In this document: positions 1 to 64,000 of the stretch, piece after piece
How the letters are laid out: every line of letters begins with the position of its first letter
How positions within the stretch are numbered: the stretch's first letter is position 1
Assembly (NCBI GenBank): GCA_951406725.2
Contig: OX597814.1
Coordinates: forward strand, 50,034,001-50,098,000
Direction of reading: 5' to 3'
From: Octopus vulgaris
Lineage: Eukaryota
Length of the DNA stretch: 64,000 nt
The notes under the pieces: generated by a model
Databases searched by the model: none
What the model was told of the DNA's origin: nothing
Seen by the model: the letters and a program-made list of their open reading frames with translations, nothing else
Program-made: the position numbers and the translations under genes

Positions 1-984
1 TAATGGAATAACCATCTTTAAATGCAAAATCTTTAAAAACTCTTAGTGCAATTTGTAACTATATATTTATGTGAAAAACATTTCACTCCATATAATGTCA
101 AAGAAGAAATTTATATATAGACCGAATATAGAAGCTGATTACAAATAACATCCAAAATTCTAAATATCATAAAATACTCTGTGACTTGAGGCAAGCTCAT
201 TCGAGTCATTAACTATTGATATTTTAGTTATAAATTTGAATTTTTGAAAATTACGAAGTAAAAAAATATTTATATTATACTAACACAATGTTATTTTAAT
301 GTGTATTGCAGAATCTCTACAATATTTTTTCAAATCAATTTTAGTTTCCGAAATTTGTTTTCCAAAGCTAGATGATTCTATGAATGCGAACATTTCCCGA
401 AGCCCTACTCTCTTCTAAAAGCTAAAGTACCTTCTTTATCTGCAACCCAAATAGATGAAATCAAATTTATTAGATGCAAGGTAGCTAATAAATAATCTAA
501 GGGATTCCTTTTTACTTTTTTCCTACTATTCTGTAGATTGTTGATTTGCTGAATTGTAAGTGCCAGAATGTATACTCGACAAGTTTTATCGTTTGCACTC
601 CATAATCAGTGCTACGTGAAAGCCCAAGAAACCTAATTTTCAAATGATCCAAACCATTTAGCTTTAAATACGTATCTAAGGACACGAAACACTGGTAGAA
701 GAAAAGATGCTACATAAGTAACGAGTATGCCGTCAACCTACAAAAGAAAAAGAATATACTCCGTCAAGCTTAATTGTTTTAGATACCCCAAGAAGAGACA
801 TACTGGCGGCGAGCAAGTCATGCTGCTGTCACATAGAACAAGAACTGAAACTAAGAGGCTTCCTCCTATCTTTAAAAAAGCTATATTACTTACATCTCAT
901 GATCATTGTATCGCTCTATCGAACAGACGGTCGGATGTTATTATACACCACTAGTCATAATGCACTTCTTCGCATTGTTGTTGC

Positions 985-1135
985 TTTCAAACGATATCTT
1001 CTCATTGGCTAGGCGGGCAGGCCAAAATACCCCTAGAACAGAACGCCAGTCCATTGCAGAGTTACCTATTTACAGTTGAGTGGACTGGAGCAACGGGAAA
1101 TGAAGTGTTTTTCATAGGAACACAACGCACCGCCC
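985..1135 (-). mobile_element. Decayed SINE body fragment
   Basis: Minus strand reads gcgttgtgttcc...cacttcatttcccgttgctccagtccactcaactgtaaat, which resembles the + strand remnant near 62980-63060 that follows a B-box-like gtttcgattcc. Confidence 0.45.
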
Positions 1136-1694
1136 ACAATATATTTATATAACAGTATAAAATTGATTTTTAAAAGGCACAGTCGTATTAAAGAAATTTC
1201 TATATCAAAGAATTGATTTGCAATAGCAGGAATAGAAATGAATCCGAAGCGAGGAGGTAAACATGGAAAAATTTGTCTACTAATATTCATAAACTATAGA
1301 ATTATTTTTGTCATTTATATAAACTCTGAACTTCAGCAATTCTCTGATTGTCGGTCTGTATAGATCTCTCTCTCTTTCTCTCTCTCTCTCTCTTCCTATA
1401 AACTGCTTTATCTTAATTTTTTAACTGTTTGATTATACAGCTGATAAAGATAATGTTGAGTGCACGATTTTCAATTAGTTTTCTATCTTTCAGGTATAAG
1501 GTTAGCTTTCGTTTAGTTGGAACCTAACAAATTGAATCCTGAACGATGAAACTGGGAATTGGATAACATAAAAAAATATTCTACATACTATTCTCTGAGG
1601 TCAAGATCGGTGAAACAGAAAAAAAACAACACATTACACATTTTTGAATAAATAATGCTACTAATGCTCATTAAGAATGATTTCCAATTTTTGA

Positions 1695-2240
1695 GGGAGG
1701 GGATTAAGTCGATTACACCGACCCCACTGTTTTACTGGCACTTAATTTATCGACCCCGAAATGATGAAAGGCAAAGTTGATCTCAGTGGAATTCAAACTC
1801 AAAACGTACCGACGGGCGAAATACCTATTTCTTTACTACCCATAAGGGGCTAAACACAGAGAGGACAAACAAGGACAGACAAACGGATTAAGTCGATTAT
1901 ATCGACCCCAGTGCGTAACTGGTACTTATTTAATCGACCCCAAAAGGATGAAAGGCTAAGTCGACCTCGGCGGAATTTGAACTCAGAACGTAGCGGCAGG
2001 CGAAATACCTGCTTCTTTACTACCCACAAGGGGCTAAACACAGTGAGGACAGACAAGGACAGACAAACGGATTAAGTCGATTATATCGACCCCAGTGCGT
2101 AACTGGTACTTATTTAATCGACTCCGACAGGATGAAAGGTAAAGTCGACTTCGGCGGAATTTGAACTCAGAACGTAGCGGCAGACGAAATACCGCTAAGC
2201 ATTTCGTCCAGCATGCTAACGTTTCTGCCAGCTCGCCGCC
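1695..2240 (-). mobile_element. Three head-to-tail copies of tRNA-derived CORE-type SINE (family 1)
   Basis: Units 1695-1825, 1826-2009 and 2010-2240. Only the last has the full head (ggcggcgagctggcagaaacgttagc, B-box gagttcaaattcc). Near-identical to the copy at 12750-12979. Confidence 0.9.
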
Positions 2241-2735
2241 TTCCAAAGCACAATAAGCATATTAAGTAAAAAGTTAACATTAAACAACAAGCGATTTGGT
2301 TTGGAAGAATACGTGATTGAATCCACCCCCAAAAATAGAATTAAAGGATTTAGAGGGACACTCAGGTTGATATTCTACCGATTCTGATATTATTACATAC
2401 CATTATATGAATAAGAATCTCAGAATCGGTACAAATATTTTGTTTCATTTCAATATATTTTTTAGACCCTAGGTGAATAACAAGAAAGGTCATTCCAGAC
2501 AGTGTTTGAATTTACATAACATAAAAACTTACAAGGTAATATATTTCGGTTCCCTACTATTTCTAGCATTCACCACCACTGAAATAAAGGTTTTTGACAT
2601 GGAATTATTATTGATTGGTGAACATATTTCATCTACAAAGTCAATACTGGTGGACTTTGCCCATAGAGTAAAGTTACGTATCTAAATACTGCAAAGTATT
2701 TTCGGTGCCTTTTTTTTTAGAGTATTGGTTTAGAT

Positions 2736-2993
2736 TAGTGGTTCTTCTCAACCGGGGTACACAGGGTCCTTGGAAGGGGGCTGCATATAAGATTTTGTTG
2801 TTAAAAATTATGTGCAGTAAACTGGTTATATTTCTACAGTACACAAAATATTTTAACAAAATATCCATAAAATTCATAATATTTTATAAAAATTTGATAG
2901 TATTTTTTAAACATCGAATTGCCATGGGCAAATACCATAGTAAAATAGGAATCAAAGGGCTTCATAGACAAAAAAATTGGTTGAGAAGCACTG
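2736..2993. mobile_element. Non-autonomous hAT (Charlie/Buster-like) MITE
   Basis: Ends tagtggttcttctcaacc / ggttgagaagcactg form imperfect TIRs. Flanks gtttagat / gtctaaat look like a decayed 8-bp TSD. Confidence 0.7.
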
Positions 2994-4120
2994 GTCTAAA
3001 TGAAGGAGCTATGTGGCAATGGGCCTCACAGGCCTTCTAAAACAGGTTGAGATTGACATTGCTGTTGTTTCTCCTCTACAACTGTATGTAAAAATAAAAT
3101 GTAGTGGAATTCTAGAAAGCCGGTGATCTGAAGTGGAACGACTAGGCGTATGGTTAGTTGCAGGGCCTGGAACATGGACAAAATATAGGTGACAAGAAAA
3201 GGAGTAACAAGTGAATCAGCTAGATTTTCAAGCTAAACAAAGTAATTTTTTCAAAATCAAAATGTCAGGTTACTCCTGTCAATGTGGGATATGTACTATC
3301 ACATTAGTGTCCAATACTCTAGGATTGAATTCTCCTTGAAATTACTTCACTTCATGTAAGCCAATCGCTGCATATATCACGACCTTTTTTTTCCTCTCTT
3401 TTTATAAAGGTATCTTACAGAAATGCGATGTAAAATTTATGCCGCAATAGGAATAGGAAATTAAATGCATATTCAAATATAGTGTGGAAAATAGTTCAGA
3501 CAGGTAATCCTTAGAGAAAGAGAAGAGAGTGAGAATGAAAGAGGAGGAGGGTGAACGAGTGGTAAGGGATAGTGAGGATGTGTAAGTTTAGCAATAAAAC
3601 TCTGATGCAAGATTCTACATTTTGGCTTTTGCTGCGTTGTTTTCTGATCCCATTGCTAAAAGAATGTTGTTATAAAGAGACGGACATTTAGTAAGTATTA
3701 AAACATTTATATGCCTGCAGCAAGTTACTTGCACATCGAAAAGAGCTTTTCCCTTAAGATATATTGAAATATCTAAAATAATTCTCTTACTCAAATGATA
3801 ATTTCTAATTTTGTTAGCCAATACATACATACATATATATATATATTTCAGTAGTGAAGTTGCTGAGTGGAGGGACGTATACGCTTGAACAACGGAAATT
3901 ATGAACATATAAAGTGAAATTGCCGATATATCACCACAATCGCTTGCAATAAACTGAGAATATATATTGTTTTAGAATATTTTACAATAAAATACCCCCA
4001 CCAATGAAATATTCATAATGATATATTTAAACGATATAGACTACGAAAACTGGTTTTATGATTGAAAATTATATATTGTTCACACAAGATAACATTATGC
4101 GATAAAAATAGAAATGCAAG

Positions 4121-4166
4121 GCATATTTGCGTAAATTTGAGTTGTCTTAAATTTACGCAAATATGC
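4121..4166. repeat. Short hairpin palindrome
   Basis: gcatatttgcgtaaattt / aaatttacgcaaatatgc: perfect 18-bp inverted arms around a 10-nt spacer. Confidence 0.85.
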
Positions 4167-4254
4167 TCAACCATATCACTATTTTAAAATATTTGATAAT
4201 ATACAGAAACAACTCCGCGCAAAATTCGTGTATGCGCACGAAGGTGTGTAGCGT

Positions 4255-4976
4255 GTGATCACCGCATTGAGCAAAACAGGGAAAGATGAGCAGAGAATCT
4301 GCATAAAATGTTGCCAAAAGCTTGGTGATATCTGTTCAGAGGCCCACGCAAAGTTTTCGACAACTTTTGATCGTTCTCAACACAATCAAGGTGATCTTGT
4401 GCAACTGGAATCCGAGTGTCTTTTTGGTTAGCTGAAATCAGTTTTGATACAAACTTGGCAGACACACGTCTCATACCAAAATCTTCAATGATAATGAATT
4501 AAACTGAACTGTAATTAATCTGCAAATCCTCTGATAACTCACGGATGGTGATTCGACGATTTCCCCTCACAGCTGCATGCACGTATATGATGTTTTTTCT
4601 CAGTTCTGATGCTTGCGAGTCGCCCAGAAAGTTCGTCAATGTCGACATTTTTTTGGCCATCTCGGAAACATTTGAGCCACTGGTACACTTGTGTGCCCCT
4701 CATAAATTCCTCTCTATACACTTCCTGCAACATTGCATAGGTCTCTGGGCAGATATCACCATAACAAATCTCTTTATAATTGTCAATGAGATGATCACAC
4801 GCTGCAAACCTTCCTTCCAAGCACTGCTATAAACAGCGGAAGTAAGCTAGGACGTAAAAACTTAGTTCACATGTACAGTGGAGTTCAAGGTCAATCTGTG
4901 CCAAGCGGCTTTATTCTACGTGCTTTAGCTTTGTTACTATAGCAACAGTCCAGATACTTATTGATCAGACATCGTA
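4255..4976 (-). mobile_element. Tc1/mariner relic: 5' TIR plus frameshifted N-terminal transposase
   Basis: Peptides ETYAMLQEVY..TQVYQWLKCFRDGQKNVDIDELSGR (HTH region) and MRRVSAKFVSKLIS (WVPHEL-equivalent). TIR-like tacgatgtctgatcaataagtatctggact ends at TA. Confidence 0.85.
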
Positions 4977-6066
4977 TATATATACATAAACATATGTATG
5001 TTTATACATATATGTATATATAGATACATCCATACATATATAATAGACACATATTATGTATGTATGTATGTATGTATGTATGTATGTATGTATGTATGTA
5101 TGAATGTATGTATGTATATATGTATGTATGTATGTATGTATGCATCTATGTATGTACGAATTTTGTGCATGCGTGTATCTGTATATTAGCCAACTCTCTA
5201 AAACTGCGATGACAGATATCACTGACGCTTGTGACCATCAATGTTTTGTTTATATTTCAGTCAATATTTTCAATAGTAATTACTATATTTAACGAATTAT
5301 ATACTAATTGTTAAAGAATAGTATATTTGAAGGTAAACTGTGCTCAAAATAGTATATAATTTTGATCAAAGACGTCATTAAAAATAATTAGCATAAGTTT
5401 TTCTGAATGATTGCACATAAAATTATTCACAATAATGATTGTCAATAAAACGCAAGTCTTTTTGGCTATTTTTGGACGGTATTTGCACACTAATACGGAT
5501 ATCTATCTTCATTGAAACTAGTTGTAAATGCAGAAAAGTCACGTTAAGGATACTGTAGTCGATTTTGAATGCACTGTAATTCCCTTAACAAGATGGCTTA
5601 AATTATACAGCAGACTACCTGCTATTTTGTTGTGATTCTATTGACAACCCATTTCCAGAAAAATCAAATAAAATTACATAAAATATTTTCTATGTAGTGC
5701 TTGGATGCAGCAGAGCAATTTTTATAGGAAGTAGATAGTATTCTTTTCAATAGGCGCGTTGTGCCAATGTAGTGGAAGACAAACGCTATAATTGGACACA
5801 TGTCATGATCATGTGAGGCTTCAAAATGATTATATCTTAGGGTAACATGATTGTAAAATAACAGGTAGTTTGTTTCAATAAGTAAAGTCAGGTGCTACCC
5901 AGGAATTCAAAATGCCTAAAGATCTGTTACTCTTTTTCATCGAAGTGTGGCTTGACGTAAGAAGACGGTAGAAGCTCATAGGTGAATGAGTTAATATAAT
6001 GTAGAATAAGCTACTTTGTCATATAGTGTTATACGCGTTATTACATGTATGTATATATACGTGCAC

Positions 6067-6340
6067 ATGTATGTATGTATGTATGTATGTATGTATGTAT
6101 GTATGTATGTATGTATGTATGTATGTGTGTGTGCGTGCGTGTGTGTGCGTGTGTGTGTGTGTACGTGTGAGTGTGATCTTTCTGATGACAGTTTCAATGT
6201 TCAACTATCAAATTGCAAGTTATAGAGATAGTTTTAAAGGTTAAACATAAACTCGTATGTATGTATGTATGTATGTATGTATGTATGTATGTATGTATGT
6301 ATGTATGTATGTATGTATGTGTGTGTGTATGTATGTATGT
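6067..6340. repeat. (TATG)n/(TG)n compound microsatellites; similar array at 5055-5160
   Basis: Direct reading. Confidence 0.95.
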
Positions 6341-7563
6341 TACATGTGCGTTTGTCCTGATTGGCTGTCATGAGTTTATTTCTTGAAATCTTTGACGCCT
6401 GATTGCTAGCAAGTTTGCAGGGCTTGTTCTTTCCGTCGTTGTTCAGTCATTCACCTTTTAAATTTCAAGAAGACCTTGAACATTTTTGTACTTCACATTT
6501 CATGAGCATCTGTAGCGCGTTTAGTTATGGTGCTACATTCTTTCTTAGAAACTCAATAGTCAACCATACCATGACCTAAGCAAGTTGCTACACATGCAGC
6601 TGTTCAAATAATATTAAGCATAAAGCTGTTAAGTCTATGCTGGTTACTGTACAAGCAGACTCATGGTTTTCTTTCTAAAGACTGTTATCTCTGCTATAAA
6701 AGATGATAATTTTTTAACTATATCTCCCTATAAGAACTGGTCCTACGCTTACCTGTCATTTTTAGGACTGTTTCGAGAACAGTGTTATTAATTTCATATA
6801 ATTTTTATCAAACACGTTTGTCGCAGTTCTGTTTAATATTTCCCATTCAGAGAAAGAATTTGTTAAACTTAACACTTCTTCCCCGCATAGACCTCCAGTA
6901 GATTTAAACTTGTTCTGGTGGGACGTATTTCATACTGAGTATTGCACATTAACTTGTCCCTCCATGAATTTTTACCCACGTCTAGTGCTGGTTGTTTTGA
7001 TATTCTTCAGACGTTTTATTCTTTGCGTTCTTTTCAAAACCAAAACATTTGGTCACAAATTGTACAGATATCTCATATAACTGTTTGTAAAGTTCGTAAT
7101 TCCATTGTATAATGCGGTAATAGTCTCGACTGGGACGAAAGAGACTAATAATTTTAATCATGACCAATTCGTCTATTTACTACTAATGTATATTTAATTT
7201 TAAATAGTTAATGACGCTCTTTAAATGTACCGATAAATTTTAATCGTGATTGAATTTAAAGTTATTCACAACTTGAGATTTCTTTTGTTTAAAATTATTT
7301 AGATTCTACACTTCTGTCAGAGAGTATATAACTAGTTACTTTACAACATATTGAAAGTGTCTCTGAATTACTTTTTGGGGTATGTGTTCATAGATGTACA
7401 TTACAATAGATGTAATATGTAATTTTGGAGATGTACTTGCATAGCAAGTGACCTGATCTGAGATCGTGTGCTGGAACGAAAGCAATTGCAGCGTGGAAGG
7501 TGTTTATAAGCCATTTAAGAAACACACAAAAACCGTTAGACTTACTTCAACATTTAAATTTAA

Positions 7564-7614
7564 TTTGTCAAAATATTTTCGTCGCTTTGAGACCGCGACC
7601 TGTTCACTGACAAA
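7564..7614 (-). ncRNA. Minimal type I hammerhead ribozyme motif with G3-C8 variant core
   Basis: Minus strand: UUUGUCA-GUGAACA-G-GUCGC(ggucucaaa)GCGAC-GAAA-AUAU-UU-UGACAAA. 7-bp stem I, 5-bp stem II, palindromic stem III AAUAUU. Confidence 0.7.
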
Positions 7615-8080
7615 ACTTCGTGCTGCAATGTTGTGTAGAAAAATTTGTATGCTATCTTAAACAGTAACTAAATTTTTCCACAGTATTGTATGCTGCCTTC
7701 AGACAAACAGTAATTACATAAGTCCGAATATCGCACTGGCCATTACGGTCACCGTGTTTAAATGTATATATGAATGAATCTATATATGTACAGCTATATC
7801 TTTACACATTTATGCGTGCAAGTATGAGAACATTAGTGCATATGAGTCATCATGTATGCGTACGTGCAATCATTTCTAGATTTGGCGGTAAAAGTTAGCT
7901 TGCTTGCTTGCTTTGTTCTTTCTTTTGAAAACCCCTGCATTTCTAAATGATAATGTAATTTGTTGAAGCACACCCTAGTACACCTGTAATTTTAAGTAGA
8001 AGAAAAAAGAATACATACATATTGATAAAAATGGTAAGAAAAACAAAAGAAAATATTAAGTAAATAGAGGAATTTATCTG

Positions 8081-8267
8081 TAAATGTAATATGTGGCAAT
8101 TATTTGGTAGTCATGATAAAACTGCGAGTTTCGGATGCCGGGTGGAATTCCACGCCACCATCTCTTCAGTTACGAATAACTGAAGAGATGGTGGCGTGGA
8201 TTTCCACCTCGGCATCTGAAACTCGCAGTTTTATCATGACTACCGAATAATTGTCTTTACATATTAC

Positions 8268-8272
<5 letters not shown>
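8081..8272. repeat. Fold-back palindrome (~95-bp arms) with a hammerhead-like motif in each arm
   Basis: Centre cagttacgaataactg. Plus arm 8176-8234: AUAA-CUGAAGA-GAUG..CAUC-U-GAAACU(cgc)AGU-U-UUAU. Confidence 0.85.
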
Positions 8273-8322
<50 letters not shown>

Positions 8323-11300
8323 TATATAGGATACAGTATATATATATATACGTATGTATGTATGTATGTATGTTTTTTGTGTGTATATATATAGAAATTT
8401 ATTTATGTATTTATGTATACATGATGAAATTGTTTCAAAATGGAAAGGTTATACGAACAAATCAATGTTACAAATAGTGAAACCAGTAAATTTAAATACG
8501 TACTTAAAATTAAACTGAGAACAGCATTTCAATAAGTTTATAAACAATGTAAAAGCTTTTGGGTTGTTACGTTACGTTGGGTGACTGTTTTTTTCTCGCA
8601 GTAGAAAGTATATTGCATCACAAAAGGTTATTTTCCAGCCGTAGGCTGCGTGAGAGAACTGAAAAGAATTAGGATGATGGGTGATAAATAAAATTAACCG
8701 ATATTTAAGACGAAGGATAAGATTTATATATTTTCCAGACAGGTAGTTAACTTTCTTAACAAGAGAGGTACACGGTGTCAGCAGGGAACATTCATAAAAT
8801 GATTCTATGTAGGTTCTAATTTCCATATAACAATAAATAATTATTCTATTGGAAATCAGGAACCAGATTTTAAATGAAGGTGATAAAATTTCGAGATGTT
8901 TTAAATCCTTGCTGTTATCATTCTTGAGTCTAAATGTTGTTATTATTGTTAATGTGTTCTGTTACTTGAATTAGCAAAGAACTATGCTAATCACTATATC
9001 ATTTGTTTTATTAAGCAAAACCGTACTCTTAGATCCCTTTGGAAATGTGCATAAATTGTTAGTGTAGTGTATGTAAAGAAAAACTTTTTAGAGTAGAATT
9101 ACTAGCTCAATTGAAATGTTTGATTTCTTGTACCTTTAGAAAAATATAAATAAATTTGGTGTAGAGTTACGTTATACGTTGTTATACCACCCATGATATT
9201 GTTGTTTAAACTGAGGTTGAAGCTGGCTGAGCAAATCTATGCGTGAAGGCGTTATGGCCATGACTACCAAATTTTATTTTCATACGTAATATATTTAGGC
9301 ATACATTATTCTATGTATCCTCTCCTTTTTAAGATGGATAAGTTTCGATTGCCAGCTATGTTTACAAAGTCGACTACATAGAGACTGTTGCCGGCTCGTA
9401 AAACCCGTCAGTTTTCAAATGTAAAAGATGCAAAATAGCACAGCTGCATTCGTTAATTAAAACAAAGCAGTGAACTCGTTTAACTGGTAGTTTGTTTTAT
9501 ATCGATCGAGGTTTGTTACAGGAAGAATGACATTTGCCATTAAAAATAAATTCCGCAATCTTTATTTCATTTGGCCGCTGACAAAGACGTCATCTTGTGG
9601 TGTGTCTTAATGGTTGGTCAGCAGAGTAGTACTGATGAACTGCAATCTCAGGTATGCAGTGTAGGAATCGAAATATTTCGATATGGAATCGAAATAATGT
9701 CGCAGAATCGACTAACCAGAATTTTACCTCCTCTGCGGCGTTCATACAACAACTACAATTCCGGCATTTAAGCTATTACAATGTAATTTATCTACTTCCA
9801 TCATAAAAGATATTTACTTGTTCATATAAAATTACATCGATTGTAAATTGATCCCAAATATTAGGCGTGTTTCAACACAGCTATCTTTCTGCTTCTATAT
9901 TCATGTCTATAGACACCTCTATACGTTATTTTTGATGCAAACGAGGTAATTTGTTATTATGCGCATATTCAACTTCTGTTAGGCTGCAATTAGTCGTGTA
10001 TTATTTCCCCTGTTGATGTAAGATCTCTCCAACACAGTCAAATTTTCGTCTGTCGTAATGTAATGAACGCATCTTGAAACATCATTTTCTGCAGAAGCCT
10101 CGCTGTTTTAGACTAATTTTGTTTCTTTGTTAGTTTTTGTGTAGGGATATTTTGTTTCCCAGGAGCAACACTCGATACTAAATAAATAAAAATAATGAGC
10201 AACGATGAAATTAAATATATAAATAAAAGAAATTATAAAAAGAAATAAAATGAATGAAACAAGACAGTAAATACTTAATTTCAGAAATACATTTTTTGAC
10301 TTATTTGTTTTGAAAGCATTTAGAAATAATAAAGTTTTCATTTATTTAAAAATGTAATTGTTTATAACAACTAGCATTTAATGTTATATTTTTTTGTTGA
10401 TTGAAGTTATAATGAAAAATACTCGTGGCGTGGTCGTTCAGAACTCACATTTGTAGTAGGAAACCATATTTTAGAATTTATAGTTAAATATTCTGCTATG
10501 TGGTGTAGGAGAAATTTGATGTTCATGCATCCCCCAACATAACGTACAGGTAATGGAATTGCTTCAATCAAGGATCAAAATTGCACCAAGGTCTTAAGTA
10601 TATTCGAAACATAATTCTGGTTCTATGTTACCCACTGCAAAACTAAAAGATAACTAGAACTTGAATCCTACAATAATAAAGGAAGACAACTGGCTGGTCT
10701 TTCGTGATAAGAGTTATAATAAATGGAAGGTAGATCCGATCTATATTTTCTAAGAAATTCTGGCAACTTTTTTCCGAGAGTTAGTAGAAATAAAAGGATG
10801 TTGTGGAATTATAAAGTTCTCATTCTTAGACCACACTTAAAACAAGCGTTCAGGCAATGCAAAGGAACTGATATCTGAAGTATTGAGTAAGATTATATCA
10901 TACCGATTCCTTCAAAGAAGCACATAGGCCCCATATCTTGTAATAAGGTTATCAATAAGTTGACTTGGCTTCAAATAGAAATTGAAACCACTTAGTTGGA
11001 CGCTTACTTCTTCCTCCCTCTCTTCCCTCTATTATTTAATCCAGTGCATAATTCTTCAATTATCACATGCGATTGCTTTGAATTTCCGCCTCTAAGATCT
11101 CCAAAATAAGAATAATATTGATTTTATCGATTATAATCTTTAACCCACAAAAATAAAACAATAAGAAGAAATCTTTAAATCATTACATCAACTTAATTAA
11201 TGAAGATCTAGAATAACTTTTCTCGACGGCCACAGTCTTGCTATTTGTTTATTGCTGACTATAGCGGATCTTCGGGGGTCAAGCATGTCTCATGATGTAA

Positions 11301-12749
11301 TTTTCTCACCAAAATATTCATTTCTTTCAGTTTGAAACAAAGCCAAGTTTTGCTGCGGAAGCGTTTAGTTACTGATTGACATCAGTATACATTTGAGCTC
11401 TATTTTGTCAACAGTGGTCCATCAAAAAGTTTTACTGAATAGTTTTTAGGAAATATTGACATATGTATATGCACCTAAATTCCAAACGGAAACGAAGAGA
11501 GAAATGAAAACAAAGGACATTCAGTTCTCACATAATAGCATTAGCAGCATACAGTTACCGAACCTGAGTCACTGATTCAACTTTTCTTTAGTAAAACTCG
11601 TCTTCATTTGAGACATGGGTAAATAAAACTGAAATCTCGAACTGATCAAATATTTGATTATATAACCATTATATAGCTGGCGTCCAGAAATACGTGCATT
11701 ATAGCAGTACTACCTCGTTTTAGTTTAACACTTTTTAAATAAAACATCTAGATACGGATCTTCAACTAAATTAGATGTCTGGTGAAATATCATATGGCCA
11801 ACTCGGTGAGAAACTCCTTCTTACTAGTTCCGCTTATCAAAATATCTCCACATGATAGCTGACAGACCATGCACTTTGCTGCATTTCATTGACCCCTCAC
11901 TGTGATTTACTGTACCTTGCTACTGCGTGATAATTAAGAATCGAGCAGTTTCTTTAGAATCTAAATCGAAATCATCATTTCGACCTTTACTATCATCACC
12001 GAACTTTGCTATTATTATTTGTCTCTGTTGGAGACTCGTTGTTTTTAAAACCAACCAGTGTTCATGATATCACTTCGTCAATTGGATTTCTTTTTCTTCA
12101 GTTTTCAGAAATAATTAAAATATAAGATAAACTTGATTTTAATCCAACGTACACACGAACACTTCCATATGTGCTCGAAGAAACACACACACACACACGC
12201 ACGCACGTACACACACACAAATACCTACACATGCGCGCACAATTTATTAATATCTTTTCAATATCTTTATGTTATCACATTGCAGAGAAGTCAATACTTA
12301 ATGGAGAATGTATTATACACACGCACGCACACCCACATATGCGCGTCTGTGAGTGTGTTTGTGTGTGTGTGTGTGTGTCGTTCCGAGAACTCAATAAGAT
12401 ATTGCATAAGCAATCAGCACTGAGTGAAATGATTCTTACAGAAGAAACAGGTGTGAGCTAATGAAGGTAAATCCTGTTCTTTTGTCAGTCGTACACCGAC
12501 ATTACATCTGTATTTTTCTGGTGCTTTACTCTGAAGCATCTGGAAAATATTTTCTGCAGTATAAGTACATATCAAAACAAATGATTAATTTTTTTTTTGC
12601 CATTATTTATTCACCATTACACTTGTTTCATTGTGCGCAAAAGCGTACATGTAGGAGAAACATCTATGATGTCTCCTACACGTGCAATTTTTCAACTGCT
12701 ATTAACAACTGGTGCGCACGTGAGAGCGTGTGATAGATGTTATGTTTTA

Positions 12750-12979
12750 GGCGGCGACTGGCAGAAACGTTAGCACGTCGGATGAAATGCCTAGCGGTAT
12801 TTCATCTGCCGCTACGTTCTGAGTTCAAATTCCGCCGAGGTCGACTTTGCCTTTCATCCTTTCGGGGTCGATTAAATAAGTACCAGTTACGCACTGGGGT
12901 CGATATAATCGACTTAATCCGTTTGTCTGTCCTTGTTTGTCCCCTCTGTGTTTAGCCCCTTGTGGGCAGTAAAGAAATA
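12750..12979 (+). mobile_element. Full-length young tRNA-derived SINE (family 1) with TSD
   Basis: A-box/B-box head, core gcctttcatcctttcggggtcgattaaataagtaccag, flanking gttatgttt at 12739-12747 and 12980-12988. Confidence 0.92.
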
Positions 12980-14180
12980 GTTATGTTTAAGCTTCACTAT
13001 TCTCTTCCTTATGCATCATAATTGGTCCTGTATACACGGAGTCTGTTTCGTTGTTCGTGTAATCTAAGAATCGGGAGACTAAGTTTATTACACAAACACA
13101 CCACTACAGGTTATAACGAAATGAAATTTAGGTTAGAGGATTTCTATTTCTTTACCATAGGTTTTGCAGGTTTATATTATAATGACTAAGTAAAATATAA
13201 ATATCAGAATCAAGATGGAGATTTAATTCGCAGAGAATTTATCTATCTATCTGTTACAATAGTTGCGTTTCCAAAAAGGACAACGTTCTTGTGAAACTGA
13301 CATCTACACTAGTTCTATTTGTTTTGGACTGGTTTTATAGCTATCCTTTATGCATTTTTTTTCAACAGAACTAGTACTAAACAACACTAAACAAACTCTC
13401 TTGTATGAAAGATTGTATCTTGAAGGTTGTTACTTAAGCTGGCTTTACCTGACATTTGTCCTGTATGTAAAATCAGTCAACTCGCACCTTTCATAAGAAA
13501 TTTCTCCTCGACACTACAATTCTTTCTTAACGAAAAAAAAACCAATGAGGGAGCCTGTGCGTGGTCATTTCAATCCTCTAAAAATTACAAACAAATTATC
13601 CTCAAATCGCTCTCTACTTCTGAAAAAGACGTGAAAGTCAGGGAAAAGAACTCCTTTGATCATAGGAATTTTCATTTAATACTGGACTGAGGATAAACAA
13701 AGGCAACAACAACAACAATCGAAGCTTATGAAAAACACTATGAAGCCTACTCACTTACCAATGTAACAGCATAAGAAATTAATGATGTATCATTTATAGC
13801 TCTTACAAAACAAATGGTTGGTATTTTTTCTTCATTATACATACATACATACATACATACATACATACATACATACATACATACATGTAATTACTACACA
13901 CACGGTGACGTCAAAGCGTTCATCCTATTACTTTGAATGTACTGAAAGCACTCTTTCACAATTCAAATAAAATTTGCCACCTTCTTGATTTCATTGTAAG
14001 ATGGAAAGAAAAAAAAAAGGAATAAAGAAAACGGATTAAATTTATTTGATATCCGTTTTTTGTTTTGGGATATTGTTATTGTTGCTGATATGATGATGGT
14101 GTGTGTTTCCGTTTTTTTTAACGTAGTTAATAACTACCTATCTACCTGTTTTTTTTACATTTGTGTACATAGATACATAG

Positions 14181-14570
<390 letters not shown>

Positions 14571-15165
14571 AAACATACAGACACACTACATTCACACGCA
14601 TAATATTTACCACTCCTTTTAAATTAATTCTTATCATTCGTCATTAATGATAATAACTAACCCGATGGCTCCGACTGAGACTATAATGATGTGAGTGGTG
14701 GAGAAGCATGGTTAAGGTTTGTGGTTTGTGATGGGAGCTAAAGTGTTGATTGAATTAATTAATTCATCGTTTGCTTTGCATCACTAGATATACTTATTAG
14801 TTTCTCGGTCAAATACCGAATTATACTTTCAGATTTACAGTTACACTATTCTAAGTCATTCTATTTCCGTACGAAGTGTAATTAACTTGCCAATTTCGAA
14901 TATTTCAGGTAATTTTTTTACTGTTAAATGCCTCCAGCCATTCTAATTCACGTGCGTGTCTATTCGCTGGAGTTCTTAGTAGTTACTTAAAAAATGTTTA
15001 AGTACAAATAAATTGTATATAATAACGTGTAAACCATTTCACCCAAAACAGCGCACTATTAACAAGGGAATGTTTGAAAAGATCATCCTATCCCGCAATG
15101 TGTTTTATTGTTAGTAGAACTCAACAGGTGGGCTCAGGACTACAGAATTTGCTGTAAGCATGCGG

Positions 15166-15167
<2 letters not shown>

Positions 15168-15217
<50 letters not shown>

Positions 15218-15345
15218 GTAATAACGACGACGAAGGTGATGATGATGATGATGACAGTGATGATGATGATGACAGTGATGATGATGAGTATGAGTATGAT
15301 GATGATGATGAGTATGAGGATGATGATGATGATGATGATGATGAT
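15168..15345. repeat. (AAT)n followed by (GAT)n trinucleotide repeats
   Basis: Direct reading. Confidence 0.95.
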
Positions 15346-16452
15346 GGTAATGGAAATAAATAACTGAATAAACAAAGTTTTAGCTGTTTTCGATTTATTT
15401 CAACATCAAGTGGATTTAAGAAGACTTACCTTTACTTCAATAGGTACTCAGCGGGATACATTACTGTAATCGAACGTAGAGAGAATTTCACTCATGAAAT
15501 ACCTGTTAAGGATTCTTGAATGAAGTCACCTTTTGAATAAGTACAAATAATAATAAAAGAAAGCAACAACAAAAAGAAAATGAATAAAGAAAACGTATAA
15601 CGTAACAGCTTCAGCACTAGCAAAAGTAATAAACAATAACAACAAAAAGGAAAAAGGAAATAAAGACAAGAAAAGAAAAGAAAAAAGAAACTATTGCTAT
15701 TTATTTCTTTATATATTTATTAATGTATTTGTAATGCACTCTTTTACTTCGATCAAGATAACACAGAACGTAACACCGTTTGTCCTGTGGCCCTCAGATC
15801 TAAAACATGAATTCAGTAGAAGTCTATTTAATGTTTATTTTCGCTAATAATATACCCTGTAATGATATTCAGAAAGTACAGTGGTAACTGATATGAAAAG
15901 ATTCAGTTAAAAATACGAATGTCAATAAGGGTATAAACATTAGCTACGAGAAGTGTCACTGACCGAGGTTAAAAACAATGATATTTTATTGAATATATAT
16001 GTAATACATATATATTATATTAATATCGAATGAAACGACAAAACTATGTGAAGTTTCAATTCTTAAACTACGTGAATGTACAACTATTGAAAGCTATAAT
16101 GAAAATAAGTGGAAATCTTGCGTTTATAACAAAGTTTTATTAAAATGTTTTCTAAATAGATTGTAAAATAATTGTAGTAAACATCTGAATATATTTGATA
16201 TCTGAAACAGAATGCAATAAAACGTTGCCCTGATGATTCATTGCAGTTAAAGCATCGGAATGCATTCGAAACATTCAATGCGGAGTTCCAAATAATTGTA
16301 TTGGGGAAACGTACGTAGGAACTAAATACTTGTACTGTTTTTTTTTTTAATCGTAATTTCCACGACTTATCATCTGTATATCAATAACTAGTAACATTGC
16401 CCAGTACAGTGGTCAACTAACCACCATAATGGAAGCCGACTGGATAATCATA

Positions 16453-16495
<43 letters not shown>

Positions 16496-16577
16496 TATAA
16501 GGAGAGAGAACGAAAAAAACTGGGAGAGAACGAAAAGAACGGAGAGAGAAAAATCTGTAGGGAATAACGGCTCAACT

Positions 16578-16665
<88 letters not shown>

Positions 16666-16668
16666 ATA

Positions 16669-16767
<99 letters not shown>

Positions 16768-16770
16768 GCA
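16578..16770. repeat. (TATC)n-(TA)n compound microsatellite
   Basis: Direct reading. Confidence 0.95.
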
Positions 16771-17659
16771 TGTATGTATGTATAACAAATAAAAGAACGA
16801 AGGTACTTGTAGCACTTTTATTCCTTGGTTACGGCAGTTTTAACAGATGTGTGTCAAATTCTTCACCAATATGGAAGACATGAATACAAGCAGTGGTTAT
16901 GCAATATTGGTTCATATAACATTAAAACCTTTAGTCATTTCTAATGACTAAATGAATGAATTTATTCATGTTTCTTTGCTTGTTAAAAGATTTATTTGGC
17001 CCATATGTTGAAACGGTCGTAAACAATGAGTAATATACTACTAGTACATCTATTTCTTTTCTTTCCTAATTTTATACCCCGTGACCGAAGAAAACTTCGT
17101 GGATATTCATATTGTAATGTGGAACACTTGCTAGTACTGAAGCTATACTTCCTTATTATATATTGTGTTTGTCAGTATTCACACACATTGACAAACGCAA
17201 ACATACAAAAATACATACATATGCATGTTTGTATTTTTCTAATACATTACATCAGACAGGATGATGACTACGGCATGCATCCTGTTAATTGTTGGAATTA
17301 GTTTCAAATAAAAAGACAAACCAGATGAAATTTCAATTCTTAAAATACGGTGAATATTCAATTATAGCAGCAAAAAACAACAGGCACCCGGAGCTGACGA
17401 TTCTCGTGTGTCAACGATATAAATATAAGTGCTTTTATGCGCCATGAGTCCATGGTAAATAAGGTATTCTGAAGGTAAATAACACTAACATAATTCACGT
17501 TAGGTTAGATGTAAAGATTACCTTTTCTTATTCATACTGCTTCGGAGGCTATTACATATATATTTATATATGTTAGTGTTTGTGTGTGTGTGTCTCGTAC
17601 TTTTCTCTGTCTTTCTTTCTCTCTTTCTCTTTCTCTTTATCTCTTACTCTCTCTTTTCC

Positions 17660-17704
<45 letters not shown>

Positions 17705-19481
17705 ATATATATATGTATGTAAACACACACACCCATACACACGCACACACACATACACATACACACGCGCACACACAAATACACACACACACACACACAC
17801 ACACATTACCCACGTATTACATTGGACGATGACCACATAAACAAATGAGTGACTTCAATAATAGTTGTATTTGTTTGACATTCAGTGAAAAGAAGAAATG
17901 TCCGACATTCTGGACGTTCTTTATCTTATGAGTAAAAGATAATGAGAACGACACAAACAAAACATGGAAAGGAAATAGAGAAACAATAAAAGGAGGTAAA
18001 TAAGTCTTCTCGCGTTTGGGAGATACCCCAGATTTGATGTAAAGCGGAAGTAAGTAAATGAGAAAGGCTGGTTTTCTTCCCGTAAAGCGGGAATTAAAGT
18101 TCTGTCTGTTAAACTTTTAAGTTTTATGTGTGCTGCATGTGTATTCATTTCATTATGCTAGTGTGTTCTAGTTTACACGCGATGTTTTTATTTTCTTTAT
18201 CCACGTGTGAAGAGTGTGTAAGGCATGTTTTTGTCCCTGTGCTTGTGTACTATTTTACTTTCGGTAGGTGCATATTGGTGGATGTTTGCTAATGTAGTGT
18301 ATAGACGTGTGTGTGTGCACGCACACTTGTGCATAGGTATTTGGTTGATCTGTGTTAGCATAGTACGACGTTCTGCTTGTGTTTCTTTTGTTTTTTATGT
18401 TTCTTATGCTTGTGTTTCTCAAACTGTTGGACCTAGTACGATTGTAAGCGCTGAGTGTGTGTACGTGAGTCGGTAGAAACCGGCAATTAAGTAGAGAAAT
18501 CGTTCGCGTGCGTGACTATTTTTTTTTAGAAGTGTGCATATGCTGTATGCATTTTTTCTGAGTATGTAGATGCATGTGTATGTAACCTGCATATTTTTTT
18601 GTGTGTGTGTAAATTAATTTCATTATGTTTAGGTGTGTGTTTGTATTTTCGTTTGCAAGCAATTTTATTTGAACCTATGATTCAAGGAGATAATGTACCT
18701 GTGTTTTGTATGTTTTAACGTGCGTCATTGCAATACATGCGTGTATGCTTGGGCAGTATTTGTTAATGCATCATTAATGGACGTGTGCACGCGTGTGCAT
18801 GTATGTGTGTGTGTACTTTTGTTGGGGTTTGTCTGCGTCTTTATCAAGCGATAACTTTGTAAGATGTGTGTTTGTGTGAATGTCTTTAAATATAATACGA
18901 TCGTAAGTGTAATATTTATGCATTGGTTGAAAGATGCAGCTAAGGCTGGTTGATTCAGTAGGCGTGCATGAATATCGTTTAATACTTTTAATAGACACGT
19001 GAGTGCATGTGTGTCTGTTTTCATTGAATCCTGATGCCGTACTGTGACAGTACATAGTCTTATATCAAGTGTATGTATTTGCGACATAAGTGTTTACAAA
19101 AATGAGTTAATTGTTCAGATTGTATGTTCGGGACGTCCCAAGCTTATTGATAAGTTCCAATCTTGGTGGAGGCGAGTGGGTGGGAAACAGTTTATGCGAC
19201 AGTGAAAGCAGTGAGTTGCGAATGGTAGGGTCAAATGAGCAACAATGACGAGAGAAATGTGCCCCGTTCAACTGAATATCTTTACAATGCTTAATGAATC
19301 TGTCGGCTAAATTCCGACAACTCTGCAGAGTATGAATTTTCTGCAGTAAATGCTATTCTTGGGAATCAAATGAAATACTCCGAGATACAGGAGAAGCTGT
19401 TAGTTTGGCAAATGAAGGTAATGTTCATGAAGAAAAACAACTGTGGAAGCAGGAGTGTGGTGCGTCAGGTAGGGGAGTAAT

Positions 19482-19728
19482 AGCCCATGACCAGTTTAGG
19501 ACTAATAATCTATGCTAATTGTGGATGCGCTTAAAAGAGGAATGGTAGAATGGGAAAGAAATGAGCCTATGACCAGTTTAGGACTAATAACCTATGCTAA
19601 TTGTGGATGCGCTTAAAAGAGGAATGGTAGAATGGGGAAGAAATGAGCCTATGACCAGTTTAGGACTAATAACCTACGCTAATTGTGGATGCGCTTAAAA
19701 GAGGAATGGTAGAATGGTGAAGAAATGA
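19482..19728. repeat. Tandem repeat, 3 x 82 bp
   Basis: atgaccagtttaggactaataa recurs at 19487, 19569 and 19651, near-identical. Confidence 0.95.
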
Positions 19729-20279
19729 AAAGTGTATATGTGGGGGGCGGGGAGGTAGTATAGAGGAGTTGGGAATGATACATGAGTCATCATAGGTACA
19801 AGTGAAGGCAGTTTCAGTTAACGTTGGTCTGTTCCCACGATGAAGGATGCGAATAAGGCGCTAAACTGGAAATAATCGTCGTGGCGGCAGAAACAGAGGA
19901 AACGAAGGAAGCGTTCGAAGAGAATTTAAATTTTGATGTGGGTGAGATGAGAGAAAGGGAATTCGTGAATAGGAGTAAAGTTAGTCGGTTTGTAGAAAAT
20001 GAATAGGAGTAAAGTTAGTCGGTTTGTAGAAAATGGTGGTGGTAGTGTGGGAGTTTGCGTGTGTCAATGGAAACAGATGCCAGCGAAGATGTTAGAAGTG
20101 TTTGAACTTGAAATGAACGAAAAGAGTTCAAAAGCTGAGTTGGAGTTGAATGCTTAAAGATTGAGTGAGGTGGAACGGATATAGTTATCGATATATCGAT
20201 AATATTTTGACTGATTAAATTAAAAATAACACTGAAAAATATATATTGAGTGTTTAAGATAGTGTTGTCGAGAAACATC

Positions 20280-21250
20280 CAATGAAGAAAATTGATGTGA
20301 ATGGAAAAAGTTCAGAGATAGAGTGCGAAACTCAGAGTAAGCATATTACTAGCAAAGGAGCGAGGGAGAAACAAGTTGTGGCTGGTCAAAGAAACTCTCA
20401 TGTCAGAACGCAAAAAGACGAAAGCACACACTCCAAGAAATATCAAGAAATAAACAAAGTCATCAAAAGTAAATGCTGGAAAGAGAAACAAAATTGAGTG
20501 AAAGAAAAATGCGTTGAAATTGAGAATCTCCAGCAAACAAAAACAACAAAATGTATAAAAATATCAAAGAAATATTGAAAGAAAATGTCCAAAGTGGAGG
20601 ATGTATTATAAGACAAAGACGGAAACTGGTTTTTGAAAAATGGATTACGAAAAGATGGACAAAATATTCAGGAGACCTATTTGAAGATGGAAGACCCGAA
20701 AAGCCCTCACCATCTAATCTTAAGAGACGAAAGATTTTAATGTCTAAAGTGAAACATGTCACCAAGATGTAAAGTTCCAAGACCAGATACAGTAGACTGT
20801 GAGATGCTAGAAGTACTACAAGATTATGATATTGATACTCACAAACGTTTGCACACAAACTCACAAACGTTAAATCTATAATTTAGGAAATTTATCATCA
20901 TACCAAAAAAACTGGGGCCAACTAGTTCTCTGATTTTAGAAATATCAGTCTCTCTTAAAATATTTATTACTGCTGTAGTAAGAAGAATAAAGAAAAATAA
21001 AAACTAAATGCCGGAATCTGTGAGGAGCAATTTGGATTTGGAGCCAACAGAGTTACAAGACATGCCATATTCTCCTTAACAAAAGCAAATACAAGTACAA
21101 AAAGAACTATTTGCTTGCTTCAAAGACTATGATAAGGACATCAGAATCGTTTGTGTGATATATTGGAAGCAAAAGGCAGCCATCAAAAGAGACCAGGAAT
21201 TGTCAGAACCAGCATATCAAAAGATGTGTACGATGAAGATGTATGTTTAC
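20280..21250 (+). mobile_element. Heavily decayed RTE-clade LINE ORF fragment (EN-RT linker and start of RT)
   Basis: Broken peptides KYQEINKVIKSKC, KEKCVEIENL, MYKNIKEI, KRWTKYSGDLFED, ICEEQFGFG, FACFKDYDK resemble RTE/BovB ORF motifs. Confidence 0.75.
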
Positions 21251-21686
21251 ACCACGCGTAATTAATATCTAAATACATAGACAGACAGATAGGTAGATAG
21301 ATACAGTATATTCTATGCGTATAGTAAGATGTACGACTATTATTGTTAAAGTTTTGAGTTCTACGTAAATTATCATCGTTCTGTCTGCTTCCAGCATAAT
21401 GGTTTGATTACTACGAGACTTATTAGTATTACTAGGTATACTATACAAGTCAACTGAAACAAGGAACACAAGTTTATATCATTTTTACCCTACATACTTC
21501 TCACCGCTCTGGTTGTTTAGAACCTCTGTATTGAGTATTCGAGATACAATTGCATGGTTAACCACAATGTACCGTCAGCAGAACACTTTATTACATTATT
21601 TTCCGGAGATCAAATGTCTCAGATCACAACGGTGAAACGTACGCCCGGAACAAATGATATAAACTTGTATTTATCTCAATTTCTCA

Positions 21687-21811
<125 letters not shown>

Positions 21812-21829
21812 TTATCTATCTATCTATGC

Positions 21830-22085
21830 GACTTGGTAGCTTGTATCACACTCTCGTTAATTGCTTTAGGTACCCATATAGTTGTGAATAGACATAACCA
21901 CTTTCTCGCCAGCCTTGTGGCCCTTGACACAGAACGGCGAGTATGTGTGCAGCTGGCGGAAAGAGTGGGTTGCACCAAAAATAGGCCGCTACTGCCTTCC
22001 AGCTGAATAAATAGGAGCAAGACGATGTGCTCTGTCCACGGGCCCAACTTGCCTCTAGGTCCAGGAATCGAACGCACGACCTAAA
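21830..22085 (-). mobile_element. Older tRNA-derived SINE
   Basis: Minus-strand B-box-like ggtcgtgcgttcgattcctggacc followed by a GC-richer body; 3' side abuts (CTAT)n. Confidence 0.5.
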
Positions 22086-22212
22086 CACGTTAAACATTAA
22101 CGAACAAAACGCTTGCATACACACTCATAAACGCGCGCATTCACATTGAAACACTGTCAAGGGAAACCCATATTGAAGATTACTGGCAGTGATAGTATTT
22201 CTTGAAGTATAA

Positions 22213-22375
22213 CCCTTTCTATTATAGGCACAAGGCCTGAAATTTAGGAGGGGGTGGCCAGTCGATTAGATCGATCCCAGTACAGAACTGGTACTTATTT
22301 TATCGATCCCGAATGGATGAATACAAAGGCAACCTCGGCGGAATTTGAACTCAGAATATTTCGCCCAGTCTGCCT
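22213..22375 (-). mobile_element. Family-1 SINE (internally deleted head) with perfect 20-bp TSD
   Basis: tagtatttcttgaagtataa at 22193-22212 and 22376-22395; core and B-box match family 1. Confidence 0.9.
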
Positions 22376-22474
22376 TAGTATTTCTTGAAGTATAATGTCA
22401 TTGTGAAGAATGATATTCGATTATATAGCCATGGTGATTATAAACATACTGTTATAATGATCACCTATATTCTT

Positions 22475-22709
22475 TTATTCTTTTACTTGTTTCAGTCATT
22501 TGGCTGCGGCCATGCTGGAGCACCGTCTTAAAGAGTTTTAGCCGAAGAAATCGAACCCAAGACTTATTCTTTGTAAGCTTCTTCTCGAACCGCTACGTTA
22601 CGGGGACATAAATACACCAGCATCGGTTCTCAAGCGATGGTGAGGGTACAAACACAGACACACACACAAACACACACACACACACACACACATACACACA
22701 CACACATAC

Positions 22710-22765
<56 letters not shown>

Positions 22766-22795
22766 GGCGGGTTTCTTTTAGTTTCCGTCTACTCA
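22475..22795 (-). mobile_element. SINE family 2 (internal CA/TA microsatellite, LINE-like 3' tail)
   Basis: Tail ggtgctccagcatggccgcagccaaatgactgaaacaagtaaaaga; related copies at 42893-43280, 45625-45802, 51690-51830. Confidence 0.85.
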
Positions 22796-22955
22796 CATGT
22801 TTTTACAAGGAAAAGATCGACAGTGATTTGAAGTTTCGGCATATTCGCTTCGAAATTACAAGATAATACTTTCATTTTAAAAACATAAGATGATAATCGA
22901 CTGGAAGGTGTTGAGCGTTCTTCAATTTGATGTTTGAACGTGTTATTATATAACC

Positions 22956-25441
22956 CAGTGATTCCCAATAAGGTCCCTGAGGCCCACCGGTGGTCCCCAG
23001 AGAATTTCTAGTGGTCCCATAAATAAATTGATGCCATTTTAGATCTACACAATATTGTTCGATAATAAAGACACTGTTAGTTAATAATAATTTATATGAA
23101 GACAGAATAATAATAAGAAAACAAAATTCAATAATTATTCCATAAGAATCATTAATGTATAATATATAATCAATAATATATTACAATCAAGAATTACATA
23201 ATTTAAATTTTACACTCAGAACAGTTTCATAATAAAGTTCATATTTTTGATAGATCACTACGCAACATTGTTTAATAATACATTTGATACTTTTAATTTA
23301 TAAAAATAAAGTATTTTTATACATCTTACTTTTATAGAAATAAATAATTTATTATTTTTATTTTTTTAAAGATCAGTTGTAATAATGTCTGAACCAACTG
23401 CTCCAAAGGCAAAACTGAGGAACTATAAAGAAGATTTTATGTTTTGGTTTTGTATCTGTAGACTCAAAAACCTATGTGGCTTGAATGTGATGTCATCATA
23501 ACAGATCAATCCATTAAGATAGTTAAGCTGGAACAGCACCAGAAATTAAGCCATCATCTGTCTGTAAAGGTAGGGAATATTTTGAGGATAGTAAGAAAAT
23601 ACAGCCAATCAAACTACCCAAGTTTGTAAAGAAGATAAATACTGAAAACGTAAAGACACTCAAACCAAGATAGTTGGTCTCTGAAATTATTGCCAAGGTT
23701 GCAGCACCTCAGATTTATGGTGAGATGCTTGTCAAGCCTGCTATGATAGCTTGTGCAAATGAGGTTCTGAGAAAAGATGCTGCATCTACTCTGAGTACAA
23801 TTCCACTTTCAACTAACACAGTTACAAGAAGACAGGATGAAATGTCTAATTTTGTTGAGGAGAAGATTGTGGAAATTCTCCAAAAGACAAATTTTTCTAT
23901 CCAGGTTGATGATAGCACAATTCATAACCAAACTATACTTCTGGTCTATGTCAGATTCATCCATGGAGATGATATAAAGGAAGAAATGTTATTCATTAAA
24001 AGTTTGTCTCAAGCTACTAATGGAGAAGATATATTCAATGAAGTAATGCAGTATTTTAATGATAGAAATATTCCATTGACTAATTTGATCAACATTGCAT
24101 CAGATGGAGCTGCAGCAATGACTGGAAAAGTGAAAGGCTTTGTCTCTAGAATGAAGTCAGTTGCTCCTAACATTTTTAAAAATATACATTGCATTATCCA
24201 CAAACAGCATTTGGTTGCTAAGAATATTGGAGGACACATGGAAGAAGCTCTCAACACTACCATGCATGCAATTAACTTTGTCAAATCAATCTCAGTGAAT
24301 AATAGATTTTTTATGCAATTCTGTGAAGATGAAGATTTTAAAACCCTAATGCTTCACACAGAAGTAAGAAGGTTATCAAAAGGCCTGAGCTTTGAAAGAC
24401 TAGTGAATTTGTAGGAACCATTAATCAACTTTCTCATGTTCAAGAGTCAGATGACTCATTACAACTCCAAGAAGCAAGCTGATACAGCTAAGAAAATTTT
24501 GGAAAAGCTTTCTGAGTTTAAATCAAAAATATTCTATTTGAGTGATATTTTTAAAACAGTGAATCTGCTTAACTTAGAGCTGTAAGGTAGAAAATCAGAT
24601 TTGATCACCTGTTCTCAGAAGATAAATGGGTATATGGGGAAAATAAAATTTTGGAAAAAACAGTTTAAAAAAAAATTTGGCATCATTTCAAAATTTTAAC
24701 ACCACTGTTCCTACATCAGAATACATTGCTGCATGCATTGCCCATCTCGAAGGTCTTCATGTAGACCTTGATAGAAGATACAATGATTTATTAATGATGG
24801 ATACAATGTTCTATTAAAGATGGATTATCCACTCTGGTTTGTAGAGCTAAAAAATTATGAGCCAGGAGAGGAAAATTTTGAGTTGGCTGAAATGTTGTTG
24901 GATTTGAAAGAGAATATGAAACTGAGAAGAAGAGTTGAGCAAGAAGGTGTCTTTACCTACATATCAATAAAGGAATCACACCCAAATATTTTTCGATATG
25001 TAGAAGTAGGCATGGTTTTTTTCTCTACCACATGGATGGTTGAATCTGCATTTTCAGTTGTTGTAGATATTTTTAAGTAGAAAAAGAAATAGATTACATG
25101 TCAACAGCGGAGGAACTATCACACAGAGACTAAATGAGTTCATTAAAATTAATTATATCTTGTGTTAGAAACGCCAATATCAAGCTAGTCCCTAGCTGAA
25201 TGGACTAAAAATGAACGACTTTATGAAAATGCTTTGATATCTTGTCTTTATCTTTGTTTACTAAAGTAAATTTTAAATTTTATCTTTTGTTTGCTAAAAT
25301 AAATTTTAAAGTGTATTTTATCTTTTCATTAAGTATTTTAGTGTGAAAATAGAACAGCATGAAATAAAAGTTGAAGTGGTCCCTAGAAATTTTTTCAAGT
25401 AAAAAAATGGTCTCTGGGCTGAAAAAGGTTGGGAACCACTG
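22956..25441 (+). mobile_element. Full-length decayed hAT (Buster/Charlie-like) DNA transposon
   Basis: TIRs cagtgattcccaa / ttgggaaccactg; perfect 8-bp TSD atataacc at 22948-22955 and 25442-25449; internal transposase relic. Confidence 0.95.
23385..25190 (+). pseudogene. hAT transposase pseudogene (stops and frameshifts)
   Basis: Motifs FSIQVDDST, LLVYVRFI, IASDGAAAMTG, IHCIIHKQHL, HTEVR(W>R)LSKG, FSTTWMVESAFS. Confidence 0.92.
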
Positions 25442-25894
25442 ATATAACCTATATATAAAAACAAATATTTGTACATGGAAATTAATACACACAAACACAC
25501 ATATATATGGATATATATTTGGATATGAGTGTGTATGAAAGCATGTGCGTGTTTATACATATTATACATATTATCAATGTATGTATGCATGTATGTATAT
25601 ATGTATGTAATAACTATGATTAAATCAACGTAGTTGACTTACTCATTGAAATATTTTTAGATAAATGTGTTGAAATACATACATTATCGAAATACATATG
25701 ACGTAGTTATATGACGAATTACTTTGTTATAAGGAATACATATATATATATATATATATATTGACATTGCTCTCGAAAGCATATATATACATATATACAT
25801 ACATATAGATTGACGTTGCAGTACTAAACATATATATGCATATATACAAATGGATTGATGTTGCTATGCTCAACATATATATTGATTTCGAATT

Positions 25895-26097
25895 GATTTC
25901 AAATTTTGGTACTTGGCCAGCAATTTGGGGAGAGAAGTGAAGTCGATTACATTGGCCCAAGTGCTCAGCAGGTACCTATTTTATCGACCCCGAAATGTTC
26001 AAAGGCAAAGTAGACGTCGGCGGAATTTGAACTCAGAATGTAAAGACGGACGAAATGCCGCCTAGCATTTTGTCCGGCATGCGAAAGAATCTGCTAG
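25895..26097 (-). mobile_element. Older family-1 SINE
   Basis: ttttatcgaccccgaaa..ggcaaagtagacgtcggcggaatttgaactcagaa matches the family core and B-box. Confidence 0.85.
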
Positions 26098-26329
26098 ATT
26101 ACAGTCTTATAGTGAACATATAGATTAAAATAATATAGTATCTAAAATATACCTGAAATACAATGTTTGGAGAAAAAACACACACACACACACCACACAT
26201 TAATAGAGGGAGAGGGAGAGAAAGAGAGAGAAATAAATAGATAGACAGACAGTCGTACAGAAAGATAAATATGATAGACATAAACAGTCACATAGACGGA
26301 CTGACGGACAAACAGACAGACAGACAGAC

Positions 26330-26396
<67 letters not shown>

Positions 26397-26449
26397 CAGG
26401 TTATTGAATTGAAACTGCGAACCGTCAAGAATTTCCTAGTACATAATAG

Positions 26450-26509
<60 letters not shown>

Positions 26510-26526
26510 TATACGCACACACAAAC

Positions 26527-27124
26527 TCACGGTGATATCTATATATATACGTGTTCAATTGTGTGTATATTTTATTTATTTTATATTTATATTTATATTT
26601 ATAACTTAACACTAGGTACTTTATAATCTCTGACGAAGCCTAGTGATATACCCAAGTACCACATTTTCATCTACCTATTACTTCACTCCACTTGAGTAAT
26701 AAAGGTAGAATGAGGTATTTTTATCTATTGGCTGAAATAGCTCTAAGTTATTTTCCCAATTTTTTTCATGCGAGAATCAATAGGTGGTTCATCAACTTTT
26801 AGACATTATATTATGTTAACATATGTTAACATATATTTATTTATTTACTAAACTGATAATTACAATAATATACATACATATAGCATATTATGCTTTACAT
26901 ATAAGATATAAAATATAGTAATATATAAGGATACCAGTAATTATTATAAAATAACAAGCATGAAAAAAATTGGGAAAATAACTTAGAGCTAAATGTGGTA
27001 CTTGGGTATATCACTAGGCTTCGTCAGAGATTATAAAGTACCTAGTGTTAAGTTATAAATATAAATATAAAATAAATAAAATATACACACAATTGAACAC
27101 GTATATATATAGATATCACCGTGA
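26527..27124. repeat. Long inverted repeat with degenerate hammerhead motif (Penelope pLTR-like)
   Basis: 26527-26667 mirrors 26991-27124 and 26739-26772 mirrors 26958-26990. Left arm holds CUGACGA-AGCC...GGCU-GAAA-UAGCUCUA (26626-26749). Confidence 0.85.
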
Positions 27125-27410
27125 TCACCGTGACCGACCAGGCTATCGCTGGTCACAATGCGCTTCGCATTGTTTTAGCCTTCAAATGACGCCACCCCGC
27201 TGGCTAAGCGAGCAGGCCAACAGAAGAAAGAGTGAGAGAAAGTTGTGGCGAAAGAGTACAGCAGGGATCGCCACCACCCCCTGCCGGAGCCTCGTGGAGC
27301 TTTAGGTGTTTTCGCCCAATAAACACTCACAACGCCCGGTCTGGGAATCGAAACCGCGATCCTACGACCGCGAGTCCGCTGCCCTAACCACTAGGCCATT
27401 GCGCCTCCAC
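27117..27410 (-). mobile_element. tRNA-derived SINE family 3
   Basis: Head gtggaggcgcaatggcctagtggttagggcagcggactcgcggtcgtaggatcgcggtttcgattccc has clear A and B boxes; head shared with 49735-50103. Confidence 0.9.
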
Positions 27411-27481
27411 TATATAGAAATACGGTTATATTTATATGTGAGGGCGTATATAATAAATATATGTATGTATCTATCTACCTA

Positions 27482-27530
<49 letters not shown>

Positions 27531-27559
27531 GTATATATATATATGTATATATATATTTA

Positions 27560-27615
<56 letters not shown>

Positions 27616-27620
27616 ATGTA

Positions 27621-27739
27621 CAGTAATCCCTCGACTATAATCACCCCGCGGTAGGTGAACCGCGGTAGGTGAACCGCGGTAGGTGAACCGCGGTAGGTGA
27701 ACCGCGGTAGGTGAGCCGCGATTTTGTAAGGGATTACTG
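27621..27739. mobile_element. Tiny Tigger/pogo-like MITE with internal 14-bp tandem repeat
   Basis: TA-cagtaatccct ... agggattactg-TA; five copies of ccgcggtaggtga(a/g) inside. Confidence 0.8.
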
Positions 27740-28046
27740 TATATACGTGTGTACCACACTCTCAGTCTTTCTCTTTCACTCGCTCTTTGTCGGTATGTGT
27801 GTGTGTTGTGTGTGTGTGCTCTGTGTATGTACGCGCATATATGTAATGCATGTATATATGCATGTGTGTATGTACGTATGTATGTAAGTATATAGGCACA
27901 TAGATAAATGAATGACAGTTATTTGGGGAGGTGAGTTTGATAAAAGCACGCAAAACCACTCACACGCATATATATATATATATATATAGATAGATAGATA
28001 GGCTGAAAGATAGATAGATAAATACATACATACAATCATGTATTTG

Positions 28047-28100
<54 letters not shown>

Positions 28101-28327
28101 CGGATGTATAAATATTTTAAAGAACATACCTATCTGTTTCTATATACATTACATATATATGGATATATACACATCCATGAGTATGTATGCACAAATGCAT
28201 ATGTACACACAGGTGAATATATGCACATACATATATATTTCAGGGTAGTAAAATATTACCTAGAAATGTTTTTACCACCGTAGCCTAGCGTGTAGAAAAA
28301 CTAGTCAATAGACTATATATTATTCAT

Positions 28328-28500
28328 TATATATACAGTGTACATTTAAATACTTACGAGATGGCCATAATTGGACATCTAAACCTCTAGAAGGAGTAGT
28401 TAAAATCCAGGTCAGGCTTGGATTTTAACTACTCCTTCTAGCAGTTTAAATGCCCGATTACGGCCATCTCTTATGTGTTTAAATGTACACTGTATATATA
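28328..28500. repeat. Fold-back palindrome (~80-bp arms)
   Basis: tatacagtgtacatttaaa..tagaaggagtagttaaaatcca / tggattttaactactccttcta..tttaaatgtacactgtata. Confidence 0.9.
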
Positions 28501-29295
28501 TGTATATATATATACGAAAACTAGGCGAAAGGGGAACTGAGAAAGAAAGAGAGAGAGAGAGAGAGAGAGAGGGATGGGTGGGGAATGAAGTGGCTTAGGT
28601 CAGGTTAGCCATATTCAAGCATAACTATGATGCGATTATGCCCCAACAAATAACATAAGTGCATTAACACCAGGATCAGATTATGCAACGTTCTCTAACA
28701 GTAAGGCTTACTTTGAGAGTGAATTAACTGCTCTTTTTAGCATTCTCCTTCGTTGACAGGGCATTGCGTAGAAAAGCAGAAAAGAATGGCGTGATAGAAA
28801 ATGAACAAGATTGTTCTTGAAATACTCTTTGACGAGTCGAAAAGAATGAACTTCTGTTTCCAATTATCAAATTAGACCCGCTTGTGTGCTATGACGCGAG
28901 ACCCCACGTGATATACATGCTGACATGTTACAGATTAAATACGAACAAGTAAAACAACAATCATAAATAACAGAGAAACTACATACAGACAATGCGATAG
29001 AAACAAGCGACGTACATAAGGATGACAGCAACAAAGAATGATGAGTTAAATAAATTAAATTTGGGTGGGGAAGAAACATTTTAATATTTTAAAGTGAAGA
29101 GTCACTACCGCATGGCTCTCTACTTAACATTTTTACGTCTCCAATCTATTAATATAAACACGCACATGCAGACACAACACAGGCACATATACACTCACCT
29201 ATGTATGTATGTATGTATGTATGTATGTATGTATGTATGTACGTACGTACGTACGTACGAACGTATGTATGTATGTATGTATGCATGTATGTATG

Positions 29296-29329
<34 letters not shown>

Positions 29330-29333
<4 letters not shown>

Positions 29334-29382
29334 CACACACACACTATGTATATGACAACGCATAAATACATTCATACATACA

Positions 29383-29429
<47 letters not shown>

Positions 29430-29485
29430 ATGAACATACATACATACACATATATATATACGCGTGCAAGGGTCTTCAAATATTT
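29330..29485 (+). repeat. Local duplication, copy 1 (copy 2 at 31875-32002)
   Basis: ctatgtatatgacaacgcataaatacattcatac...cgcgtgcaagggtcttcaaatattt occurs twice, each after (TATG)n(TA)n. Confidence 0.9.
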
Positions 29486-29910
29486 AAATTATCAGATCAA
29501 ATCTCACCGGGGATGACTTTGTCTTCTATCCCACCCGGGTGCCAAATGTATTTTGAGGTTAATGGCATAGACTTTCATCCAGACATCAAAATTATATATA
29601 TGGATGTATAGATAGATAGATTAAGAGATACATATTTACATATATGCATGCATACATGCATACATGCATGCATATACATACATACATACATACATACATA
29701 CATACATACATACATGTGTATACATCTATGCATGCGTACACACAAATACACATACATACAAGCATGTGTGTGTATACAATCACATATGTGTGGTGTATGT
29801 TCGCATTTGTACATGTACCCTTCACATCCGGTCAGATTATGTAATGAATTCCCCAAGCTGAAGAGAAAGTAGAAATATGTTGTTGTTGTTGTTATTATTA
29901 TTATTATTAT

Positions 29911-30013
29911 TCAGGTCACTGCCTGGAATCGAACTCGGAATCTTGGGATTAGTAGCCCGCGCTCTTAACCACTACGCCATATATTCATGGATATATGGCG
30001 TAGTGGCTGGTTA
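29911..30013 (-). mobile_element. tRNA-like head with 5' fold-back and (AAT)n; same family as 59433-59523
   Basis: Minus strand tggcgtagtggttaagagcgcgggctactaatcccaagattccgagttcgattccaggcagtgacctga; hairpin ccactacgccatatat/atatatggcgtagtgg. Confidence 0.85.
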
Positions 30014-31709
30014 ATAAAAATGGTGTACGTTGTATTACAACCACCATGAGACCCTTTAGTATGAACAAATGTAACATCAGTAAGTAGATACGAACTTATA
30101 AACTTGAAGTTATATCGACGTCCAAAAGCGCGAACTAGAAGTCAATACACATTTTTCAATTTTGAATGCATGGAAATTTTTAAAAGACTGAAATTTTTAA
30201 AAGACTGAAACAACTAGCCTCAGTAAACTTCATGCTGAAGCTGTTTATAAGATTTCCTCATATTCAAATACATTGAAGCTGTTCAATGAAGGAGTTGATA
30301 GACTGCAGTATCTTCCAGGAAAACTTTAAAGTGAAAGAGTTTAATTACAAGAAGTTCGTGTACTTATTAAAGTTTAAGGGTTGCTCTGTCAGCCTTATTG
30401 AAAATGCCGATTAAACAAGCATGGCGTTTGATTATGCACTGTATCACAGTGGATCCCTCATAGAAAATGTACAGATTCAGCAATATATTGGTGTTTGGCT
30501 GACGGTTTAAGATTACTGCTTTATATATATATTCTTCAAGAGGGAAACCATAATATCAATACAGTTCCTTTGGGACGTTTGCAGTCGAGTGCATGTAAAG
30601 ATTGGATAGACTGGAACTACTCCGGGATTGAATCGAGACTATTTGGTCCAGACAAGAAATGGTAACCAGGAAAGTACGTAATCTATTTTATCGCCCGAAT
30701 GCGGTAGATGATGAATATGGTACTTACTGAACACAGCATTCAATAAATGTGGAATATTATGGAACTGATGAAAAGTTTATTTATATGCCCAATAGTCGTA
30801 AGAAGAAAAAAACGTTTATTTTAGGGTAAACACTTGTGTACTGAAGATAATACTGTACTCGTGTCCCAATGGAGAATCGGTGTCTCATCGAATGAGTGAA
30901 GCAGCTCTGTCGGTATTTCAGCCCTTCCATCACAACTGCAGAGCTGCCCGGGTGCAACCAGTAATATAGGCGACAAAACTCCTGCATAGCACCCAAGCTT
31001 TGTAGAGTTAGATGTTGTGACTCTGGGCTAGATGTTTTTACCATCCTCAACGCTCGTTCTTGTATCACTCGCCCTACCTCTTGAGCTAGAGATGTAATGG
31101 CTTGCTTTTGTAGTGGCTTCCAATAATTTTCAGGCACTCTCTATCCTCTCTTTAACAGCTAGTCCAAGACTACTGAGCATCGAATGAATCCTGGTTCCCA
31201 TAAATTCTCTAACATCTATCTCTATAGGAAGATATATTGCCTCCCTTCCTTTTCTTTTATAGAAATGCTTGACTGGGGATATCTTCAGAGACATTACAAA
31301 AATATTTCTAAAATGTTACTTCTCACATGCTGTAGGTGAAACTAAAAATGACAATTTGTGATGGGAATAGTGGAGTACTGGAATTCTTGTTGCAGAAGCT
31401 GCGAACGACAACGACCTGTACAAAGAAGCATTGTTTGCAAAAACAATAAATTGTAACATTTCTTATACCTTAAAATACTCCTCTATACAAGTATAATACG
31501 GTTATTAAATATTGATTTCCAATTTTAGCACAAGACCAATGGTCACTGAATTTTGAAAATACTAAAGCTTAAATACATTGCTAATGATTTATATTTGCAA
31601 AATATAAGCGGTCGGCAAAAAGTTTACAGGCTAATATACCAAGAGTCATACAAACATTTAATTTTGATTAGTATTTTCAAAGAAAAGGCCTATCGTGCAT
31701 ATCTCTTTA

Positions 31710-31812
<103 letters not shown>

Positions 31813-31836
31813 TGTATGTATGTATGTATGTATATA

Positions 31837-31876
<40 letters not shown>

Positions 31877-32002
31877 CACACACACATACTATGTATATGA
31901 CAACGCATAAATACATTCATACATACATGCATATTTATATATATATATATGAACATACATACATACACATATATATACGCGTGCAAGGGTCTTCAAATAT
32001 TT

Positions 32003-32650
32003 TCCTATTTTCTAGTGAAAACACTTTCGAATTACTTATTGAGTGCTTCACTTATCCTGTTGGGATCTGCAGTCGCTGAGCCTTTTTATCAAACAGTGAC
32101 CCTATCTTGTATCGCACTGAAGCAAACAGCTTTGCCAACTTGAAGAAGGCTTTCCACCGCCCTGGCTTCTTTCTTTACCCTTTCTTTTTCAAGGGAGAGT
32201 CTGATTTTATTTTCAGTCTCCAAGAGCGCCATTTAGAAGTAGAGCTTTTGTTGTCATTAGGCTCCTTATTTTAAGCGATTCAAGGCCTTTATCCTCCGTC
32301 TTCTTGGGTTTCTTCTATCTCGTGGAATAATGTTCTTGTGTGTGGTGGCTTTCTTCTCTGGGACAAACTTAATGCATGTGGCTCGCATTATCGACATGAA
32401 TTCATTGAATTTTATGTCAGTGTCTTACGTGGGAAGATTTTAAGCAAGTTTTGATGGGGTATCTCTTTGTAAGCTTTGTAGAAGTTGAGGTTGGCTAGCG
32501 CATAGGATCCAGCAGTGTTGTATGATTCTTTAATTAGCTATGGACCACATATTGACAGTTCTATCATGTTATGGCCAGAGTGGGTAGACTGTGATATGTT
32601 TATATATATACTTCCAATAGTGGGAGTAATCGCAGTAATGTGGAAATTGA
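32003..32650 (-). mobile_element. Decayed CR1/L2-group LINE ORF2 fragment (EN-RT linker)
   Basis: Peptides [52 protein letters not shown]; homologous to 63160-63560. Confidence 0.75.
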
Positions 32651-32655
32651 ATCCC

Positions 32656-32830
32656 AAAGTTACCAACAGAAGCGACTCCAACTCCCACTCTCAACGTGGA
32701 AGCTCAGCGAGAGGAACCAGCCACAACACAGGTGCAGCCGGGTTCAAACCTAAGAGCGTGTCCATAAACGCAACCAGAAAATTCTACATAAAAGGAGTCT
32801 GCTGGTATGGAGAGAAGTGGGCACATTGCC
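32656..32830 (+). mobile_element. Detached 5' piece of LINE ORF1 (start of a CCCH zinc finger)
   Basis: RKFYIKGVCWYGEKWAHCR ends abruptly at (TA)n; the motif is completed by LHPKYC at ~39000. Confidence 0.7.
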
Positions 32831-33087
32831 GTATATATATATATATATATATAACTTAGAATAATATATATTATATTATATCATATATGTCATAATGTAT
32901 ATATATATATTATATTATATACATTTTATATTATATATATTATATATATATATATTATACCTTATATTCTACATATATATTATAATATACATATATATAT
33001 TATATATATTATATATATATATCATATATTTTATTATATATATTATATGTATATTATACATATATATATATATATCATATATATGTT

Positions 33088-33147
<60 letters not shown>

Positions 33148-33354
33148 TATGTGTGTACCATATGTTACATATATATTATATCATACCTTGATACTGTGTT
33201 GACTGAGGTCCCCATTGATAGGCCGCTGGTATTAATAGGGTTAAACATTTTTGGTATGCAAATTTGGGTCTCATTCATAGGGTAACTGCTGCATTTGTTG
33301 AGTATTTAAACAGTTTGGATGCTTGCCTTTCTGGTGACTGTCAGATTGATGTAG

Positions 33355-33400
33355 ACACCGCTGATGAGAGCCCAATAAGGTTCGAAAATGAAATAAGGTT
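33355..33400 (+). ncRNA. Hammerhead core remnant
   Basis: CUGAUGA-GAGCC(caauaa)GGUUC-GAAA; stems III and I are degenerate. Confidence 0.5.
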
Positions 33401-33471
33401 GTGCATAACTTTTTTTTCTGTCTGCGGAGAAATGGCTAAAATGTGGCCTGTTAATAATTACACCATATATA

Positions 33472-33514
<43 letters not shown>

Positions 33515-33646
33515 TAATAAAAGGGTTCAGCAAAGATTTGTCGTGAAACGATCCTTTTTTCATACCGAATTCTACTTGGTGAAATTATTGATTACTACTT
33601 AATTAATTAATTTTACCCTTTGTTATTATATATATATATATAACAT

Positions 33647-34131
33647 ACATGTGATATCACTGAATATCAGATGGTGGACATGTCATTTGATTAGGTTACT
33701 TATGATGTCATGTGTTTACGTCATGTGTTACGTCATGTGTTAATTGCAATGTCATACGATGCTGCATTCTTATTGATTATTATAGTTGGGCACTGTCACT
33801 GGTTGTTGTGACGTTAACTATCTATCTGTGATGTCATATTGTAAATGATGGTAATATCTTAATGGTGGCATTATCAGTTGTGACACCACGCATTTATGTT
33901 TTGCTTACTCTCGGTCCCGAATTCTCCGAAAAAAAAAGGTTTTGCAGGCACCGCCAATATGGGAAGCCCCTAGTCTTATCATTAATGGTGCGAAACTGAG
34001 TATTACCAATTAGTTGATAACTTATGAAGTGTTTGTCTCCCGTCCGGTTGTACACACAGTATGCATTATGTTGTTTGTTTATTTACCATATATTTTCGTT
34101 TATTAAGTAATGGAATGCAACACACACCGCT

Positions 34132-34166
<35 letters not shown>

Positions 34167-34824
34167 TTATCTATCTGTATGTGTGTGCGCGCGCGTGTGT
34201 ATACTTATATATGCCTAGGATAACTCAGTTAAACCTTGACTGAGTTTCTTATACTTAGAACGGTGTAACTATAATGGTACATGCGTAACTGTGTTGATTT
34301 TGTGAGATTAAGCCAGCATTTGTGATAATAATAAGCGATGTTTCTCACACAAAGACACATACATTGGAAATGACAATGTGCTTATAACACTATAATATGC
34401 TCCATATGGGAAAATTGTAATAGCATAGCTCCAACTGCAAGTGGGGAGTTGTGATAATTTAACGTACCAGAAGACAACACAGACCCTGATTATGTTGGGT
34501 GTGATATCAGGTTTTTAGCTGTGCTATCATATTTAATTATAAACAGCGCCATTGTTAATGTGACGTCCGAGTGAACATGCGATATCACTGAATATCAAAT
34601 GGTGGACATGTCGTTTGATTAGGTTACTTATGATGTCATGTGTTTACGTCATGTGTTACGTCATGTGTTAATTGCAATGTCATACGATGCTGCATTCTTA
34701 TTGATTATTATAGTTGGGCACTGTCACTGGTTGTTGTGACGTTAACTATCTATCTGTGATGTCACATTGTAAATGATGGTGATATCTTAATGGTGGCATT
34801 ATCAGTTGTAACACCACGCATTTA
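33647..34824 (+). repeat. Direct duplication of ~250 bp (33647-33896 and 34575-34824)
   Basis: gatatcactgaatatca...caccacgcattta repeated with only a few substitutions. Confidence 0.95.
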
Positions 34825-35754
34825 AATTTTAGTTGATGGCACCTATGCAATATCAGTTGCATTATTTGAGATGTTATATGTATTTGCGATAGCATATCTT
34901 TGTTCTCATTGATTTTTGTATCATTGTTCTCAAAGCTTGCGCCACGTAAGCTTTGATCACGCAAGTCCTCATCAAACATTCGGATCCATGACCATTCCAT
35001 CTTATTCTTTTGTAAAGGTTGTTCAGGATCACATTATCCAAACATCTTTTTCTAAAACGGTAGAATGTGATCTGAAGAAATTTGACAGGTATTTCTTGCT
35101 GTTCGAGTGACCACGAAGAAATTTCTGTTCGTATTAACTCAAATTACATAAGTATAGTTGTCATTCGAAATTGTAAACAAGATCATAATGTAACTGTTTC
35201 TGACTGTTGTGACGTCATAAATGTTAACATGGCATAATACTGCAGTCGGTGGTGATTAACAACGACAGTTGTAATTGTAATACCATGTCTGACTATGAAA
35301 TCAGATTAATCCCAGTAGGATGTCACCGCGACACATGTATGACTGTGACGCCAGAATATAAGTGATGTTCGTTTAATGTCTACAATATCAGCTATGACAT
35401 CATACTTGTGGCTGTGATGCCTGATTGAAACCTTGCGTCATTTTTTAACGTCATATTTAAAACTGACAGAGTTAAATATGACGTCGTAAATATAGAGATG
35501 ATGTGAAATCGAAAATGATGGCGATTTAACAGTAACAGTATTAAGTGTGGCATCATGAGTGAGAGTATGCTGGTGTGTTATTAGTTTAACTCCGATGGTG
35601 GTGCAACAATGACATGTTAGCTAGAGCGTCATAAATATGGTTTTGATATCAGGTACTAGCAACTGATAATGCAACAACAACGATATTAAAGGTGATGTCA
35701 AATTGCCACGAAACAGCGACAGTAATAGTAGAGATGTTATATATATCTGTGATG

Positions 35755-36323
35755 TATTGGGTTGCCCGGAAAGTTCGTGCCGATTTATAAAAGAAAGAAA
35801 AAGGTCAATAAACAGTTGCCATTACATTTTTAATCAACCAAATATGAACCATTTTGTTGCACAATGCGTCTCCATCTTTCCTTTAACTTGAAAATACCCT
35901 CTTCCCAGAATTGAGATAGTTTCATGGCAACGAATTCATCAAGGTATCTTTTTACGTCATCCAAGGAATTGAAAGTTTTACCATTAAGACTATTCTGCAG
36001 AGACCTGAATAAGTGGAAATCCGACAGAGCAATATCTGGTGAATATGGAGGGGGGATAACACATCCCAGCCGAGCTGCAGCAATTTTTGTCTGTTTCCCA
36101 AAGCATCAAGTGCCGAAAATGAAGTTTCTCATCTTCCATTTTAAAGGGTTACAGAATTAACACAAGTTATAAGAACATAAATCTTCTTCCACGAAAAGAT
36201 AGCTTAAACTGTGCTCTAAATGGAGGTGTAGTAAAATCCTATTTTATGGACTCAACCACGTTTTAAAATAAGTCGGAATGTAGGCTACTTCGAATCGGCA
36301 CGAACTTTCCGGACAACTCAATA
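35755..36323 (-). mobile_element. Internally deleted mariner element with both TIRs
   Basis: TIRs ttgggttgcccggaaagttcgtgccgatt / aatcggcacgaactttccggacaactcaa with TA flanks. N-terminus MEDEKLHFRHLMLWE is fused to C-terminus PYSPDIALSDFHLFRSLQNSL..KLKERWRRIVQQNGSY. Confidence 0.93.
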
Positions 36324-37979
36324 TTATTGTAACTGATAACGTATGTCTGTAATGTCATTGTGCAATCATGATTGTGATGTAACAGCGACAGCGTGTTATG
36401 TCGTCCTGTGTGCAGATGCAATGTTAGATTGTAATAGAAGGTGATGTACAATGACAATGTTAGTTGGGATGTCATAAAGGATGCTGTGATGCAACATTAC
36501 AACTGATGTCTTACTAACGATAGTTAGCTGTGAGCGTCATAAATTAGATGCGACGTGAAACAGCAGTTGGTGATGATTTAATCACTACTGTGTTAAATGC
36601 GACGTCATAGCTAACTGCCTTGTCCGATTGATTCCGATGGTGACAGTGAAGTTACAGCAAAGATGTTCACCGATGGTCATAAACACCGGCGAGGTTAGGC
36701 TGTGACGTAAAATAGTAACTGATAGTGATTTCACGGCCACGGACTTAACTGTGACGTCATGAGTGGAGCTGTGATGTCAGTCTAATTGATACTGGCAATC
36801 TAAGAGGGAACGAGATGGTTGTGTGAGTATACATGACTGATTGTTAGACGAGACCAAAGGAAGGGAAAATTTGTAAAGTTGTTTGCTCATGAGATGATAG
36901 TACACGACCTTAAATACTTCGTGTGTTTATCTCTGATGTATATTTATGCGTCCATCTCTGGGCGTGAATATATATGCGATGCGTGCTTGTGAGTGCAGGT
37001 TTTAGCTAGCGCATGTTTATATCTGAGTTCCACTGTATACATGCGTGCGTGTATGTATATGTTTACCTTGGCGTCCTGTGTGCTTGTGTGTGCATTAGTT
37101 TGCCTGTGTATGAATTTTATTTGAATGTGTAAATTTATTTGTTCGTCTATATGTGTATGAATGTATGGATTGATAGATGGATGGATGAAAGGATGGATGG
37201 ATAGGCAGATGGATGGATGGATGGATGGATATGCGTTTATTTGTGCGCTTGCATGCTTTTATGTTGGTATGCATATATGTGTGTATTTGGGCGTGGATAT
37301 GAGCGTGCGTGTGTATGTTTTTGTATGTATGTGCTGCTTATAAGTCCTGTGTGCGAGTGTAGAATGCATGTGTATGACAGCCAACTCCTCGCAGCATGCT
37401 GGTTACATCATATTTACCAGGGTCGCCATTCGCATGACGTATGCACGTACGTGTGCGTTCATGTGAACGCGTGTCTATATGTATGTGATAGTGTACATGT
37501 GTGCGCGCGAGCGTGGCATGCTTGTCTGCGAGCACGTGTCTGCTTGCTTGCGATTGCATGCATTTGTATACAACTCTCGATTCTGTATGTTCATACTTAT
37601 GCATGTATATGTATGTGTGTGTGTTTATGTGTGTGTGTGTGTGTGCATCTGTATGTAACTGCAGCGTATAGGTGAATATAAGCGTATATATGTATATTAG
37701 TATGATTGTACTTTTTGAGTATATATATATGTAGAGTGTATAAAGGTGTGTGTGTGTGTAATTATATATGTTAGTGTGTGTAATATGTGTGTGTGTGTGT
37801 GTGCAAATGTAGGCATGCGTGAGCCAGTTCCATATATCATGTTGGTTACATCACAGTATTTACAACGGCTGCCACACGCAGCCGTTATTGTTCCTTCCCG
37901 GTTCAACCTACACAGAATGCTGGTTCAAAGGCAGCGACATCATCTACTTCTCCCTCCCCCTCTCCCCCTCTTACTCTCT

Positions 37980-38047
<68 letters not shown>

Positions 38048-38190
38048 CACACACGTATACACATAGATATAAAACATTACATACATATATATATATATAT
38101 ATGTATATGTATAAACACAGATTAATTAAAACCTATACAAATTCACACACACACACACGCAGACGCGCACACACATACACATGTGTGTGC

Positions 38191-38240
<50 letters not shown>

Positions 38241-38327
38241 GTATGTATGTATATATATATATGTATATATATATGTATATATGTATAATATATATATATA
38301 CATATATATATATACACACACATATAT

Positions 38328-38360
<33 letters not shown>

Positions 38361-38813
38361 TATATTACAAAATATATGTATATCCGTGTTCTTTATCATT
38401 TACACACAGACACAGTCATACCACACAAACACACGTATACACACACATACACAAATACATACACACACTCAGGCACACACACACTCGTACACACGTAGAC
38501 TAATACGTACACACATTCACATACATATCCACAAGCACGCACACACACGCACGCACAAATGTGTACTTATATAGACATACACACAAACAAATAGTCTCGC
38601 AAATATACTTATGCGTACATGTGTTATTTGACACGCACTCACATACATACTAATGCACACATGTACACACGCGTGCACACATTATCGCGCGGCCGTGCAT
38701 AAACAAACAAGGTGCGAGGTCGGGAGACGCACAGACTGATCGGATGGTCACATATATAGAAATATATACAGCTACAAAATATGTATGTACATATACACGG
38801 CCGCATGCACACA

Positions 38814-38861
<48 letters not shown>

Positions 38862-38948
38862 GTCATGCAGAGAGAAGTTTAATATATATCACATGTGAAA
38901 ACAACCAGCATGGCCGCAGTCAAATGACTGAAACAAGTAATATATATA

Positions 38949-38996
<48 letters not shown>

Positions 38997-39000
<4 letters not shown>

Positions 39001-42000
39001 TCCATCCCAAATACTGTCCTAAATACAGAGTCCATGGTCCTGATCCCAAATATGGATGCACAAAAGACAATGGATGCACCTTATTCCATCCTAAACTGTG
39101 CCAAACTTCTGTGTCACAAAGGATGTGCCTGAACCCAGAATGCAACCACCACCATCTGAAGGGCACAAAACGATCACAGAATAAATATAAACAGCAACAG
39201 AGGAAATTTAAGACAACAACAAGAACAAGATATAACCACGTTTCCCCTCCTACAATCAAACAACGTAGACAGAACCATGAAAAAACCATAACACCAAATA
39301 ACACCAACATGAAATATGTATCCTCCGACCAAGTGGCAAACCAAAGAGGTAACTCTTTTTTACTGACTTACCTAGAAAATATGAAGGCCGACCTAAGCCA
39401 GGAGATCCAACGAGCTATCAGCAACCACCTAAGCAAATCACAAGGACCACACACCCATTACCAACAAGAAAATCATACACACACAGCTCCATACAAGAAC
39501 TACCCTCATTGTTACCACTGAACAACATAAAACATAACTTAGAACAATGCAAACATCAAACTTCCCTTACCTCGACATTCCTGTTAAATGTACGTGGCAT
39601 CAACCCATCAATTATTGCCCAAAATGGAAAGATCCCATATATAGAGAGTTGGCTTGCCGAAACGGCACATTGCTTCCTTTCTTTATCCTTACCGAGACTC
39701 ACCTGAACAACACCCATATGGACGCCGAGGTGAAAATAAAAGATTTCACCATTGCTCGTGCGGATCGCACAGACCGAAATAAGGGAGGGACGGCCATCTT
39801 TATCTATGACTCCTTTTCACTTGATGCCAAGGACATATTTTCCAATGGCTACTGTGCATCGGTATCACTATTCAGCAAGGCCAAGGACATAATCATTGTT
39901 GGTCTTTACAGGCCTCCCCAAGCACCTCTAAAGTGCTTTGAAGAGTGCCTTAGCAAAGTCAAGTCCTTCCTTCGGAAGTACCACTCCGGAAACATACTAG
40001 TGATGGGTGATTTTAACCTCCCTCATGTGAACTGGCCCACAAATACTCTGAAGTTAGGCAAGTGCTCTACATCAGATAGAGCAGCAGTAGAACTGCTCTT
40101 TAATCTGATGGATGAATACTTCCTGTCTCAGCTAGTGCTCGAACCAACGAGGCAGAATAAAACGATCTTGGATCTGGTATTGACCAATCACTCTAGCTTC
40201 GTTCACAGTATTTCAGTTTAAAAAACTCTCCTCTCAGACCACGACATGGTACTCTGCAATTTTAATTCCCGACATATAAAAACCAAACCAGCCAATCCCA
40301 CTCCATGGCACCCATTTGACAACATAAACTTCCACAAAGCGGACTGGGGAGCAATCAGAAAGGATCTGTCTTTCATCGACTGGTCTTTTACTCTCAATTC
40401 CACCCATATTGAGACCGCATGGCAGCACTTTGAAAACATTGTCACCTATACATGCTCTAAACACGCTCCCACGAAATCTACTAACACAAACAGAAACCGG
40501 CTCCCTAAAAAGAAAAAAACACTCATCAGGCGCATCAAAAGACTCAAAAAAAATCAACCAATTAAAATATTCCCACACACAACATCCACATTCATCAACA
40601 ATGAAAAGGCTAGAGCTGGAAAAACTTCATCTGCAGACCGACATGAAAACCTCCATTGAAAATCAAAGAGCTGTGGAGGAACAGTGGATAATCAAAAACA
40701 TCAAACAGAACCCAAAAGTGTTCTATTCTTATGCAAATAAGCATAGAACCACTGTCTCACCCATTGGGCCATTGATTGATGATAACGGCATTCCCCAACA
40801 CGATACTAAAGAAATGTCAGAAATACTGCAGAAACAATACTGCTCTGTCTTTAGTGTTCCCACTGATATTGACGTAAGAGAAGCGAACGAAGTTGACTCC
40901 CAACATAAAATCTCAGACATAACCTTCACTGCCACTGACATCGTAGCAGCAATAAATGAGGTCAAATACTACTCTGCTGTAGGCCCTGATAGATTCCCCG
41001 CTAGTCTCCTGAAGGAATGTAGACACCAACTTGCAGTCCCTCTGACCAACCTCTGGAGAAATTCGTTAGACGCAGGTTATATACCGAAACAGTTTCTATC
41101 CCAGTCGGTCATCCCGGTTTTCAAACAGGGAAACAGATCCCTCGCAGTCAACTATCGCCCAATCTCACTCACCTCCCACATCATTAAAGTGTTTGAAAGA
41201 GTGTTAAGATCAAGGATAGCTGACTTCCTGGAGACCCACAAACTCCTAAATGCAAATCAGCATGGCTTTCGCTGTGGCAGGGACTGTCTAACACAGCTCT
41301 TACACCACATTGAAGATGTACTCAAAGCCTTGGGACAGGTTCGAACTCTGACGTCATATATCTTGACTTCAGTAAAGCGTTCGACAGGGTAGACCATAAT
41401 ATCCTACTCTCAAAATTGGCAAATGTTGGAATCCGTGGAAAAGTTCTACACTGGATTAAGTATTTCCTGGCGAATAGAACACAACATGTTGTAGTTGATG
41501 GAGTCCACTCAAGCCCAGCAAAAGTCACCAGCGGTGTCCCCCAGGGGACTGTCTTGGGTCCGCTACTCTTCATAATTTACATAAACGACCTTTCCAGTGT
41601 CGTACATTACTGCAAAGTGAAAATATTTGCTGATGACACTAAGCTCCAGCAAATCGTCAATGAAGAAGCAGACCGAACTCAACTCCAGTCTGATCTATAT
41701 GCTGTGAGTCAATGGGCAGACAGAAACAAAATGCAACTGAATGAGGGAAAATTTGAGCTGATGCATTTTGGAAGAAATTCCTCACTAAAACAGCCATACT
41801 CTCTTCCTTCAGGGGAAACCGCTCACAGCCTCTAACAATATCAGAGACCTGGGTGTAATTGTTGATGACGATCTCAGTTGGAGTGCACACATCAACAAGA
41901 AGGTCGATATAGCTCGTAGGATGAGTTCCTGGATCTTAAGAACTTTCCGGTCCAGAGAACAAGGTGTCATCATACCACTTTTCTCCTCCTTTGTACGGCC

Positions 42001-42600
42001 ACACCTCGAATATTGCTGCCCACTGTGGTCTCCCCATACAAGACAAAACATCTCCAGGATTGAGTCACCCCAGAGGGCACTCACTAAACGAATTGAAGGC
42101 ATGGCTGCTCTCGATTATTGGGATCGCCTTAAAGCCTTGAAACTTTACTCTCTCCAGCATCGCCGTGAGCGGTACATCATTTGTACGATGTGGAGAATAT
42201 ACCGCCAACTTTGCCCAAACGACCTTAACATTAGCTTCAAGGTTCATCCAAGACTGGGACCACGGGCCATACGTCCCCTGCCCAATTCAAGATCACAGCA
42301 TACATGTACACTGCAACATAATTTCTTTTCCTCAACAGGCCCTGTCCTATTTAACATTGTCCCGAGGGATATCAAAGAAGAAAATGATCCCATCAACTTT
42401 AAACGGAGTCTGGATAGATTCCTTCAAAGAATACCAGATGAGCCACCCATAATTGGATACAACTCACCCAACAAGAACTCACTACTTAAATGGACCATAA
42501 ACAAAACTTGACTTAAACAGGATTCGAATAATCCTATCTGGTGGTGCTATTAAGTTAGACATGGCCTGGACCAATCTTTGGTCGAAACATATCTAAGTTT
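38997..42600 (+). mobile_element. Near-complete CR1/L2-group LINE (LINE-A): ORF1 3' part, disrupted ORF2, intact 3' end
   Basis: ORF1 with tandem CCCH fingers; APE motifs LTETHL, GLYRPP, GDFNLP, LDLVLT, SDH; RT motifs YRPISLTS, QHGFR, GVPQGTVLGPLLF, FADD; 3' end gaaacatatctaagtttt then (TA)n. Confidence 0.95.
39547..42511 (+). pseudogene. LINE ORF2 (APE endonuclease and reverse transcriptase) with several frameshifts and stops
   Basis: ORF-track pieces 39547-40221, 40246-40659, 40409-41392, 41416-41835 and 41921-42511 are collinear EN-RT-C-terminal segments. Confidence 0.95.
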
Positions 42601-42622
42601 TATATATATATATATATATATG

Positions 42623-42654
<32 letters not shown>

Positions 42655-42658
<4 letters not shown>

Positions 42659-42870
42659 CTTTCAAAATGTGACCTCGTGTGTACCGTTGGCGATTTTTTT
42701 CCCTCTGTCTTCCCTTCTCTGGATCTTTCCTTCTCCTATGTTTCCGACGAAGAGCTCCGCTCGAAACGTTATACCCCCCTTCTTTCCTTCTTTCCTGAGC
42801 GTCCAATAATACTATATTTGTTCCACGTCTTCGCGTTGTTGTGTTTTTTTTGTGCTTTCTTGTTTGGATT
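42655..42870 (+). mobile_element. Penelope pLTR-like fragment with minimal hammerhead motif (42740-42774)
   Basis: GUUU-CCGACGA-A-GAGC(ucc)GCUC-GAAA-CG-UU-AUAC; U4C change in the core, palindromic AACGUU stem III; flanked by (TA)n. Confidence 0.65.
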
Positions 42871-42892
42871 AACTATATATATATATATTTTT

Positions 42893-43143
42893 TTTTTTAC
42901 TCTTTTACTTGTTTCGGTCATTAGACTGCGGCCATGCTGGAGCACCGCCTTTAGTCGAAGAAATCGACCCCAGGACTTTTTTGTAAGCCTAGTACTTATT
43001 CTATCGGTTTGGCCGAACCGCTAAGTTTAGGGGACGCAAACACACCAGCATCGGTTGTCAAGCGACGTTGGGGGGCAAGTACAGACACACAAACATATAC
43101 ACACATACACACACACACACATACACATATATGCACACACACA

Positions 43144-43199
<56 letters not shown>

Positions 43200-43280
43200 G
43201 AGGTGCCACGCAGTGGGACTTGAACCCGGAGCCATGTGGTTGGTAAGCAAGCTACATACCACACACCTACTCCTGCGCCT
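42893..43280 (-). mobile_element. SINE family 2 with tRNA-like head
   Basis: Head ggcgcaggagtaggtgtgtgg..ccgggttcaagtccc; tail ggcggtgctccagcatggccgcagtctaatgaccgaaacaagtaaaaga. Confidence 0.85.
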
Positions 43281-43398
43281 ATGTATAATATTTATATATA
43301 TAATATATATAATATTTATATATATAATATATATAATATTTATATATATATATTATATATATATATAATATACATATATATACATATATATATAATAG

Positions 43399-43430
<32 letters not shown>

Positions 43431-43485
43431 TACATATATTATATATCATATTATATATGTATATATGATATATATATCTATATAA

Positions 43486-43570
<85 letters not shown>

Positions 43571-43785
43571 CTCTCTCTATATATATAAATATATACATCC
43601 TATTCTGTCAACGGTTATTTCTAATACTTTTCTCGCTGGATTGCGTATTCGTTTCTCTTCCTCCGTCTGGCTGCTTTTTCCTCTACAAAATGGAAAATTA
43701 CATTGCGGAACATTTATTTTAACGAGTTGTATTTATTTATCTCATGACAAGATACATCTGCAGCTGAGCCAGTTGTTGAGTGTCC

Positions 43786-43830
43786 CACCCGAGAGGAATC
43801 GATGCTAGATGTGTCGAAACAATTGTCGTG
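43786..43830 (+). ncRNA. Degenerate hammerhead-like remnant
   Basis: CAC-ccgagagga...UC-GAAAC-AAUU-GUC-GUG; palindromic stem III and GUC site are intact, 5' core is corrupted. Confidence 0.45.
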
Positions 43831-43895
43831 ATTAATAATATATTCCATCTCCCGTCTTTCATTTACTATATATAATATATGTATGTATGTATATA

Positions 43896-43947
<52 letters not shown>

Positions 43948-44471
43948 CAATATATAATATTTATATATATATATAAATATATATAATATATATATATATG
44001 TAATTTATAATATATATAATATATATAATATATATATATGTATATATAATATATATACTATATGTATAATATATATAATACATATAATACATATGTATAT
44101 ATATATTACATATATGATATAATAATACATATATAATATACATATATATATATATAATGTATAATACATATATAATATATACATATATATAATGTATATA
44201 ATAAATATGTAATATATATATACATATATATTTATACACATAATATATATATATATATATATATGTACATATAATACATATACACATATATATATATAAT
44301 ATATGCATATATATATACATACACACTCAAATAATATATATATATACATATATACATATAATATATATTGTTTTATTATTTGCTTCAGTCATATGACTGC
44401 GGCCATATATGTGCGTGCGTGTGTGTGTTTGTATTACTCTTTCGTTGTTTATTTACAATACATTTTTCATT

Positions 44472-44519
<48 letters not shown>

Positions 44520-44754
44520 CCCACACACGAAGGATGTACGCACACAGACACGTATAATCCCCCCGCATGCTGTCACACACGCAGAGGCGCGCCCATAAAG
44601 TGAAATGCAATCACATGCACAAAGAAACTCTGCGGGCGGGCATGCATGCACACATTCACATACACCCGTACACTCATATATACATATATACACATATACG
44701 CAGGTAAAGTGTTATAAACCGATAATAGTTTTGAAAAACTATACACACACACAC

Positions 44755-44892
44755 ACACACACACGCAAGCACACACACACACGCAAGCACACACACACAC
44801 GCAAGCACACACACACACGCAAGCACACACACACACGCAAGCACACACACACACGCAAGCACACACACACACGCAAGCACACACACACACAC
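44755..44892. repeat. 18-bp minisatellite (gcaagcacacacacacac) x ~7
   Basis: gcaagc recurs every 18 bp from 44765. Confidence 0.95.
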
Positions 44893-45489
44893 AGACTGAA
44901 TAAGAAACAAGATACACACAAATTCACGAGCACACAGCAACTTATACACCAACAAATTTACAAATTTACACAAGTCCACATTCATGCAAAGTAGAGGCAG
45001 TGCTTGCGTGTACGGCTTCCTATAAATCTTTCACTCTCTTTCTCTCTCTCTCTCCTTCTTTCTCAGTTGTGTTCACATTGAGCAACTAGAAATATACACA
45101 AAGACAAGCAACACAAGACACATACATATACACATATCCAAACACACACCCAGGCGCAAACGTACAGACACGCACATGTGTACTACACACACGTCCGTAC
45201 ATACATGGTGAAACAGACATTCATAAATATATTACATGAACCAAACGAGGGAACAGCAACTTGAGCGCCACCCAATCTGCTGGAAGTAGCAGCCAAATCT
45301 CATCCCGTTCAAAATTTTGATGTCTTCGGAAAGCGAAGGATATTTGATAGCATTATCCAATACTGGGATATAGAAGGTTATTTTTCGTTGTCGGTATACT
45401 TAGATCAGGGAAGTAAACAAAAACAATAATGTATACACTTACAGTGCACGCGCAAACGGTCATATGCATTTCCGCCCTCTTTCTGATAC

Positions 45490-45523
<34 letters not shown>

Positions 45524-45624
45524 GTGTGTGTGTATACATACAACATGCGAACACACACATACATATATATTTATATATATGTATACATATGTGTGTGTGT
45601 ATGCATGTATATACATATTTATGT

Positions 45625-45802
45625 GTGTGTGTCTTTGTGTTAGTGCTTGTCCCCCATCATCGCTTTACAACCGGTGTTGGTGTGTTTACGTACTCGTAAT
45701 CAAGTGTTTCGACAAAAGAATTCGATAGAATAAGTACTAGGCTTCAAAAATTAAGTTCTGAGGTCGATATCATCGACTAAGCCCGTTCAAGGCGGTGCTC
45801 CG
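45625..45802 (+). mobile_element. SINE family 2 3' half
   Basis: ggtgttggtgtgtttacgt...gatagaataagtactaggctt...ttcaaggcggtgctcc. Confidence 0.75.
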
Positions 45803-45870
45803 GCATATATATATGAGTGTGTATGTTTGCACTTGTGTATGTGTGGCACCGTGTGTGTGTGTGTGTGTGT

Positions 45871-45913
<43 letters not shown>

Positions 45914-46202
45914 TGTGTGTCTGTGTGTTTGTGTGTTTGTGTTTGTGTATGTATTTCTGTGTGTGTGTGTTCGTCGAAAAACAAAAATTAATCTGATTGG
46001 ATACACACATACACAAACATAACGTGTACATATGATACATACACACACACGCGCACACCTATTATATATATATACTTACAAACCTATGAACATCATATAA
46101 TGACATTAATTAATAAACACACACACACATATATATATATACATACATATATATATATATATCAGCGATAAGAATTTATTTTATTTTATCGCAATTTGAC
46201 TT

Positions 46203-46256
<54 letters not shown>

Positions 46257-46419
46257 TTGCACACACGTTCTTATTTAGCGACAATAGCTGTACGAATGTA
46301 AAAGATACTGACAAACCTACGTATATACATTTATATCTCACGTCTTCACTTCATTTATTCATATATTAATTGATCACACCCTTCTAGTCCATTACATCAG
46401 TTCTCTCTATTTCACTATG

Positions 46420-46450
<31 letters not shown>

Positions 46451-46591
46451 TGTAAATATGTCTCTTTATCTAGCTATCTACAATTCTAACATTACTTTGT
46501 ATCTTATTTATTTTCTCAATCTATTCATTCTCCATCCGAATTTTCCCTGCACCGCACCAAGAGTCGAATCGTATGTATGAATGTATGTATG

Positions 46592-46635
<44 letters not shown>

Positions 46636-46686
46636 ATATATATCTCAATATCAATATGTATATACCTCAATGTCTATCTATCAATC

Positions 46687-46782
<96 letters not shown>

Positions 46783-46799
46783 TATCATCTATATAATAT

Positions 46800-47206
46800 A
46801 CATCTGGAAGATCACGGAAGGAATTGTGCAAAATTTTAGCATTGAAAACTACACCAACGTCAGAACAGGTCGACACTGCGCAGTGCCAAAGATCCCAGCA
46901 ATGCCATCGCGTTTAAGGAACAGTTACTACAACAGCTTGGGTTTCAGAGGCCCCCAGTTTTTTAATATGTTCCCAAAGAGCCTGAAAGACCAATACAAAG
47001 TGGATGCATGTGTTTTCAAATCGAAACTGGACATCTTCCTGTTGAGAGTCCCTGATGAACCTACGTCGCAAAAAGAGGTGCAAATGAGGGTAGCGATATC
47101 AAATTCCCTTATTCACCAAATACCATATATTAGACGAGGCTTTTAATAATAACAGTGTAGTAAAACAGCGGTGCCTTAGCATGGCTGCAACTTTGAGCTG
47201 AAACTA

Positions 47207-47210
<4 letters not shown>
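46800..47210 (+). mobile_element. LINE-B 3' fragment
   Basis: [49 protein letters not shown]; closely similar to 48670-49085. Confidence 0.9.
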
Positions 47211-47251
<41 letters not shown>

Positions 47252-47257
47252 ATACAC

Positions 47258-47355
<98 letters not shown>

Positions 47356-47395
47356 CATATATATACATATATATATCTGCATATATATACGTATA

Positions 47396-47978
47396 AAAAA
47401 CTTAGATATGTTTCAACCTAAGATTGGTCCAGGCCATGTCTAACTTAATAGCACCACCTGATAGGATTATCTAAATCCTGTTAAAGTCAAGTTTTGTTTA
47501 TGGTCCATTCAAGTAGTGAGTTCTTGTTGAGTGAGTTGTATCCAGGTATGGGTGGGTTATCCGGTATTCCTTGAAGAAATTTGTCCAGACTCCGTATAAA
47601 GGTGATGGGATCCTTTTCCTCTTTGATCTCTTTCGGGACAATGTTAAGCAGGGCAGGGAAAAGAAATTATGTTGCAGTGTACCTATATGCTGTGATCCTG
47701 AATTGGGCAGAGGACATATGGCCCGTAGTCCCAGCCTTGGGTGAGCCTTGAAACTAATATTCATGTCGTTTGGGCAAAGTTGGCGGTATATTCTCCACAT
47801 CGTACAAATGATGTACCGCTCACGGCGACGCTGGAGAGAGTAGAGTTTCAAGGCTCTAAGGCGGTCCCAATAATTGAGAGCATCATGCCTTCAATTCGTT
47901 TAGTGAGTACCCTCTGGGGTGATTCAATCCTGGAGATGTGTTGTCTTGTATGGGGAGACCACAGTGGGCAGCAGTATT
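47396..47978 (-). mobile_element. 5'-truncated LINE-A copy
   Basis: Reverse complement of 42010-42600 including the 3' terminus; (TA)-rich on both sides. Confidence 0.93.
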
Positions 47979-48306
47979 TATTTATATACATATATAAATA
48001 CATATATATATACGTATATGTATATATACATATATAAATACATATAGGAGAGTAGAAAATAATAATTAAGTAGATTGCTAAATTGAAAGTAAACTTTAAT
48101 AAAAATGTGTGTATGAAAAATTAAAAAAGAAAAAAAGAAAAAAGAAAAAATTAAGAAAGGTAAAAGAAAAATACACACATATATATATATACACACATAT
48201 ATATATACATATGTATATGCATATATACATTTGCATATACCTATATATATAGATACATATACATATATATATATACATATAAACATATATATATATATAT
48301 ATATAA

Positions 48307-48337
<31 letters not shown>

Positions 48338-48338
48338 A

Positions 48339-48387
<49 letters not shown>

Positions 48388-48427
48388 GATATATGTATAT
48401 ACATATATAAATACATATATATATACA

Positions 48428-49085
48428 TGACGACTGGCTGGGTGGATCCTAAGAACATTCAGAACAAGAGATAAGGAAACCATGATGGTCCTCTGGCAGA
48501 TATTCGTCCTCAGCCGTCTGGATTACTGCTCACAGCTATGGTCACCCACCAGTGTAAAATTAACAGCGGACTTTGAAGCAATCCAGAGATGATTCACAAA
48601 GAAGATCGTCTCTTTGCAACAGACTCTACTCCCTGGAGAGAAGACGGGAGAGGTATGCAGTAATATATGTCTGGAAGATCCTGGAAGGAATTGTGCCAAA
48701 TTTTGGCATTGTAAGCTACACCAATGCCAGAACGGGACGACACTGCATAGTGCCAAAGATCCCAGCAATGCCATCACGCTTCAGGATCAGCTTCTGCAAC
48801 AGCCCGGGTTTCAAGGGCCCACAGCTTTTTAATATTCTCCCAAAGAGTCTGAGGAACTTGCACAAAGTAGATGTGGCGGTTTTTAAATCAAAGCTGGACA
48901 TCTTCCTGTCAAGAGTCCCAGCTGAACCTACCTCACGGCAAGAGGTGCAAATGAGAGTAGCTATATCAAACTCCATTCTTCACCAAGTGCCACATATTAG
49001 ACGAGGTTCGTCGTAATAACAGTGTAGCACAAAACGGCGGTGCATCAGCATGGCCGCAGCTCTGAGCTGAAACTAGAAAAATAAC
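48428..49085 (+). mobile_element. LINE-B 3' fragment
   Basis: [52 protein letters not shown]; ends cagcatggccgcagctctgagctgaaactagaaaaataa. Confidence 0.92.
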
Positions 49086-49451
49086 ACGTATATATATACA
49101 TATATATGCATATGCATTATAAATATACATATATACATACATATATAAATACATATATATATATATACATATATATATACATATATATGCATATACATTA
49201 TAAATATATATATACATACATATATACATATATATGCATATACGTTATAAATATATATATACATACATACATACATACATATATATGCATATACATTATA
49301 AATATATATATACATACATACATACATATATATGCATATACATTATAAATATATATATACATACATACATATATATGCATATACATATACATACATACAT
49401 ACATACATATGCATATACATTATAAATATATATATACATACATATATACAT

Positions 49452-49498
<47 letters not shown>

Positions 49499-49734
49499 AA
49501 AAAGGAGATGTGGAACACGAGTTGTGATATATAAAAAAAGGAAATGAAGAAAATGCTGACAAAATAATTTAAATAAGGGAGAGTGTATTTAATTAGGTGA
49601 AAGTTCTTTACCGGTTGCGCATTTGTTATGCTTATCAAAAGATATTTTTTTAAGAGAGATAGAGTTCCTTTCTGATAGATTTTTTTCTCTTATCAGATAT
49701 ATATATACATATAATGGAGAACTTGTACAAAATG

Positions 49735-50103
49735 TAGTAGGAGCACTCCGTTGGTTACGACGATGAGGGTCCTAGCTGATACGATCAACAGAACAGCTTG
49801 CTCGTGGAATTAACGTGCAAGAGGCTGAGCATTCCACAGACACGTGTACCCTTAACGTAGTTCTCGAGGAGATTCAGCGTGACACAGAGTGTGACAAGGC
49901 TGGCCCTTTGAAATACAGGTACAACAGAAACAGGAAGAAAGAGCGAGAGAAAGTTGTGGTGAAAGAGTACAGCAGGGATCACCACCACCCCTTGCAGGAG
50001 CCTTGTGAAGTTTTAGGTGTTTTCGCTCAATAAACACTCACAATGCCCGGTCTGGGAATCGACATCGCGATCCTACGACCGCGAGTCCGCTGCCCTAACC
50101 ACT
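49735..50103 (-). mobile_element. SINE with family-3 head and a different 3' body
   Basis: 49935-50103 matches 27223-27392, while 49735-49925 is unrelated to 27117-27222. Confidence 0.85.
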
Positions 50104-50220
50104 GTATATATAGATGACGAGTAAAGCACCGGCAAAGTTTCGATTACCTGTTGTCATTGGCGGTTAGGGTAACACTATTAATAAAGTAGGAGATGCAATG
50201 TGTAATAGACTTTATTGGGT

Positions 50221-50260
50221 ACATCGCATGTTTCGACCCGTTGTAGGTCTCTTCAGGTAT
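50221..50260 (-). ncRNA. Minimal hammerhead motif with damaged cleavage site
   Basis: CUGAAGA-GACC(uacaacg)GGUC-GAAA-CAUG-CG. Confidence 0.55.
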
Positions 50261-50528
50261 ATCAATGATGTCTTGAGTCGGCTTACGTAACGCTGTATGT
50301 CCATCAAATTCGAGAATGAGTAAAATCAGTAAAAAATTATTAAAAGGCAAAAAATTCAAATATGAAATTGGAAAGTATACATTTTAGTTTAGAGAAAATG
50401 ACGTAAGGAGCTGTCGCTGTTGTAACTGTTAAGAGACAGAAAAGGAAATAGAAGTTAAAATTGAAAGGAAGATAATACTTATAAGAAAACTTTTTTGTTT
50501 TCGTGCTTAGATACATATATGCATACAT

Positions 50529-50581
<53 letters not shown>

Positions 50582-50914
50582 CACATATACATACGCGCTC
50601 ACACACGCACATCCAAGTATATGGGCATATACATACAACTAGATACACGCGCATATGCACATGTATGGACGAATATATAATGTATATATATTGGAACTCA
50701 AATACGCAGGTACACCCATGCATATATACATAAATATGCGTTTAAAGCATAGATAAATATGTGCATAGATTCGTATGTAAAGCAAGCTGCAGACGTCTGT
50801 GCAAAGCTTGACATACACACACGTGTTAACACACTCGCGTATAAACATATATAAATATGCATACGCATACATACAAATACACACACATATATATGCATAT
50901 ATGTACACACACAT

Positions 50915-50948
<34 letters not shown>

Positions 50949-51079
50949 GAACATATGCACACACGCACACACACGCACACGCACACACACACATACACAC
51001 ACACATATATATATGTAGACGCACATAACATATACATGTACACATATATGCATATACACACATACATACGTACACACAC

Positions 51080-51120
<41 letters not shown>

Positions 51121-51289
51121 TACATATATGGATCTAGATTGCAAGATGATATGTCAAATAGAAGTTATTCGAATAAAGTTCCTGCGTATAAAGAATTGTG
51201 GGCGCCATGTATACATCAAGTTATATATGGTCAGGATTGTAATATGTGAATGTGTGTTTAGCTGCGTGTAGGCGTCTGGGTAATGGTTC

Positions 51290-51635
51290 AAAGAATTTAT
51301 TTACAATGCACTCCTTTGTTAACACTACTGCCTTCCGGGATAGAGTGTTGTAGAGACTCGCGTATCTAAGTATGGACCATGTAATGTCGTATTTTGTCTT
51401 GAAGACTCCAGATAAAATCGGTCAGTAATGTTACATGTCGTTCGAGGATACTTCGAAAGCTGGCCATGTGGTTGTGGTTGCGGTATCAGTTTTTGAAAAA
51501 ATCGGCCGATGCCCCGATATATACTTAGGGGCCTCCTCTAGTGTTTATAATGCACTTGTGTACCACGTTCTTAGTCATACATTGCTTATCCAAAGGACAA
51601 TTGGATTTATCTCTTTTAGTTGTGTTCGAGGTTAG
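51290..51635 (-). pseudogene. Penelope-like element GIY-YIG endonuclease relic
   Basis: Manual translation: NCPLDKQCMTKNVVHKCII..*VYIGASADFFKN*YRNH..MASFR..LTDFIWSLQD..YDITWSILRYA, matching the PLE pattern CPL..C...VVY..YIG..FK.RY.NH..SF. Not in the ORF track. Confidence 0.85.
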
Positions 51636-51689
51636 CGTGGTGCATACGTTTCGGTTCTATCGTGTATATTTGAGTTAGTTACTATTTCT

Positions 51690-51830
51690 GATCGACTCCA
51701 GGAATATTCTTTGTAAGTTTAGTACTTATTCGATCGGACTCTTTCGCCGAACCGCTAGATACGGGGACGTAAACACAACAGCATCGGTTGTCAAGCGATG
51801 TTGGGGGACAAACACAGACACACAAACATA
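51690..51830 (-). mobile_element. SINE family 2 fragment
   Basis: gccgaaccgctagatacggggacgtaaacacaacagcatcggttgtcaagcgatgttggggg. Confidence 0.8.
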
Positions 51831-51845
51831 TATACGCACATACAC

Positions 51846-51863
51846 ACACACATATATATATGC

Positions 51864-51908
<45 letters not shown>

Positions 51909-52040
51909 TATATATATATATGCATATTTATATATATGCATATATATATATGCATATATATATATGCATATATATATATGCATATATATATATATACGCA
52001 TATATATATATATGCATATATATATATGTATATATATATA

Positions 52041-52080
<40 letters not shown>

Positions 52081-52093
52081 TATATATATATAC

Positions 52094-52148
<55 letters not shown>

Positions 52149-52162
52149 TATATATATATATA

Positions 52163-52210
<48 letters not shown>

Positions 52211-52298
52211 GCATATATATATATATATGCATATATATATATGTGCATATATATATATATATGCATATATATATATATATCATATATATATATATATA

Positions 52299-52340
<42 letters not shown>

Positions 52341-52344
52341 TATA

Positions 52345-52392
<48 letters not shown>

Positions 52393-52442
52393 TATATATA
52401 TATATATGCATATATATATGCATATATATATATATACATATA
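51846..52442. repeat. ~600-bp (TA)n array punctuated by TGCA
   Basis: Direct reading. Confidence 0.95.
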
Positions 52443-55400
52443 TAAATCTAAAGTTTGGATTTGTTTCACTAGTAGCTTAATAACATTTGTCCAACGTTCA
52501 CAATATATCTTAACTGTAAGATGAAGAATAATGCAACAATAGTAGATTTCGTTTTACCTACGGTTCTCGAATCATAAATAAATTCGAGAATGTTGAAATA
52601 TAGAGTAAATTAAGCTACTATTTAGTCACTTCGTGCTGAGTTTAAATTTCAGTTCACCATTTCATTCTCAAAGTTAGCATTTGTTTCCGCTTTTTCCACT
52701 TAGATTTATGAAATATTTAATCCACAAGAATATAAATGTATATTTATCCACCCACTTGGTGGATAACAACTAGGAAAAAATAATTACTCGACCTTTTAAG
52801 TGGGTGATTACATTCAATGGATGATTTGCGGTATTGCTAATTTACTAGATAAATAGCTTCTTGGTCAGTGGATTTGAACTCATGACCCAAATCTGCCTAA
52901 CCTTATAGATTATACTTAAAATACATAACAGTTAGCCGTTTGAGTCAATTATCCCGACTACATCTGCTATTTTGTTTAAAACACAAAAAATGCTGGTTCT
53001 CTGCTTAATCAAAAGAAATCTTGAATATATTGGCATGTGTTGTTCGCGATCGAGGGGGAAGAATAATGAAAGAAGAAAAGAGAAAAAATAAACAAATAAA
53101 AAGTTTTGAAAATAAAGAATGAAAATAAAGCTAACAAACATGCTATACGTATCAACAGGAACGCAACGTAATGTTCGTTCTCCTGCTGACAACTCCATAC
53201 ATAATAGGTAGCTGCGGGCGATCTGTCAGCCTTGACTGTACTTGCAAGAATTTCCTTCGTAACACACGGTATTGAAAGAGTTTTACGTTACCATGCAATT
53301 TACCTGAATATATTATATTTCTAAATTCTGTAGTTGCGATTGGAATGTTCAGATTAAAAGGGAGAAGAACTGACAGTTTGTTGGATAAAACGTTTTATGG
53401 TATTTAATTATATCTCTTTACGTTCTGAGTTCAAATCCCGCCAAGTTTGATATTATTCATCAGTAGGTTGATCAAATAGCGACGAGATAGTTACAGTTTT
53501 AGTTCTGAGATATATTTAATCGACTATACCCTTCCCTACAAAGTGTAAAGCGTTGTGCCCAATTAAGAAATTCAGGGGGCGAGGAAATAAAAGAAGCAGT
53601 AAGATTGCCTTACCAAATGCTTTGCGGTATTTATTTCGCCCTCTAGGCTTAAATTATACCGTAGCTGACTTTGAATCTCATCCCACCGGGAGTCAGTGTA
53701 GTATGAGTGATATGCTAGAGTCCATTCAACTGTATCATAGCGCTATGAACCAAGGGAAGTTAGAGAACTAAAAAAAGGTGACTAGTTAGTAGAAACTGCA
53801 GAACACAGGTAACTGTTATAACGATTTTTAGATTTATTCATTTCAGCCTCTGATAATTTCAGATATCTTCCTATTCGATACTAACAGAGATCCTATTGAG
53901 TGTACTCTTACTGCACCGCGATGTGACCTTGTTCCTAATCAGAAGATACTTATGGTGTATGACACATGAGACTATACTTTCTGAAGTATTTCGCTGTCAA
54001 CAAAGAATCCTTACAAAAGGTTTTGATTCTCAGTGAAAGTTAATATACTTCCATTACTCTGCTAGCTTTCTTGAGAAAAGTATAAATGTCCCACAATCTC
54101 ATTTCACATTTGAATAGCTTTTTAGACTAGCATTTAAGCAAGAAATAATTATATTGAAAGATTAAATGGATTCTTAATTTTTACAGACTAGGCTTTTCAA
54201 TTTTTTTTTTTTTCCATTATTAAATCAACATACAGCAATAACATGGCATGTTTAAGTAGCGTATGAATTTTTTCATGAAAAAGGAGGTATGGGTGAACCT
54301 AAACATATAGCAAAAAGGTTGGAAGTCCATGAAATTATTATGGTATTTCGAAAGCATAATATTAGCCTACTTGATCTCATGCAGAACCTAAGTGGACGAT
54401 ATGACAAAAAATGCTCTGAGTGAGATGGGGTTGGTGGAATACAAAGCTTTTATAATTACATCAGTGGTTTACTGATAACTAAACGTCACTGGTTAGAAAA
54501 TGTGAGACACTTCATAACTCGGTTAAGATATCATAGCTTAACGATAGACAAAGTATGACATCGGTGATATGATGTGAATACCCGAATCTTCGGTCAATAG
54601 GCAGTTGCCATTCTTCATAAAACCTGAAATATTGTCAGTCGCCACAAATACACCAAACTGAGCTTTCTTTAAACCAAACATAATTATAGACGAGAGAATT
54701 CACAATTATGTTATGTACATGCTATGGGCAAGGTAAATTTGTTAATTAAGTCAGAAGCAATTTCTACGAAGGCTGATTTTGCTTTTCATCATTCTTTGAG
54801 TGATAAAATAAGTATGTCAAGGACTGGAGTCCTTGTAAGCGACTAGTTCCCTACCCACAATTTTCAGGCTTTGTGCCTAAAGTTGAAAGGTTTATTAAGT
54901 CAGCGGGGGAAGAGTGGTGTTCAGGATATTTTTCAAACAGTTTATTGAAATAATTCTAGCGGGCAATCAAAAAACTAGAATATATTCTCACTTTATTTAC
55001 GACTATAATGTGGCAGTAAAGATTTCTTAAATAAGGGGAATATGAGATATTGTCACTTTCATTTTCTCATGAACGCTATGTCTCCAAACTTGAATTTAAA
55101 AATTAGATCAGTGTTTCGAAATTGATAAGCCAAAACTCACTTCACATTATATAAGTCAGTGAAACAAAGGGAAGCAGAGTATTAAGAAATTTAATTATTA
55201 TGAATTATTACTAAGCAGTTAACTCGTGAATTCATAAAGCTTGGGTGAACCCAAAGTGCTTCATTTTACGATTGGCCAAATCCCTGACCTTCCCTTGCTT
55301 CGGATAAATTGTATGAAAATTTATATTATCTTAATATTTGATTATGTATCTAAATATACTTAACTAGTAAAGTAAAATATACTAAATATCTAAGATGGTA

Positions 55401-57117
55401 CTTTTTAATAAGATTAAAATTTTTTACGGATTGTTAACCTCATCTAAGAATTGAAACATTTCAAATATTTACCTTTAACCTATATCACGATAGCTGCGTC
55501 TGTTTTTTTCATAAGGTATCTGTATTATGGGATATGTACACAGTATCGGTCTGATTGTAACTCGAAACCTATTTCTCAATTAATGGCCCTGACGTTCTTA
55601 CCCGCTGTACAAAGAGTGCTATTAACGTTAGTTTATAAATGAAGGTTTCTTGCTCGAATCTTGTCGGTACCATTTACATATCTCGGAATAAAACACTCAA
55701 TTTTAATCAGAATGGAAGGAGATCGAAACAGTGTAGACGTAAATATCTATAAACGTTTCATACTAACACGAAAATATATAACCATAAGGAAAGATAGGAA
55801 ATGACAAAGTATCTTACAGACACAATAGTTTAATAGGGTAAATATGTGCATAGATTTATGTTGGTAGTTATAGTTGCATAGTTGTAGGTCTTCGGTTGAC
55901 TTTTGATTATTATCTGGCAAAGAGCGTTGGAGGAAAGAAAAATGCCTTCCGGTATTTTTCCCGGCCATTTGTGTTCTGAATTCATATCTTATCGAGGTCA
56001 GATGTACCTGTAGTCTTTCAAGGGTCGATAAACTGATGTTCCAGTCAAGTACTGGCGCAGATTTAATCAACTAAAGTCTATCACACGAAATTTATGGAAT
56101 TATGCCTATGTTAGACGCAATTATTATCTGATAAAACCCAATCTACAGCAGTCACTGGAGTAGAGGCGGCTGAGTTACAGTTTGTAATCTATGAAAATTA
56201 GATGCACACAGACTGCAACACAATGTTGGAACGTCTGTGTAGTCACTTTAGTTGCTAAAAATACCAGCCAAGCCTCTCTTCATCTATATCCTGTTCTCTT
56301 AATGAATACGCTGGATAATGTAATCCAGGTATGCTAAACCTAAAAATGCAAACTGATGATTAGGGCTTGAATATTTTTGATAATAAATGTCCTTGATCAG
56401 CACGACCTGGTTCTAAACAGTAACAACAAAATTTTGCTAAAATTCACTGCACATCACTCTTATGGTTAACTTTTTTGTAAATGGTTTTGAAATTGCAATT
56501 CTTATTTTCTCTGTCAGCAAAATTTCGGATCTTTACCCTTTACTCTAAAGAAATAAATATTTAAAGATCATATGTTTTGATTGATTGTTAAATTATTTTG
56601 CAATAACTTTTAGATACTTTATTGTTATCCTATATTGATAACTTTAAAACATGGTGACTTAAACAGCTTCAAAAGGCCACGGTTAATCCCAAGAGTTTTT
56701 GTAATGTTAACAGAAAACATCAAAGGGTATTAGTTATCTCTTAACTCACATAAAACGGGAACGAGACAAGGAAATTAACTTTGATACATCTCATTAAAAA
56801 CAATTTCTATTAATTACGACTCATTTCACATTGTTTTAATGTATTTAATTAACTTAATTAAAGAAATATGATGACAATAATTTCTTACACTGGTGCGAAA
56901 CCACAGAATTGAACACGGGAATTGTTGTTGATTGAAAGATCCAAGTATATAAGATGTTTTAAATTACCACATTACATAGGGTTCGTATGGTTTGCCGCGT
57001 ATAGTTTAGACGAATCAGAAAGATCCAGGATATTTAGAAAATTTGTTTTAATGTATTGCCAGAGTGTACGTGTACTCTTTTATGACAAATTTCAATACTA
57101 GAACTAATTTTTTAAAG

Positions 57118-57308
57118 GTTGCGAGCTGGCTGAAGGCTTATCAGTATTTCAACCGTCTTTACGTTCTGAGTTCAAATTCCACCGAGATCGACTTTGCTTT
57201 TCATCCTTTCGGACTCGATAAAAATAAGTACCAGTCCAGCACTTGGGTCAATGCAATCGGCCTCTACCATCTCTAAATTGCTGTCCTTGTGCCAAAATTT
57301 GAAACCAA
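57118..57308 (+). mobile_element. Older family-1 SINE
   Basis: acgttctgagttcaaattccaccgagatcgactttgcttttcatcctttcgg..aataagtaccag. Confidence 0.85.
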
Positions 57309-57334
57309 TATTTATAAGGATTTTTGTTTAAAAT

Positions 57335-57872
57335 TTAGGTACAAGACTAGCAATTTTGAGAAACAGGACAAGTCGATTACTTCGATTCCAGTGCTTCACA
57401 AATACTTTATTTTATCGATCCCGGGATGAGAAAAGCAAAATTAACCCTGGTGAAATTTGAACTCAAGAGTTAATAAAGATTGTTTGCCAATGTAATATAG
57501 CATTCCTGATTTAGGACTAATGTTGCTGTAATGTAGCCCCAGGAGACATCGTCTCCAGTTGGCTATACGACACGATCTGCGTCCTTATATTTTCGAACAA
57601 GTGGTGCTAGATTCCCTTGTTCGAAAATATAAGGACACAGATCGTATCGTATAGCTAGCTGGAGACGATGTCTGCTGGAGATAAATTATAGCAACATTAG
57701 TCCTAAACCAGGACTGCCATGTTATGTTGGCAAACAATCTTTACTACAAAGTATTGTTGCTGAATATCTCACGTTGTGAGATTTAAAAATAATAATTTTC
57801 AGAATTTAATGTTTCGAACGAAATGCCGCTAAACATGTCCGGCGTACTAAGGGTTCTACCGGCTCGCCGCCT
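57335..57872 (-). mobile_element. Older family-1 SINE interrupted by a fold-back element
   Basis: Body to B-box at 57335-57466; head gaaatgccgctaaaca..gctcgccgcc resumes at 57820-57872. Confidence 0.7.
57474..57743. repeat. Fold-back palindrome (~125-bp arms)
   Basis: taaagattgtttgccaa..ccttatattttcgaacaag / cttgttcgaaaatataagg..ttggcaaacaatcttta. Confidence 0.93.
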
Positions 57873-59197
57873 TATTTTCTTATATAATAAACAACTTTTT
57901 AAAAAGCCGATGTTTTGCAATAATACTCTTAATGCTTTTTTCAACGTACTGTGAATAGTTGAATAAAAAAACAAAAACAAAAAATCCTGGTCTCGAGGAA
58001 ATGTTATCGAACTCGGACAGTTGAAAGTTGAGTGGGTACTGACTAAAGCAAACCAATATCAGTCGGTGTTTACGGAAGCTAAATAAAACTAAATGAAAAC
58101 CAAACGAGTCTCTGTCGGTTTCGACGATAAGTATTCACTTGGATCTATCGACCCACTAAAGTAGTTGATTATTCCACCGACGCACGTGTATCCCAACATG
58201 CATAATCAGCATGACATACTCTGTCATTAGGCTGCTGTTTTGAATTACAAGAATAACCCATCTGATAGACTCTCAAACAGTTTCCATCTACTCAGTTTCA
58301 CTCACAAGGCTTGGGTCAACCCTAGACTGTAGAAATAGACATTCATCCGGGAAACCACACTGCTGGATCAAACTCGATCCCCGCGATTGCAAAGCGAAGG
58401 CCTTCACCTTTCATCCATGCTGTTTCCACAGTGAAACTAAAATAATGAAACATGTTGTTCCACCACATCACTTACTCCATCCATTTGCTCTTCATGTACT
58501 CCAATGTAAACAATATTTGTTGTGCCTAATCCCAGATCAGTTCCGATCGATCACAGACGTTCAATTGTGACCATAGGAATCTTTTTGTATATCTAGGGTT
58601 ACATTATTTAGTATGTTTTCCCCCGTTTTTAAGACTACAGTTTGAGTTGAAGGATGTTTTGCTATTTCGAGAACGACACGATAGACTCTGTTTCTCTCAT
58701 CAGGAGTAAATACTCAAGCCTCAAAATGGTGAAAATTATCGTAATTTTTCATCTTTAACACGCCGGTCTGTCGGTATTTCATTCCCAACCACGTTTTCCT
58801 TAACTTGCAAAGAGGGTATAGTTGAAGTTGATTGGTGCTTATTTGTTGGTAACCATAAGGGTAAAATGTAAAGTTGACTCCGGCAAAATTCGAACTCAGA
58901 ATGGAAAAGCGCCAGTTAAATACTTCAAGGTGTTTGACCGGTGCTCTACTGATTCTGCCTCCCGACTGATTAATAATTGTCCCTAATATTAGGCAGTAGG
59001 CCAAAAGCTTGGGAGTATGGATGTTAGACGATTAAATTGACCTCAATACATAATTGGTACTTTATTTTAACGACTCTAGTAAAATAAGAAGCAGCGTCGA
59101 CATCAGTGGAGTTTTGAACATGGAACATAAAGAGCCGAAGCAAATACCGCAAGATATTTTGTCCGACGATCTAACAAGGTTTCGCAAAAATACATTA

Positions 59198-59406
59198 CAA
59201 AACTTATATACAGTTCTATATTTAAGATCTGAGGAATTATGTACATTATTTACAATTGATTGATATTTTTCCTCATCTTGGTTGTTGTTAACACAACATT
59301 TCGGCTGATACACCCTCCAGCCTTCATTAGGTGTCTTGGGGAATTTTCGAACCTGAGTTCTCATTCCTATGGTATTTTTCGGTGTTATTATTATTATTTC
59401 GATATG

Positions 59407-59437
<31 letters not shown>

Positions 59438-59678
59438 TCACTGCCTGGAATCGAACTGGGAATCTTGGGGTTAGTAGCCCGCGCTCTTAACCATATGTCC
59501 ATGGGCATATGGCGTAGTGGTTAATAATAATAATAAAACATCGAAAAATACCTTAGAAATGAGAACCCAGGTTCGAAATTTCTCCAAGACACCTGATGAA
59601 GGCTGGAGGGTGTATCAGCTGAAACGTTGTGTTAACAACAACCAAGATGAGGACAAATATCCGTCAATTGTAAATAAT
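59198..59678. mobile_element. Head-to-head inverted pair of a tRNA-head/(AAT)n/hammerhead element
   Basis: 59245-59397 mirrors 59521-59678; tRNA-like head at 59433-59500 on the minus strand; symmetry centre ccatatgtccatgggcatatgg. Confidence 0.85.
59589..59632 (+). ncRNA. Minimal type I hammerhead ribozyme with intact core
   Basis: ACAC-CUGAUGA-A-GGCUG(gaggguguau)CAGCU-GAAA-CG-UU-GUGU. The mirror copy (59291-59334, minus) has CUAAUGA and GAAAUG changes but a perfect GGCUG/CAGCC stem II. Confidence 0.8.
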
Positions 59679-60574
59679 CTAAATAATTTGAAAATCTTAT
59701 ATAATCACAAACTCAAATAGAGAAAAGTACAGGCAAGAGGACCAAAAGCATACATAAGGAATGAAATTACATGTCTTACTAAGGAAAAGCTAACTAAAGC
59801 CAGTTGAGGAATTCAACAGATGCAGGATTACTGTGATTACCGAGGGCAAGTTCCTTCTCTGAGTCTTTTTTCTCTACCTTACAGGGTTTGCTGAGAATTA
59901 ACTCGTTAGAGTCTACTGAGAGTTGGTCCATCAGTAAATTACCTCCTCTCCTCTTTCAACTTACCCTCTAATAAAAACTTGAAGAAGTTGATGAGGGCTT
60001 GGTCCAAGAGAAAGGGGTCTATTTTGAGATTTTCGATCTTCTCAGTGATACAACCTCTGACATTGCTATCAGACAAAGAAAAAATTTGCCTACCTTTGAC
60101 ACCCAAAGGTGGAAGAGATATATTTATTATGGTATATTCAACCAATAGCTGGAACATTTGTTTAAAAACGAACACTGAACGAGTGGGTACAGAACAGTTT
60201 CGTCGCTCTATGTTCATATTGGACAAGTGCAGCTGGCAGCGTTACCTTGCGTATATACTTTATTTACGACTAACCAAGCTCCTCACTCCCCGAAAAGCCC
60301 TGTCATACATGGGATTTCCGGAAATTGGCTACAGTCCTGAGGTTTGATTTTTAATAAAGATTAAAGATACGTGTCCGAAAACATTTGAATTTATTGACTC
60401 CGGCATTTAACACAAACACTACTTTTCGATGTTAAAAGTTTTAAAGCTAAAGGTGGCCTTGATAGCGGAGTGGAGGCGGGGAGCGCGCAACTCCTAAAAG
60501 AATTTCAATTAAATATTGTAAAATTTTTAAACTAGTAATCTATTAATTCTGCCCGTCAATAATAACAATAATAG

Positions 60575-61350
60575 AAATGGTTTCAAAGTTTGGCAAAAGG
60601 CCAGAAATTTCTAGGAAGTAAATCGATTAAATCGACCCCAGTGCTCGACTAGTCCTTATTTTATCGACCCGAAAGTACAAATGATAAAGTCAACCTAGGT
60701 GGAATTTGAACTCTGTGAAATGCCGGTGAATATTTTTTTCCCAACGTGCTAGTGATTGTGCTAGCTAACCGCCTTAATAATAATAATAATTTCAAATTTT
60801 AGCACAAGGCCAGAAATTCTGGATGAGTTAAACCGATTACATCGAGCTCGGTGCTCCACTGTTACTTATGTTACCGACTCCGAGACGAGAGGCTGAAAAG
60901 CAAAGTGAAGCTGAACGAAATTTCAACTCGGGACATAAGGATGAACGAAATGTCGTAAAACATTTTCCCAGGTGTGCTAACGATTCTGCTAGCACACTGC
61001 CTCAATAACAATGGTTTTCAAATTTTGGCGCAAAGCCAGGAAGAATTTTGGTGGAGAGTGTTAGTCGATTACATTGACCTCAGTCGTCAATTAGTACTTA
61101 TTTCATCAACCCCGAAATAATGAAAGGCAAAGTCGACCCTGGCGGCATTTGAATTCAGAACACGAAGTCTAAAAAATGCCGCTAAGCAATTTTTCCGACA
61201 CGGTAAAGATTCTGCCAGTTCGCCACCTCACTGAATAATGATATGGGCACAAGGGTACAATTTTGTGGGAAATCGATTAGATCGATCTAAGTACTCGGAC
61301 TCGTCCTTATTTCATCAGATACTAAGAAGTTCGGATTTGAAATTAGAAAA
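60575..61350 (-). mobile_element. Cluster of four co-oriented old family-1 SINEs
   Basis: Units at about 60580-60775, 60790-61005, 61015-61228 and 61245-61350, each with tcgatta..tcgac..acttat and a B-box remnant. Confidence 0.8.
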
Positions 61351-62897
61351 TAACGAGATAGAATTAGATACTACGTAAATAATAGTTTGTTCGGAGCAAA
61401 ATCGAGTCTTTGCTGGAAGAAGGAGAAGGAGGAGCAAGAGTAAAAGAAGGAAGAAGAGGAGGATGTAGAATAGGCGAAAGGGGGATGATGATGATTATAA
61501 TAAAATGGTACAATGACAATTATTCTCCACCCACCAATGAAAAACAGTTAAAGAATATTTCATACTGAAATATCGACTAACTTAAAGCCAGAGATTGAAC
61601 TTTCTATAATCGAAGACTAAGAATCATATCTTTTTCTTTCGAAGTTAAAGCAGTAGGCGTGGTTTAATTTGTTACACCATGCATGGGTTTTCATTTTATA
61701 ACATTGCACACAAATAATTTTCATTAAGTTCTATTGTTAAATGCAAGATGGTGGTTTGTGGTGGCGCTAATGGTCGAAGCACAAGATAAATGTATTTAGT
61801 TTCGATCCACGACATTTTTGTTTGCAATCCAACCAGTTCTTGTTTACCATTTCATTATTCCACTGCTGATTAAAATAAGTCCTTGAACCATATTCTACTA
61901 TGGTGGGTTTCATCGAAGCCTATACTGAATTTGTGCCAACGTACGAAGCTAGTATTTAGTCTAGTCCCTCTAGATGCCAAAAGCGACGAATTGGCGAAAT
62001 CACCTTTGCCCTTTCTTTCTCTCAAGAGGGTTAAACAAATTAGTAGCAGAGTTTTCTTTCTATTGTAATCGTTATCGAAAGGTCCAGCTTTATCACATTT
62101 TGTCAGGTTAAGTCTGCCTGAACTTACGTTAAATGTACACGTGTCTATAGAATACTCAGCCGATTGCGCGATTATTTCACGAATATGAATAACTGAATAC
62201 TCAAAATCGAGACATGGAAAATTTATTATCCAGATTATAATATGAAATCCAGTCGGGGTTTATAAGACATGATACTGTGGAAATGTTTAGTCGTTGGACT
62301 ATGAAAACTATGCAGCATAAGTAACCTAGTACTAGCCGATCGGCTAGTGAGGTGAAGAGGACCTGGAGAGAATCTATCCCGTGTATCTCAAGTGGTGGAA
62401 CTGGAACCACTGAAAAGGCCTGTGAGTTTTGATGTGAAATTACAGCAGCTATCAGTTAACGATGTCACATCTATTTAATAAAAGGAATTTATTTGTTCTA
62501 TTCATAGAACTTTCCATACAAACCGTGACCAAATTAGCAGGGTACAAACAAAACTAGAAGCGTTGCAATACTTGTTTCATTCTTGAAGGTTCACAGTTCA
62601 AATATCGGTTACGCAGAACTTAGAGCTCACTAACTTATGGTCAATAAAATAAATACGATCGTATACATTGGGCGATATAATCGATTCTACATACGTTTAG
62701 ATCTCCAAAAAGTCTAAAAGGCAAAGAAATATTGTTCAAGTTTTCACTTCAGTGTGTAGGAATATTATTCATCCCGCCAGACAGAATAAAAAAACAACAG
62801 CTGTATCAGCCTCCCTGTCTATTTGTCTCTCTAATGCAATGTGTATGTATGTACTCTTTCCCCCCTCTCTCTTTCTTTTTCCCTCTCTCTTTTTCTT

Positions 62898-62934
<37 letters not shown>

Positions 62935-63159
62935 GCATGTGCATGTGGACGTGCATGGTATAGGTGTTGAACTTATGTTTGTGGTTTCGATTCCTGGAAC
63001 GGGTGATATGTTGTGTTTATTTCACGTTGCTGCAGTTCACTCGGTTGGTAAAAAATGAATAATCCGGTGGGTGATGACATAGACGCCACAGAATCCAAGA
63101 AATCTGTCTTACGAGCCTATAGCTGAGGAAGGACACTAATCATATACATATTGTATTTT

Positions 63160-64000
63160 AATTGGCATGAAACTAGAATATTGCATATCTGTTATGAAAA
63201 CCATATGTCAGAGAAATGTTCCAGAGCACAAAGACAACACAAAAAGGAACAAGATTCTAAAAGAGAGGAAGATCCTCATGAGACGACGGACAAAGGTTGC
63301 AACTCGCTTCAACAAACGACACTGATGGAGATTGTAAAAAGCCAGCAACGATCCTAAGCGAGGGAGAGTGCAGACAAAGAAGCTTGCGTTATAAAAAGCA
63401 TTAAATAAAGCCTGAAGGCCTTCTTTCATTATACCAAAGAAACAGCCTCAGTACGCTGCGAAATAGGACTCCTCTTCCAAAAGTATAGCTCCGTCTCAGA
63501 TAGCCCAACCAGGATCAGTGAGGCACTGAATGACCAGTCCAAAAATGTCTTTACCACCACGTTGAAACAAGGACAAGTGAACGAACCATTTCTTTGCCGC
63601 TTCACCTACAACCAGCGAGGCAGTTACAATGGATTATCATGACATTAGAGAGGATGATATACTACTAGCCAAAGATGAGGTGGACGCAAACTCAACTGCT
63701 GGTCTTGATGGATTCCCAGCAATCCTCCCCAAATCGCGTAAGGGTGCCCTGGCAAATCCCTACAGATTTTCTTCCAGAGCTTTCTTCCAAATTGCAGGCT
63801 GCCAAGCAAACTGAAGGAGGGAGTAATATGCCTAATGCATAAAAGCGGAAGCAGAGCAGATGCCAAAAACTGTAGGCCTATCTCTCTGACTCTACACACC
63901 AGCAAAATCATGGAACGGATAGTGAGTGGGAAACTAATTGCATTCATTGAAAAAAAAACGACTTGCTGAGTGACACCCAGCATGGCTTTCGACAATGTAC
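63160..64000 (+). mobile_element. Decayed CR1/L2-group LINE ORF2 fragment running off the window end
   Basis: RISEALNDQ, AGLDGFPAIL, KEGVICLMHKSGSRADAKNCRPISLTLHTSKIMERIV, QHGFR. Confidence 0.9.

What the first reader, a model, noticed from the sequence alone, without database searches (positions are those of the whole stretch)
7564..7614. Hammerhead motif with reciprocal G3-C8 core swap
Seen: complete minimal type I layout (7-bp stem I UUUGUCA/UGACAAA, stem II GUCGC/GCGAC, GAAA, palindromic AAUAUU) with core GUGAACA instead of CUGANGA. Established: C3 and G8 form a tertiary Watson-Crick pair in the active fold, and compensatory swaps can retain activity. Inference: two changes exactly at positions 3 and 8 indicate covariation under selection, and standard CUGANGA searches would miss this motif. 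It lies at one end of a ~200-bp repeat-like block (7425-7625).
Basis: partly seen in the sequence, partly recalled or inferred. Interest (0 to 1): 0.75.

Follow-up and report, generated by a model that had tools for sequence, protein, structure and literature searches.

The report
Swapped-core hammerhead in Penelope retroelement end
This motif is shaped like a small self-cutting 'hammerhead' RNA in which two paired core letters have traded places (G-C instead of C-G); it sits in the end-piece of a Penelope-type jumping gene with over a thousand matching copies in this genome, and it likely still cuts slowly in pairs, but cutting has not been shown.

Summary
Confirmed, on the minus strand, with two corrections: an extra G lies between A9 and stem II, and the cleavage-site base is U. 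The motif opens a ~200-nt repeat (7627 to 7427). G3-C8 is in 1,070 of 1,182 exact-flank matches and C3-G8 in none. [quoted passage not shown] An older family (80% identical) keeps G3-C8 while N7, loop II, the palindrome and a stem I pair change. Homologous sister families carry C3-G8 or U3-A8, so the swap is derived and probably arose once. Against strict selection: other sister subfamilies amplified with U3·G8 or C3·A8, G3·G8 templates were copied, most copies come from uncut RNA, and the dimer helix is predicted to be very weak. Cleavage is untested. No natural G3-C8 hammerhead turned up in the papers I could search; two key papers were not held. This scan has noted the same swap before, in another copy of this family, elsewhere in this genome, and in phages. 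New variant of a known kind.

The parts
7427..7627 (-). ~200-nt 3'-terminal piece (pseudo-LTR end plus tail) of a Penelope-like element; 'family A'
   Evidence: fixed ends; longer copies join it to a PLE ORF
7608..7614 (-). stem I, 5' arm
7601..7607 (-). core positions 3-9, GUGAACA: G3 at 7607, free N7 at 7603, C8 at 7602
   Evidence: fixation
7600..7600 (-). extra unpaired G between A9 and G10.1 (a PLE min-HHR trait; the published consensus has A/C/U here)
   Evidence: PMC4209133; same G in families B-E
7581..7599 (-). stem II (5 bp) with 9-nt loop
   Evidence: pair probability 0.95 in the whole element
7578..7580 (-). G12, A13, A14
7572..7577 (-). self-complementary hexamer (A15.1 to U16.1); predicted to form stem III only between two ribozymes
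   Evidence: 56 of 62 copies; duplex -0.2 kcal/mol
7570..7571 (-). predicted cleavage site after U17 (7571)
   Evidence: hammerhead numbering (inference); U17 in 62 of 62 copies
7564..7570 (-). stem I, 3' arm
7479..7486 (-). first recurrent 3' end (end of the arm that lacks the tail)
   Evidence: 33 of 47 inverted partner arms end here
7431..7497 (-). 3' tail region homologous across families A-E; likely the site where reverse transcription starts
   Evidence: nhmmer profile of C/D/E tails, E = 2.9e-4, best reversed-sequence control 0.45; role inferred from PMC11167929

Best explanation
The motif is the minimal type I hammerhead in the terminal repeat of a Penelope-like retroelement, carrying an inherited G3-C8 swap of the core pair, and it likely remains a slow ribozyme that would cut only as a dimer or with help from the element's protein. 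Shown: the anatomy, the fixation in two families, the link in cis to a PLE ORF, and homologous sister families with C3-G8 and U3-A8. Inferred: (1) the swap arose once on the branch to families A+B from a pyrimidine-3/purine-8 core, through an unpaired intermediate, and the restored pair was favoured by weak selection on the fold; (2) U17, already present in the sister families, made the swap tolerable, since G3·U17 stabilises the misfolded extension of stem I by only 1.3 kcal/mol against 3.5 for G3-C17; (3) the many ~200-nt copies are cDNAs of capped transcripts that start about 24 nt upstream of G3 and are reverse-transcribed from the tail, mostly before any cut; (4) cleavage would serve to process tandem or read-through element RNA and is not needed for each insertion.
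For: Fixation: G3-C8 1,070, C3-G8 0, G3 with another base at 8: 74, non-G3: 38, of 1,182; 48 of 54 in a sample picked by the tail only. Family B (412 candidates): G3 33 of 39, C8 31 of 39; the free N7 differs (C 24, U 10, A 4, G 1); the palindrome is 4 nt instead of 6; the outer stem I pair is G-C instead of U-A; U17 is kept. Sisters: E has U3 32 of 32 and A8 31 of 32, with a compensated stem II pair; D has C3 7 of 8, G8 6 of 8, and C17. Homology: same extra G and stems, shared tail; A+B against C, D, E 100/100. PLE link: the endonuclease C-terminus, UTR and ribozyme are colinear in L438, L440, L442, L444 (L439 from the last codons); Pfam GIY-YIG E = 2.3e-4, 21.8 bits, just under the 22.6 cut-off; RT motifs read by eye in L440; the partner of family E is ~47% identical. 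Inverted arms in 47 of 90; target-site duplications of 9 nt or more in 5 of 21, shuffled mean 0.36. Untemplated 5' G in 17 of 22. Literature: C3G/G8C partly restores a PLE hammerhead, which needs the PLE protein to cut (PMC11167929); G3-C8 works better without C17 (PMC3884650, 'data not shown').
Against: Probably one origin only (midpoint root, no outgroup). A and B are 80% identical outside the ribozyme, so 13 unchanged core sites have p = 0.056 under drift. Family C subfamilies amplified with U3·G8 (11 of 17) and C3·A8 (7 of 13). In A, G3·G8 occurs in 34 copies, more than the transition U8 (26) (counted); of 22 examined, 3 insertions have G8 in both arms, so mismatched templates were copied. 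38 of 90 copies reach the 5' start, so they come from uncut RNA; only 3 of 93 internal 5' ends lie on the predicted cut (p = 0.02 exact, 0.25 within one base; one has microhomology, one is a deletion; four other sites have 3 or more, besides two further sites with 3). The dimer helix is predicted at -0.2 kcal/mol (A) and +2.2 (B); stem I has probability ~0.33 at 37 C and 0.01 at 18 C in the whole window copy. Cleavage was not required for insertion in vitro in PMC11167929.
Confidence: 0.62

Rival explanations
1. Relaxed or dead ribozyme: the PLE hammerhead lost its importance in this superfamily, positions 3 and 8 drift, and G3-C8 is complementary by luck; copies spread because insertion does not need cleavage.
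For: Non-Watson-Crick masters U3·G8 and C3·A8; G3·G8 templates copied; mostly uncut templates; very weak stem III; family E has only a 3-bp stem I; PMC8557442 notes that PLE clades without canonical HHRs proliferate well and that HHRs may parasitise PLEs.
Against: U4, G5, A6, A9, G10.1-C11.1, G12-A14, A15.1 and U16.1 hold in the majority lines of all five families while loops and 3' sequence diverge; stems covary; stem III stays self-complementary at different lengths. U·G and C·A are the expected transition intermediates between C-G and U-A (general knowledge).
Confidence: 0.27
2. The fold or sequence is kept for a job other than cutting, such as RNA dimerisation, binding of the PLE protein, or a splice signal (G3 completes a pyrimidine-rich CAG that looks like a 3' splice site).
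For: PLE protein assists the hammerhead in PMC11167929; the Penelope intron ends at helix I in Drosophila virilis (PMC4209133); a branch-point-like, pyrimidine-rich CAG also precedes the element's 5' start in long copies.
Against: No copy in 87 showed the spliced junction to the one donor-like site tested; no pile of loose ends at 7606-7607 in four runs (contigs only); this would not explain C8.
Confidence: 0.08
3. Chance look-alike in a repeat.
For: Short motif; Rfam finds no hammerhead here.
Against: 0 descriptor hits in shuffles; homologous families with canonical cores at the same place; position behind a PLE ORF; Rfam also misses the canonical one at 59593.
Confidence: 0.02

Closest known systems
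Minimal type I hammerheads (min-HHRs) of metazoan Penelope-like elements (Cervera and de la Pena 2014, PMC4209133; read parts 1-2 of 4 of the text, supplement file 2 part 1 of 3 and passages; file 1 not searchable)
   Same: Type I layout, extra nucleotide between 9 and 10.1, G10.1-C11.1, palindromic stem III, U17 common, position in the pLTR behind an RT-endonuclease ORF, many single truncated copies and opposite-strand pairs.
   Different: G3-C8 core; the text read reports only C3-G8 and U3-A8. The extra nucleotide is G where the >80% consensus has A/C/U. Stem I is 7 bp and stem II 5 bp.
PAc Poseidon hammerhead of the green anole (PMC11167929; read part 1 of 2 of the main text and passages)
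   Same: PLE hammerhead upstream of an internal RT start that gives the genomic tail; its C3G/G8C lab mutant is this core and is partly active; AT-rich targets.
   Different: There the swap is engineered. The partner here has a C-x3-C-x2-C linker before a C-terminal GIY-YIG (Neptune/Nematis type by the description in PMC8557442, passages read); clade not resolved.
Natural core variants in Perreault et al. 2011 (PMC3088659; passages)
   Same: Natural covariation of the 3-8 pair.
   Different: Only U3-A8 is named in the passages seen; figures and supplements not seen.
Non-LTR retrozymes (PMC7229834, passages; bioRxiv 10.64898/2026.07.22.740005, parts 1-2 of 5)
   Same: Short type I HHR-bearing repeats derived from PLE ends.
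   Different: Family A is dispersed as single copies or inverted pairs, not head-to-tail arrays, and long copies run into a PLE ORF.

Membership tests
Hammerhead ribozyme, type I | Stems I and II flanking the core, open end in stem I | tested here: met
   covarying pairs across families
Hammerhead ribozyme, type I | U4, G5, A6, A9, G12, A13, A14, A15.1-U16.1, G10.1-C11.1 | tested here: met
   majority lines of families A-E
Hammerhead ribozyme, type I | C3 and G8 as letters (CUGANGA) | tested here: not met
   G3-C8 in 1,070 of 1,182, C3-G8 in 0
Hammerhead ribozyme, type I | Positions 3 and 8 complementary | tested here: met
   G-C in A and B; C-G in D; U-A in E; but U·G and C·A in C subfamilies
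Hammerhead ribozyme, type I | Stable stem III in the monomer | tested here: not met
   closing it costs ~5 kcal/mol; palindrome only, as in dimeric min-HHRs
Hammerhead ribozyme, type I | Site-specific self-cleavage after N17 | not testable with these tools
   genomic proxy inconclusive: 3 of 93 internal 5' ends on the site
Rfam hammerhead families | Match to a covariance model | tested here: not met
   no hammerhead hit up to E = 10; the canonical min-HHR at 59593 is missed too
PLE min-HHR | Extra nucleotide between 9 and 10.1 | tested here: met
   G at 7600; the base differs from the published A/C/U consensus
PLE min-HHR | Self-complementary stem III segment | tested here: met
   56 of 62 copies; a different palindrome in family B
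PLE min-HHR | Located in the pLTR behind a PLE ORF | tested here: met
   colinear in L438, L440, L442, L444
Penelope-like element (C-terminal EN+) | RT followed by a GIY-YIG endonuclease | tested here: inconclusive
   GIY-YIG E = 2.3e-4, just under the cut-off; RT motifs by eye only, no Pfam hit for two broken fragments; no intact ORF found; two homologue searches empty
Penelope-like element (C-terminal EN+) | Inverted 5'-truncated arm and a tail on one arm; AT-rich or microsatellite targets | tested here: met
   47 of 90 with inverted arm; two 3' ends about 55 nt apart; flanks; described in PMC8557442
Non-LTR retrozyme | Head-to-tail arrays with an HHR in each unit | tested here: not met
   window copy single; 2 of 30 loci show partial direct repeats only; arrays elsewhere in the genome not excluded
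Non-LTR retrozyme | Circular RNA | not testable with these tools
   only contigs were available

The most novel reading that the evidence does not exclude
An animal PLE lineage runs on an active natural G3-C8 hammerhead, and its superfamily records the whole walk of a tertiary core pair (C-G, U·G, C·A, U-A, G-C), including a double transversion that had to cross an unpaired state; the element's protein would buffer or tune the core, so that slow cutting is what selection keeps.
Probability: 0.4. Interest if true: 0.68.

Novelty: new variant of a known kind. Interest (0 to 1): 0.5.

Why it matters
The 3-8 pair is the tertiary contact of the active hammerhead fold. In the papers I could reach, G3-C8 appears only as a lab rescue mutant. 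A lineage that kept it over ~20% divergence, next to sister families with four other 3-8 states, gives a ready-made series for testing an open question: whether PLE hammerheads must cut at all, and how much. It also means that searches built on CUGANGA or UUGANAA undercount these motifs by at least a thousand copies in this genome. The limit is that it is one more core variant in a known setting, probably of single origin, with no activity data.

Tried and rejected
Rfam: whole-window scan swamped by microsatellite hits to miRNA models (104 of 254 rows not shown); local scans gave no hammerhead. Expression: no RNA holder listed; only contigs could be laid, and they cannot show RNA ends. No other letter was listed at 7602 or 7607 in eight layings (3% threshold with 5 rows hidden; 2%). 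A second G3-C8 family with an ACGY stem III: not seen (358 matches against 444 for the control, first 100 listed). The abundant 781-aa Neptune-like PLE as partner: rejected; its hammerhead is U3-A8 with other stems, and it shares no tail or protein similarity. A shared continuation behind the tail: none among 90 copies, apart from three loci sharing a flank, so the start of the ORF is not found. A G3·G8 subfamily: not a single clade; haplotypes and flanks differ (20 of 34 fetched, plus 2). Spliced copies at the donor-like site tested: 0 of 87. The MAFFT alignment A1 put family B out of register, so it was not used for pair counts. The family B set held at least one A-like copy (L115). The 1,182 matches are not all independent insertions: 14 of the first 30 loci belong to one duplicated block. 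Not-in-print claim rests on searches. Lunse et al. 2017, Przybilski and Hammann 2007 and Martick and Scott 2006 were not held and I saw nothing of them beyond citations; bioRxiv supplements, figures and Cervera supplement file 1 were not seen and may hold a natural G3-C8 case.

Full report
Observation. The motif is on the minus strand, 7614 to 7564. It has a 7-bp stem I, the core GUGAACA (G3 at 7607, C8 at 7602), one extra G (7600), a 5-bp stem II opening with G10.1-C11.1, G12-A13-A14, a self-complementary hexamer and U17 (7571). The 51-mer folds as drawn (z = -2.5), but the fold also pairs G3 with U17. A descriptor with free positions 3, 7 and 8 finds only this motif and a canonical one at 59593 in the window, and nothing in 30 shuffles. 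Rfam finds neither.

The repeat. The window lies in a 2.8-Gb genome of 227 contigs, rich in microsatellites; it resembles a cephalopod genome, which is a recalled impression and was not tested. The block 7627 to 7427 is a dispersed repeat (family A): 1,618 candidates and 4,288 exact matches to a 19-mer of its 3' end. With positions 3, 7 and 8 free, 1,182 places match; 38 lack G3 and 74 have G3 without C8, leaving 1,070 G3-C8 and no C3-G8. These are not all independent, since one duplicated block made up 14 of the first 30 loci. In 90 copies picked by the tail alone, 48 of 54 that cover the core are G3-C8, 62 of 62 have U17 and 56 of 62 keep the palindrome.

It is the end of a Penelope-like element. 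47 of the 90 copies have an adjacent inverted arm; 33 of these 47 arms stop about 55 nt short of the far 3' end, giving the arm-plus-tail pattern described for PLEs (PMC8557442). Five of 21 simple copies have target-site duplications of 9 nt or more (shuffled mean 0.36). Some copies run further 5' into a shared microsatellite-rich stretch. Extending those loci showed, in the same orientation, the C-terminus of an endonuclease, a UTR and then the ribozyme in L438, L440, L442 and L444; L440 and L444 are interrupted by later insertions. The L444 fragment matches Pfam GIY-YIG at E = 2.3e-4, just under the cut-off, behind a C-x3-C-x2-C linker of the Neptune/Nematis type (PMC8557442). L440 shows RT motifs by eye, though Pfam did not score its broken fragments. 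No intact ORF was found, and two protein searches were empty. The core in these long copies is not always G3-C8: L444 and the inverted arm of L438 have it, the forward arm of L438 is G3·G8, L442 is A3·C8 and L440 is decayed.

Relatives. A pattern with the canonical core and the same stem II gave three hits that also share stem I, the extra G and U17, none of which was asked for. Following these up gave four more families. B (412 candidates) aligns with A over the whole 200 nt at 80% and keeps G3 (33 of 39), C8 (31 of 39) and U17, while N7, loop II, the palindrome length and the outer stem I pair differ. E (2,525 candidates) is U3-A8 (32 and 31 of 32) with a compensated stem II pair, and lies behind a related endonuclease, about 47% identical. 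D is C3-G8 with C17 (7 and 6 of 8). C (437 candidates) is old and mixed: one subtype is mostly U3·G8 (11 of 17), another mostly C3·A8 (7 of 13). A profile built from C, D and E tails finds the window copy's tail at E = 2.9e-4, against 0.45 for the best reversed control. A tree of 8 copies per family separates A+B from C, D and E at 100/100 (midpoint root). So G3-C8 is most simply one derived event.

Is it selected? For: the swap hits the two bases that pair in the active fold and restores complementarity; the other core positions hold in all five majority lines while the free position and loops change; stems covary; stem III stays self-complementary in different forms. Against: core identity between A and B alone has p = 0.056 under drift; non-Watson-Crick subfamilies amplified; G3·G8 occurs in 34 family A copies, more than U8 (26) (counted), and 3 of 22 examined have it in both arms, while 5 have it in one arm only. 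The dimer helix is predicted at -0.2 kcal/mol and stem I at probability 0.33 in the whole element. Selection on the pair looks real but weak.

Mechanism. 38 of 90 copies reach the same 5' start about 20-24 nt upstream of G3. Where copies end in the templated AG and the next base is not the templated C, it is G in 17 of 22 (background 0.18), the pattern expected from copying a 5' cap (general knowledge; a few may come from microhomology with the inverted tail, and a second group of 26 ends is unexplained). With internal RT initiation at the tail, as shown for PAc (PMC11167929), a capped transcript from this start would give exactly these 200-nt copies. They contain the whole ribozyme, so their templates were uncut. 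Only 3 of 93 internal 5' ends fall on the predicted cut (p = 0.02 exact, 0.25 within one base), a weak hint at most. This fits PAc, whose hammerhead cuts only with protein, is partly rescued by C3G/G8C, and is not needed for insertion in vitro. U17 limits the G3-N17 trap (1.3 against 3.5 kcal/mol for C17; compare PMC3884650), but U17 is common in PLE min-HHRs and is present in C and E, so it is a permissive background rather than a third covarying change.

Known and new. It works like, and by the sequence tests belongs to, the PLE minimal hammerheads of Cervera and de la Pena, except for the C3/G8 letters; cleavage is untested. Natural U3-A8 is published. Six searches found G3-C8 only as an engineered mutant; three relevant papers were not held. 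Earlier notes of this scan report the same swap in this genome and in phages; one lies on a copy of this same family, which I confirmed. They are not independent support.

Verdict. Real feature, new variant of a known kind. PLE min-HHR lineage with an inherited G3-C8 core: about 0.95. Still a working, slow ribozyme: about 0.6. Interest 0.5.

Noticed in passing
window 8108-8250: Near-perfect inverted pair (z about -18) of another PLE-type end piece with a CUGAAGA core; its stem II register looks shifted by one base. Related copies in L018 and L285.
   Followed up: partly
window 59593 (+) and an inverted copy near 59290-59340: Canonical C3-G8 minimal hammerhead with extra nucleotide, 4-nt palindrome and U17, member of a common repeat.
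   Followed up: partly
family A position 8 (window 7602): C-to-G changes (34) outnumber C-to-T (26) and C-to-A (14) among G3 copies, on different haplotypes and often in one arm of an inverted pair only; cause unknown.
   Followed up: partly
L438:5032-5050 and 11-13 other long copies: A branch-point-like, pyrimidine-rich CAG lies right at the fixed 5' start of the short copies, with a donor-like site about 300-480 nt upstream; intron or initiator not decided.
   Followed up: partly
L033, L040-L042, L048, L052-L055, L057-L062, L072: One inverted pair of family A is carried, with identical flanks and junction, in many places on contig C1: a passively multiplied larger block.
   Followed up: no
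L394: A copy with a clean deletion from G10.1 through U17, joining the extra G to the base after the predicted cut.
   Followed up: no
L267-L270, L286 and others: A young Neptune-like PLE with many intact 781-aa frames and a U3-A8 hammerhead in its 456-nt terminal repeat.
   Followed up: partly
run X12 laid on window 7400-7650: Excess of A>G and T>C differences (6 and 11 places) over the other three runs; could be RNA editing of inverted pairs or species difference; the run is only guessed to be RNA.
   Followed up: no
window 39538-42511 (+), 23674-24414 (+): Broken LINE-type endonuclease/RT frames and a DNA-transposase-like fragment, named by eye from the translations.
   Followed up: no
window 7120-7147: Small GC-rich hairpin just outside the element, not part of family A.
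   Followed up: no
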